A stretch of DNA of 64,000 nucleotides from Massalongia carnosa (lineage: Eukaryota). The DNA is taken from the NCBI GenBank assembly GCA_965645245.1, contig OZ287067.1, forward strand, positions 2,480,001 to 2,544,000, in the 5' to 3' direction. Below, in pieces: positions 1-64,000 of this stretch. The position numbers and the translations under genes were made by a program. Below the pieces are notes generated by a model. It had not been told where the DNA came from. It worked only from the letters and a program-made list of their open reading frames with translations, and did no database searches. Every line of letters starts with the position of its first letter. The stretch's first letter is position 1.

Positions 1-2525
1 GCAACGCTACCTACGGAATCAGCAGCCTCCTGCCGCAAGATTTGTCCAACGTCCGGGCGCTCATAGCGGAACCGGACGTCGTCAGGGAGCCATTCGAGAT
101 CAACGGCATGATTTTTAATCGCCGGGGGCGACGATCCAGTGACAAAGAGATCAAACTTAATCTTTGGGTTGGACGACGCCTCGGCGAGTTCCGTGTTCAT
201 GACGTCACTAATAAACGCGTGCTGCCTTGCAGCCCAGATGATGCGCGCTCGCTTGGTGATAATACGTCGAGAGAACTCGGTAGTGGATTGGTTCAAGAAC
301 TCTTGGATATAAGCTAGGACGACAGAGATACCGCTGCCCCCAGCGACGAAGATAACTGTATCGTATTGGAAGACCGGAGCAGTCTCACCATAAGGACCTT
401 CTACCAAGGCGGTCAATTCTTTGAACCTGGTTCCACTCTTGTTAATCGCGTCTCGCAGACACAAGGTTGACCCTTTGTGTGGGCGAATCAGGAAATGAAG
501 CTTCGTGGGAGACTTGACATTCGATTCCTGCGACATTTCGCAATCGCTGTTGCTCTCGCTCCACATGGGAGACATGTTTACTTTCTCATGATCATTAGTA
601 ATAGAACGATTGGGGGCTGCCACTGGACTGATTTGCCCGCCATGAGTCCAACCGCACATTGTAAAAGGGTGGTTACCCACGGCTTTCAATATGAATGGAA
701 AGTGCAGGTAATAGTGTGTTCCAGGTCTTGGTTGTTGATGGTAGGACGGAGTAAAAGTAAGACGAATAATATCATGTTCTGGGTTGTATACTGCAATGAC
801 CTTCGTGTGCCGAATAAAGGCGACTTTGTAATTGAGCACAAGCAGCCTCATAAGCCTGACAAAATGATCGAAGACCCAGATTGCGACGCAAGGCCACAGA
901 AAAGGCTCAAAGTTCCCTCCCAGTATCTTAACGTGGCTTTGATGTACAAGTTAGCTGTGGAGTATGAGAAGATGTAAATATGCTTACTAGAACGTTGTTA
1001 CTAATGCCATCAAGGCAAGGCCTGCGTGTAAGGCCAGGAAGACCTCATATGCTTTTTGACGGATTGGGTATATTGAGAATAGCACCAGGAAGCTCATACT
1101 TATGGTAGCCTAAAATCCGTTAGTTTTGACACGCAAGTTTGGCTTCTGTAAGCCTGTAAAGGGTTCACGAATCGAAAAGAAAGATCTTACGATTACACCG
1201 CAATACCAGTATTCTTCTTTGAAGACTTTTGCGAGCGACGTTCTCCCTCCATCTGGTAAAGTAAGTGCGTGTGATGTAACTAAGTGGACCATGCAACACT
1301 AACCCATGTACACCAGATACGTAGAGCCTATTGAATGAATAATCGCCTCAATAGCGACTACTCTTGCTACATATCTGTGAAATATATTGAATGTCCCAAA
1401 GTTCCACCCGGTCAGCCAGAGAAAGATATCGTTTCTGCCAGCAAATATCCACAGTAGGGGTAAGTTTGCGACAGCAAGGAAGCCGGTACGACCAGTAACG
1501 TAAGCTAAGATTTGCTCATTCTCTCGAGACCAGCTGGTCATGCCTCTTAGTTTTATCCCCCCCCCCGCATACTTCAGAGATAGGAGCGCGTATACATACA
1601 AAATGTTCTGGAGGAAAGAGGTGTATCTGATCGAGGACAAGATTATATTCAGCCCCACAAAGCCGACTATAATCAGAGACTGGACCCGCGTCGGAATAGT
1701 GCACCAGCCCAGGGGCTCTTGATGGCGATAACCAAAGGTTCCTGGAAGAATGATATATTGTTTGGTCCATCGTTGAATACCACTAAAAAGTGACTTGCAG
1801 GAAGGTTGTCGGCGTTCAACCGTTTCAGTATCTGGATAGGATCTCTCATGGACCAGTCGGACTACAAATGCAAAGAGCCGGTTGATCATCCCGATAAGGA
1901 GAATGGTTCCCCAAAAGCCATACATGGCCCAGCTGTAGTGAGGGCTATGTTAGCTTTGTACGTGCCGAGCGACTTGAAGCCACTTACCTAAAATCCTGAT
2001 TGTTCTTACTCGTATTCTCATACACATCCTGCGATTTTAATTAGTAAAAAAGCGAAAGAAGCTAGCAAGGAGCGTTGATATTGGGATTACTAATGTCTTG
2101 TAGGCAAGATGGAACAACTCTTGTGACGGAAGCACTGTAGTGTTGAAAATCTTATTCCAGGGTTCTACACTATATTCTATCACAGGCATGGCTCGAATGG
2201 CCTCATCCGAGAAAGTTAATACGGTAGAATCGTAAGCGGGTGGAATGACGTTAGTCCTAGTGATGCATTCACTGGAAATATATTGTACCCCAGTTTTGAT
2301 CTGATAGGGGGAACAATGGGTCTTGGAGCAAAGACATATCGACGACCACCTCAAAGTGTCTTTACAATAGCTAGTGAAGTGGTTATCAGTCTTGATAGTG
2401 GTTCCAAAATCGACATTTGACAAGGATTCCCGGCATGCAACAACGCAGAGCTGAGACTTTGTGGGGTCACCACCTCGCAACGATTTAGGGAGAATTGCAT
2501 GTAAAATGAAAATTAGAGGTAGCAT
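1..2525 (-). CDS. Ferric/cupric reductase (FRE family), multi-exon, 3' end beyond left window edge; exact start uncertain
   Basis: Spliced minus-strand translation gives a Cys-rich N-terminus, TM region with FAGRNDIFLWLTGW..TFNIFHRYVAR and IHSI heme-His motifs, YEVFLALH, FAD motif NHPFT, and NADPH motifs VEGPYG and FVAGGSGIS in an open frame from ~938 to the edge. Confidence 0.9.
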
Positions 2526-3125
2526 CTTTACGGACTAGCAAAATGCTATTAGGAAGATTGATGATACAGAAACTGAGGAGCAGAAACGAGAGCGACAGGA
2601 GGGTTTTTCATCTCAAACGTTGTACATGGAAGGGCCAGGACCGAGACCGGACGCAGATTGGGCAGGAGCTTCTGCTGCAACCCCGCCGATTTCAAAGAGA
2701 TATATGCTGAGACGGATAGTATGATGATGATGCATCCTGAGTAGCATAGACAACTCACTACACGCGTCGGTCCTGCTTCTTTCAAGCTCTGCGAGGTGAA
2801 GAAAGCTTTGGAAAGGAAACAGATTCGATCCAGTTGGGATCTCGTCTTTTGCATAAGCGATTGACACCTCACCGGTAAAGAGAAGAGTATATGCAAGGCC
2901 AGCTCTCAATCCCACTGGTACGAACGGCTAGTTAGAGCGTCCTACGTAGAGATGCATATGTAAGAAAACAAATTACTTACTGGACTCTACATCTACACTC
3001 GGTATCTCGGTACTCTTACTTTGTGCTTCATACAGAGCGTTCCACACAAACAATGGTTCAATGTGGCGGATCTTCCAAGTTGAGCTTAAACCTACTTAAC
3101 AAACCCCGAGCCAGCGAGTGAAACA

Positions 3126-3166
3126 ATCAGATAAAGTATCACTATCTGATTAGATCAATCAGATAA
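3126..3166. promoter_or_regulatory. Cluster of SreA/GATA iron-repressor-type boxes
   Basis: ATCAGATAA at 3126-3134 and 3158-3166, plus ATCAGATAG on the minus strand at 3142-3150; matches the ATCWGATAA SreA consensus; about 600 bp upstream of the ferric reductase. Confidence 0.7.
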
Positions 3167-4112
3167 CGTGGTTAGATTCTCTTTGGCCTCTCCATTTACC
3201 TGCAGTCATAACCATAACGAGTAACGGCAATGCACCTTCCTCGATATAGTACGTACTCTGTAGAATTCATGTGTTATATCTGTAAGGCGGTTTCCTTTCA
3301 GTCTAGTTATAAGTTAGTCACGATTTGATATTGATCTGTCATAAGTACTCCGTAGAATACGTACGAAGTAAATTGCTCGGTACCCACCACTACTATCAAA
3401 CCTTCAGAACCTTAACTACTTTTCCTGCAGGCAGAGAAAACAAATTTGCCCAAGGAGAAGTGTATCCGTACCTATCATTCTTGGTTACATAAGTATAGAC
3501 CAACGGCATTGCGTCCTGTAGATAGATAGTGATTATCTGGACATGATCAAGTTGCCTGCTCCGACCTCGCAGCCTCATTGATCCTCAAGACATTGAGAAG
3601 GAGCAAGAAGTTCAAGTATCACATTATGAGCCGGCTCAACCAAGGCATTCGGAAGCGTGAAAGAGTATAGCGCTGTGACTAGCATTAAAGTCCATCCCGT
3701 CTTGGTTCAGATATCCCCTTGCCATCGTTTAAACTCTAGCTTGGCGTAAACTGCCTCCAGCTGCATTGATGGTTTCTTCCAAAAGTTAAGGGGTGATGAT
3801 AATTTCATGTAATTGGAACCGTATGCTCTATCACGCTATTCCTGATGCTTTGCATAGAGGAGTATGTACTCCGTACTCTGTATAGAGTGTAGAGCATTGA
3901 GGAATCCTACCGGCATTTCGTAAGTCGGTAGTCAAAACACCCTGCATCACACATATGATCCTTGGAGTCTGCATAGCAGGATAATGACTGTGCAGAAAAA
4001 GCCTCTGCACCTGAACGCAGGCTGCCTCAAAGACCCGCTCTCTTAGCGAAAGCTTCCGCACCAATGAAATAATTTGAACCTCATCTTCTTTTGAAGGGAA
4101 AGCTTCAAAAAA

Positions 4113-4812
4113 TCTATCTTTGTTTAAATGAATAGTTGACGGTATAATGTTGAAATTACTACGGAGGTGACTGCTTATAGCAGTCATGGCAGCCTGCAGG
4201 GCTGAGCTAGAACTAATGGGGCTAAGCGAGTATCCCAACAATCTTGGCTAATATTAGGCTTTAAGCACGATTTAAGATCCTAAAATGTAACTGTGATCTG
4301 AGCTCTAACCTATGAGTCCACCTTGAGATATTTAGACTACCAAACACCTTCGAGATCAACACATTCATAGCTCTCTCTCGATTTTCAAATTTTGGAGTTT
4401 GCAACAGCTAAGCAGAGTATTAGCCTGCTTTACGCAGCGCAAAAATAATAGCTTCTTGGCACATCCAGATTGCACTTGACGGTTTGGGTGAATGTTTAAT
4501 AAAGCTAAGTGATCTTTCTTGTGTTCTTCTACGTAGTGTGTCCAATGGAAGCTAGATGTTGCCATAGTGGGGACTTTGATATTCTCCCACTTTGCCGCTT
4601 CGAGGCGAAGCTGAAGTATCGAGGTGTGCACGATGAAGTCATCAATAACGAACAGACGAACCCCCTCGCCGATTAGGATGTATCCAACAGGATCGTGAGT
4701 ATTGATAATGTTGGAATACTCGCTTAGCCCCATTAGCTCTAGCTCAGCCCTGCAGGCTGCCATGCCTGTTATCTCAACATTATGCCGTCAACTGTTTATT
4801 TAACAGATAAGA
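4113..4812. repeat. Inverted duplication (arms ~4113-4240 and ~4708-4812)
   Basis: CATGGCAGCCTGCAGGGCTGAGCTAGAACTAATGGGGCTAAGCGAGTATCCCAACA (4185-4240) recurs as a reverse complement at ~4709-4764 with 2 mismatches; a second weaker block (AGTTGACGGyATAATGTTGA) extends the match. Confidence 0.85.
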
Positions 4813-5247
4813 CATCACTTTAACACCACAAAGCATCAAATAACACACTCGATTACATTTGAAGGATGACCTCAATTGTGTGGAGGAATACAGGTTTCAC
4901 CCATATATCATTCTAATCTATGCAGATCAGTCAAGCGTAATGAACGAATGTTCTACAGTAGAAGCTCATTCAAGGGATTCTTACCATTTCAGCATCACTT
5001 TACAACAAGCTAAGGAAACCAAGTGCACAAGATCACCGCACGATCAAACATAAGCTGATTTTCGGCAAAGTGAACTGAGAACACTCAAGTAGTTGTGAGT
5101 ATTTGAGGCGAGCTCAGTGTATTAGCTAATCTCTAGTCATACCCAAAGCAGTACTTAGATTGCCAGATGTAGGAAAGACACGAGCAAGCGAAATGGATTG
5201 GGCTCATGTTCGTGATCTAACGTGAATCTGACTGATGAGGTATAAGC

Positions 5248-7370
5248 ATGCATGCCTCGTTCTGTTTGAAGCAGATAATATTTCTTGAACGGAGAAAGGC
5301 AAGGAGGAGACATAGAGTCTCAATAGAGCGAATCAAGGATAGGAGTGGCTTTGATGTTGGAAATTCCAGCCACAATTTATCACGTGACAATGAGCTTTCA
5401 CTCCTTACTCTTTCAGCTTCATCTTATGTTGTAACTCACAGAGTCCTCGATCACAGACTACATAGCCATTATGTTCTGATACCATTAGGCTGCCTCGCTG
5501 AGTTGATGCTAAAAGAAAAGACGGATGATGTGGTGAGTCATGCCCATAAAGTATTGATTATATAGAGAACAACTTTTTGGGATGATTAAATGGCGAAGCC
5601 TAAGAATCTTCGATATCAATATGGCGATTAGGACTCTCTCTATAACAGCTAACCAGGATTCGTCTGAGCCATGCAAGCTTAACGCACACGATACAGACGT
5701 ATGGGGCATGGTAATAAACAACAGCCGACCCAAAGAAAGAAGCTTTCCAAGTTTGCCAAAGTACCTTAGAACTCCTCCAGCATTCACCCTTGGGTCCAGC
5801 TTCTTGGTGACGGCTCGACAGCTGTCAAGTCTGGCCGACCATCTAACCGTCTTCTCGTCCTGTATAGCTCAAAAACAACTGTCTAGGCTCGAATGCCACA
5901 GTAACATTACAAGAAGCTTCGAAACCAACATCTATGCATGTACCTCACCAGCTGCAGGTATAGAGTTCATGAAAAGAAATAAATTCTCGTGCAAGCAATT
6001 AGATCTGGAATAGGCCGCGGCAGTTATCATATTAGGGATTATCAACGATGATAGGCTTAAGAATAAAGACGTTATAGCAGGGTCACTACTACAAGAGCTA
6101 GATCATAAAATGCTACGCCAGAGCAGTATGTGGTTAGAAGACTTGGAATCGCTCAATAAGGAGAGCGTAAACATTCAAAAATATAATCGTCTTAGCAGTT
6201 TCGTACGAAGAATCATTCAGGAAAAGCATCATGATCCATTAGGCGAATTAAATGATTGAATCGCCATGCTCAACATTCTAATGCGAGTGCGGCGTTCTAT
6301 TCGCCCTGAGCGATGCCTATTCATACCTCAGTGGATATTTGACGCTGCAGATGAAGAGATACCAAATACGTTTCGTTCATGGGATGAAAAGGGTTACATG
6401 AGCCCTGGAACTTATCCAGCATCTCACGATGACGAGAATGTGATAACCGTTTCGCACAAAGAATTCAGCGCTCTACAATGCCGCATTCTTTACTATTACC
6501 TTTTCTGGATCCCAGAGGCCCACCTTCGAAAGGCTGTGGACGAGCTAGAGCAAAACGTGAGGTACTCAGCCAAGTACATGAGATCGAAAGTCGACGTTTT
6601 GAACGACACTCTGTATGTGACCCATTACTTCTTCGCCCTGCAGCGACGACTGCGGCGCAAAGTCGTATCGGATTTTTCTTAGACAGAGTTCCTTGCAAAA
6701 GGTGAACCGTCAATTATTATACAGAATAATCCTAAGATCGTTACCTCCATTGAACAGAGGTTGAGTAGCTTCCGGTTAGTCTAGCATTCCCATAATCGGA
6801 GATATCGCTCAGCTTATCGATGAATGCTACCTTCTTATGGAAAATTACGTGTCCGTCTATGGTAACTGTGATAGCTCAACCCTTGTTTTTACCATAGGCG
6901 CGCGAGGAGGGAGTGGCCGAGGTGCCGTGAATCAGTATAACTTACTTTGCGACTTACTATCCTACCTCTACAAGACTAAACAAGCCTCGGAGTTGAAAAA
7001 GCCGGGACCAGTTCACAATTTTCTTGCTAAGGATATTATGTCCTGGAACAACGCCTTCGCCGACGATGCATTTGCGAATGGCAAGGTACCAGGATGGGAA
7101 CTCTATCTGGCTGAGAGACGAGCTGAAGGGGTGCTTGAGACCATGAAGATGTTTTCGATTAGTCGTTAGCTTCTTGATCCAAGACTTTTTGATTATATCG
7201 AAGTTGTCTAGTAAGCCTCGATACAGTACATTTAAGCTCTTGGTGAAGATATAAGCTCAGCCCATCCACTTATTGCTTGCAGCCTTCCAGACAGGTTTAC
7301 TCGCCATGGCGCATCTAAGGGCCCTGAATTCTTGTCTACGTTCAGCATGACTATTTGTTCGAGTTAACTT
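5248..7370 (+). pseudogene. Decayed large ORF of unknown family
   Basis: ORFs 5582-6013 and 6266-6682 are in one frame separated only by isolated stops (TAG 6011, TGA ~6257, TAG 6680); protein-like sequence continues in adjacent frames (5248-5565, 6837-7370) with isolated TAG/TAA. Confidence 0.5.
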
Positions 7371-8510
7371 ACAAAAACTTACTATGTCGATTCAGAAAGT
7401 GGTATATATGCCGCAGGCATACGGATTATAGTGCTCTCCATCTTTCTAGTTAACAAATTGGCTAGTTCGATTTACGTCAAGTCGAAAGAATATCTGACGT
7501 TGAATTTTCTCAAGCTTTTACTGATATAAGTATTACACCCAAAAAAAAAAACAGTTCCCTAAACGACTTGATGAGAGATTCTTCAGCCGGGGAACTCGAT
7601 TTTTACGATTTTCTTGCTACGTTTTCTATCGATAAAATACCTCACAACTTTCGCGAATCCCTCTAGCGTTTTCTTGATTTTCTTTCCAGGAAATCGTTAG
7701 TTGGGAGTCTTGCTATCTTGAAGGATAGGACGAGCCACAAGGTCCCTTCAAGATGTCGAACAATAAATTTTATACGCTTGCCATGTGCATTTTGATACAA
7801 TCGCTGCTTTCAACCAAGTTTCGATATCGCAGGCTTTTGCTCCTGTACCGTAAATGCAGAAATCCAAAGCAATGGCGGAGGCATGAAAGAGAAAGTAGAA
7901 CCGTCAACTGGATAAACGATTGGACAGGCGAATAGGTAGATAACCTGCTGCATGGATAGCTAGATGGATGGCCGAGATTTCACAACATTAGGGTTTCCCT
8001 TCTGTATCTCTCGAGAACCCACTATCCAAGCGCTTCCCAGAATATATAGTAATAATTGATGATCTAGCAACTCTGCACTAATGGCTCCCCCTCTTCCCCT
8101 TTCTCAAAAACCACAACTACCCTAACCCAACTTATCCCCACCTCCCCCCCCCCGGCCTACCCAACCGAGCTGGCCCACTACAGCCGCAAGAGAAGCCTCA
8201 TGCCGCCCTAAGTGAAATGAAGTGAAGAGAAAGGGGCGAAGAAAGGAGAAATTGGATTGGAGGGAGATGAGTATCGCAGAAAACTAAAATAAATAAAAAG
8301 CGAGCCTAGTGGAAGATGTGCTGTTTGGCCCCGAGAGGCCCCCCGGTCTTGCGGGTAGTTGTGTATGTAAGAGATACGATACATACGATACATAGCTATC
8401 TATGTGTTTATAAATGTGGGTCCTTGCAGGAGAGGAGAGGCGAAGAGCAGCCAACTAACTGACTCTGGTCGCGGGAATGGAACGGAGAGAGAGACGAGAA
8501 GGAGGGGGTA

Positions 8511-8543
8511 TGGATGAATGGATGGATGGATGGATGGATGGAT
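8511..8543. repeat. (TGGA)n microsatellite
   Basis: tatggatgaatggatggatggatggatggatggat. Confidence 0.9.
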
Positions 8544-8759
8544 AACATGGGCTTAGAAGGGAGATGATATAACTAGCTAGGTTTTTTTGTCTTGGAAATG
8601 AGAAAAATCAAGAAGAGAGAGATAAATCCATGCATACATACACTTGCATACCTCCTTTCCCCCCCCCCGCTATACCTGCAAGTCGACATCTCATCGCGAT
8701 TCGCTTGCAAATCCCCCAAACCCAGCTATCTAGCTAGCTAGCACAAAGCTCCTGGGTTC

Positions 8760-11358
8760 TCACTCCCCTTTCGGCGCCGGGCCCTTAGGCCCTTCCTCAT
8801 TCGCCTCTACCCACGCTTCATGCAGCTTCTTCTGCCTCTTCCACTCCTTCCGCAACTTATTCGCCCGGCTCTTCGTTAGCTCTAGGCCATCTTTGTCCCG
8901 AACGGGCAGGCCGTCGGCGTCCCACTCGCGAAACTCGTCCGAGGTGCGGAACATATCCAGAGGGCTTAGGCGACCTTTGTCCGCGCGGGCGGCCGCCTCT
9001 TTTTTCTTGTCCAGCTTGGCACGTTCTTTGAGATGGTCGCGCGCTTCCTTTTCGGCGCGGGCGTGGCGGAGGGTTTTGCTGACCGGGCGGACGAGGGCTG
9101 GCTGGCTGCCATCGCGGTCTTCAAGGTAGATGCCTAGGTCCCAGAGATCGTGGTCGCGGACACGATCACAGACTTCGAGGACCTCTTTCGATAGGGAGGG
9201 CGAGTCTTTCAGGGTGAAGATTTCTGTGCGGAATTTGCGAAGAACTCCTTCGTAAGGGTTCGAGGTGGGTTCAGGAGCCTCGGGAGCTTCGCTTGAAGCG
9301 TATTTAGCTTCGCGGAGCGTTTGTGTGGAAAGCCCAACTGGCGCCCTGGCTTTTTGGCGCAAGTCGTCGCGAAATCTCGACAGAGAGAAAAGATACAGCT
9401 TGGCGTCTTCAGGGACGTCGATTCCGGTCCAGCCGATCTTGGTGTCGTCAGGTGAAGCGTCGCCGTTCAGCCCAAACATGTTCTCAATCGAAGTCACCCA
9501 TTGCGCAATTTTTCGCGTTGTTTCGAATCCTACGGATACTCGATCTGCGGAGTTGTAGGTAGATATCAACTCCGAGATGATGGCCATGACAGCGGGGGTG
9601 TTGAAAGAGTCGCACAGCGCGTTGAAAGTATCATCCAAAGCTTTTTGAAGAGCTTCGCCCAACTTTCGTTCCACCTCTTCGCCTCCTTTTGCTGGGACGA
9701 GGGCGTTTTCGGCGATGTCTGTTGCCTTGATAAAGAAGTTCTACATGGTATTAGCATGATGTCATCTCGACGCCTTTCAAATCATACATCTAACTTATCT
9801 TCCCAGGATGTTCCTGCTTTGACTAGATCGTCAGTTATCTCAATCCCCTCTTTCCATCCTCCAAGGAGAAAAACTATCCTAAGTCCTCGTGGTGTCCAGT
9901 CGCCCCGTTCTAAAGCATCCCGAATAGTAGTGAAATTTTTCAATGATTTCGACATTTTCGACCCTTGTATTGACAAATGTCCCATGTGTAAGAAATAATT
10001 AACCCATTGGTGATCATGTTGGTTCTTGCTTTTGTCCAACCAGTACGCCTCGCTTTGAGCCAGTTCATTATCGTGGTGCGGGAACGCTAAATCTATCCCT
10101 CCAGAATGAATGTCCAGCTGGCTACCGAGTTTATCCGACGCCATCGCTGAGCACTCTATATGCCATCCAGGTCTACCATTCCCCCAGGGGCTCGACCAAC
10201 TCGGCTCCCCAGGCTTAGAGGATTTCCAGACTGCAAAATCCGCGTCCGATCTTTTCTCCGAAGACTTCTTCGTCAACGATCCTTCTCCGTCGGCTTGCAA
10301 ATCCTTGTCATTGCGATTCCACGGCTCAAGCCGAGCATAGGTGTTCTGATCTCTTTCAAAAGCCTCAATGTCGAAATAAATAGAGCCGTCAGATGTGGTA
10401 TAGGCGTACCCGTTGTCCTGCACCTTTTGTACAAAGTCTACAATTTGGGAGCCATACTCCGTGACTCTAGTGATCTCGTTAGGATCCAGACAGTTCAATG
10501 CTCTCATATCCTCCATGAAGCGGTTCTCAAACTTTTTTGTTAGCTTCGTGAAAATTGAATGATCACTAGCATCAATGGAGGATCCGTATAGAGAATCAAG
10601 ATACGGAAGCAGGATGTCTTGTACCCCGTCGTAATACTCTAGTTGGGGAGTGGGGGAATCTGGTGTTGAGCTAAGTACGTCTGAAGCCAAAGTAACGGTG
10701 TTTATGTGCATTTTGATTTTGGCCTCTTTGTCGCCAGGAGCGGCACCATCTAGTGATCCACCTTTCAAGACCACACCATAATGCTTTTCTACCAATGATC
10801 TGACCTGTGTCGGAGGCGTTGACTCAGGTACTAATGGTAGGTTCTTTGCAAGATATGCTTTCAAAGCCGCGAGGCCTGTGTCTATGGCGGATGTTGAGTC
10901 ATTCCTTCTCGTCTCAGGATTTCGGAACTCCTCAAGGAGATGCTGCTGCCGACCCCTGATAATTATCTGCAGGAATTCTTCTGTCATTATTCTTCATGTT
11001 GGAAAGGCAACTGAGGTATCCTTGATAAGACGTCTCGAAGGTAGTTTCGAAAACGTACCTTGTCGTCAACATCTGTAATATTCATGACGAATTCTACATC
11101 GAACTTGAAGAAATCCCGCATGATTCTTCGTAGTATATCGGTGCTCACATAATTCCTCGCATGCCCAAGATGCGCATCATCATATACTGTGGGACCGCAT
11201 GCATACCACGTGACCTTTTTATTTTTCCAGTCCAACGGAACAAAGAGGGTTTTTGTTCGGGTCAGAGAATTCCATATCTTCAGCGGAGGCAGCTGTAAGC
11301 CTGGGTCTGCTGGAGGCGGAGGCCGCCATGATGGCTGTTGGCGGGCTGAAGTTGTCAT
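8760..11358 (-). CDS. CRS1: Cysteinyl-tRNA synthetase (3 exons; introns 10967-11058 and 9741-9787); possible longer isoform from ATG 11568
   Basis: [20 protein letters not shown] (HIGH-like), [40 protein letters not shown] and KMSKSLKN motifs; the GT..AG introns keep frame. Confidence 0.97.
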
Positions 11359-11776
11359 CGTTTTCGGACGAACACGCCTTTGTACTCCAATCAAGCAATT
11401 CAATGATGACTCAGCACGGGATGAAGGTATTCGAGATGAGAGACTACACCAAGGAGAAAGGTATAGGGATTGAGGCTTTACGACGTGGTAGGAAGGAAAG
11501 GTTGAAGCAGTGGGGATTAGAACATGAGAATGCGCGCGGAAGGATTGAATCGCCAGTCGGAAAAGCATGTAACACGAGATGAACTCAAGGAATGAGTCAA
11601 TGGGATGGATGACCAACGATCAATGGAAACTGTCAAGGTACTGTCAAGACAATCAGGTCTCTATCTGACCCTTCTCTCTCCAAATATCGTATAGGAAGTA
11701 CCGAACCAGTAAGACATACCGGAGTACTCGTACACTATACAGGGTATGGTATTCAAATACGGAGTACTTTGAATGG

Positions 11777-13091
11777 CACGCGGGGGACAAAAAAAAAACT
11801 ACACCAAAATTTAACCGGGTTCAACCCCCCACCAAAACACAAGCAATTTCCATACAATTTTGATGGGATAATCACCATTTCAACAACCAGTCATCCAATT
11901 CATTCAATCTATTCAATAACCAGTCATTTTACCCTCACCATCCAAAACAGCTCTCAATCTATCTGGCATAGTAGACACCCGTTCATTGATAAATGCCTGG
12001 GAAACGTTCGCCCACCCCTCATAAATTAGCCCCTTGGTCGTATCATCATCCCAATGAGGATATTTTTTTAAATATTGCTTCGGGGCCTGCCAGCAATTTT
12101 CTATGGGGGCCAAATCAGGTGAACATGGACAGTTGAAATAGTGCTTCAGATCGTTGTTCTGCTTCCAAGTGCGTACAATGTTTGATTTGCCTGGTCCATG
12201 TCCAGAATCACCGTCTTCTTCTAAGACGAAATCGTGTTTTGCTTCAATCCAGGGCTTCACAATAGGCTCCAATATAGAGTCGATATAGACTCGTTGACTC
12301 ATCTTTCCATTGGAGTTTCCAGGAACTCTGTAAAAGTAGATATCTGACTTGAAGTCATGATCTGCAGCAGCCCAACAGTGATGTCTCTTCTTGGCGGCCT
12401 CGTCTGGTTCATCTGCTTCTTGAATACAATCATGACAATAACGTTCACCTAATCTTCGTATGATGCGTAATTTGCCCTGAGGTCCCCATCCAAAGTGCAC
12501 TTCGTCACTAAATCGAACTTGTTTCCAGTCTTCTGCATTTGGATATCTAGAAAGCATAGCATCTGACCACTTCATACGAAGCTTTCTTGTCTTCTCGTTC
12601 ACCCATCCCTTTCTGCACGCAATGCATTTGTGATAATCCATGGTGCCCATGATTCGTTGAATGGTTTTGCCACTGCAGTCTAGGCCTACTTCGAAGCCCA
12701 ATTGCTCCCATGTAAGAGCGCGCGCCTCCATACCTTCTTCTTCCAATAGCCGTTCCATTTCTCTAATCAATTTAGGCGTAACAATTTTGTGACGCCCACG
12801 AGCTTCAGAAACATCGGAATTATTATGATGACGGCGTGATGAGGCTCCTTCACGCAGGTATGCATAGCCCCTCGTACGTTCCACATCAAATGTGCGAAAA
12901 ACATCCTCTTTGTGATAAGAAATGCCTTGCTTTTCGCAAAATTCAACGGCTCCCTGAATTTTAGCTTTGGTAGGAGTCTCGATATGTTTAGAATTCATAA
13001 TAATGATAATTATCCCATCAAAATCTTGTGTTTTGGTGGGGAGTTGAGCCCGGTTAAATTTTGGTGTAGTTTTTTTTTTGTCCCCCGCGTG
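11777..13091 (-). mobile_element. Intact Tc1/mariner-superfamily (IS630-Tc1-mariner) DNA transposon, 1315 bp, 67-bp TIRs, 5-bp AATGG flanking duplication
   Basis: TIR CACGCGGGGGAC-(A-run)-CTACACCAAAATTTAACCGGGyTCAACyCCCCACCAAAACACAAG at 11777-11843 and inverted at 13025-13091 (2 mismatches); AATGG at 11772-11776 and 13092-13096; internal transposase ORF. Confidence 0.95.
11913..12998 (-). CDS. Tc1-like DDE transposase (DD37E spacing), 361 aa, uninterrupted
   Basis: W-x-x-VRFSDE, LEEDGDSGH and CSPDLAPIENCW motifs; 37 residues between the second D and E; ATG 12998 lies inside the element (the track's 13100 start lies outside the TIR). Confidence 0.93.
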   Translation of the reverse strand: MNSKHIETPTKAKIQGAVEFCEKQGISYHKEDVFRTFDVERTRGYAYLREGASSRRHHNNSDVSEARGRHKIVTPKLIREMERLLEEEGMEARALTWEQLGFEVGLDCSGKTIQRIMGTMDYHKCIACRKGWVNEKTRKLRMKWSDAMLSRYPNAEDWKQVRFSDEVHFGWGPQGKLRIIRRLGERYCHDCIQEADEPDEAAKKRHHCWAAADHDFKSDIYFYRVPGNSNGKMSQRVYIDSILEPIVKPWIEAKHDFVLEEDGDSGHGPGKSNIVRTWKQNNDLKHYFNCPCSPDLAPIENCWQAPKQYLKKYPHWDDDTTKGLIYEGWANVSQAFINERVSTMPDRLRAVLDGEGKMTGY

Positions 13092-13256
13092 AATGGGCAC
13101 GACTTTCGTATCTCGAGCCGCTAAACTTCAACCCTGTTTCTCGGCTTGCACAATAAATTACAGAGTACAGATACCAATACCGGCCGACGTCTTTGGTAAC
13201 ACACAAATGTCGTCTCTCATCGATTTCCATCTCCAGATCGGAGGCTCTCTTTAGCC

Positions 13257-14945
13257 ATGGCCGCCTTGTCTGTTCCCTCGGAAATATCCCACTCCGCCTT
13301 ACCCGCCTCCCCCTTCCTCTCTCCGCCGCCCACCGCACAGGCAGACTCCCTGGCCATTCTCCATCTGAAGCGTGATCTTTTAGTCCCCGCCATCCTCCGC
13401 TCACACGACGATCGCAACGAGGGCTATTCCGAAGGAAAGGTGACCAACACGCGCTTTGGCTCTTTTCCTCACAGCACTCTTATTGATGTGCCATGGGGGT
13501 CCCAGGTACGGGCTTCAGCCGTAGATACGGGGTCAAGAGGTCGTAGGGGCGAAGGTCCTAGCGGGAAAGGCAAGAAGCGAAAGCGAGAGGCGGCGGAAGA
13601 AGTAGATAATCCGGTGGTTTTAAGAGAAGCTGATGATAGAGGAGATGATGATCCCGAGGATGAGGGAGCCGTCGTTCCTCAAAAGGCTGCGGTGATGGCT
13701 TCAACTGGCTTTGTGCATCTCCTCCCCCCCACGCCAGAAATCTGGACTGCATCGCTACCTCACCGCACGCAAGTAGTGTACACGCCCGACTATAGTTATA
13801 TTTTACAACGAATACAAGCCAGGCCCGGCAGCGTTCTCATCGAGGCCGGCGCAGGGAGCGGTTCCTTCACACACGCGGCCGCCCGCGCGGTATTTAACGG
13901 CTATCCTGAGACTACGCAGCCGCGTCTGCGGAAAAAATGGGGTAAAATATGGAGTTACGAATTTCACGAGCAAAGGGTTCAAAAGCTGCGGGCCGAGATC
14001 AGGGAGCACGCCTTGGACGGTATTGTGCAAGTTACGCACAAGGACGTGTGCCAAGACGGATTCAGCATTGATAACAGCACCGCTCCCTCGGATGTAAACG
14101 CCACCGCTATCTTTCTTGATCTCCCCGCCCCCTGGCTTGCGCTTAAACACTTGACTAGAACCTCAACCTTCATCGCCTCTCAAACCCCAGGACCAGGGCC
14201 CAACAATTCGCCCCAGCAAGCTGGGTCAGACTCTTCCCAAGTCCTCGACCCTACCTCTTCAATCCACCTCTGCACCTTCTCCCCCTGCATCGAACAAGTC
14301 CAACGCACCGTCGCTACTCTCCGCAAGGCCGGCTGGCACGACATTGAAACCGTCGAGTTGGCCGCCAAACGCATCGAAACCAAACGTGAGCGCGTCGGCT
14401 TGCAGGAAGAGGGCCTCCGTGGCGTCAACGCTTCCCCAGCCTCCGTCGACGAAGCAGTTTCTCGGCTCCGCGAACTCGAGGGTTGCGCACGGGTCTTCCA
14501 CAACAACGAAAACGGCAACGACATCAATGAACCTAGGGCGCCGAACAGCACGTTAGGATCCGTTTCCTGTCCGGCCGTGACGGGACCAGTCTCAAAACAG
14601 CAGCGGCTGGAGAATATTCAAAAGGCGCTTGAGGGACGGAAACTCTACAATGAGGGTCGCTTGGTGCATCGCGCGGAGCAGGAGCTGAAGATGCACACGT
14701 CGTACCTGGTGTTTGCGATCCTACCCAGGGAATGGAGCGTGGCGGACGAACTAGCAGCGCAAGAGAAATGGTCCGGCCAAGTTCCGGGAGCGGCGGGGGC
14801 GGGAGCAGGGATGACAAAGGGGTTTGCCGCGCCGGTGAGTAAGCGACAGATGAAGAAGGCGGCAAAGGCGAAGGCAGGGGGGAATAAAGCATTTGAGCTG
14901 AAAATTGTGGAGGAGGATGAGGACCGAGAGCTCCCAACATCTTGA
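13257..14945 (+). CDS. TRM61: tRNA (adenine-58 N1)-methyltransferase catalytic subunit
   Basis: TRFGSFPHS, PTPEIWTASLPHRTQVVYTPD, EAGAGSGSFTH (SAM motif), FLDLPAPW, FSPCIEQV, HTSYLVFA. Confidence 0.95.
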   Translation: MAALSVPSEISHSALPASPFLSPPPTAQADSLAILHLKRDLLVPAILRSHDDRNEGYSEGKVTNTRFGSFPHSTLIDVPWGSQVRASAVDTGSRGRRGEGPSGKGKKRKREAAEEVDNPVVLREADDRGDDDPEDEGAVVPQKAAVMASTGFVHLLPPTPEIWTASLPHRTQVVYTPDYSYILQRIQARPGSVLIEAGAGSGSFTHAAARAVFNGYPETTQPRLRKKWGKIWSYEFHEQRVQKLRAEIREHALDGIVQVTHKDVCQDGFSIDNSTAPSDVNATAIFLDLPAPWLALKHLTRTSTFIASQTPGPGPNNSPQQAGSDSSQVLDPTSSIHLCTFSPCIEQVQRTVATLRKAGWHDIETVELAAKRIETKRERVGLQEEGLRGVNASPASVDEAVSRLRELEGCARVFHNNENGNDINEPRAPNSTLGSVSCPAVTGPVSKQQRLENIQKALEGRKLYNEGRLVHRAEQELKMHTSYLVFAILPREWSVADELAAQEKWSGQVPGAAGAGAGMTKGFAAPVSKRQMKKAAKAKAGGNKAFELKIVEEDEDRELPTS

Positions 14946-16390
14946 ACCGCTACAGGGAAATACAATGGCAACCATTCTACCTACCATACTCTATGGAAGA
15001 CTCCCTCAAAGTTGCGCTCACCCGACTAGGAAAACAGCAGAGAACTAGTCGAGCAAGCTTATGGAGCAGGAAGACATGAATTCTCTACTTCATGATCAGC
15101 TGCAGGTGATCACAATGACTTGCTACCTGAACGCTTCTTGGTCGATTATCTGCCGGTGGCGGTTGTGTCTAGTCGTTGGGTAAATGCAAAAAATCCATCT
15201 TTGAAGCTTCTTTGTTTTTCGATGACCTCAGGAAATCTCAAATTCACCCGTTTTTTAAGTAGGCGTTAAGAGATGCGAGAGAATAGCTAACCTCAAAGCG
15301 TACAGCAAGTTAATTCTCTGGTATGTATTCCCCCTTGAATGCGGTACATGCCCAACCGCTGCAGGATTTCTTTGTTCCTGGGAAGAAAATCCAGCTTCAA
15401 TGATTCAACGAATCGAGTCAAGGATAAGAAGCGACAAAAAACTTCAACGTCAAACAAACCTTTCCTCTGTTTCTATCCGCCCTTCAAGCCTGACAAAGTC
15501 AGACCTTTTGCGAGGTATATCAACATTTTCCTACCCGCCAGCATGAAGCAAGAGATCAAGATAGAGTTGACAATTTTCGTTGGTGTGTCTACTTCACCGC
15601 TCTCTCATCACGACAATCCTGTGGAGTAAGTACACCTTCAGTACAGTAGCAACGACTCAAGGCTGATACTCTAAGACATGATACCCCAGAACCCGATATT
15701 CGTGAAGGGAGCAACCTGCAGGAAAGCAAAGCAACCACTCACCCTCCAGGAAGTGGAGAGGGTAAATTTTCCCAGCCGCAACCGCTTCAAACCCCTTCTA
15801 CAGGTCCTCAATTGTTGACAGAGAGGGTTCTAAAAGAACTTGACAGAGCGCAAGGCGTGTCAGGAATAGATCAGAGCGCTGCCACTTCTGCAACGACCAA
15901 CACAACGACTGTCAATATCGGCCCGCGCAATACCAAAATTTGTTGAAGAACTGAATCACCGTAGGGTATTTAATGCTGAAGTGGTAGTACAGTAACAACC
16001 GTCTGACTTGCCTTTCTTTTCGAAAGCAATGGCTCGCAAAAGATAAGACCTCGGATCGGTTGTTGAGCAGTCTTTGAAGTGTTGCAAAAGGCTTCTGGAA
16101 ATGGCAGCGGTGATGCGCTAGAGTTTATCTACTTTTCATTGCGCGCTAGCTGCGTCTCGGATAATTGGGCCCTAAAATAAAGTACAAGTACAGTATGTGT
16201 GTTTCTGTACCATACCTGTTAGTATAACGATCTATGTTTCAGTAATCAATGGTATACTTTGATGCACCAGGAAAAATAGACTTGCTCTTTAGACCTACCC
16301 TCAGTCCTAGCTATTATCTGGCCTGCATGTCTGGATGACAGACTCGTGGTTCTATACTAGCAAATGCGTCTGACACCAAATTTTTCTATC

Positions 16391-17490
16391 ATGGCTGCCG
16401 AGCTCAAGACTGGACGAGCGTTGCAAGGTGGACGCGGTAATTATATCATCCGGGAGCAGCTGCATAGAAGGATCTGGACAGCATTGTGAGCATGTTTCAA
16501 CACACAAATTCAAGTTAATCTTGCATTATTTCTGGCTGACTCAATACAGGAGCACTACCTCCGAGAGAGTGACAGTCAAAACCGCTTCCGATTGGCCTCT
16601 GCAGAACGAACGTCAGGTCCTCGAGGCCATTCGTGAGAGTCCCTAAATTCGGTCCATTATCGATGTCACTAATGATCCGTCTTCACTTATATTGAAGTAT
16701 CTAGACGACAACCTCCTCAACGCCTCGAATGCGAAGAAGCTTGAGAAAGCAGAAATCAAGTACGTGGCTCGAAAAGTTTTGCAGGCTTTGGAAGCGCTTC
16801 ATAGCCTTGATCATGTCCATACTGGTATGTTGTATACTCATTATGCAAGGCACCACATCAATTTAATTAGTTCGCAGACATTAAGCCTGACAACATTCTT
16901 GTCAGCAATGGCGCTGGACCGGACCGCTTTAGCAAAGTACAGCTTAGTGATTGTGGAGACACCGTCATCGTTGATCCAAAGGCGAGCCCATTTGAAGAGG
17001 GCCACGTTATTGGGGCAGCCATATTTCGCAGCCCCGAGGCGATGTTGAACCTCCGTTGGGGAGCGCCGACTGACATCTGGTCTTTTGGAGCGACTGTGAG
17101 TAATCAGAGCCGTTGATTTTGCAAGGTCATGGCTGAATTCCTCTAGCGGATTAGCCTGATATGGGGCTACAACTGGCACATATTCAAGCCAACTGAAGTT
17201 CCATTTGAAAGCGATGAGCATCCTCTACAAGCGCTCATCAGGCAAGTGAGCATCTTTGGACCAGTGCCTTTAAGCTATGGTGACATTGCCGATGAGGAAG
17301 GGCTTAGCATCCTCACGGCCGTCGTTAACCTTGTCCACGACCATAAATTACAAAAGCCTTTTCACCTGTCCACTGACAAAGAATTATCAGAAGAAGACAA
17401 AACCTTTATAGAAAAATCATAAAGTTGGATCCAAGGGATCGACCAACGGCTCAGGAACTTCTGCAGGATGAATGGTTCCGAGAAGTATAA
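16391..17490 (+). pseudogene. Ser/Thr protein kinase pseudogene (CMGC/SRPK-like fungal family)
   Basis: Spliced frame gives VTVK, HT|DIKPDNILV, LSDCG, FRSPEAMLNLRWGAPTDIWSFG and KLDPRDRPTAQELLQDEWF; premature TAA at 16644-16646 and a frameshift in the A-run at ~17412-17416. Confidence 0.85.
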
Positions 17491-18979
17491 CGCCTTGGTA
17501 TATCTGGTTACTTCCAAAGTTGTAAACTATATTCATCGAATCCGATGACATCACCACCCGACGCTAATGTCACGACACGCTCAATAGACTACCCTGATGC
17601 TAAGTATCTGGCGACGATATAGAAAATCGGGTCCTTGCTGTCTTCATAGGGTTGCTTCATGGCGAGAACCCTCAATCCAAGGTACCAAACCAAGCTTGGG
17701 CTACCGAAGCCAGTACATCAATTTTCATAGCCCATTCCAGGGCCTCTCAATAAATCGATCAGTATATGCCCATGAAGCCATAACACCGGCGACGTGGGGG
17801 TGTCCCAACAAGGAGTTAGCCAAACTTCACTTCTCTAAAATTCAAGGGGGAGATGGAACGATTTCTAGGCGAATATGGATGAAAAAGGGGCCCCGGGGAA
17901 GGATGGCTGGGTTTCCCGGGTGCTGCTCTGTTAGTGCAAGCCCGCACACAAGGGGCGGGTCTATAGTGACGGGTGGGTTCTTTGTTCATTCAACTACTCA
18001 AAGAGTAGCAGCCTGGGCAGGCTTAAGAATACTTGCAAAGAGATCTATGATTTTGGGTAGGTTTTGGTGAGGATTTAGGATTGATGATGGATTTACGATG
18101 ATAAATTTACGATGCGCGAGGGATGTGATCGCCTCTTAGTTTGGTATTTCCCATTCGATCTGCCACTCTCTTCTTTGGCTTCTGGTTCAGACTTGAAAAG
18201 TATAGGTTCAAGAATCGAAACGACTCGAATCAGGGGTTAAGTATACAGAGTAGGTTTATCTAGATTACGGTCTGTCAGAACGCATTTCTCAACACGTGGC
18301 ACATTGTTTTCGGATATCTGAGAACCGTTAGTTGGGACCATCAACTCATCACTACTCTACTCAAAGCTTCAAACCTAGCCCCTCAAACCAAATATCCCCA
18401 CCCCCGTGATTATCATCCCCTTTCCGGTTTCCATTACCACTTCTCTCCTCGTCGGCCCCTCAACTAAACCCTCCCTTCCCTCTCTTCCTCCTCCTTCCCA
18501 ACCAGACCAGTCACATACAATATCGGCAATCTATCTATCCAACCCCATCACTCCCCAGCCCGCACACCTCCTCCTACCCACCCCACCACTCATTCTCCAA
18601 GCCAGTTCAAACCAAACTCACCATGCCCCTGTCTCTCCATTTTCCTTCACGTCACGTACCAATCCGTCACCCAAGCATAGCATAGCATGACATGGTACAT
18701 TTTAGATCCCCCCTCCCCCCAACCCCGTTCGGGCTTCTCCATCCATCGTGACTTTTTAAATATATAGATAAATAAGTATGTAGGAAGCTGGTTTTTGGGG
18801 GAGGGGTGGGTTTGATTGATGAATATACCTCTACTATCTCTCTTCCCCTACTCGCCTCCCGACGCCGGTCCCCCAAAATAGAAACAGCAACAGCAGTACA
18901 GCTCAAAATCAATCGAGTCCTTTCTTTCCGAACCCGAACCTTTTCCCTATTATCTTACCTAGCTAGCTAGCTAGATGTG

Positions 18980-19019
18980 AAAAAAAATTAAAAAAATTAA
19001 AAAAATTAAAAAAATTAAA
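18980..19019. repeat. (AAAAAAATT)x4 tandem repeat
   Basis: aaaaaaaattaaaaaaattaaaaaaattaaaaaaattaaa, downstream of the SYG1 stop codon. Confidence 0.85.
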
Positions 19020-19309
19020 GATTGCCCGACCTCGACTGGCTGGCCGACTGACTGACTAAATGGATGGACAGATGCCGCATCTGATCTAACTAGCGGTTCC
19101 GTCTAGGCCCAATCCAAAACCACATGGCATGCAATACATACAAAGGGACCCCCCTCCTTTTTCTCTATGGTCGGAAGAACTTTTCCCTTGGAACCAAAAA
19201 GAATCAAAAAAAAGACGCCCGAGAAAATCCTCCTGCTAATTTAATGATAAAGCGATCCCTTCCCGTGACCTCATTCACCCCTGCTCACCCACACTCACCA
19301 AAACCAAAC

Positions 19310-22300
19310 CTACACCGCTGGGCTCCTCTGCCTTCTTACAATCCCCTGCGCATCTATGACTTCTCCTCTCTCCTCCCTTTCATCCTCCTCCTCCTCTTCC
19401 TCTTCGTCCTCGTCGCTGCTCCCCGGCGCGCCCTGGTGCGCTTCGAACCGTGGCTCCCGCTGCTCAAGCCCGGGTTTGCGCTTGCGCTCAAAGTCCTGCG
19501 CGTGCGCTTGCGTCATAATGGTGCCGACGCGCGCAATTCCGCGTTGGACCGGCGTAGCAACTGATTGGGTCTGCCCCCGGCGGCGCAGTGAGCCGGACGA
19601 CGGGTCTGAGAGCGCATTTTCAAGCGCGACGCCCGAGCCCGTAGTGGGGACGTGATCTTCCACTTGCGAGGAATGACGACGAGGCAGTTTCGGCGAGGCG
19701 GGGTCGTGCGGGGGGCGGGGAACCTGGGCTTCAGGGTTCTCGTCGTCGTCGGCGAGGGACGAGGTTGGGGAAGCGGGTATCTCGTAGGGAAGGGGCACGT
19801 CACGGGAAGCACGGAAGCGGCCGACATTAGTGCAGTGCTCGTTCTCGACGCGAAAGAGGGTCCACATCCCCCGTCGGCAGATTTCGGACAGGCCAATGAA
19901 GAAGCTGAGGAGGGCCGAGTGCTGCAGGTCGTGGCTGAAGAAGACGTAAAAGACCCAGTTGAAGCGGAGAATCGGGTCAAGAAGCATAGCCAGGTAATAG
20001 ATCCAGGGGCGTTTATAACCCAGAACGTCGCGGAGGAAGGGGTTTGCGGCGTATGGGTTGCATAGACCTGATGCGTTAGTTTGCAGCATAGAAACGAAGG
20101 TGTCGCCCACTTACTCCAATCCATGGCGAGATCCCACACAGCTACTGATGTTAGCTCAGCCATGGAGGCGAGGAATGAGAATCTTACAGCAGTAGATGGA
20201 GTTGACGGTGGCGCAAGCAATGAACAATGCTTTATAATGCGGCACTTCATTAATACGATAGAGGCTGAGCGACATGTAGGATAGGATCGTAAATGTGTAT
20301 TTTCCACAGTTGACCAAATGGGGAAATGCATTCCGAGTATCGTAGTAACGTCGTAAGCACTGCAATGCTCGCCAAATGCCTGGTAGGGTGGTAAAAAATC
20401 CTAGAACACGCGAATGATTCGAGTTGCAAACAGCCGGATCACTCCACCGCCGACCGTAGAGACAGAAGAAAAGCTCGAGATTCTAAATAGCGTGAGGTTC
20501 ACTTTCTTTCCCTTCATTGCTCTAGAGAACTTACCCCCATGGAGTAAGTTTGCGAGCAGTACATATCTCCTAGGAAAAAGTCTCGAAACTCCACGGGATA
20601 CAGCCCTGCAAGCAATAATCTGAACTGTGCACCCTTAGCTGGGGTACGCGCTGGACACGAATTAACCTACATTGGAATATGCCCACCATTCGCGACTTCG
20701 ATGATACAGGATTGGGGCAGGCAGGAATAATGCCAGCGCAGAAAACGCCACAAGTAGAATCGGCCAGTATAAAAACATGGCATCTGACCTGGATGGCTGA
20801 AAATTGAGCCAAAGAAAAAGTCCAAGTAAGAACAACAAAAGGCAGGGTATCTAGGTTGGCTGTTAGATGAGTAATAAAGTTGAAAACGGATAGGTGGGCC
20901 TTACTTCCGACAGTTGACGCCAATTTAGATGATGTCGTGTGTCAAACTCGAAGATGAAGACATAATTTATCTTCGCACTCTCCCATATCTTACAGTTTAT
21001 ACAAAAAAAAAGGAAGAGCAATAAAGCCAAAAAGTAACCACCATATATCTGTCCTCTTCGTCAGTTGACTGGCCACCTAACGGAATCAGAGAAATCACCT
21101 GTAACAGATAGCTTGCATTGATCTTTTCTACAGGATCCATGCTTGACAAAAGCGCCGCACCATGAATCACGCCCTGCATGCCAAAGACCAGTCCTGCTGC
21201 GATAAGTAGGCCATTTCGAAAGATACTTCCGGTATAATCTTCAGCTCTCGACTGTTTCGTCCTCAGCTTTCCAACCGCTATTTTGTGATTTCCCCGTTCG
21301 AAGTATCTTGCGTAAAGGTCCTCGACAGCCACTATTTGCCCTTCGAGTACTTCGCTTTGTACAAACCACGCCTTGTTGACTTTCTCCGACATATATCGTC
21401 CGGTTGGCCGTGCCTTCACTGCCTTGTCATATTTCTTGTTGATTTTACGAAAAGCTGTTCTATTGAGTAAAGCATACGACTTCAAGAGCTCGAGTCCTCT
21501 GTAAAACTCCTGCAACGCCAATCGAAGTTTTCTTTTGGCTGATCGGTAGGGAACGTCATCATGGAGGGTAAGGCGGCGTGTAAAGTCCTTTTGAGAGTCT
21601 GCTTGGCCCTGACCTCCGAGACGGTGCTCTGATGGGGAGTTTGAATTAGAAACTATATATTCAAGGGCCTTAGTGTTTGAGCCTAGACGCGGTCCAGTGA
21701 TCGCACTTTCAAGTGGATGCATCCACTTGAGGGCTGCCGAGAGTGATCTCTCGTGGCCTTTGTTGTTTTCGCTGCTAGAGCCCTCGCCATTGTCATTCCC
21801 CAAAGGGGTTTGTACTCGTTTGGCTAGGTTCTTCGCGCGTTGTACTATCAAAATCTCCTCTAGTCTCCGATCTCGCATCTCATGGAGTTGTTGTCTTAGG
21901 ATTTTGAGTCGTTCACCTGCCTCGGTTTCTTTCATTTTGTAGAACGTTTCAATTTTGTTAAGTTCCTTATCTAGAAATTTAAGAAAATCTGCTTGGCGAG
22001 AATCGAATTCTTTATAGGCTTCCAATGGAACATCTGCAGATCGTGGAGATTCTAATCCAGCAGAGAAGATCCGTCGTAATAGTGGGGAGGCCCGCGCGGG
22101 ACTTGAGCCTCCAGCATGGGTTGACGATATTCTCCGTGGAAGAAAAGTATTCCGCCGTATAGGCAAAGAAGACGACCCCGGCTTTGGCGGCGTATTGGGG
22201 ATACCCACTTTGTATGCATCTCCCAGGCTATCCCGAAGAGGTGTGGCATGCGGGTTCAGCCTGCTACGTCGCCAAGCCCGGTTATGGCGAGCATACGAAT

Positions 22301-22951
22301 CTTCATTCGGGGACAATGCGGGGTCTGGCAACTCCAGCGACGGTGGATGGTACAGCACAGGCTGAGCTGGTGGCGAAGGTACAATGCTCCCATAGTTGGT
22401 CAAGGCACCGCTATCCCATTGGGAGTATGATTCGTCTTCCGTACCCCGCGACCTCCGATCTTGAATCGCGAGTGGAGATGTCTCATTGTAAAGGCTCCGG
22501 CCTTCATTGCCAGGTTTGTCGTGTGGCTGCTTTACAGAACTCGCCACATCGTGCTGCGACACTTCCCCTGATATAGAAGAAGCACGATTTGATAGCCGAA
22601 GACGAGAGGGATCCTGGGTCAATTGGCCGTCACTGGACCTTCGATTGGGAGTGGATGGTAGGAGGGGTGGGGCGGAAAAGAGATTCGCAGGTTTTTGCCT
22701 TCCCGGTGTCCTTGGGGTTTGATTGACGCTTCTCAAGGCCCTGACCACAGCCTTAACCTTCTTTTTCCCAACCTGTCGAAAGAAGTGGTTAGCAGCGAAA
22801 CTGTCGCATACAGTGCAATCCCCCACCTTGTAGTCAAAGTACTTCACTCGCCACTCCGGGACCAACCCCTGCTCTAGCTCTCTGAGACACAGTTAGCCAA
22901 TGCTTGGGGAGCGGAGACTAATGGAGTTCAGGCTCACTTGGCAAACTTCAT
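19310..22951 (-). CDS. SYG1: SPX-EXS domain protein (SYG1/XPR1/PHO1 family phosphate exporter), multi-exon
   Basis: MKFAK|ELEQGLVPEWRVKYFDYK SPX start, LDKELNKIETFY, LNRTAFRKINKKYDK, and EXS motifs QCLRRYYDT..FPHLVNCGKY, WDLAMDW, LRFNW, RRGMWTLFRVENEHCTNVGRFRASRDVPLP. Confidence 0.95.
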
Positions 22952-24169
22952 ATCCAACTATGAAAGAAACAAAAGATGTTACAACACGCATTGCGGCAGC
23001 AAAATATGAACCGTTAGAGGCATTGACGGTGTAGAAGTTGGGGGTTGATCGATAGTCGAGATCCGATCAAGATCAAACAGTTCGCTTTTGGCGCACAATG
23101 AATAAGATTAGAGTCCAATGACTGAGTCGATCGGGCGATGTAAGCTACGCCAGTGGTTTTGAATTGCATAATGTAGGTTTAGAAAAAGATGCAGAAGTGC
23201 ATATCAGAGAGTCAATTAATGGGTAGGTACTCTGTACAGTGAAGATGGCAAAGAATAGGTGACGAAGACGCTGAGCAAATAGTGCAAGTTGTCTGTCGGT
23301 CAGTCTGTTTTGTATGGTCTGTCAGGTTTGCATCTGTAACCGTTGAGACTTTTTACTTCCCGCGTCGGGTTCGATCAATCCAGCTACCCCAGATTTGACG
23401 TCACGTTACCTTGTACCTCCTTACCTAATTAGCCAGAGGGCTCATAGGCCAGGTAACGTTGACTAATTCTGCACTTGAGGATTAGCCGAGCGGTTGTTCC
23501 GCAGGCCCGAGTCCAACCACGTGCCCTTAGCGCGAACTTGTATTCGCAGACTCTTGCGCCAGACCCAGGCTTTGCAGTTGTACAGTTGTATCACGTACAA
23601 GGGGACTCTGAAAAGCATAGTGATCCGAAGGTCTGTTCAGAATTTAGAGATTCCTCCCCCTCTCTTTACCCCTTTTCATTCTCAAGAGCGTGTTATGTTG
23701 TCTCGAATCACGTTTTTTTCTTCGCAAATCTTTATTTACTTTCAGTCATCTCACTCTTCTTATCGATTGTTCGATACTACTTGTGATGAAGTTGCAGCAT
23801 TTGCCTAAGCGATCATTTTTGATAATGAGAGAATTTAATGATTAGTATGCACAAACATGACCCGATTACAGCCTAATTTAGCGAGTGGACATTCTCGTGA
23901 AGAAAGCGAAGCGAGAGCCTTATCGGACTTTAGCCCAGATCATAGGGAATTGCTTTTTGTTCTCATCGCCAAGGCTAGATAAATGAAAAGACTGGCAATA
24001 AGTTGTTTCTTCAAGATTCGTGAGCCAAGTTCTATCTGTCCAACAACTACTGTTTCTTCCGCGAGGAAGTGAAATTCCAGAGAGCTCTGCTCACATAGCC
24101 GGCCCGCCATGAACCACAGAGAACATCCCAATACCTATTCGTATGACGTAGCAACAGGCATGATACCTC

Positions 24170-24833
24170 TCAGTAATTGCTTCTGTCCTGGTCTCCATCA
24201 TAGTTGCCTCGGTTCTGGAAACGCTCAGGGGCATCGTACTGGTTTGGGTTGTACTCATCCGCACCTTGATTGTCGATATAATGCTCATCATACATCTTCT
24301 TGGCATTCTCTTTGGCCTGGTGGTGCGCGCGCTCGCGGTCGTATTCATCCATACCTAGTAGCCGAGTCAGATCCTCCGAATCCGAGTACAAGCAAGATAA
24401 ACGCACCTTTGGTCTCTGCAAGCTTATCAACCTCTCCTCCGACAAAACTGCAGCACGTAAGCTTCTCTATCATGCATTGAAGAGGGAGGCATTTGACCCA
24501 GCCAGGAGCTCCTTGGCCAATGCGTGTGAAACTGGCTTTCCTAAAGAGTACGGGTTAATTAACGACCCCCTCGATGGTTCCTTCCCCCTACTCTTACTTA
24601 CCCTCTTTGCGTTGGTGGTCTTCAAATAGCTTGAAGCCTTCAAATGAAGCGGCTCCAGCAACTAGTTCATGTGAAAATTTGGCCTTGTTTTCATCATCTC
24701 CATCATCGTTGTAGACCTGTTTATGAGCATCTTCATTTTCACCTAAGTACCGTCAGATCAGTTAGACAGGATGCTCTAAGAAGAAGATTTGGGACAGCAG
24801 TCGAGGGGAGAACATACCCCAGCCCCAGCCCAT
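24170..24833 (-). CDS. cipC: CipC-like protein (DUF3759), 5 exons
   Basis: Spliced: MGWGWGENEDAHKQVY..KAKFSHELVAGAASFEGFKLFEDHQRKEGKPVSHALAKELLAGFVGGEVDKLAETKGMDEYDRERAHHQAKENAKKMYDEHY. Confidence 0.9.
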
Positions 24834-25580
24834 GATTAAACTAGTATTTGAATGGAGATGACTGGTAAAGTATTGTTATGCAGAATTTGGAGGTGAGGTT
24901 TCTTTGGTTAACTGATAGACTGACTTGTAGAAAAGATAGAGAAGAATTCCTAGAAATTAGGGTGTCGAAAGAGGAGGGGTAAAGGTTTAATAGGCAGTCC
25001 GAACCTCGCACCTCAGATTGATGACGACTTGCAGGCGGGGCTGCTTCCTTGCTAGTTAAAACCGAAAAACCTGATCGACCCCTAATCAACCCATTCGGCT
25101 TTGCTTGGACATGCGCTTTCTTACGAATCAGCTGCTTTTGAAATGGCGAACTCATGTCATGGGCGAACTGTTATCGTCTAGATCCTGATTTCACACCATA
25201 TTGCGTATGGCTGCATATTTCATGCTCTACCGCCTGCACCAGATCAGAACTCGTTGTGTAAATAGGCATTGTTTCCATCAATTGAGCTATACAAGCGGTC
25301 TTTATGATTGGTAGAGTTATTAAATGGAATAACTGTTTAAAACATAGGCAAGGAATCGATAATGGGATGAGGCAAAGGTCAAGCATTCCCGCAGTACGCA
25401 TTCGTCTTGGCAATGCTTGTTTGTTGTTTGTCAAATCAAATCCGATTAAGCCGCTCGTGGCACAGGGAACCGAAGCAATATGCGAGCTTGCCGAGCAGAG
25501 TGCGTGGCACGATGTGTCTTGTTCGCGTTTGTTGATCGACCTTGCATTGAGCAGACATTCATCGTTCTTTAACAATTACC

Positions 25581-26303
25581 ATGCCAACTCAACTCCCTAA
25601 AGCCTCGGATTTTCCCAAAGATCTCCACCTTGATGTCATTTCCCCTCCTATATCGTCCCATCACTTAGCGAACGTACTTATACTGCTTCACGGTCTAGGC
25701 GACAGCAATGCGTCGTTCAGTAACCTTGCCAGACAGCTTCGCCTTCCGGAGACGATTTGCATCTCCCTGCGAGCACCTACGCCTCTCCCTTTCGACCTCG
25801 GAGGATTTCATTGGGGAGATGACATCGTGTTTGATCAAACGTCAGGCAAAATGGAGTTTGACACCGGGTTTGCAAAGTCAGTGAAGATTCTTCAAAAAGA
25901 AATTATTGAAAATGTCTTGCAGAAAAATTGTGGATACAGGCCTAAGGAAATTATGTTATTCGGGTTCGGTCAAGGCGCAATGGCTGCGATTGCCACAGCG
26001 CAAACCATACCTGAGGACCTAGGAGGCATTATATCTATTGGCGGTCCTCTGCCGGCATCCATAACACTTCGTAGGTCAAGCACTCCTTTGTTAGTGCTTG
26101 GCGGATCCTCAGATACCTTAATTACTCGATCTGTTCTCGCGAACCTTCGAAGTGCCTTCGAGTTCGTTGACTACCAGAAGTGGACTAGGTCAGGAGATGA
26201 AATGCCACAGACCCGGGACGAGATGCTGCCAATCATGCGCTTCTTTGCTCTGCGGTTACGAAGTTACAAATGGATACCTGAGGGAAGCGTGGAGCTTAAA
26301 TGA
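25581..26303 (+). CDS. Phospholipase/carboxylesterase-family alpha/beta hydrolase (acyl-protein thioesterase-like), nucleophile motif degenerate
   Basis: ILLHGLGDS, LRAPTPLPF, LFGFGQGAM, ISIGG, LVLGGSSDTLI. Confidence 0.85.
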   Translation: MPTQLPKASDFPKDLHLDVISPPISSHHLANVLILLHGLGDSNASFSNLARQLRLPETICISLRAPTPLPFDLGGFHWGDDIVFDQTSGKMEFDTGFAKSVKILQKEIIENVLQKNCGYRPKEIMLFGFGQGAMAAIATAQTIPEDLGGIISIGGPLPASITLRRSSTPLLVLGGSSDTLITRSVLANLRSAFEFVDYQKWTRSGDEMPQTRDEMLPIMRFFALRLRSYKWIPEGSVELK

Positions 26304-26891
26304 TGTACAGCTAAAAGCACGGCCATATCAATACCTATGTATTCTCCAGTCTTTGACAGGAAAAATAAAGAATTGGCGGCTGAATTCCTTGCTGGGTATC
26401 CGGTTTGCTTTTGCAGAAGGAATAAATACACGTTAGATTAGAACAGCAGCTGAAAGGGTTTGATAGAGCTGGCTACTCCAAAGTATAGGGTGGTAGACGC
26501 TTACTCATCGCAATCAATTTTCCCCAAATGAGTTTTAGCCTGAGAAACAGAAGCAGTCCCATCAATAGTGTCCGAGGAACTACAATAATGCTTCGGTAGT
26601 AGACTACATACACCTGATGATCACCCATATTGACAACCTCAACAAAAATCCCTTCATGGTGAGCTACTGGTTGAGAAAGGGCGCAGAATAATATACGAAC
26701 ATCGGAACTCTTTATTTTAACCTTAAAGACCCAGTTTCACTGAAATAAGAAAAGTCGAATCGGCAGTGGATCCTACTAATCTTTAATATATCACTATGAT
26801 GCCTACCACAACTCTTATCCTAGTGAACCGCATATCGTAAGACGGTTCCTAGATCAGTATCGAAGTTGAGCCCGAATCGTAGCGCTAAAAA

Positions 26892-27502
26892 TCATCGGTC
26901 TTTCTGGATTTCCATTCTCCCAAAAAAGCGATCGAGTTCGTCCCCTGCAACGTTCGAAGCAGCATCCCCCATCCTTTCATCCTGACGGTCAACGTCTTGG
27001 TTATCCATGATATTTAACGGTTGATTTCGATCATTCATGGGCTCCAAGGTTTCATTGTTCTTCCTGGCCCTCTCCGGCTCCAAGATCTTTTCGTCTCTAT
27101 CCAGCCATCCAGGTGCCAGCCTACGTTTTTCCGCCAACTCTTGGTCCTTCAACCCAGCTTCCCAACCTCTCAATGTCCGTTCTGCATTTTCTTGGAGCTT
27201 CTGTAAATGTGCTTGTAAAGCCTGGCATGATGATATGATCTCGTCGGGATGTGCAGCATGGCCCGAGGCCGAGACAATATATTTTTCGCGCTCGACACCG
27301 TTAGGGTCGGCTGTCGAAGATGGAGGGAGAGTTGAGGGGAGCGGTTTATACGTGTAGGGTAACGTGGTGGCAGTGGGGAGAGATATGAATGGCGAGACTG
27401 TCAAAGGTAGTTGAGCAAGCTGAGGGTGAGGTCCTGCAGGGCAGGTGTCAATGCACACATCTCGATCCTCAAGTGAATGCCGAACTCACGTCCGTTATAC
27501 AT
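26892..27502 (-). CDS. Conserved-looking fungal hypothetical protein (intron 27434-27489)
   Basis: ATG TAT AAC GGA C|GA CCT CAC spliced into the 188-aa ORF (PHPQLAQLPLTVSPF..LPYTYKPLPSTLPPS, KRRLAPGWLD). Confidence 0.7.
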
Positions 27503-28126
27503 GATATGATTGGAGAGTGTTCTTTGGTGGGTCGCATGCAAAGTTAGTTTTGAAAGGACTGATGGAGCATTGAGAATTCTCGAGACTTTGAAAGTGGATA
27601 ACATCAACGGGGAATTGATGAAGGAATTTGATAAGTATTCTTTTCTCAAGGCGTGCCGAGTAAATCCCACGAATCTCGGGTTTAATTTAGACCCTTGTAA
27701 GATGCCCCGCGCTCGATAGGTTAGCAGGATCTATCTTTACAACTCTTCTGCCTTGTACGGAGTATAAAGACATTGTTATCTATCTTGGGCACCCAAAGGT
27801 AGGCAATTGTCTGATATTCAATTGGACTCGTACTCGAAAGGCTTCGACGTAGCACCCAAGGCAGCCATCTCAGATTCGCCAGGGCGTGACCCTAGCAAAC
27901 TTTCCTCCACCGCCGACACGTGCATCACGAATCAGCACCTCACGAGCTCACCAAAAGTGGGACAAAGCATGTCAATTGTACTGTAACAGTAAGCATCGCG
28001 CCACCATCCATTGGTGATACAAATCTCGAAGTAGTCAGGGGGTTGCACGAGCCCTAAAGATCAGTTCGCAAACTAACAAAACCCCTTCACCATCCTTACG
28101 CCACCTGAGACTCGACACAATTCATC

Positions 28127-30020
28127 ATGGAGAACAACGCGATCCCCAATCATCTTGATCGGGCTGTCAATGATAAAAGACCAGTGCCAGAGATAGATTT
28201 CACCTTACACACTATGGAGGATGGTGCCCAGGTCAGCACGCAGGAACGTGTCTGTAAAGGTGCGCCGTCTTTACTCCTCTGGCGGAGACATCGCTGATAG
28301 AAGATATTGGTATAGATGTCCAAGCGCCCGCATTCCTACCACCCACTGAAGACCAATTTCTTTCCCCCCAAGATCGCAGCAAACCAAATTTGCAGTTTCT
28401 CAAACAGCACTTTTATCGAGAAGGCCGCCTAACTGAAGAGCAAGCACTGTGGATTATTCAGCTGGGAACGGAGGTGTTAAGGAATGAGCCCAATCTACTG
28501 GAAATGGATGCTCCCATCACTGTGTGTGGCGATGTTCATGGCCAGTACTTTGACTTGATGAAGCTTTTCGAAGTTGGTGGCGATCCTGCAGAGACTCGTT
28601 ATCTTTTCCTGGGCGATTATGTCGACCGTGGATATTTTAGCATCGAGGTACGAGTAGGCTCAAAAAGATTCGTTTGTGTCCACTAAAAATGGGATAGTGT
28701 GTGCTATATCTTTGGTCGCTCAAGATCTGGTATCCTAATACCCTATGGTTACTTCGAGGCAATCATGAATGCAGGCATCTAACAGATTATTTCACCTTCA
28801 AGCTCGAGTGCAAACATAAATATTCGGAAAAGATCTATGAAGCTTGCATGGATTCCTTTTGTGCTTTACCCCTGGCAGCAATCATGAACAAACAGTTTTT
28901 GTGCATCCATGGTGGGCTGAGCCCAGAGTTACACACGCTGGATGACCTCAAAAGCGTGAGCAAGGATCAAAGTCTGATCACACCTACAAACGGTAGCTTA
29001 CCAGTGTAGATTGATCGATTCCGTGAGCCACCCACCCATGGGCTCATGTGCGACATTCTCTGGGCCGATCCTCTGGAAGAATTTGGCCAAGAAAAGACAT
29101 CAGAATTTTTCATCCACAACCATGTCCGCGGCTGCTCCTACTTCTTCTCTTATCCTGCTGCCTGTGCTTTTCTGGAAAAGAATAACCTGTTATCCGTCAT
29201 CCGAGCGCATGAGGCCCAAGATGCAGGTTATCGCATGTATAGAAAGACGAGGACCACAGGATTCCCCAGCGTTATGACTATCTTTAGTGCGCCGAATTAC
29301 CTTGACGTCTACAACAACAAAGCGGCTGTTCTCAAGTACGAAAATAACGTAATGAATATCCGACAATTCAACTGCACACCTCATCCTTACTGGCTGCCAA
29401 ATTTCATGGACGTCTTTACCTGGTCATTACCTTTCGTTGGTGAGAAGATTACTGATATGCTAATTGCCATACTGAACACCTGCTCGAAAGAAGAACTTGA
29501 GGAGGAGACCACGCCCTCTGTAAAGTCGTCTGCACCATCCTCCCCACCTCCGACCGCTGCGGACACTGAATCTACGGACGCGAAGCGGCGAGCGATAAAG
29601 AACAAAATCTTAGCAATTGGACGACTTTCTCGTGTGTTCCAGGTACTTCGAGAGGAGTCCGAGCGTATTACTGAGTTGAAAACTGCTTCCGGAGGCCGGT
29701 TGCCGGCCGGCACTCTTATGCTTGGGGCGGAGGGTATAAAGCAGGCAATACATAATTTCGAAGACGCACGAAAAGTTGATTTACAGAATGAAAGACTTCC
29801 GCCTACACATGATGAGGTGACTCGAAAAAGCATGGAAGATCGCAAGCAAGCTTTACAGCGCGCCAGCTTTGAGGCGGAGAATGATACTGGTTTAGCACAG
29901 GTTGCTCGACGGATTAGCGTGTATGTATCATTTCTACCCTCGAGGCATGTCGATTAGCGTTAGCTGACTTTGGTAATCAGGTCGTCGGGCACCGGCAAGG
30001 GGAGACGTAGCAATCCATAG
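28127..30020 (+). CDS. cnaA: Calcineurin (PP2B) catalytic subunit A, 5 exons
   Basis: [40 protein letters not shown] (CnB-binding), [14 protein letters not shown] (calmodulin-binding), [16 protein letters not shown] (autoinhibitory). Confidence 0.98.
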
Positions 30021-30367
30021 CCAGAATAGATGCATCATCTCTCTTTCCTGGCGCAACGAGATAACGAGACCGGAAGTAATGTTATTTTGAGTATACCTTG
30101 TTCAAACCTACATTATGTTGATGATTTCTCCACCTAACCCCTGGCCCTTATGGAACGTTGGCAACGGAAACTGTCTAGATTTTATCCTGATTTGTGAGCC
30201 CCATGGGAGGATTTGTAGATAGAGGATGATTCTTCATACTATAGCATACTTCCCAGAAATCATCCTATATTCGTTTGTAAAGGAACATAGGCAAAGGTAC
30301 TTGACCGAAGAAATGCGCTTAGAAGTATATTTTGTTGTGCCAACACCAAAGTGAAATCCAGTCTCAA

Positions 30368-32405
30368 ATGCCTTTGAGACCTCAACCAATCAACAAAGCA
30401 ATTATTCCTCCTACCTTCATTTGCCCTTCTTGTCGCTTTCAGTATGCCTTGTCACCCTCTCGTGGCTTGGTCGACATCCAATTGAATTCCTTCGTACGCC
30501 AACGCATTATTCAACATAGGTATGCATCTACCACAGCGTCGGTTTCCGCCGTTACCGCGAAGAAAGAAATCCCCCCGCCGTTCAGAAAGCTACATAAATC
30601 ATTGAGCTCGTTGAAGCGTGAAGCCGCCATATACGTTAATTCGAACCAGCTGCAACTTGCGCTGAGGGGCCTTGAGTCGGAGAATCCGGTCACGCGGGTT
30701 GCTGGTAGAAGATTCTCTTAATCGTTCTGTAATAGCCACTAAGATCTATATAGTTCTTGGAATCAACGGGCAGAAAGGAGCCCGCAGGCTTGTTCGAGCT
30801 CTTTTAGCCGATCCCTTGGCCCCAAAATCGCAGTGGGAAAAGAGGCTCCTCGACGCGGACGAGGTGGATGGCAAGGCTCTATTAGTCCGGTATGGGCTAA
30901 AAGAGAATGAGAAGGTGCAAACGCTCATATTCTATAGCTACCATGAAGATGCAGACTTTGAGCAAAGGCATCCACTCGTTAGAACCCTTTCAGTCCCTTC
31001 CTCGATGCTGCTGGCCCACAAGCTTGAAATCTTCATCCAGGCCATTCCACCTCTGTCTCAGCTTGGGAAGGCAACCGATGATGGCTATCTCGTTCCAGGG
31101 CTAGAAATGAAAAATTCGGCAGCCTGTAAGAGTTCCACAGTTCGTTATCCAGTACATAAGGCTCTCATCTTGGCCGAAGGATTAGAGAATATTGCTTCGC
31201 TAGGATTGCTAGACTCACAACGGCCTTATACTCAACGTCAAATGGAAAAAGGAGTTATTGACGCGAGCTGGAGCAATCTACAAGACTTAAGTTTAAAGCA
31301 GGGTATATGCCCGATCAACCTAGCAACTGGCGAGTTTGCCATTGAAAGCTTCCGTAAGTCGTTGGATTTGGCAGTGCAGTACGAGCATGCTTGGTTTGAT
31401 AGCGGATTGGCGAATCTTACGACATGGCTGTTGGAAGGGCTGGATCTAAAACCTCCCGCTCTCAAGCCCACATTGCAGAGGCTTATTGAGACTGTCTGCC
31501 ATAATGCTGAGTGGGCGATCCATAAAGAAAGGGAGGTGATGACCCGGAAATATACATTGACCACGGTTTCGCCTGCCACTAGAGCATTGCTTCAGGAGGG
31601 AATCATACAATGGGCAGAATTCGCACATACTGAGCTTCGCGACCAGCTTGACCACGTCTTCTTAAGTCGAAGTTGGAAGAAACTTGCGTGGTGGAAACTA
31701 TTCTGGCGCGTTGACGATGTGGGTTTTATTGTTTCGGACGTCCTGCAACGGGCTTGGTTGATTGAGGCCGAGAAAGAGATGATTTGGCATTCTGGACGGT
31801 TTTATGAAGCTGGCCTCGGGGACCCAGAAACCTATCTACGGCGCTCAACCCTACCGCAGCCTTCCAGTCATAAAATTGGCCAACTTCCGCCTGATCGACG
31901 AATGTCGGATATAACCACCGACATTGTAGGAGCCGAAGGCAAAGTCGTTGATCCATTCGACTTCCTTCCCCGACCATGGCCTCAAGAAATCTCTCACGCT
32001 CGCGCCTCCTTGTTCCGTGCTACCATCCCTCCCCTTCAAGCGCTTTCACAAAGTCTTCTCCTCCAAACAATTTCCACGACCGTTCTCACATCGTGTCTCT
32101 CAACCATTCTTTACGTTTCCGTATCAACCACCTCCGTCTACGAAGCCGGTGCCATTGCTGCCATTGGTTTTGTATACTCGATGCGCCGCTTACAGAAAGA
32201 GTGGAGTCTTGCAAGGGAGGCTTGGGTTGGGACGGTTAGGGAAGAGGGGAGGAAGGTTCTAAGGGCGGTGGAGGAGGGTATGAGGGCCATGCTGATGCAT
32301 GGGGGGAAAGGCGAAAGGGACGAAAGGGAGATACAAGCGCGAAGTATTGCATGGGAGGGAGTGAAGCGGGTGAGGGAGGACTTGAAGGGGCTGGAGGTAG
32401 CTTAA
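30368..32405 (+). CDS. Mmc1-like mitochondrial protein, probably with 1-2 short introns near 30706-30940
   Basis: Arg/Ser-rich presequence-like N-terminus (FICPSCR...HRYAST), ALLADPL, WKKLAWWKLFWRVDDV, C-terminal TM hairpin followed by RRLQKEW. Confidence 0.65.
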
Positions 32406-32632
32406 GAGCGCAGTGACGGTGCTTGTACTCTTTTGCTACTGAAAGTTGTAATCAGAAAGTTGGACTTCGTAACTCGCAGCCTTGAAGTGATCTCATAAAC
32501 CACCTTTAGATTCCAGATCATTGGTGATAACAATTCTGTTGGCCTAATCGATAAGAATACATCTGTCTCCAAGAAGTTTATTCCAATCATCCATAACTCT
32601 CAATTTTTACCCAATCGACCACTACAACAGCG

Positions 32633-33578
32633 ATGGAATCTTTCACCTCCCCGCCCCAACTCTCCGACTTCAAACCCCTCGACGAACACCTCTCCCAAAC
32701 TCCAGAGTCCTTTTTCCCGACAAAACCAATCCTATTCTACCATACCCAATCCGCAACTCTTACGATCAGTAACACCGACCTCGAGTGTACACCTTTACTA
32801 AAGACCCTCTCGTACCTCTCGAGCAATGGTGCTCAAAGTAGAGATGCAGAGCAGGATCGCGAAATCACAATCCCGAACGTCGAAATCTGGGTGACCAGCG
32901 CGTACTGCTCCCCTCTCCCTCCTCTAAAACAGCAGCGCTAACCGAAACCCCTCCGAAACCCAATCTAGGGATCTAATCCTCTACTCACCCACGCGCGCCC
33001 ATGGGGTCCGTATCCCTTACCCAACGATAACCCTCCACGCCATCCAACCCCCTACTACTCCAATCGCAGCTCCATCACTCTACCTACAACTCCTCAAACA
33101 ACGCCAACCCTATGATGACCACGATCCCGAGTCCACGATCTCGCTCACCCTCCTCCCGGCCCCCTCCCCATCCCCATCCTCCGAAAGCTCCGCGCAACTC
33201 CTCTTCGCCGCGTTGACCGAATGCGCCAATCTGCACCCGGACCCCACATCCGACTCGGATTCTGAGGCCGCCAATGGCCCTACAATTGGATTCGAAGGCG
33301 ACGCGGAAGACTTCCAGGCGATGCATGCATATTCCTCGTGTGTGGCGTTACCACCCCCCATGCCTGGAAGCGGGGGCTGGATTACGGCGGAGAATGTGGC
33401 GGAGTTTTATCATGAAGATGGGACGCCGAGAGGTGATGGAGAGGAGTTCCACGCAACTGAACAGGGGGAGGGGGGAGTTCTGTCGCTGGGCACTGGCGCC
33501 GGGAGCCTAAGGAGGGGAAGGGACGATAGGACAGAGGAGGGGGACGCAGAAGAGACGAAATGGAGAAGGACGGAATAA
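32633..33578 (+). CDS. LOT5: LOT5/ICln (regulator of volume decrease, Voldacs) family protein (intron 32902-32968)
   Basis: SQTPESFF, IPYPTITLHAI, LFAALTECANLHPDP, PPMPGSGGWITAEN, acidic tail ending TKWRRTE. Confidence 0.8.
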
Positions 33579-35190
33579 GAGGGGGCTAGTAGCACAGCTC
33601 TATGTATTATTGAAAGAGAATTAGCTGGTAGACAGCATAGCTTTCACCGTCGTCCTCGCCATGCGAGCAAAGCAGTCCTGGCGTACTTTGTACTTTATCG
33701 CAGCATATTTACTCTCGGCATATATGCGTTGGCTCCAAAACGCGATTTACCACATGACGGCCGACGTAATTACCCAAACCCTCGAGAATATAACTAACCG
33801 GTTTCCCAGATGCGTTACGAAACGGAGCATAATCAGGAACGACGTTGTAGTCTCACAACCCCCCACCCCATTTTCCCCCCTCTCCCTCCTTACGTATTCC
33901 ATACCAAGTAACTAACTTTCTGGGGACCAAGTACCTCTGCAGATAACTAGCTTAGTTAGCTACTCCCTGTCAAGCCCAAGTCACACCCCCAGCACTATAC
34001 GTAAGAGCTAGTCTCAATCTCGCTACGAAGTGTCTTATCATGTAGTCAGGTATTCACAGTCCGGTAAGTTACTGGATCTCTCCCACGGCGAGACGGGGAG
34101 ATAATACGAGGCGGTGAGGCGAGGTGGGATGGGGTGGGATAGGTATGATATGGGGAAGGTACTGGGAAGAAGAAAAGGGGATACGAATTAATGACATATG
34201 GCGTGTAACTAGTATGTGTAAGCTCATTACCCGAATATCTAACTCCATCAAGTTACTTCATACTCCCCCTGCTCTCTTATTCCTTCCCTTTCCACGGTTC
34301 TGCAAGTGGCGCTAACCGTATTAGGGAGTTTTCGTATCGGTCGTTGGACTGGAATCTCACTTCGTTGTTATCGTACGAGGAAACCCTTTGGTCTAAAGTA
34401 ATAAGTAGGGTTAATCGTGCTAGACCACTTTCGAAATGCAGAGAGCAACCCCTCAGTTATTACCGGCTCAAAGACGCATTTTCAACATTTTACACCTCAA
34501 CTTCGACACGTCAACAATCAACAACATAATGATCAATTCATATTCAGCTAACTAATGTGAGTGCATCGCGGCACCCAAAAACGTTGAAGTTGAAACCAAC
34601 GGTCTGATCAGGTTTTGGTGTGGTTATCGTGTTTGACCGACCGAAGCTGAATTGCAATGCATTCTGATAATCCCACACCTGATTCGGCACGGTAGATAGA
34701 TCATCATTGTCCCAAATCTCCAAATACAATGGCAGAAGTGCCTGCCTATCTTATCATTCCATTTCGATTGCAATACTATCACAGAGTGAGCCTAGTATAT
34801 TCTCAAGGCCATCCACCCTTGGGCTTTCTTAAGCGTTAATCAGCTGCAGACAAATCCTTACTCCGTAGCTAAGGTTGAGAGATTCTGATACAGCTCAATA
34901 GCAGCCAATACTTGTTTGTGCTTATGCACCCGCCTCGTCATTAGGCTACAGCAGGAGGCGTTGGCGAAGCTGTTCTTGGGTGTTACGCCTAATTCTATCT
35001 TTTAAAGGAAAGATGAGAGTCGCTGCTTTCCCTGGTTGTCTGGCATCTTGCACCGTCTGTCTCGCGATCTTTAAAGCTTCTTGACGATCGCTTGCCTATT
35101 TCCACGACTCACAGTCCAATACTTATTCTCCAAAGTCACCGCCTAATTGAGAAGGCATCTGCCGCCGCTTGTTCGTTATTTAGCCCTATA

Positions 35191-35600
35191 ATGTCTTCAA
35201 ATAAGATTCTCTCAAGCAAAGCTATTGGCACAGCCACCGTTGCTGGCAAGCAAGTAGCTCTAGCAATCGCTATTCCTACATAGAATTAGAATCGACCAGA
35301 GGACGTCGCTCTTACTCATGCACCTGGTTTCAAGGAATACGTCGAGAAATCCACGACGCCGCTACCAGCGGAGACAGCGAAAATCACGCAGCGGTTAGTG
35401 TGCTTGGTATTCCACGCTCGTGTTTAATGCCTTGTAGGGAAAGCGAACATCCAAGCCCTGGAGATCAGAAGTAACCACTACACGGGTGTGCTTGAGGATG
35501 CTAGCAACAACTACCTTGAAAGCAGGCATTTTTACAATGACAAACTTAACAGCCAAGTCTTAAGGGAGATTTGGTGGTGGTTTTGCGTCTATCGTTATGA
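35191..35600 (+). pseudogene. Small decayed gene with HPSxxD..HYT..H motif
   Basis: MSSNKILSSK..IPT*N*NRPED..KITQR|ESEHPSPGDQ/NHYTGVLEDASNNYLESRHF; two TAG stops (35281, 35287), one putative intron and a frameshift. Confidence 0.45.
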
Positions 35601-37127
35601 TTAGAGCAATCAGTACTCGTACATGGAAGTAAAAAGTCTTCAATTGTAAATTGCTTTCTCTCCCTCTCCCAGCTGCGCTGGTGCTTCACCTATGTACCGA
35701 TTTGCTGTAGCAGCTGAAGTGTTATTCTCATATCATCTTAATGGACTGCAGATGCCTGGAAAGCATAATCTGTAAGAATCTGGCTTCCTTGATTCTCTAT
35801 CTACTCGTCCGTAACAGAAGTCTGAAAATCTGCTTCACTAACGTGGAGGCCTTGCGAGGTAGCTCTAGTAAAAAAGGGGCACGTATCTATGGATTAGACA
35901 TGATAAGAGTTGCTTCAGATATGTTGCCAAATGATAATCGTCGCGGTCAATCTGCGTTTCCTTAGCGAGAAATCTGAATCGAGCATTGCTCTTGAGCTGA
36001 TGGCGAGGACTGTCAGCACTCTACAATAAGGAGGGCTACCAAGGAAATTCCCATATATCCAAAAGTAAAAACTCATCATTGAAAATATGGAAGTGAGGGA
36101 GGAACTTCGACACAATATTGAAAATTCTCTTATAATCTACTTCCACCATCCATATCTCCCCCATCCAGGCATCATGACGACGAGATCATTTCAGTAAACA
36201 GATCTCCATTGTCGTTTGTATGAAATGTAAACAGTCGACGCCCATGCCCAAGCCCGCCCCTACTACTCCTGGATAGCCCCCTTTACAATCTCACCCCCAT
36301 CTCCTCCACAAACTCGCCTCCTATATTCGAGTCCCTAGAAAACCAAGGGTTTGCCCATATGCACATTTGTATCCTTTACAATAAGATATCTAAGGTCTTA
36401 TATATTGATATCAGCACAACGTAGACACTTAACTACAAACACCAACGAGAGATGCAAGGAACTAGGTGAAAGGCCCTTGTCTCAATCATGTTCGTGCAGG
36501 TTTACCGTAATGCTCACAGCGGGTGAATCGAGAGTCAACTTTGGCTTCGTTATAGTCTAGTTGGCAAAGCTCTTGAGCTTTCATGAGCTACCTAGGTGGA
36601 CCACACATGGCGCGTCGACGAGGCTGCAAGAAGAATGCTTTGGGGGTGAAACCGTCGCACTCAAAGCGTAAGGAGTTGGTATCTTGACGCTGCTCGTGAA
36701 GCGAACGAATGATAGGGGAAGAAAGGATTTCTTGATCATATGCTGGGGAATATAAAGATTCCGATTATATAGATGAAAGCTGTTTTCATCGCTAAACTTA
36801 ACATAAGAGAACGAAGAGATAAGTCCTTTGGAGAGGTTGTTGGGAAGTACGATTTACTCCAGTGGAACCTACGAAGGAACTTGTCATCAGGAAGCAGAAT
36901 ATGTATATGAAAGATCAAAGCGAAAGGGCTCCGGTGAAGCACGGAAGGTTTTTGGCCAGCTCCTCTTGTTTTTACACATTTCAACTTTCATGGGTGTCCA
37001 ACATGTTATACAGCCCTATTGAATAGAAAGGTACTAGAATTTCCGCGGTTCAACCATTCCTTGCTTATCACGAAATCTCCATGCTCAGAAGAGACAAGAT
37101 CTCGTGGAAGGCATAGAGAATTCTTCT

Positions 37128-38104
37128 CTATTCATGAGTTTCTTTAGGCATTGGGTCGTAATTTGGCGCGAATTGCTGCAAGGGGTTCTTCTCGGTATAC
37201 TTTATGGACCCTTGACATTGTTCTCCCACATTCCCAAATCGTGGTTCCCATTTGAGGGACGCCAAAGCGGCTGCATCGATACTCGCGCGAACATTATCTT
37301 TTTTCTGAGTCCACCGATGCATCGTCAGCATTGAGGACGAATAGGCATTCGACGCCTCAAAGTCAAAAAATCTATGCCATAACCGAACTTACAATTAGAG
37401 AAATACAACAAGCAATTTTGCTGTTCTTATCACAAGAAGCTTGGATGACTAAATGACGCATCAGTTACAAGTCATATACGAGATTGCATAGTGCCAAGAA
37501 CATACAGGGCTCACACATAAATCTATAGTTGGCCAGTGAGTGTTTGCCGTCATTGCAACATAGCGGTCGATAGTTGGCGTTTTCGCATATGGTTGCAGAG
37601 GCCGTTATGGGCACGGCTTGTAGAGGTGAATCCGCAATGATGTCTTGGGGAGCGGTGGAATCGATTTGGCTGCTTTCAGAAAAGTCTGGAGTATGCGAGG
37701 TCGACAATAAAGTGTTCGCGAGAAGAGTGTTGCTGCCTTGAATGGGAGATAAGGAGGTGGAGTCTTTCAGCGTCGGGTTATTCTGAGCCCAGTCGTTGTT
37801 TTGAACGTTTGAATCCGAGCTAGCTAAAAGCAAGTTGTCATTTGGAAAAGCCTGTGTTCCAGGCTCCTGTGGTCGAGCGCCAGTCTTCTGCTGATGGAGT
37901 AATATCGCCTGAAGTGGTGGTTTGTCTAGTATCTGAACTAGCTAAGAGCCAGTCATTGATAACTGGGAGATCTTGAAACGACTGAGAATCGCCCGACAAC
38001 GTATCGGAACTGAAAGATGCTGCCTGGGGCAGAGGGTTCGCAATCACCACGGAGAGTGATAAGATTACAAGAGAAAACAGACGGCGAAAGTTGGTATACT
38101 CCAT
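37128..38104 (-). CDS. Secreted protein with Ser/Asp-rich linker and C-terminal 8-Cys hydrophobin-like domain; apparent frameshift at 37846-37849 (pseudogene or assembly error)
   Basis: Signal peptide MEYTNFRRLFSLVILSLSVVIANP; introns 37449-37505 and 37305-37392 join C-X8-CC-X13-C-X7-C-X7-CC-X33-C. Confidence 0.7.
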
Positions 38105-38959
38105 TTTAACAATAGAAATTTGACGTGCAAGACGACGAGATAGATGCAAACACGGGAGAATTCTCCAGAAAATCTATGGAGACAAGAAGTCGTGTTGTAT
38201 AGACTGTGATCGAACTCTTATCCTAAGCTCTCACAACCAGAAACGATGATTCCAACCATGCCGGTGTGCCGTTCGTGGCTGAATACAGTCGACGGAAACG
38301 AAACATGAAACATGTAGACGGTGAAAACGGGACACCCGCCAGGAAAATGGCAAGTCGTCAAGTCCAGGTTTAGGCAAAAGCGGAATTTAACCAGTCTGAC
38401 TTCTAGCTGCAAGTCAATTTGAGACTGATTACTTTCGGTCTCTGATCGACGATAGTGTGAGGAGTTTCTTCCGACTTTTGATGCTAAGCGTTCTTAAACA
38501 CGGCCGTTTGCCAACGAGTGACCGCATTGAAACATCCAACCACTCAAGAATGGGAAGGAAGTTTCCTGGCGTTTCAAAGACTCCAAACATGGGAAGCAAA
38601 CGTCTTTTCTGCTGGGATTGTAAAGAAACGAAAGTAACCTAGAAATCCGACAATTTGACGGCCCAAAGTAAATATCAAGTATCGTTCGTGGAAAACAATT
38701 TCAGCAGCCAATCACATGACATATATTCAAACCAGATTCTTCTTAAGCAAAAGCATCGACCTCAGAACATCATAAGAGAGGAAACTGAACAAGAAAAATC
38801 CCTCTAGTACAACCCGATTTTCATCTAACTATCAAGGCTCCTCAGCTATACTGCTCTGGTCTTTCTTTCTTCCATCCAATCTGTATGTCCATTGACGAAC
38901 AGCTCGCCGGCAGGTATGGACATATAAAACCACCAACCCTATCCAAAACTCAACCCCTA

Positions 38960-40872
38960 ACCGTGCGACCGAGGAAACCCCACCTTTGGTAGTGGACCGC
39001 ACCTGGAGCTACGCTCCAGGTGCGGCTCACCTCCATGACGTTATCATCTCCATGACGCATTTCTCAAACTATTTACATTATATCCATTGATTGACCCTTT
39101 TTAAAATGAAGCTATTCAAAATCAAAGGCTGACGTTCATCTATCCAGCTTTCGGCCTTTTTACCCACCAAGCCAAACCGTTTAGCTATCGCTTTTCCATA
39201 GAGAAATATTTTCTTTTGTCTAGCCGTCTCAGCACGCTTTTGACGACCCTCCTCCCTTTCCACCTCTTCTTGGGTACGATGTAGGTGATTGTGCCTCACA
39301 TCTCGAACGGTAACGATTCCTCCCTTCTGAACAACGGTGCCAGCAAGCTTTTTTCGGGCCCTTTTAGCTAATGCAGCTGTGTGTGTGGCTTGCAAGTCGC
39401 GTTGCGTCAATTCTAGTAAATTAGCGTTTGCAACCGACCCTTTGATAAAACGTCGCATTCTTTCTGGAGTAATTTCTTCATTATTATTCATTCGCTGAAT
39501 AATGTTTTCCCCTTCCTTAGCAACGTCTTTGGGCTTTTTGGGGGTATGAGGTAGGATTATTGTCTCCGAAGATGATATTGGTAGTGGTGGTAATGCCGGA
39601 TTTAAAGCACGAATTTTGGTCAAGACTACCTCCGGATTGTAAGGTGTCAACCCAGTTTTTTCCCAGGCTGATTTGATAGTAGATGATTTGAATGCCTTTG
39701 TACGAAATTGATTGAATGCGGCCAGAAAATCCAGAGGATTGAAGTCAACGTCACCCAACCGAATGGCGTTGTCAACCGCTTCAGCATGATAATGTTTCAT
39801 TGGCTGAAAACACCAGCGTCTAATGGCTGCGTCAAATGGGTTGAATGGGGGGTAATCTGAATAAACAGATCTTATTTTCTTTCGAATATTCCCAAAATTC
39901 ATACGTTAGATGAGATCCATATCCATCGAACAAAAGAAACATAAACGCTCCTTTTTGAACCTTTTTTGAATGAGCATTAAAATGCTTTAACCACTCTAAT
40001 GCTAGAAAATCATTTGAATAGCCGCTATCGCTTGTAGTCAACACGATATCATCTTTCAAATCATTCTCTAAGGCTTATTTGTGAAGTATGTTAACCCCTT
40101 TCAAAATCAAAAAGGATAGAACGCTTCCGCCAACTCCATTGATGCATTCGACCGATGTTATATAGTCTCGATTGTCTGGATCAGCGATCATAATTAGTTT
40201 ATGTGATGATAGTGTCATCACCAAATAGGTTACCCCACAGCCAACTCGAAAGCCTGTCTCATCCATATTCCATATATCATCTGGAGTTATACCAAGAAGG
40301 GCTACAGTCGATTGAAATGAAGAGAGATAAGTTTGAATATCCGAAACATTGTGAGCGTTTTTCCTTTCGGCTGCTAAAGGCTTGCCTTTTTGCATGAAAA
40401 ATTGGGGATTTCTTTTCAAGAATCGTCCGGTCCAGCAATTTCCTACGCGGGTGAGAGAAGATGAAGACGAGGAAGGATGTTGCAATTGCAACAAATAATT
40501 AGCTGCACCGCGAATCAATGGCAATCTCATTGATAATTCAATATCACAAGAAATTCAATATACTCCTTCAGGGCTAGTTCTAGTGCAGCAGACAGCCTCA
40601 TATTGACTGCTTTTCGCTTGCTATATCCATGTAGTCTTCTTTGAAATAAGACGAGGTGAAATATCGAATTCATTGGCACAGGCTGCGGCTGATTTGTATG
40701 TGTTCTTTGCAAATGCATCTAAGGCCTTTGCAATGTTAGCCTCTCGTTTCTTGTACGAATCAGACATGATGTGGTTGAATAATAAATGGTTGATGATAGA
40801 TGATAGAAATTTTTTAAAAATGCGTCATGGAGATGATAGCGTCATGGAGGTGAGCTGCTCTGCTCGCACGGT
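38960..40872 (-). mobile_element. Inactivated pogo/Fot1-family DNA transposon with TA TSD
   Basis: TA at 38958-38959 and 40873-40874; TIR ACCGTGCGA..GCTCACCTCCATGACGyTATCATCTCCATGACGCATTT with internal CTCCATGACG direct repeat; transposase fragments IWNMDETGFRVG, SGYSND, LLFDGYGSH, CFQPMKHY. Confidence 0.92.
39078..40767 (-). pseudogene. pogo/Fot1 transposase (HTH-CENPB + DDE_1) broken by frameshifts and a stop
   Basis: Four ORF pieces (40527-40718, 40075-40530, 39832-40059, 39078-39902) in shifted frames; TAA at 40075-40077 at an expected Trp position (LHK*). Confidence 0.88.
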
Positions 40873-41606
40873 TACCCCTATTCCGAAAGAAACTAAACCG
40901 CCTATTCTCTACTCATTCCATTCCATTCCACTCCATTCATGCCTTCTCCCCCCCCGGTGGTCGTAGATAGTCGTGCTGATGTTATGGCCTTGATAAGGAG
41001 GGGTTTTGGAGAGAAACACGGTGGAGCTGCCTTCACAGTTCAATTGTTCTGTTTTTAGGGGTTTTGGTCTAGGGAAACAAAATTGAACCCAGGTTTTCTC
41101 ATTTCTTCTGATTCTATTTTATAATAAAACGAAACTGCGGTTTCTGAGAGTTAGCAGGGGAAATGATGGAGATAATGGGGCGTTCCTTGCTCATGCTTTC
41201 GAGCTCGGAGGCGGGAGGCACTCCGTGCTGTGTGACAAATCTCCAACAAAACATCATCAGTTTATTTTTCCAAACTCTCAACTTTACAATAACAACGCAT
41301 CATTGTACCATTACAAACTAATATCCTATGAAGCGCGACTATCAAGAAAACAGTTTCAAAATAACAACCCCTTGAGAGAACAATATGTGAAAATGTCTTT
41401 ACCGTACAAACTACAGTGGCACACTGTGCCATTAATGATTGACCCTACACACACGGGAATGCGAGCGGCAGACATTTGTTTCAGACCAAGGGAGGAGGGA
41501 AGAAGCCCAAGGAAAACACATACATACCTTCGGGGTTTCGGTTCGGTTTCTTTCCCGTTCTTATTCATGCCCACTTAGCTGACTCGTTTCCTCTGGTGTT
41601 TTCATC

Positions 41607-42712
41607 ATGAGACAAATGATCACGATACTAACGGGGGCGATCTTGACCGTAATCGCGACTGCGTCTGATGACAGCTCGAATTTCGTCTCGGATCCTCAGG
41701 TCTTCGATGGGAACACCGTCTCCAATGACCCTGTCAGCTTCCTTACTGGAGACCTGGCGACCGCTGCGCCCCGCAAACAATGCCCGCCTGCTGCTGCTGA
41801 TGGCCTTGGCGACAAAACCTCCTCACCCAGCCGCAGAGCAGCGCGACGAGTACGGCCAAGAGCAGAAGGCCCCCGGTGCGATGTTCAGGACGCTACTCCG
41901 CAGCCAGCGCCATACACGGATATTTACAATCAGAACGACATGCTCAACCTGCTATCCCCCCCGGTGTTGCCCAAACCCGCGCTTCCCACAATCTCGGACC
42001 CGACGAAGAAACAGAGCGACGACATCTCCAAGCTAGAGAGACTGTTCCAGCTTCCGAGTTATGACCCGACGGCAAACACGAACAGTGACGAAGAGGAAGA
42101 CCTTTGCCCCCGGAAGTTAGTGGGCGATTCGCAAATTCCCGTTTGTTTTTCTGAAATTGGGAGGGATGCGTTGAGGCTTCCGAGACAGGATTTTTATACC
42201 CTGTATAATGTTCGACTGCGTATGTCCAACTAACATTCCATCTTTCCACAACTATTGCCATAAATATGTGTGCACTCTCAGCTGACCCCATGAAAAATAT
42301 TACACGGTCTTCTAGATGCAAAAATTGCTCTATGCAAAAGACCGGAAAGACTCTGGTGTTGCAAGCGCGTTATGCTGGCGGTAAGCAAATACCCTAAGCC
42401 CATCCCAATGCTCATCATAGTTATCATTTCCCCCCTCGCGATTATTTCCCGACTGATTGGGGGAAAAAATGTTTATATCTATCTACATATAGCGGCATCC
42501 CAAATACCCTGTAAGTTTGTCTCTATCTAGAACGAAAAAGGAAAAATGCTAGAACAAAGAATTGACCGAACGATCAGCCAGAAGCTCCCAAGGTTCTCAC
42601 CGGTTTTGTATGCCTCAATCCGGAGATGGAGGCCTTTTATCGAGAATTTAACGTGGTTGATGAATGGGCCGACGACCCATCGAAAGATCCGGGGAAGCCT
42701 TTGGGCGAGTAG
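41607..42712 (+). CDS. Secreted protein with acidic/Pro linker and 6-Cys variant of the hydrophobin-like domain (introns 42220-42315, 42381-42492, 42511-42577)
   Basis: Signal peptide MRQMITILTGAILTVIATA; spliced C-terminus CPRKLVGDSQIPVCF..YNVRLHAKIALCKRPERLWCCKRVMLARHPKYPPEAPKVLTGFVC..; all three GT..AG introns keep frame to TAG 42710-42712. Confidence 0.7.
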
Positions 42713-42960
42713 GATTGTTTGTTTTGGGGGGGGTGGGGGGGGTTTAAGTTTGCATTGCGAGATACTTGCGAGGAGATGAGGTTATAATAATGGTTAAAAG
42801 GAATATAATCCCATCGAATGAAAAATTATACCAAAAAAAAAAACATTGACAATATACCGTACATCTTCCCCCCCCTCCCCCCCAAAAGGAAACCACCCGG
42901 GAACTAACAAATCCCCATCCCATCCAATCTTTCGAATTTCAGAAAAATCGTCGCTTTACC

Positions 42961-42986
42961 AAAAAAAAAAAAAAAAAAAAAAAAAA
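42961..42986. repeat. Poly(A) tract in low-complexity intergenic DNA
   Basis: 26 consecutive A. Confidence 0.9.
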
Positions 42987-43578
42987 CCCCTCCTCAACCA
43001 ATCATTGAACCCCCATCCCCATCTCGTCCAGCACGAAAGCTGAAGGACCCGATTCCCAAATCCTAGTTTCGGCTCATATATAAATACGCACTCCAACAAA
43101 ACACGCCGCTGCCAACGAAACGGTTCCAAGAAGAAGAAAAAATACGGCGAGAAAGAATCGTCTGGAGGAGGGGGAAAAAGAAAAAAAAAGAAGCAAGAAG
43201 AGGAGTTTGGAACTACAACGAGAGGCGCGAAAGTCGGTAGATTAGGCAGAAGGTGGGTGGGGACAGATATGGGAATTTGATTGGGAAAGGTCGAGAGGGA
43301 GGGGGATGGAGGAAGATCGTCAATTCTGAGTGGCGAGGGGGGGGGGGCGTAAAGTCGAGATATGCTTTCGACGTTTCAGTTGGTTGGGGAAATATTTTTG
43401 ATTTGGATTGTCGCATTTGTAAAGGGGTAACTAACCTTTCGAACTGCGTCGGAAGGGGGAGGGGAGGAGAGGGGATTCTTGGCTTTTGGTACTATAAATA
43501 TATAGTTTCTCGCGGCCCTGCTTCCAAGGGGAAATCAGCTCCGCCCCCCCCCCCCCCCTCTCCGGACCGGAATCCAAG

Positions 43579-46067
43579 CTACGCAACCTTTCCGTTGCCG
43601 AAACGCTTCGCGAACAGACCGAGCGCCTTGATGGGGAAGATGTGCTTGTAGTTCGGGTAAGAAATCATGCTGCCCCCTCCCCGGGTCACGATCAGCCGCG
43701 GCCATCCACATGCTCTCCAAAATCCCCAAAAATGGCAACGAACAGGGGTCAGGAAACTCAAGAAACTTACCAGCTCTTGTTGAACACGCCCTCGATAGCC
43801 TCCTGCTCCCACTCTCCACGCGCTCCCTGTCGTCCCATGACTAACCGCACAGCGTTCTCCAGCGGCGCCCTTTCGGGAAACCCCGCTTCCAACAAGCCGA
43901 TCAGCGCCCAGCACGTCTGCACGACCTGGCTGTGGGCGTGGGGCGTGTACACGCCGCTCTCGCAGCTTTTGTAGCTCTCGCCCCAGCCCCCGTCGCTCAT
44001 CTGCTTGCCGAGGAGGAACTCGCAGGCTTTCTGCACGCGTGCGCTGGTTGCGTACGTCTCGCCCACGGACGCTAGTGCCTCGAGCGCGAACATTCCCGCG
44101 TACGTGAAGCAGATGCCCCAGCTGCCATACCAAGAGCCATCGGCTCGCTGGGCTTTGCGGATATATTCTAGAGCGCCGGATTTGGCCTGGGCGATGTTTT
44201 CTACGCGGTAATGGGGGTAATGGCTTGAGAATAGAGATAGCGCTGTCACGACGGCGGTAGTACACTCAGGATAGTCATATTCCACCATGATCCTGCCGAA
44301 TACCTCGGCTGCATTGAGGTGCTCCATATACTCTGAGCCTCGTGTCGGTTCATAACTCGCGAACCCGCCGGATGCATTTTGCATGGTCAAAAGCGTATCG
44401 ATTGCATCGTGAATCCGTTCGTCAGAGACCAGCGTCGGAAATCCGGGGAGGGTCTGGAGCATGATGACGGATTTCAATGCTTCGCTCGTGCAGTCACTGA
44501 CTGTGTAGCCCTGCTCACGCGTGCTAAACGCCCATGCGCCCTTTCGTCGTTGGCGATAGCAGATGTCTTGTTGCCTACAGTCCTCTCGAATCTGCTGATC
44601 ATCCAAAAATTCCAGGGCTTTGATCAACATTGGCCGCCACTGTGAGTCTTCCGCTAACCCAGCCTCCACAACTGCCTGTATCAAGAACGCTGTGTCCCAT
44701 GTTTGCACACCGTTGGTACCATTCATGAGCATGCCTTCATTTTTCATCCACAAAAAGTCATGCATGCGTTCCCGGTGACGCTTCACCGAGTAGCTGCCTT
44801 CTCCGTCTTGAATGTAGCAGGCCAAAAAATTCATTGGCGCATTTACAGGGCCAAGGTTGGCGTAATCGGTATTTTCATCCTCGCGTTGAATCAGGTCAAA
44901 CGTCCATTCTTCTGCTCGCTTGACGATGGGGGGCGTTCGAAGGTAAGGATACCAAACATTTACAAGCGCCCAGTTGATTGTGCGGAGGATAAAACTCTTA
45001 GGGTGATAGTTGTCTTGCGGCGAGATGCTGTTACGGTGCGAGGCGAAATTAATGGACGAGTATGGCTTGATGTACAGCTCTTCTCGCAGTTGGCAGGTCA
45101 ATGGGGTCAGGGGAAAGGAAAAGCGCTTGGAAGCAATGAACGACATTGGCAGGAAGACGTGGCGCATATGTATCCACCAGCGCCAGGGGGCAAATGGCAC
45201 CCAGTCTGGTAGGAGCCTGTGGAACGTTAGCTTAGAAATATCCCCAGCCTCCTGTAAATTCGCAAAATTTACCATAGCTCTGGAGGCACAGGATTCACCG
45301 CATCCCACTCCATTACTCCTAGCACGCTCAACCAGAATTTCGCCCAGTGAGGCCCATTGACCGCGCCACCCAGCCGATGAAGCATTCCCCGTGCCTTGAT
45401 CAACCTCTCATCTTCCTCCCTGGCCCCCAAAAGCCTCAAAACGACGTAATTCATAGACGTCCCAAACACACTACTATGCCCCTCAATGTGCAAGCCCCAC
45501 CCACCATCCTCCCGGTTCTGCCGAGCGAACAGATATCGTTTAATCTCTGTTGCGATAGGCGCTGGCACCGCTGTTTCCGTGACGTACCATGCGATAACAA
45601 GCCCGGGCAGCAGGAACATGGGCCCGCCGTATTCGCAAGCCCAGTTCCCGGGGGGCAGCTGTAGGTGCGAGAAGAAAGCGACGGCATTGGATGCAGAGGC
45701 CAGAGGTGTCTCAGCGCGGGGGAGTATGGGCAAATCCTATAAATCCTCCGGCTGCGTCAGTCTCGACTCTCGGCCCAGATCGGCTTGCGTGCAATCGCTC
45801 AAGATGCGAATGTAGTCTTTATCTTTTTCTCACCAGCGGAAGGCTCAGATGGTACCGGTCAGCTATAGTCTGCGGCCACGCCTTGAAATCGTTGTCTGTG
45901 GTCATGTAGTGCCAGGTCTGGCGGCCTCGTTCGTCAAGAAGCCGCCATCGGTGTAAATCGGTGGGTTCATCGAGCTCGATGGCATTGATGCAGACATCGC
46001 TATTGCGCTGCTTTCCGTCATTGGTTGGCTTCTCGTCAAGGGCCGCTTGCTTGCGCTGTATTGCCAT
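43579..46067 (-). CDS. ERG7: Lanosterol synthase (oxidosqualene cyclase), 4 exons
   Basis: WRLLDERGRQTW, CEYGGPMFLLPG, QW repeats (QNREDGGWG, QRADGSWYGSWG, QMSDGGWGES), MNGTNGVQTWD and GYTVSDCTSE (catalytic Asp, with the lanosterol-type Thr and Val). Confidence 0.96.
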
Positions 46068-46571
46068 TACTAGGTTTGTTCAGGTACAGTGGGTAGGATA
46101 TTGGTGGTTACATGTTCAAATCATTATGTAGGGTTGTTATCGGCTTGGATGCGTGGGCTTGGCGAGCTTCAAAGAATCCTCCCGACTACAGGACTCCTGA
46201 AAAGGGGCTCCCGTATACATATGCCCACTTTTTTAATCTGGCTTAGAAGAAAACACATTCCGAACACACCATGAAAAGTCAAGTGTTTTCATTTGCTAGA
46301 CAATGCAACTGACAAGTTTGAATGCTTTAAGACCGAGTCTTATTACAACAACTCGGGGACGTTTCCACATTGACCCCCCCGCCCCAGATAAACTCCGTGG
46401 AGCCAAGATTATTGGATCTCGTCCTATAGAATATTCCTCAGACGAGGCGTTTATAAAATGAGAAATGCCACCCTCAAATTAATGCCACACCATTGTATGT
46501 GTACCGGTACCTTGCTCGCTATCCCGTAACCCTAACCCTGCAGCCGGACCTCTCTCAAAGCTGGCCGTCGA

Positions 46572-47711
46572 TCAATCGCTCAAATCCGGATTCAGGACGT
46601 AGAGCCTGCCCCCGCCCAATCCACCCATGGTGTTTGACCTTTCATCCACGCTGCCCCTGCGCTTCAGGTCCTCTTTGCTTTTCCCCACGTCTTTGTTGGC
46701 CGAAGGCCCTTTCATCTGCCCGATGCTGCCGAAGCTAGACTCTCGCTCCGGCGAGCTCCCGCTTCCCTCCTGACCAGAGCCGTGCGAGAAGTAGTCTCCC
46801 TGGGGTCGTTTCAGGTTATTTCCCTGGACGGGTGTCTCCTCCAGCTCCGGGATGTCACCATTGGGGCTACTTTGCACACTCGCTCGAGCGCTTCCTTGAC
46901 TGTATCGATTCGACTGTCTTTGACTGGCGGCCGTTAGCCATTTGTTGCTTCCCATCGAGCTCCGGCCGCTGTCGTTTCTTTGGTGACTAGTATTCCTCAG
47001 GCTATCCGCATCATCCCGCATATTCTCCTCGTCACCCACTTCAGTCGCGCTCAGACGCATCGGAACCCCTCCTCCCACCATGTTTGGGTAACTATATCCA
47101 GACGCCTTTGGGATACCGTGATGACGAATTTTGCTTCTCACCCCTAGACTCCCGTTTCCCATGCTGCCGCTCGTGCTCGTTCTTCCCTCCATGTTACCGC
47201 CGCTAATTTCCCTCGCTGCTCGCATCTTGGCAGCCTTTTGCTGCGCTAAGATTCGTGGGTCTTCATACTGCGCTCGATCACACCACACCGTAGCCTTTTG
47301 TTTTCGCATTAGCGCGACGTATCTTGACGGTGATATCGACGATCCCGATCGGGAGGAGGCTGTACGACTAAGGTTGGAGGAGTTGGTCGAAGGATTGCGG
47401 GTGGGAACGGCGGTCGTATTCGTGGTAAACGACGTTGCATTTGAAGGAGTGCGACGATTAGCAGTTCCTCCGTTGTTGTAATATGGTGATGATGAGGTGG
47501 AGGTCGATGGTGGCATGCCTGCTCGAGGAGCCATTGAAGAGGAAGGTGTGCCTACCGTCCCCTGGTATTCCGGGGGTGAGCAGTCATTGTTGGAGACCAT
47601 CGATTGCCTGAGTGGAGGTTCGCTGCTGCTTGCGGGAAGATGAGGGGCGGCCACGGCTTTTCGAGGAGGGAATTGAAAGCCACCAGACCCACGGAAATCG
47701 ACCATCGCCAT
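46572..47711 (-). CDS. Conserved-looking Ser/Gly-rich fungal hypothetical protein
   Basis: 379-aa ATG-initiated ORF with YVALMRKQKATVWCDRAQ core and LYVLNPD C-terminus. Confidence 0.75.
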   Translation of the reverse strand: MAMVDFRGSGGFQFPPRKAVAAPHLPASSSEPPLRQSMVSNNDCSPPEYQGTVGTPSSSMAPRAGMPPSTSTSSSPYYNNGGTANRRTPSNATSFTTNTTAVPTRNPSTNSSNLSRTASSRSGSSISPSRYVALMRKQKATVWCDRAQYEDPRILAQQKAAKMRAAREISGGNMEGRTSTSGSMGNGSLGVRSKIRHHGIPKASGYSYPNMVGGGVPMRLSATEVGDEENMRDDADSLRNTSHQRNDSGRSSMGSNKWLTAASQRQSNRYSQGSARASVQSSPNGDIPELEETPVQGNNLKRPQGDYFSHGSGQEGSGSSPERESSFGSIGQMKGPSANKDVGKSKEDLKRRGSVDERSNTMGGLGGGRLYVLNPDLSD

Positions 47712-49243
47712 CTTTGTTGCAGATGTGAATCCACGACGAAAGAAAGAAAGAAGCAGGGGTTTTTTCGGGGACTTTTGGCTGTAAGCTATCTCTCAGCAAC
47801 GTCCGGTAAGGCTTTTTTTCTTTATCTTTCACACTTCAGGGTTCATGTGTGAGGATCTAAACCCTTTTTGCACCACCTTGGGCGCCGAACGGGGGCAAGC
47901 TGAGTTTCATATGTGGAATCGCGAGAAAGCTGAAGACACATGTACCTGGACGGATGATGAGGATTTCTTTCCTCTCACCAAATGGAACATGTTGGAAGGA
48001 CAAGAAATGAAGTAATTGGTATCAGGTAGTAGGTATTATTGGTGCTCTGTATTTCGTCATCCGTCATGATTTAGTCGCATCATCGACAAGGCAATATTAT
48101 TTTTCGATGTGAATTTGACGAACACGGAGCCCACAGAGGAGAACATGGGTCAGAGATGATTGCGTTGGGGGGAATGCCAATGACGACTGGTGATTGGGTA
48201 CCGTGCCATTATGGGCGCAAGCTAGGCTATTTGGGGCGAAAAGGGGGAAGCTGGCGTGAGACATGCGGGGGGTTGGGCTTCCTAATCCGGTTTCGTAGGG
48301 TTTCGTGGGTTCTGTAGGGTTTTGTACTGTGTACTCCGTACTCTGTACAACGTGACAACATAGTACAACTACTCCGTACTCGGTAGGGTTTCACTAGTCA
48401 GCTCGCAAAAAGGCGACTGAAGCCCAAACGAACGAATTATAACACCATAACACCTACCCACCCGATACAGAACCGCCAAGATGGCCTGGCTTCGTCATTC
48501 CACAACAAAATCTCAACGAACTCAACTTACGAAAAAGCGTCCCATCTGCATAGAGTATGTATGTACCGCATACAGCCCTGCAACCCGCATAATCGATTCA
48601 TGGTGCTAGCCTACGTTGTAGTCGGTACGTGCTGCCGAATCGATATCGAATATCTACGTACAGAGTACTTACTTGCAGAGAGTACCTGAGAGAAGCTTAA
48701 CTCGCCTCAGCCCCTTTTCTTGGCCTGCATGTAAAGTTAGATCCGCCTCATCCCATCACTCGTACGGGAAAGAAAACGTGACTAGCGCATCCCACATAAG
48801 CATGCCACGCTGCCAGCCCGGGGGATACCACCGCGCTTTATTTATCTTCACGGGCACCCCGCATGTGACCACATCATGGCAAAACATCATAATCATGGAT
48901 ACATTGGGATGTGTGCAGAAAGAACATGTGTGCTGTGGGTTTTCCGTGGCCGAGTGTGGCCGACTCGGCTTTCGTCGTAGATGCTCTACAAGAGTCCTAG
49001 ATTACCAGGAAAGGGGTCGTAGCCGAGCTAGGTGGGGGAACGACCCAAAGAAACTAGTGGTGTCGAGGAGAGGGGGTTTTTTCAGACACAATGATTTCAC
49101 AATGATTTCACTCATGTTACTGCAACGCTTGGTCTCGTCCACGAACCTTCCCGCATGTCTCAATCATTTTTGTCGGCATTCTGTACATGAATGACAATGG
49201 GGGAAATTAATATGAATGAAATAGCACGGGCAACGGACGGCGT

Positions 49244-50289
<1,046 letters not shown>

Positions 50290-51948
50290 GGTGATCGAAA
50301 AGTGCCGGCGTCGACGGTCACGAAGTGATGATCAATTGAAGGAGTAGGTAGAGCGGTGGTGAAAGAGGATGAAAATGACAATGCCAGAAATGCTGGGTGG
50401 GAGCGTTCAATATATACTTACCTATCCGCTAAGATGATTTGCTAGGCAGTTTTCAAGGGCTACGCAATGGACGGGTCTAATACCTTGGTCCGGATACTTT
50501 CGGGAGAACGGCGAACATGGAGAGAATTATTTTGCACATGCTGGGGGAGGAAAACTGTTGACTGGGGTTAGGGCAAGCGGGGCAAAACAGGACACTTATC
50601 GACAAGCAGTTAGCGCGGAGGGTGTTTTCTTCCAATTGCCCGTTTGCCCGTGGTTGTGCCCCTCTTTTTGAGTACGCACGTACGCAACGGCATTTTCCGA
50701 CCAGAAGCTCCGACAGTCCGACTCTACCTAAGCCTTCACGTGCCTCCCACCCATCTCCCCCATCTCACGCCTCTCATGCTTCTTCCTCCATAAGCCCTCG
50801 CCCCCATTGGATCGCGGCCTCACCGGATGTACCATCAACATTAGACGCATCCGTCATGGAGCTCAAACCAACGCCGCTTTGAACCTCCATGAATATGGGT
50901 ACCGCTCGTGGCACCGCGTGTGGGCGTATGAGCATGAGGATTTCATGAAACTGTCGCTCTTCTCCCTTGAAAAGCCATGTCATACGCTGCCGGCAGGCTA
51001 CGAGGCCGATTTGTGACCACCGTCGAAGCTTCATCGTGCTCCACTTCTGGGTCCTCTGGGCCGAAAGCACTTTCATCATGAGAGATAGAATGTGCTCGAT
51101 AGGCTTCTCATCTAGCCAGCACTTACTCCGTGATCGGTCCTTTGTTCTTCACGCCTCTGCTCCCCCCCTCAATTGCTTTTAGAAATACCTGGAACGCTGA
51201 GAGAACAAGGTATCGAGAATGAACATGCTTGGTTGGGAGAGTTGATCAATCATGGCACCCCAGCCATAGCTTAGATACGCTGAAATGCATGGTTTCTCTG
51301 AACGTGCATGTGTTAATTCTCAGAAACCCTTTGAAGAGGTTCGAAGCAATGTCGCTACCACACCCATTCTGCCATGTTGTGACTGTGAATAACTCTCAGT
51401 GCTGATGGAATTTTTCCATGATAGAAGGTGCTCCTCTTCTCTTATCTTAAAGTTATACACAGGATGGGAGTCTAGCTTTCTGCCTAGATTTACAGAGCTC
51501 ACCGTTTTTCTCGTAAACCTACCGCAGGCTGTTCCACATTCGAAGAGAGCATGCTTGTGAGCTTAGTCGTGGTGCCAGTCACTAGACTTTGGTGGAAGCT
51601 CACGCATCTAATATGAGAATTTGGCCAATGACTACATAGCCAGGGGTATTTTATGCTGGTAGATTTTGGTATTTCTACTTCTATCTTCTCTACTACTAGC
51701 CCGGATTTTCATGTGTCTGTCATTTGAGTGAAACATACCTGCTAATATCTCCGCGGTCATGAAGAATGTTACTCTAACGTGTTGCTTTTGTTGATGTTTT
51801 GCATTCCAATCGCCACCCTCCTTGCTTGGAACACGGCGACTTTTCTTTTTAGAAACCAGCTGCCTTGTTGCGACTCTGTTGCAGCTGCTCCGGCAGCTCT
51901 TTGGCAAGACCATAGTCCTTTCAATCTTGAGCATCATTTTCATCCGCC

Positions 51949-54480
51949 ATGCCTTTCCAGATGAACAAAGGTGTAGTATGGGGAGTGGCAGCGGGGGGGT
52001 TTGTCCTGATTATAGTGCTGGGCACGATGACAATAATTCTCTTGCGGCGCATGCGACAGCGGAAGCAGCTTGCCCGCACATACGCTGCGGGAGAAAGGCG
52101 ACTTAGTGGATTTCCTGGGGGTCATTTCAGCATCACGGATGCAGATGTTGCGCGAATGCCGGGTATTCGGAGAAATCGCCGTGCGGCGCACAGTTCCTTT
52201 GGCTCTTTACGAGGATATACCGCTGTCACATCTGAAGAACGCTTGCCAAGGCGTCCAATATTGACCACCATGGCACGAGCAGTAGTGAAGGATACAGCGA
52301 ACTTGGAAAGCAACACCCTTCCTCCTTCATGGCCTTTATCACGTCGTTTGACCAGATCGGGGGCAATACCAATTTCAAAGGCGAAACCGCCATCGATGCT
52401 TCCAGTTATAGATAGACTGAATGCTCAAGAAGACCGAGATATTCCGACTGAGGTGGAACAAGGCGGACAAGAGAGACCAGTTGAGAAGAAAATAAAAATG
52501 CTTCCTTCGGTGCCTAGTTTCGAGGCAACTCTTCAGGCGGATATGTTTGCTGCAACAGTTCTAAAACCGAAACCGCTGTTCCATGACAATCAACGGAGTG
52601 TTTCAGCAGGCACTATGGCTCACCGGTCGCAAAGGCAACAACACGAGAAAAATGGCTCAAGCATGGACTCCGAGCTCCTCAGAGCACGCCTTCCAAGATC
52701 AACGAGTTTATGCAGCCAAAAATCTGGGTTGGCTCCTACCATGCCAATGCCACCCTTACCATCCAACATTCTACCATCAAAGCGTTTCCATACAATCAAA
52801 AGCCCCGCAGGAAGCTCAATGCGAACCTCAGAGAATAGCCTTTTCAGCGGTTATACGTCTATTCTTGACGGCATTGCATCGAGACCATTTTCTCAAGTAG
52901 AGACCGATCTGACCTCTACTAGCGTAGCCTCGCCCGTTCCGCTGGAGTTTAGACCCGAGGGGCTAGGTATCTTTACCGCCGACAGCACAACATGGGACCC
53001 GAGGGATTATCGAGAATCTTCACGCACAGTTCATCAGGTTAAAACCGCGCGTGTTTGCGCGCAGCCAGGATCTCAAAAACCTCTCCGTGCAAGTATTGTT
53101 GGCAGTCTACCGAGAAGCGAAAGCAGTGGTCTTTCCATGTCTTTGCTAGATCATGGGCCGTCGCGGGATGTCTCCAACACATCGCTCAACAAAGATCAAG
53201 CTCTGCTAATTCGGAAGTCAACCCTCAGAGTGCCTAAAACTACTGATTGTAAGACCACAAGACAGCGGGGTCTTTCTCCTGCTTCTCCTCTGAGGAACAT
53301 TTCCGCGTGTAACAACTATGAAGAAACTAAAGAGAAGCGGCTCTCTACTTCCATCTTACAGGTCGTATCAGGCAATAATAGCGGTCCGCTTTATGATCGA
53401 CAAAGTAAACGTTCATCCTCATGGTCAAGAAACGCAACTCAATGTGACACAGCCACATTGTCAACACAGGCAAGCATTGAAACTCGAGTACTACATCAAG
53501 CCGACGACCAGAGTTCTCTTCGAATATCGAATATATTACTCGCGCCAGTGCCATTGGGACTCCCAGTGGCAAGGGAAAGGACAAAATCTCAGCCCTCAAA
53601 TGCATTCGCTCTTCATCCCTCCTTGGATTTGTCAAAAAATGGTTTTTTCTTACCAGGACCGCCTCCATGTGTTGATTTTGACCCTCAAATTAACTCCAAA
53701 CTGTTTGCCAAGGCTTCTCACCATAGGAGCTTCACGGTGTACTCTCCTACGTTGTCTATGGTTAATCTCTATGACTCGAGCACGGACGAGCCGTCCGAGC
53801 CCGGGATGTCGGTCTTTGGGGAAGATCTAAGCGTCAAACCGCCCTCTGGAGCGAACCCCAATCGGCACAGAACCATTTTTCCTACTCAGAGCAACGTCAC
53901 CGGGCTAAGCTTTCCACCTGACCCCGAGTTGGCGCCTGAAAGCCCCTGTTCAGACCTACACCTAGACCGGTCCTCACCGTCCACAAATCTGCGTTCCTCG
54001 TTCTTATTCCCAATGCCCCCACCCTCGCGCCGCCAGCATCCTTACAGAAGGCGCAGTCCATCCAACAGCCCCATCCGCGGCCCCCGCACGCCGCCTACCC
54101 GCCGCTCTTATTCAAGGCGCATCTCCAAAGCAACTCATCACCACCCCGGCGGCGATTTGCGGAAAAGCGTCGCAGCGCTGCGCAGGATGAATAGCGAAGC
54201 GGCGGTAGGCCTACATCCCAAACAGCACAAACGCTACCTCAGCATCGGCGACACTGGAAGCATGGTTTTCGTAGATGAACCCTCTTTGCAGAACGTTCTC
54301 GAGAACACCGAGGTTCGGGGCGAGGGAACTACAGGTTCGGTGGTGATTCCCGGGAACATATCGGGTGATTCTACTGAGATGAGGACCGGGGGGACGGTGA
54401 CGCCGATAAGGAAGGGACTGGTGGAGCTTTGGGGAACGCCTGGGAGTTTGTACGATACCAAGGGCTTTTTGCGAGATTAA
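51949..54480 (+). CDS. Hypothetical single-pass membrane protein with long Ser/Pro/Arg-rich disordered tail
   Basis: 843-aa uninterrupted ORF; N-terminal hydrophobic segment followed by RRMRQRK; LRRMNSE and TPGSLYD..GFL short motifs near the C-terminus. Confidence 0.8.
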   Translation: MPFQMNKGVVWGVAAGGFVLIIVLGTMTIILLRRMRQRKQLARTYAAGERRLSGFPGGHFSITDADVARMPGIRRNRRAAHSSFGSLRGYTAVTSEERLPRRPILTTMARAVVKDTANLESNTLPPSWPLSRRLTRSGAIPISKAKPPSMLPVIDRLNAQEDRDIPTEVEQGGQERPVEKKIKMLPSVPSFEATLQADMFAATVLKPKPLFHDNQRSVSAGTMAHRSQRQQHEKNGSSMDSELLRARLPRSTSLCSQKSGLAPTMPMPPLPSNILPSKRFHTIKSPAGSSMRTSENSLFSGYTSILDGIASRPFSQVETDLTSTSVASPVPLEFRPEGLGIFTADSTTWDPRDYRESSRTVHQVKTARVCAQPGSQKPLRASIVGSLPRSESSGLSMSLLDHGPSRDVSNTSLNKDQALLIRKSTLRVPKTTDCKTTRQRGLSPASPLRNISACNNYEETKEKRLSTSILQVVSGNNSGPLYDRQSKRSSSWSRNATQCDTATLSTQASIETRVLHQADDQSSLRISNILLAPVPLGLPVARERTKSQPSNAFALHPSLDLSKNGFFLPGPPPCVDFDPQINSKLFAKASHHRSFTVYSPTLSMVNLYDSSTDEPSEPGMSVFGEDLSVKPPSGANPNRHRTIFPTQSNVTGLSFPPDPELAPESPCSDLHLDRSSPSTNLRSSFLFPMPPPSRRQHPYRRRSPSNSPIRGPRTPPTRRSYSRRISKATHHHPGGDLRKSVAALRRMNSEAAVGLHPKQHKRYLSIGDTGSMVFVDEPSLQNVLENTEVRGEGTTGSVVIPGNISGDSTEMRTGGTVTPIRKGLVELWGTPGSLYDTKGFLRD

Positions 54481-55963
54481 AAAGGGCTTTCATTTATAAT
54501 TCGTGTTCCTGGTTTTCGCGGAATGCTAGGTTATCTTCTTTGTTCCTTCGGTAACGTTATAGTGACTGGGTTTCGTCCGAAACTTGCCCTTTCTGATCTT
54601 TTCGAAGCAGGTAGGTAGGCAGGTAGACTTGAAACGTGATTTAAACTCTTTACCGTAATTGTTGGATTTTCTTCCGCTTTGCCGTGGTTTTTGATGTTAT
54701 ATTTCTTCTCCCACCATTCTTCCATATCTTACAACTCTCGTCCACTACTTACCCATCTATTATTACCAGATTCCCTTTTCACTCACTTCCTTCCCCTTTC
54801 TATTTTCATCTTTTTTCTTTTCTTTACATTTTTTCTCTTCATTCATCTTCTTCAAGTTTCTTCAACCCCGAATTTGGGTTTCGGCTGATTCAAAACTCGG
54901 TTTTGCATTTATTTATATTCATATTTTTTAAAGCTATTAGGGCTGCCAAGAAGAAAATGTGAATAGTTAAAATAGACGAAAAGAAGACTGATGTAGAATA
55001 TGGTTTTGGGAAGGGAGGTCGGGATAAGAGCTTGTGGATGGGGGTTGTTGTTGTTGGAGGAGGAGGAGGAGGAGGGGGGGACGGTGTGCGAGGTTAAGGA
55101 GTGGATAGGTAGGTTATCACTCCTCTCTCTTCCCTCTCTAATCATCATATCCCTACCAACCCTCCCAAAAGGGGACCATTTCCTATAAGCTCGCAAGCTT
55201 CAAACTTCTTTAAAGCCTCGAACTTCAAGCTTCGAGCTTCAGCCTCTGCGGAACATCATCATCGCGAGCCTTTTTTCCCTCTAGTTTTCGTTCCGTTTCA
55301 TTTTGGTCTAGTCTAGTCGAGTATCTTCCCGCCTATCTTGCTTGTCTGGGTTATTTGTTGATTGGATTTGCATGATAGGTATGGCATGACATGATAACTA
55401 GGTATATACCTATATGGGTTTAAGATTAGGGAGTTTGGTGGTTCGTTTTTGTTGCTATTATTGTTGTGCTGTAGTCTACAGGGTGCAGGGGACGATTTGC
55501 AATGGGATGGGATAGGAGAGGGGGGTTTGAAATCCCAAAGGGGGGGGGGAGTGTTGAGAGTTTGGAGAAAGGTTGAATCGGAGACGGGGATGAGGTTTGG
55601 GAAGGAGGGATAGAATGCGGGGGTGAGAGGGAATTAGGAAAATAGAAGCTGGATAATATGGTTTGAACGGTATCTAGTGGATTTAGTGGCGGGTCTGGTG
55701 GGGAACTGTACTGGAGTGGAATAGGGAAAAGGTTGGGGGGGGGGGGAGGTGTGTTAGGAAGGGTATGATGGAAAGATATATGGTAAAAGGTATAGAGCAT
55801 TTGGCAAAAGACATCCAGACATGAAAATGATGAAAATCATTAGAGAGGGGGACTTCTGGGGGATAGATACCGCATTTCTCGCGAAGCGTAGATTCTTCCG
55901 TAAAAAGCCAATAAAAAAACAACCCAGAAATCTTGGGCTATGGAATATATTCGCTTATTTCAG

Positions 55964-56728
55964 TCACCATCCATAAAAATCCGGATACATAGCTACGCAA
56001 TCAATACCCGTTTTCGGATCCTCGCCCGGCCCTCCGATCGAAAGGCAGCAGACCCGTCGGGAGACATACGCGCACGCGGGTCTTCCAGGAGTAAAGAGCT
56101 CGCATAGTCGCCGCATAATGGCTACGCCCTTTTTGACCGCATCGCCGATACAGCATGCCGGCACTACGCGGGGAGATAGCCGCTCGCATCGTCGCCGAGC
56201 CCTTTCCTGGGCTACGGTTCCACCCTCTTGTGCGGTGTCTTGAGTGTTGTCTGGGACTGTGTCTTCATGCTGGGTTGGGGTCACTGGGGCCTTTTCCTGA
56301 GTTTCTTCTTGCGTTTGGACTTGGCTGTTGGTGCAGTAATCCGTGTTTCGTTTCTCTATCGGGTGTGTGCTGCCGTGCAAGCAGTCGTCGGCGAAGATGG
56401 GGATTGTCGCTGCTGCGGCTGGGAAGATCGACGAGTCGGGCACTTCGGCTCGAGAGTCCGGGTTTAGGTTGGCAGAGTCTTCTGAGTTAGAATCCAGGAC
56501 AGGAAACAGTGATCTCGACTCGTCTGGTTCTTCCGGGCTGGGGTCTAATGGATCAACCATTATACCTGCGTCAGATGGCGGGTTTTGTTGTGGATCGCTG
56601 AAAGTAGATACGTCATTCCCACCTGAGGCTAAGAAGGTTTCTGGAGCTACGTCAAGGCGATCTGGTGGTAAGGAATCGGGGTTGCCGACCGCGACAGCTG
56701 GAAAAACCAGAAGTAAGAGAAAACGCAT
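55964..56728 (-). CDS. Secreted protein with acidic Pro/Asp linker and C-terminal 8-Cys hydrophobin-like domain
   Basis: Signal peptide MRFLLLLVFPAVAVG; C-X10-CC-X15-C-X9-C-X7-CC-X15-C ending in GIDC; intronless. Confidence 0.75.
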   Translation of the reverse strand: MRFLLLLVFPAVAVGNPDSLPPDRLDVAPETFLASGGNDVSTFSDPQQNPPSDAGIMVDPLDPSPEEPDESRSLFPVLDSNSEDSANLNPDSRAEVPDSSIFPAAAATIPIFADDCLHGSTHPIEKRNTDYCTNSQVQTQEETQEKAPVTPTQHEDTVPDNTQDTAQEGGTVAQERARRRCERLSPRVVPACCIGDAVKKGVAIMRRLCELFTPGRPACAYVSRRVCCLSIGGPGEDPKTGIDCVAMYPDFYGW

Positions 56729-57701
56729 GGTCCGAAAGCATGACCTGAACACGAGCTTGCTCGTGTGTTAGTTTCAATGTAAATAGTATCTAAAGGCGTA
56801 GGATGGTAAGTTATATTTATATAACCCGTAACAAAAAAAAACCCATAGATAGACGTCAAACGGCAAATATATTTGCCGGATTCTAGAGTGGAGATGACCT
56901 AGATGGGTTCTAAGGATCGGCCTCCGATGGGTTAAATTCGTTAAAAGAGGGGAAAGCAACGGTAGAAGAAAACAACTCAAGGGAGCTTAATGCGAATCAT
57001 GAAAAGCAGAGAAAAGCACGAGACCTCATGGCACAACAACCATTTAGGGTCCGATCTCTTGTTTGGCGGCTAAACTCCTCTAGCTTGAGGAGCGCTCAAC
57101 GCCATGATCTCTCGGGACTGCGTCGCCGTTGTCCATGGTACTTCGGAGTAGATGCTCGGAAACTCACCTCCGCGGTGATGGACGCCATTAAGGACGCCAC
57201 GAAATGTCAATAGTACGTGGATTCGTGGTAGAAGCATGGGTGCGTGTTGCTCTTGTCTCATTTAGTCTCATCTTTGAGGAGTTGGAGATCGGTCGCCAGC
57301 AGTTTCGTCTGTCAGATTAGCGGTTCGGAACAACAATGCTAAATTTGATCAGCAGACCTAGATGATGATGCGCAGATTGGAGAAAGAAATGCAACGCAAA
57401 GACGAGAGAAGGAGGCACAAATACTCTAGGTGGTAATGAGGAAATAGGCATGCGGGAAGGAGGAAAGCGAAAGAGGGAAGAAGCAAAGAATGATGCGTCA
57501 GATTCTTTATCCTTTGCCGTTTACGGCCCTGGGTCCGACCACAATTCTTCCACTGGTTGTGGGTTTTCCCGCATGTATCTTTATGGTATGTGGTATTCGC
57601 GCTGAGTATTTCGTACTCCGTACTCTATCGTCTAAACGGTCCACGCTCTCTATTCTCGAGCTTCTAAAACCCCTTCACTCGCCCTTGAGTATATTGCGTC
57701 T

Positions 57702-59288
57702 CTACGAAAACTCTTTATCCACCTCCTCGAAGTGATCGAAGAACCCTTTGAACATTTTCACTCCCAAGCCCGGATCCAAGCTCCCCGTCGTCGCGCGAAT
57801 CGAATGCATCGAGAGCTGCGGCAACCCCGCATCGATAGCCCTCACACCCATGGCAGACGAAAGCATCGGCCCCACCGTCCCCCCTGACCTCGAATCGTTC
57901 CGAATCTGGAATACCTGCAACTTCGAACCCGATTTGTCGGCGACGCGCTGCAGGAGCGCCGTGCTAAGGCTGTCGGTGGTGGTGTGCCCGTTCGGGTCGG
58001 CCTGGATGGCGACACCAACGTTGAGTCGGGGTGAGTGGTTCTCCAGATAGGCGTCTAGGTAATTCGGGTTGACGGCATGGGAGACATCGGCGGAGACGAG
58101 GAAGCTGTTGGCGTAGGTGCGGGCGAGGACATCGGTACGGGCGTGGCCGTTGGCAAAGGATTCGGCAATGCGCTCGATGGTAAGAGGGAGGAAGTTCCCG
58201 TGCGCGCCTTGGCGAAGGAGGGAGCCAATTTCTTCGTCGTCGAAGAGGGCGACGACTTTGACAATACCGCTGTCGTTGGTGACGCCACCGCCATAGATGC
58301 TCGACATGCTGGTCGACGCGATGAGGGCTTCTATGGCGGAGAAGGAACACAGACGATCGTCGATGCGGCCTGCAAAGATGAATTCTTTATCCAAGCCACC
58401 GAGCTGCGCGGGTTGAATGTCGTATAATTCGAGCTCCCAGTTGACGATAGTGCTATCTGCAGATTATGAGCATGGCTTCCCTGCACCGGAAGGGCATGAT
58501 TTACAGTCTTGAATGTTCAGCTCCCCGGCAATTGCCTTAACCAGCCGCGGGGCCTGTGTGGCAGCAAAAGCACCTACACCTCCAAGCACTCCCCAGTCTG
58601 GCTGCGCTCCCTTGTCATCAACATCATTAATATCCAGGCCAATAATTGGGACCATTTGGGTTTCTAGATTGGCATTGTCGATTCTAGAAACGGCTCCAAA
58701 ATGCGGTGCCAGGGTTGGTATTCTTGCAATCGGCCAATTGAGTTTCACCAGCTTCGATTCAATCTTCCCCGTCTTGCTGTCCTTGATCAACACCCTTCCT
58801 CCAATACCCAAGTCACGATCCCACCAGGTATTATTCAATGCGCCGGCATAGGGTGCGACGCCCAGTTGGATGTAGCCGGCCTTAGCCGACAAGTTCGAGA
58901 TCGGCTTGAGTCTCGTGGTGAGTACGTCGGCGTGACTTGCAATGATGCTGGCCCCGTTCCCTGGCTTGTAGTTCTTGCCCACCACAAAAGCAATCAAGCT
59001 GCTCCCATTGCGCTCCACAACGTATTTTCCACCTGCTAAAAGCTTACCCTCCCAGGACTCGCGCTCTGAAAGCTTGTTGAAACCTTGCGATTGGAGTCGA
59101 TTAGAGAAGTGGGAATTTGTGTGGAAGATAGTGGGGTTTTCCGTGCTGAATGAGAGGTATGGGCTGGTGTAAGACTTTACATCGTCTTCCAAGAGCATTG
59201 TTGAGGTAGCAGTCATCGGTAGAGCGACGTGGTTTGATGGCTCACTCGTCCGTAGAGCCCGACCCAAGCTCATCTCAGTGCGGGTCAT
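57702..59288 (-). CDS. APE1: M18 aminopeptidase, vacuolar aminopeptidase I type (intron 58457-58504)
   Basis: ASHAD, APYAGALNNTWWDRDLGIGGRV, IPTLAPHFG, GRIDDRLC, FDDEEIGS, ADVSHAVNPN, SGGTVGP, LSMHSIR; N-terminal extension. Confidence 0.85.
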
Positions 59289-59303
59289 TTTAGAGTGCTG
59301 ATG

Positions 59304-59337
59304 GCTGTCAGACGAAGAGAGCTGTCAGACGAAGAGA
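59304..59337. repeat. 17-bp perfect tandem duplication in the aminopeptidase 5' leader
   Basis: GCTGTCAGACGAAGAGA x2. Confidence 0.85.
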
Positions 59338-60366
59338 ATGGAAGAAAAGAAAAGCGAGAAATTTGCTGTTGTTAAAGGTAATCGTCAATCATCGGTCAAT
59401 AGTTCGATATTGGAAGTAAACATGCCAAGCCATATGCCCCTGAATTGGACCGCATGACGACATCCAATATGCATACTCTGGACTATTGACTCTGGACTTG
59501 GTATTTATCACACCACAGCTATGGCGACGCCGCATCTATGGCAGACTACCACCTTGATTGTCCTTCAGGGAACGCATGTTCATACCAGGGAGATGGTGTC
59601 TGAGGTCCATCTTCACTTCTTGTCACAGCTATTTTCTTCATCCTTTCTATCTGCTTTTCCTTCTGATACACTCGTCGTGACTTGACTATCTCGTGCAAAT
59701 TGTAAATGGCATGTTGATTACTTGAGTCTCAATGCCTGGGCTAGATCATGTTGGACCTGAAGAACTATGGCCGCGACTGTCGAGGCAATGGTACGCTGCA
59801 AGTTTGTAAGAGTGTTTCGTTCTATTCAAGGTTTCGGGAATGTGTCTTCTTTGAGATAGGCTAGAAGGACTGAATACGAGCGATGTCATGCTTGATACGT
59901 TGCTTGACTCCGCGGCGAGAAGTATAAAAGAGAAAAGGTTGTTTGATTTTGCAGGTAGACTCGAAAAGGATACGGGATGAGCTTGGGGCGTTCTTCGTTT
60001 CTTATTTTTTTATGAATACGGTTTTGGCAGAATGATATTTTTCGAAGTGACGGTTCGGAAAATGACCGCTCGACTCTTTCAGTTCAAGCCATAGTCTTCA
60101 TGCGTTGCTTGACCTTCAACAGGCTGTGGAAAGTTCATTGTCCTGGATTCACCAACATTATGTGTTCGAACAATCTGCACGAACAAGGAAGCCAGTGAAA
60201 GAATCATTGCGATAACAGAGATACAAGCTCAGTGGATAATATCACTTTCCTTGCCTTAACTAGGTACAAAACTGCAGGTGAATTCGGTATTATTTCTTCG
60301 CAACCCCAGTTTGTTGATTTCCATACACCTGAACAGCCTTCTTTATTTCACCCCCGAGAACTCTCC

Positions 60367-61563
60367 ATGCCTCGCCAGCGAGGCTTAGTGGACATTCTTC
60401 AGGCCGACGTCCCTTTTGGAGGTGAGCTGGAAAACACGACCCAAGAAACCCTGTCTTTATGCGCAAGTTCCGGCATCGGGCCTGTCCCCGTCGAGCTCTC
60501 AAGGAATATCATTGAGATGCTTGGAGAAAGGGACAGCCAATCGCTCAAGACTCTGCGGCTGATGTCCAGAACCACCGGCAGCATCGCGACTGAGCGCCTC
60601 TTCCAGATCCTTTACCTCGATATGCGCAAGACAAGCTGGGCTAAGGTAAGGCGGATTGCAGCCACCACCAGGCTCGCTTGCCATGTCCATATGCTACAAC
60701 TCACTTTAGTCCGCCCCCATCCGACTTTCAAGGAGTGTATTAGATGGTCAAGAGACCCAGCTTATGATGAAGGCATCTTACCCAAACGCTCCCTATTTTG
60801 CGACATATCCGAGGCGCCTAAACTGAATCTTGAGTTGCTGCCCAACTTGCGTACAATCAGGTCTAGTGACTGGCGTAGCTCAGACAGCGTGTTGAACGAT
60901 CTCATGCAGGCCGACCTTTTCATCATCAGACCGCAAGATCCCCCCCTCCTGCCGTGGCCCGAGAAAAGGCAACCATGGCCAAAAGCCATATTAGAGAGAA
61001 TGCTTCTGCCTCTGGTCTTCCGATCGATACTCACAAGCAGCTTTCCGCTTGAGATTTTGCATCTTCATATGCTAGCCGATATCTTGAAGCGTCAGTTATC
61101 TCCAAAGATCGGGTTCAGCCAACTTCACACCCTGAAGCTTGACCTTTTCCACTCCATGATTAAACTCTCGGAATTTCGTCCTTATGCAATGCTCGACCCT
61201 ACAAAGATTCTTGTACAATGGTTCAGATTCCTACCAGCGTTACAGTCCTTTACGCTAATTCAAGATGAATGGACATATCCAGACATCAACGTTCTCAAAA
61301 TACTCCGCGCCGTCGAATGGCCTCGACTTGCGCACGTGCGGTTTCGTTTCGTCAAAACTTCGGCCGCGGACATCAAGGCCTTTCTCGAGCAACACCGCCG
61401 TACATTACGTACGGTGCGCATCGAGCAACCGATGCTAGAACCGGAAGAGTGGCATCAACTAGTGATCTGGATTCGAGGCTTAGATCTTGAGGTCTTCGAG
61501 TACACGGATCTGTTCCAATTAAAAGGCCCGCTCAGCAGACTAACAGTCGAACAAGGCTTTTAG
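60367..61563 (+). CDS. F-box-like protein with LRR-like C-terminus (start uncertain)
   Basis: VPVELSRNIIEML..SLKTLRLMSR..ATERLF resembles fungal F-box; LxxLxL repeats downstream (LPNLRTI, LHTLKL, LPALQSFTL, WPRLAHV). Confidence 0.6.
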   Translation: MPRQRGLVDILQADVPFGGELENTTQETLSLCASSGIGPVPVELSRNIIEMLGERDSQSLKTLRLMSRTTGSIATERLFQILYLDMRKTSWAKVRRIAATTRLACHVHMLQLTLVRPHPTFKECIRWSRDPAYDEGILPKRSLFCDISEAPKLNLELLPNLRTIRSSDWRSSDSVLNDLMQADLFIIRPQDPPLLPWPEKRQPWPKAILERMLLPLVFRSILTSSFPLEILHLHMLADILKRQLSPKIGFSQLHTLKLDLFHSMIKLSEFRPYAMLDPTKILVQWFRFLPALQSFTLIQDEWTYPDINVLKILRAVEWPRLAHVRFRFVKTSAADIKAFLEQHRRTLRTVRIEQPMLEPEEWHQLVIWIRGLDLEVFEYTDLFQLKGPLSRLTVEQGF

Positions 61564-61962
61564 AGAAGATGTAACCGTAGCTATCTGCAGAATTTTCTGT
61601 TCATTGGGGAGTAAATCACCCAACAACTTCCAGTGAAGCAACCGGGCTAAGCTTAGACCGGACCTGTTAAGTAGTTTGCATCCATAGATTCAACTATTCT
61701 GATAGAATTACAGAATACTGCTAAAATTCAATGCGTTCCTTATTTGCGTTGTTATCTACACTGACAAGTGGACATGGCTAGTTACGGTAGACCCCCTTCC
61801 AGCTACAAACGAGCGTGACCCGGACAGAAGAGGGGAATGATGACTGGGCGAAACGCTCATACATACATACCAACCTCCCTCAGTCTACGCGCCTCCCCCC
61901 CCCCCCCAACTCACTTCCTAGCCCCTCTCCCACCTCTAGCCCCGCATCTCAAAACCCCCCTC

Positions 61963-63198
61963 TCAAACCCCCACACCCCCAACCTCACCCCTCCTCCCCC
62001 TTCCCCACCAAACCCTCCCCCCGCCCTCCTCCCCATCCCCACCCCCACCCCCAACAGGCACCGGACTCGGCGGCCCAGGAGGAAGATGAAACACAAGACT
62101 CCCACCGCCCCGGGCCCCCGCAGCGGCGTGCGGAAGTTGCCAATTACGCGGGGGATAGGCGGAAGTGTTTACGGCGGGGAGGAGGCTGGGGGGGTAGGAA
62201 TGGCGGGGTGGAGGTTGCCGGTGAGGGAAGGGAAAGGGGGAAAGGACAGGGGAGAGGGACGGGGAAGAGGACGACGGGGGAGATGGGTTGAGGGGGTCGA
62301 ATACCAGCTTCAGAGTTCCGGGTTGCTGGCGCGGGATAGGGGACTGAGATCGTTCCGACCGCGACCATGACCGCACGAGGCGGAGAAGAGAGCCCCGATC
62401 CCCGGCCGGTGCGTGCGTTGGCGGCACAAACCGCGGCGGAGCCGGGGCGTACCGCTGCTCTCCCACTGCGGAGCTCCTGGTATGCGCGCCTGACGGGCGC
62501 AACGGCAGAATTTGCATCTCGTCCGATCGCTCGGAAACGCCTACACCTCGTTTTGGCTCCGGCGTATAGGCCATGTGCACCTTCGCCGGCAGATACTCGG
62601 GTCCCCCTGCGCGGTCTGAACGCGGTTGCACATAGGACTTCGCCGGCGGCACGTAGTGCGCATGGTGGCCTTTTTCCAGCGCGTGCAACTCCTCGTACAG
62701 ATCCGCTCGTCCACGCTTGTACTCGCCGTCGCGGTCCCGCTCTCTCGCCGCGTCTCGGTCGCGCTGAGCGCGCTTTTTGCGAGTTGCTTGGAGGACGAAA
62801 GCTGCGACCGTGAGAGCGAGGAGAGCGCCGATAATGACCGCCATGGCGAGGACGAAGTTGCGGGGCAGAGGACCGTTCTGGGAGTAGGTGTTGCTTATGA
62901 TCATTGTGCCCGCGATGAGGACGGCTGTGAATATGCTGAATGGGAGGATTCGGTGGAGGGAAAGGGTGAGGAGGACATCGAGGTTTGGGAGGGGGGGCGG
63001 GGGGAGCGGAGGGAGGGGCTTTTGACGGGAGGTGAGCATGGGGAGGGGTGGGAGGTGGAAGGCCCGAGGGGCGGGAGTGGTGCCGGGCTCAATGTCACAA
63101 TGGGGCAAGTCGGCGTTGAAGTAGCTGTGTTGTTGAGCAGGGCTTGGGGGTTGGCCTAGAATGTTAGTGGCACGGGTTGCTGGGCGGGTTTGAGGCAT
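61963..63198 (-). CDS. Hypothetical two-TM, Pro-rich membrane protein; 3' part in low-complexity DNA is uncertain
   Basis: Two hydrophobic segments (ILPFSIFTAVLIAGTMII; FVLAMAVIIGALLALTVAAFVL) followed by basic RKKR. Confidence 0.55.
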   Translation of the reverse strand: MPQTRPATRATNILGQPPSPAQQHSYFNADLPHCDIEPGTTPAPRAFHLPPLPMLTSRQKPLPPLPPPPLPNLDVLLTLSLHRILPFSIFTAVLIAGTMIISNTYSQNGPLPRNFVLAMAVIIGALLALTVAAFVLQATRKKRAQRDRDAARERDRDGEYKRGRADLYEELHALEKGHHAHYVPPAKSYVQPRSDRAGGPEYLPAKVHMAYTPEPKRGVGVSERSDEMQILPLRPSGAHTRSSAVGEQRYAPAPPRFVPPTHAPAGDRGSLLRLVRSWSRSERSQSPIPRQQPGTLKLVFDPLNPSPPSSSSPSLSPVLSPFPFPHRQPPPRHSYPPSLLPAVNTSAYPPRNWQLPHAAAGARGGGSLVFHLPPGPPSPVPVGGGGGDGEEGGGRVWWGRGRRGEVGGVGV

Positions 63199-63808
63199 TC
63201 ACTGTTACACATGGGCTGAGAGACTACGATAATGCGGCGATGTTGAGGAAAAAGAAGGACCAAAGACTTGTTATTATCTGTTTTTTTGGAGCTAGCTTTG
63301 CCAAGGCCAAAGGACGATCAAAGGAGTGTTTGACAAAGACTGCTTTCTCCAAAACTGGTTTTGGCTTTGTTCTGCTATGTTCTCTTCCTCTGTAACAACT
63401 CATGATAAGGTTCTTTATTTTATTTTATTTTAAAAAAAAGGGTGCTTGGAGCCTTACAGCATTTCACGACGGTGAAACTGTCTTGAATAATCACTGAAAC
63501 ATTTAAGACGATATTCAAGAGCAGTTGTTGGCTGGTCAAGACCAAACGTTGTGTCACCAATTAATTCATAAAGTGGCAAAAATAGACAAAGGAACTGACA
63601 AAAGGAAAGGAAGGAGAAAGTCGAGCAACGAGGCAAATAGTCGATTCGATGGTCATAGTTACATCTGCAGGAAAAGATCATCAATCTTGAAGAAGGAAAA
63701 ACATAGGTGGTAAAAGCGCTTAATTTGTTGCACACAATGGAAGTAAGATAATCCATGATCTAGCAAGCTGCCGTTAGAGTCACATTTGATGGTTGGACTT
63801 TTCCGCCA

Positions 63809-64000
63809 CTAAGAGATCTTCTTCAAGACTATTGGCCACACGAGCTTGAGGAAAGCGCCGTTTTCCTCCAAGAGCGCTGAAAGAAGCACGTCATTCCCCA
63901 ACGTCTTGATTTCAGTAGCTACATACACAGCCACTAGTTCTCTCAAGTCGTCAAGAGGGACTTCTTGAGCAGAGGTGTTCTCATCGGAAAAGCTGAAGCG
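63809..64000 (-). CDS. 3' end of a gene entering from the right edge, probably a BTB/POZ-domain protein
   Basis: Open frame from the edge: RFSFSDENT..DDLRELVAVYVA..LLEENGAFLKLVWPIVLKKIS*, resembling C-termini of fungal BTB proteins. Confidence 0.5.
   Translation of the reverse strand, partial: RFSFSDENTSAQEVPLDDLRELVAVYVATEIKTLGNDVLLSALLEENGAFLKLVWPIVLKKIS

What the first reader, a model, noticed from the sequence alone, without database searches (positions are those of the whole stretch)
11772..13096. Intact Tc1-like DD37E transposon flanked by a 5-bp non-TA target-site duplication
Seen: near-perfect 67-bp TIRs begin CACGCGGGGG and end CCCCCGCGTG. Both are flanked by AATGG (11772-11776, 13092-13096), with no TA at either junction. 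The 361-aa transposase is uninterrupted, with a D..D-37-E triad. Established: IS630-Tc1-mariner elements characteristically duplicate TA. Inference: this may be a distinct fungal lineage whose transposase makes a 5-nt staggered cut with different target choice, and it may still be active. The reconstructed empty site is TACTTTGAATGGGCACGAC. I cannot tell whether such a family is already catalogued.
Basis: partly seen in the sequence, partly recalled or inferred. Interest (0 to 1): 0.8.

Follow-up and report, generated by a model that had tools for sequence, protein, structure and literature searches.

The report
Tc1-like fungal transposon making 5-base duplications
This is one copy of a young, still-spreading jumping gene in a fungus whose enzyme is built like Sleeping Beauty and mariner transposases but, unlike them, ignores the usual TA target and copies five variable bases of host DNA where it lands, which makes it a natural test case for how these enzymes choose and cut their target.

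Summary
Confirmed and extended. The element (11777-13091) is one of about 40 near-identical copies in the genome. 39 of 40 paired copies carry an exact 5-bp duplication that varies with the site; none has TA at the junctions. An orthologous empty allele in another study's run has one AATGG and is shorter by element + 5; four paralogous empty sites agree. The transposase has the Tc1/mariner fold (Mos1, Sleeping Beauty) and belongs to a widespread ascomycete clade whose members also make 5-bp duplications. The clade nests among TA-duplicating Tc1-like families of the same genome, and its sister group holds a family with variable 3-bp duplications. Corrections: family TIRs are about 100 bp; this copy has a 13-bp TIR deletion and a G213D change, so it may be impaired; DD37E is not diagnostic. 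Ten paper searches found no description, but Repbase, impala and TRT could not be compared. The scan's earlier notes held nothing similar. New variant of a known kind.

The parts
11772..11776 (+). Left copy of the 5-bp target-site duplication (AATGG)
   Evidence: single copy in the empty allele of run X4
11777..11879 (+). Intact terminal inverted repeat, about 100 nt, downstream of the transposase gene; starts CACGCG
11913..12998 (-). Transposase ORF, 361 aa: N-terminal helical DNA-binding region (Pfam HTH_Tnp_Tc3_2, 91-146, below the curated cut-off), DDE_3 domain (163-318), triad D165/D262/E300, two conserved CxxC motifs (125-128, 188-191)
13002..13091 (-). Terminal inverted repeat upstream of the start codon, with a copy-specific 13-bp deletion between 13024 and 13025
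13092..13096 (+). Right copy of the 5-bp target-site duplication (AATGG)
11569..13256 (.). Host intergenic region hit by the insertion: about 370 bp when empty, between divergent genes for cysteinyl-tRNA synthetase (first ORF starts 11568, minus) and the GCD14/TRM61 tRNA methyltransferase (starts 13257, plus)
   Evidence: length is 1688 minus 1320

Best explanation
An autonomous cut-and-paste DNA transposon of the IS630-Tc1-mariner group, from an ascomycete clade that descends from TA-specific Tc1-like elements but has changed how it engages target DNA. Shown: Tc1/mariner fold and triad; TIRs; variable 5-bp duplication; loose symmetrical target preference (T/A pair at positions -5/-4 and +4/+5 around a GC-rich core, roughly TA-N-CCWGG-N-TA); recent spread. 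Inferred from the established mechanism of DDE transposases: a transposase dimer binds the TIRs, excises the element and joins its 3' ends to target phosphates 5 nt apart on opposite strands, and host gap repair makes the duplication. Inferred, weaker: the change lies in the target-binding surface. [quoted passage not shown] A less sharply bent target without adenine flipping would put the two attacked bonds 5 bp apart and explain the GC-rich core.
For: 39 of 40 paired copies with exact 5-bp duplication, none TA; 79 exact terminal 19-mers against 0 for the reversed control. Empty sites: orthologous allele in run X4, joint 11768 to 13092 with 3 letters between, net loss 1320 = 1315 + 5; paralogous repeats with a single 5-mer for 4 insertion sites among 32 copies tested. 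Sister families in the genome, 52-72% aa identity: 18 of 30 loci with paired ends exact 5-bp, 0 TA, of 40 given. Metagenome relatives: 17 of 30 distinct anchored loci exact 5-bp, 0 TA, of 80 kept. Internal control: four more distant Tc1-like families of the same genome show TA on both sides in 25 of 27 paired copies and a 5-bp match in none. Fold and sequence: Mos1 E 5.6e-11, Sleeping Beauty E 1.5e-9 by Foldseek, SB100X the only PDB sequence hit, E 3.5e-17. Tree of 34 proteins: clade support 99.8/100, nested among TA families. Target preference: TA at -5/-4 in 22 of 56 half-sites against a background mean of 3.6 (this family), 21 of 42 against 3.8 (sisters), 8 of 26 against 1.1 (metagenome). 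Motif changes; roles of the Mos1 and SB residues: PMC5481204, PMC8934666 (passages).
Against: No transposition assay; the stagger is read from duplications only. One paired copy (L031) has unmatched flanks, three ends are unpaired. 12 of 30 sister-family loci and 13 of 30 metagenome loci lack an exact 5-bp match; some are mis-anchored or on short contigs, two (L073, L074) have swapped 5-mers, one (L188) shows 7 bp. The X4 empty allele differs in the three letters just before AATGG, so it is not an exact pre-insertion state. Several insertions share the same site in host repeats (L009/L011, L018/L293, L027/L028/L033, L029/L037), so sites are not all independent. The model has low confidence exactly in the clamp-loop region (pLDDT under 50 at 174-194), and the residue correlates rest on four TA families and one switch on the tree; P0145 inside the clade keeps a linker proline (its duplication length is unknown). 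The tree holds no named reference transposase.
Confidence: 0.9

Rival explanations
1. The element is mobilised in trans by an unrelated 5-bp-duplicating enzyme (Transib/RAG-like, given CAC ends and GC-rich 5-bp duplications, or an LTR integrase), and the Tc1-like ORF is cargo.
For: Ends start with CAC and duplications are 5 bp and GC-rich, as recalled for Transib (PMC1131882 seen only in search listings). LTR elements also make 5-bp duplications (PMC2817418 passage).
Against: The ORF fills the space between the TIRs; the triad is conserved across 44 relatives; the 5-bp trait follows the transposase tree across families down to about 40% identity while TIR starts vary (CACGCG, CAAGCG, CTCGCG, CAAGTG). 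No RAG or Transib chain among the Foldseek rows shown. Transib was reported absent from fungi (PMC5751038 passages). The element has inverted, not direct, terminal repeats.
Confidence: 0.02
2. The biology is as described, but the family is already catalogued (for example a Repbase Mariner/Tc1 or Sagan entry, or a fungal branch of DD37E/TRT or of the impala group) with its 5-bp duplication noted.
For: The clade is common in sequenced ascomycetes, with many copies in Pyrenophora tritici-repentis, so curators may well have met it. DD37E/TRT is said to occur in fungi (PMC10379824 passage) and impala is listed as DD37E (PMC7325037 passage). Repbase could not be searched.
Against: Ten full-text searches gave no description. 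A 2023 paper on Repbase families says ITm elements make TA duplications in general (PMC10045372); exceptions named in the papers read are TAA, TAAA and TATA (PMC7386202, PMC8533490) and 3 bp for Zator. The species and accessions of named clade members were absent from the tree file of PMC7325037 (P. tritici-repentis, Rutstroemia, B. deweyae, KDN61748). Sources mislabel members as HMG box protein.
Confidence: 0.35
3. The true ends lie elsewhere and the duplication is really TA or shorter, or the 5-mers arise from assembly or recombination.
For: TA is enriched two bases outside the duplicated 5-mer.
Against: All copies stop matching each other exactly at CACGCG/CGCGTG; the outer TA is single on each side in the empty site and is not duplicated; empty sites give exactly 5; the same procedure recovers TA for TA families.
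Confidence: 0.01

Closest known systems
Tc1 family of IS630-Tc1-mariner (Sleeping Beauty; fungal impala, F. oxysporum)
   Same: About 1.3 kb, one ORF of 340-370 aa, HTH_Tnp_Tc3_2 + DDE_3, FSDE and SPDL..IE..W motifs, D-x5-H after the second aspartate; SB100X is the nearest solved sequence; nearest relatives in the genome are TA-duplicating Tc1-like families at about 25% identity.
   Different: Variable GC-rich 5-bp duplication instead of TA; linker proline and W-P-x-x-SPDL replaced; D2-E spacing 37-39 against 34. No impala sequence was available, so kinship to impala itself is untested.
Mos1 mariner transposase
   Same: Best full-length structural match (Foldseek E 5.6e-11, 15% identity).
   Different: DDE, not DDD; Mos1 bends the target by 147 degrees at TA and flips the adenines (PMC5481204), which does not fit a GC-rich 5-bp core.
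DD37E families TRT, L18, L31 and Mosquito (ITmD37E)
   Same: [quoted passage not shown]
   Different: Mosquito is invertebrate-only with TA duplications (PMC10379824); spacing varies inside the present clade. TRT was seen only as a search listing and through citations; not compared by sequence.
ITm groups with non-TA duplications: Fot (TAA), Fot-like (TAAA), Sailor (TATA), Zator (3 bp)
   Same: Precedent that ITm-related elements can leave the 2-bp TA rule (PMC7386202, PMC8533490, PMC10045372).
   Different: TAA, TAAA and TATA are fixed AT-rich words that still begin with TA; here the length is 5 and the sequence free. Domain set is Tc1-type (DDE_3), not pogo-type.
Transib/RAG
   Same: CAC ends and GC-rich 5-bp duplication (recalled; not read in full).
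   Different: Unrelated transposase size and fold hits; Transib reported absent from fungi (PMC5751038). Resemblance is taken as convergent.

Membership tests
IS630-Tc1-mariner group | DDE/D transposase homologous to Tc1/mariner | tested here: met
   Pfam DDE_3 above cut-off (31.8 vs 28.6), SB100X E 3.5e-17, Foldseek Mos1/SB/SETMAR as the top hits
IS630-Tc1-mariner group | Single ORF between terminal inverted repeats | tested here: met
IS630-Tc1-mariner group | TA target-site duplication (general rule, with known exceptions) | tested here: not met
   0 of 40 paired copies TA; 39 of 40 variable 5 bp
Tc1 (DD34E) family | 34 residues between second D and E | tested here: not met
   37 here; 37-39 in most clade members; 34 in three TA families of the same genome
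Tc1 (DD34E) family | Phylogenetic placement among Tc1-like transposases | tested here: inconclusive
   Nested among unnamed DD34E/DD41E TA families of the genome; no named references in the tree, root on one weak prokaryote-assembly hit
DD37E/Mosquito | Invertebrate hosts and TA duplication | tested here: not met
   Named relatives are ascomycete fungi; duplication 5 bp; definition from PMC10379824
DD37E/TRT and impala group | Monophyly with DrTRT or impala | not testable with these tools
   No stored reference sequence; alignment files of PMC7325037 could not be read
pogo/Fot | DDxD triad with DDE_1 and CENP-B-type domains | tested here: not met
   Third residue is E; Pfam gave only DDE_3 and HTH_Tnp_Tc3_2
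Transib | RAG1-core-like transposase | tested here: not met
   No such Pfam or Foldseek match among rows shown
Repbase/Dfam fungal Mariner or Sagan entries | Sequence match to a curated consensus | not testable with these tools
   Libraries not held; the Sagan search returned one unrelated genome paper

The most novel reading that the evidence does not exclude
An undescribed branch of ascomycete Tc1-like transposons lost TA recognition once and then diversified its cutting stagger: one sub-branch makes sequence-free 3-bp duplications, its sister makes 5-bp duplications, and one sub-lineage possibly 7 bp. With TA-specific relatives in the same genome, this is a natural series of one transposase scaffold with 2, 3 and 5 bp staggers that makes the question of what sets duplication length and TA specificity directly testable, and offers a Sleeping-Beauty-sized enzyme with a GC-tolerant target.
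Probability: 0.45. Interest if true: 0.78.

Novelty: new variant of a known kind. Interest (0 to 1): 0.66.

Why it matters
TA duplication is the textbook mark of Tc1/mariner and is used to classify these elements; tools that go by duplication length would call a 5-bp element LTR-derived or unclassified, and public annotation labels some members HMG box proteins. A widespread, recently active clade with variable 5-bp duplications, next to a 3-bp family and TA families, shows that target stagger can change within this scaffold and gives matched proteins for structure and swap experiments. It may also yield a transposon tool with a target range unlike Sleeping Beauty.

Tried and rejected
Viral contigs: no relative with the protein or the alignment. 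Plasmids: no match. Prokaryote genomes: 7 weak hits at 25-39% identity, none close, so no bacterial IS630 source with this trait was found. Own-genome searches for the basal sub-branches that might carry 7- or 8-bp duplications found only the known families. Idea that the stagger changed because the distance from TIR end to the conserved inner TIR motif shortened: rejected, since TA family F has the same register as the 5-bp clade. Idea that DD37E or the two CxxC motifs mark the switch: rejected, since TA families G and H share the CxxC motifs and H is DD41E. Repeat-induced point mutation: no CpA bias (24 of 62 C-to-T changes at CpA, CpA being 37% of C contexts). No excision footprint seen among paralogous sites. 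Horizontal transfer from runs X5 and X6 (element nearly identical under other organism labels): not concluded, because X5 also holds identical flank pieces at low depth and X6 has depth 2. No RNA holder listed. Loci L111-L140 (best DDE_3 hits of the genome) gave no usable match to the clade profile or TIR pair and were left aside. The careful tree and the bootstrap run did not finish; support labels printed were shifted by re-rooting and were re-read; one search is the tree cited. Sordaria Smini1/3 repeats with 5-bp duplications (PMC2851567 passage) were read by their authors as solo LTRs; not compared. One review was not held.

Full report
Observation. The window shows AATGG on both sides of a 1315-bp element (11777-13091) with CACGCG/CGCGTG ends and no TA at the junctions. 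The 67-nt arms are 97% complementary. The minus-strand ORF 11913-12998 gives 361 aa with Pfam DDE_3 above cut-off and a weaker Tc3-type HTH; the triad is D165, D262, E300. The element sits between divergent cysteinyl-tRNA synthetase and GCD14/TRM61 genes, in a region of about 370 bp when empty.

Copies in the same genome. A DNA search scored 40 of 279 candidates and returned 30 full-length loci at 97-100% identity. All 30 have an exact 5-bp duplication. Of two more full copies one matches and one (L031) does not. An exact search for the terminal 19-mer found 79 ends and 0 for the reversed control; eight further pairs, interrupted by other DNA, all match in 5 bp, and three ends stay unpaired. 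Total 39 of 40 paired copies, none with TA. The 5-mers differ from site to site. Some sites recur because they lie in host repeats, so the number of independent events is somewhat lower. Median pairwise identity is 99.7%, 9 of 435 pairs are identical, 22 of 32 copies keep the 361-aa frame, and there is no RIP signature. Siblings are 13 bp longer and have TIRs of about 100 nt; the window copy has lost 13 bp from the TIR before the start codon and alone carries G213D at a conserved column. The family is young; this copy may be impaired.

Empty sites. Among the loci then held, paralogous repeats give an uninterrupted site with a single 5-mer for 4 insertion sites (L007, L010, L027/L028, L029) of 32 copies tested; a fifth (L003) differs by 1-2 bases in a C run; the rest had no paralogue. 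Of four public runs laid on the stretch, X4 (a lichen metagenome from another study) has one contig across the site that joins 11768 to 13092 with three letters between: a net loss of 1320 bases, element plus five, with one AATGG. Those three letters differ from the window's, so the allele is not an exact ancestor. X3 has the insertion; X5 and X6 do not cover the site. The duplication is therefore made on insertion and the site is polymorphic.

Target choice. In symmetrised sites, T and A dominate at -5 and -4 (C never occurs at -4), and the duplicated core is GC-rich with a CCWGG tendency. TA at -5/-4 occurs in 22 of 56 half-sites against a background mean of 3.6 (maximum 9) for this family, 21 of 42 against 3.8 for sister families and 8 of 26 against 1.1 for metagenome relatives; core GC is 64, 65 and 72% against 47, 42 and 53% over the whole site (only sites with an exact 5-bp match entered this count).

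The clade. 422 proteins match at E 1e-10 or better; the named ones among the best 120 come from Pyrenophora, Bimuria, Clathrospora, Ophiobolus, Macroventuria, Rutstroemia, Botrytis and Colletotrichum, some labelled HMG box protein. A profile finds 474 clusters at 1e-30. Of 40 loci of sister families in the genome (52-72% identity), 30 had paired ends: 18 exact 5-bp, 12 not, none TA. Of 80 metagenome loci kept from 320, 37 had no TIR pair, 8 no anchored end, 35 were anchored (30 distinct): 17 exact 5-bp, one 7-bp (L188), 12 unmatched, none TA. No close relative was found in viral contigs, plasmids or prokaryote genomes.

Controls and ancestry. The genome also holds more distant Tc1-like families (F, G, H, I; about 25% identity for F and G). 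The same procedure finds TA on both sides in 25 of 27 paired copies (33 given) and no 5-bp match. A fifth family, J (DD38E, ends CACAG/CACGTG), has copy-specific 3-bp duplications such as GGT, AAC, ACG, GTT, GAC and TCC in 13 of 18 paired copies; one shows 4 bp and four show none in the fixed register. In a tree of 34 proteins and 358 columns the 5-bp clade has support 99.8/100; J groups with three context-free proteins (93.3/93, on a long branch) as its sister (90.8/92); TA families H and G come next (98.6/100, 85.7/96). This reads as descent from TA-specific Tc1-like elements with loss of TA specificity, possibly once, followed by different staggers. The tree has no named references and a weak root.

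Protein. The model (mean pLDDT 79.6, pTM 0.60) matches Mos1 complexes (best E 5.6e-11), Sleeping Beauty (1.5e-9) and SETMAR; SB100X is the only PDB sequence hit. [quoted passage not shown] J also lacks the proline but keeps the short loop and P-P-x-SPDL. In Mos1, the clamp-loop residues R186, F187 and K190 stabilise a target bent by 147 degrees at TA, and backbone atoms read the flipped adenine (PMC5481204, passages); SB H187 aligns with Mos1 R186 and affects target choice (PMC8934666, passages). Mapping these to the clade is by motif, not by direct alignment with Mos1, and the model is weak in that loop; it is a hypothesis. Two CxxC motifs may bind zinc (inference) but are shared with TA families G and H.

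Mechanism. Shown: ends, duplication, empty sites, fold, spread. Inferred from established DDE chemistry: dimeric excision and strand transfer at bonds 5 nt apart, then gap repair. Speculative: a gentler target bend without base flipping, set by the altered linker and clamp loop.

Literature. Ten full-text searches found no report of a Tc1/mariner lineage with a 5-bp duplication. Fifteen papers were seen as keyword passages only: PMC7325037 (plus part 1 of 19 of its tree file and keyword searches of six supplements; its alignment files were unreadable), PMC2817418, PMC9977792, PMC11544213, PMC11887251, PMC2851567, PMC7386202, PMC10045372, PMC5481204, PMC8934666, PMC5751038, PMC3538342, PMC2836289, PMC10379824, PMC8533490. 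They give TA as the rule, with TAA, TAAA, TATA and Zator's 3 bp as exceptions. The TRT paper (PMC5630946) and the Transib paper (PMC1131882) were seen only in search listings. Repbase, Dfam, subscription papers and preprint supplements could not be searched and may hold the family; I put that at about one in three. The scan's earlier notes showed nothing similar by sequence, place or words.

Verdict. A real, well-supported departure from the TA rule inside the Tc1-like branch, widespread in ascomycetes and recently active here. New variant of a known kind; interest 0.66.

Noticed in passing
L317-L339 (for example G000:C13:425914-427308): Family J: Tc1-like DD38E element of about 1.4 kb with variable 3-bp non-TA duplications in 13 of 18 paired copies; one end of several copies starts CACAGTG, the same letters as the V(D)J signal heptamer (recalled). 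Sister group of the 5-bp clade.
   Followed up: partly
L188 (metagenome contig): Clade member with a 7-bp duplication (CCCAGGT); its two close relatives L189 and L193 have unmatched flanks on short contigs, so this rests on one case. L184 has a 6-of-8 flank match.
   Followed up: partly
window 4177-4772: Non-coding element of about 600 bp with 64-nt TIRs (94%) and TA next to both ends; looks like an ordinary Tc1/mariner-type MITE.
   Followed up: no
window 39022-40858: 1.8-kb element with 47-nt TIRs and a broken minus-strand ORF (151 and 274 aa pieces, no Pfam hit at 0.001); pogo/Fot-like by eye.
   Followed up: partly
L073 and L074 (G000:C12:909-921 kb): Two inverted copies of a sister family about 10 kb apart have swapped 5-bp flanks, as expected if the DNA between them was inverted by recombination or aberrant transposition.
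   Followed up: no
L018, L293, L259, L009/L011, L027/L028/L033/L080, L029/L037: The same sites in host repeats are hit several times, also by different families; a TA-type element and the 5-bp family use overlapping positions of one such motif.
   Followed up: no
window 11569-13256: The insertion lies in the short shared upstream region of two housekeeping genes (cysteinyl-tRNA synthetase and TRM61), about 200 and 160 bp from their first ORFs; any effect on expression is unknown.
   Followed up: no
G000: The genome carries at least ten Tc1-like families with many open frames and, in the family tested, no RIP signature.
   Followed up: partly
P0060, P0046: Clade transposases are annotated as HMG box protein in Pyrenophora tritici-repentis and Rutstroemia records.
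   Followed up: no
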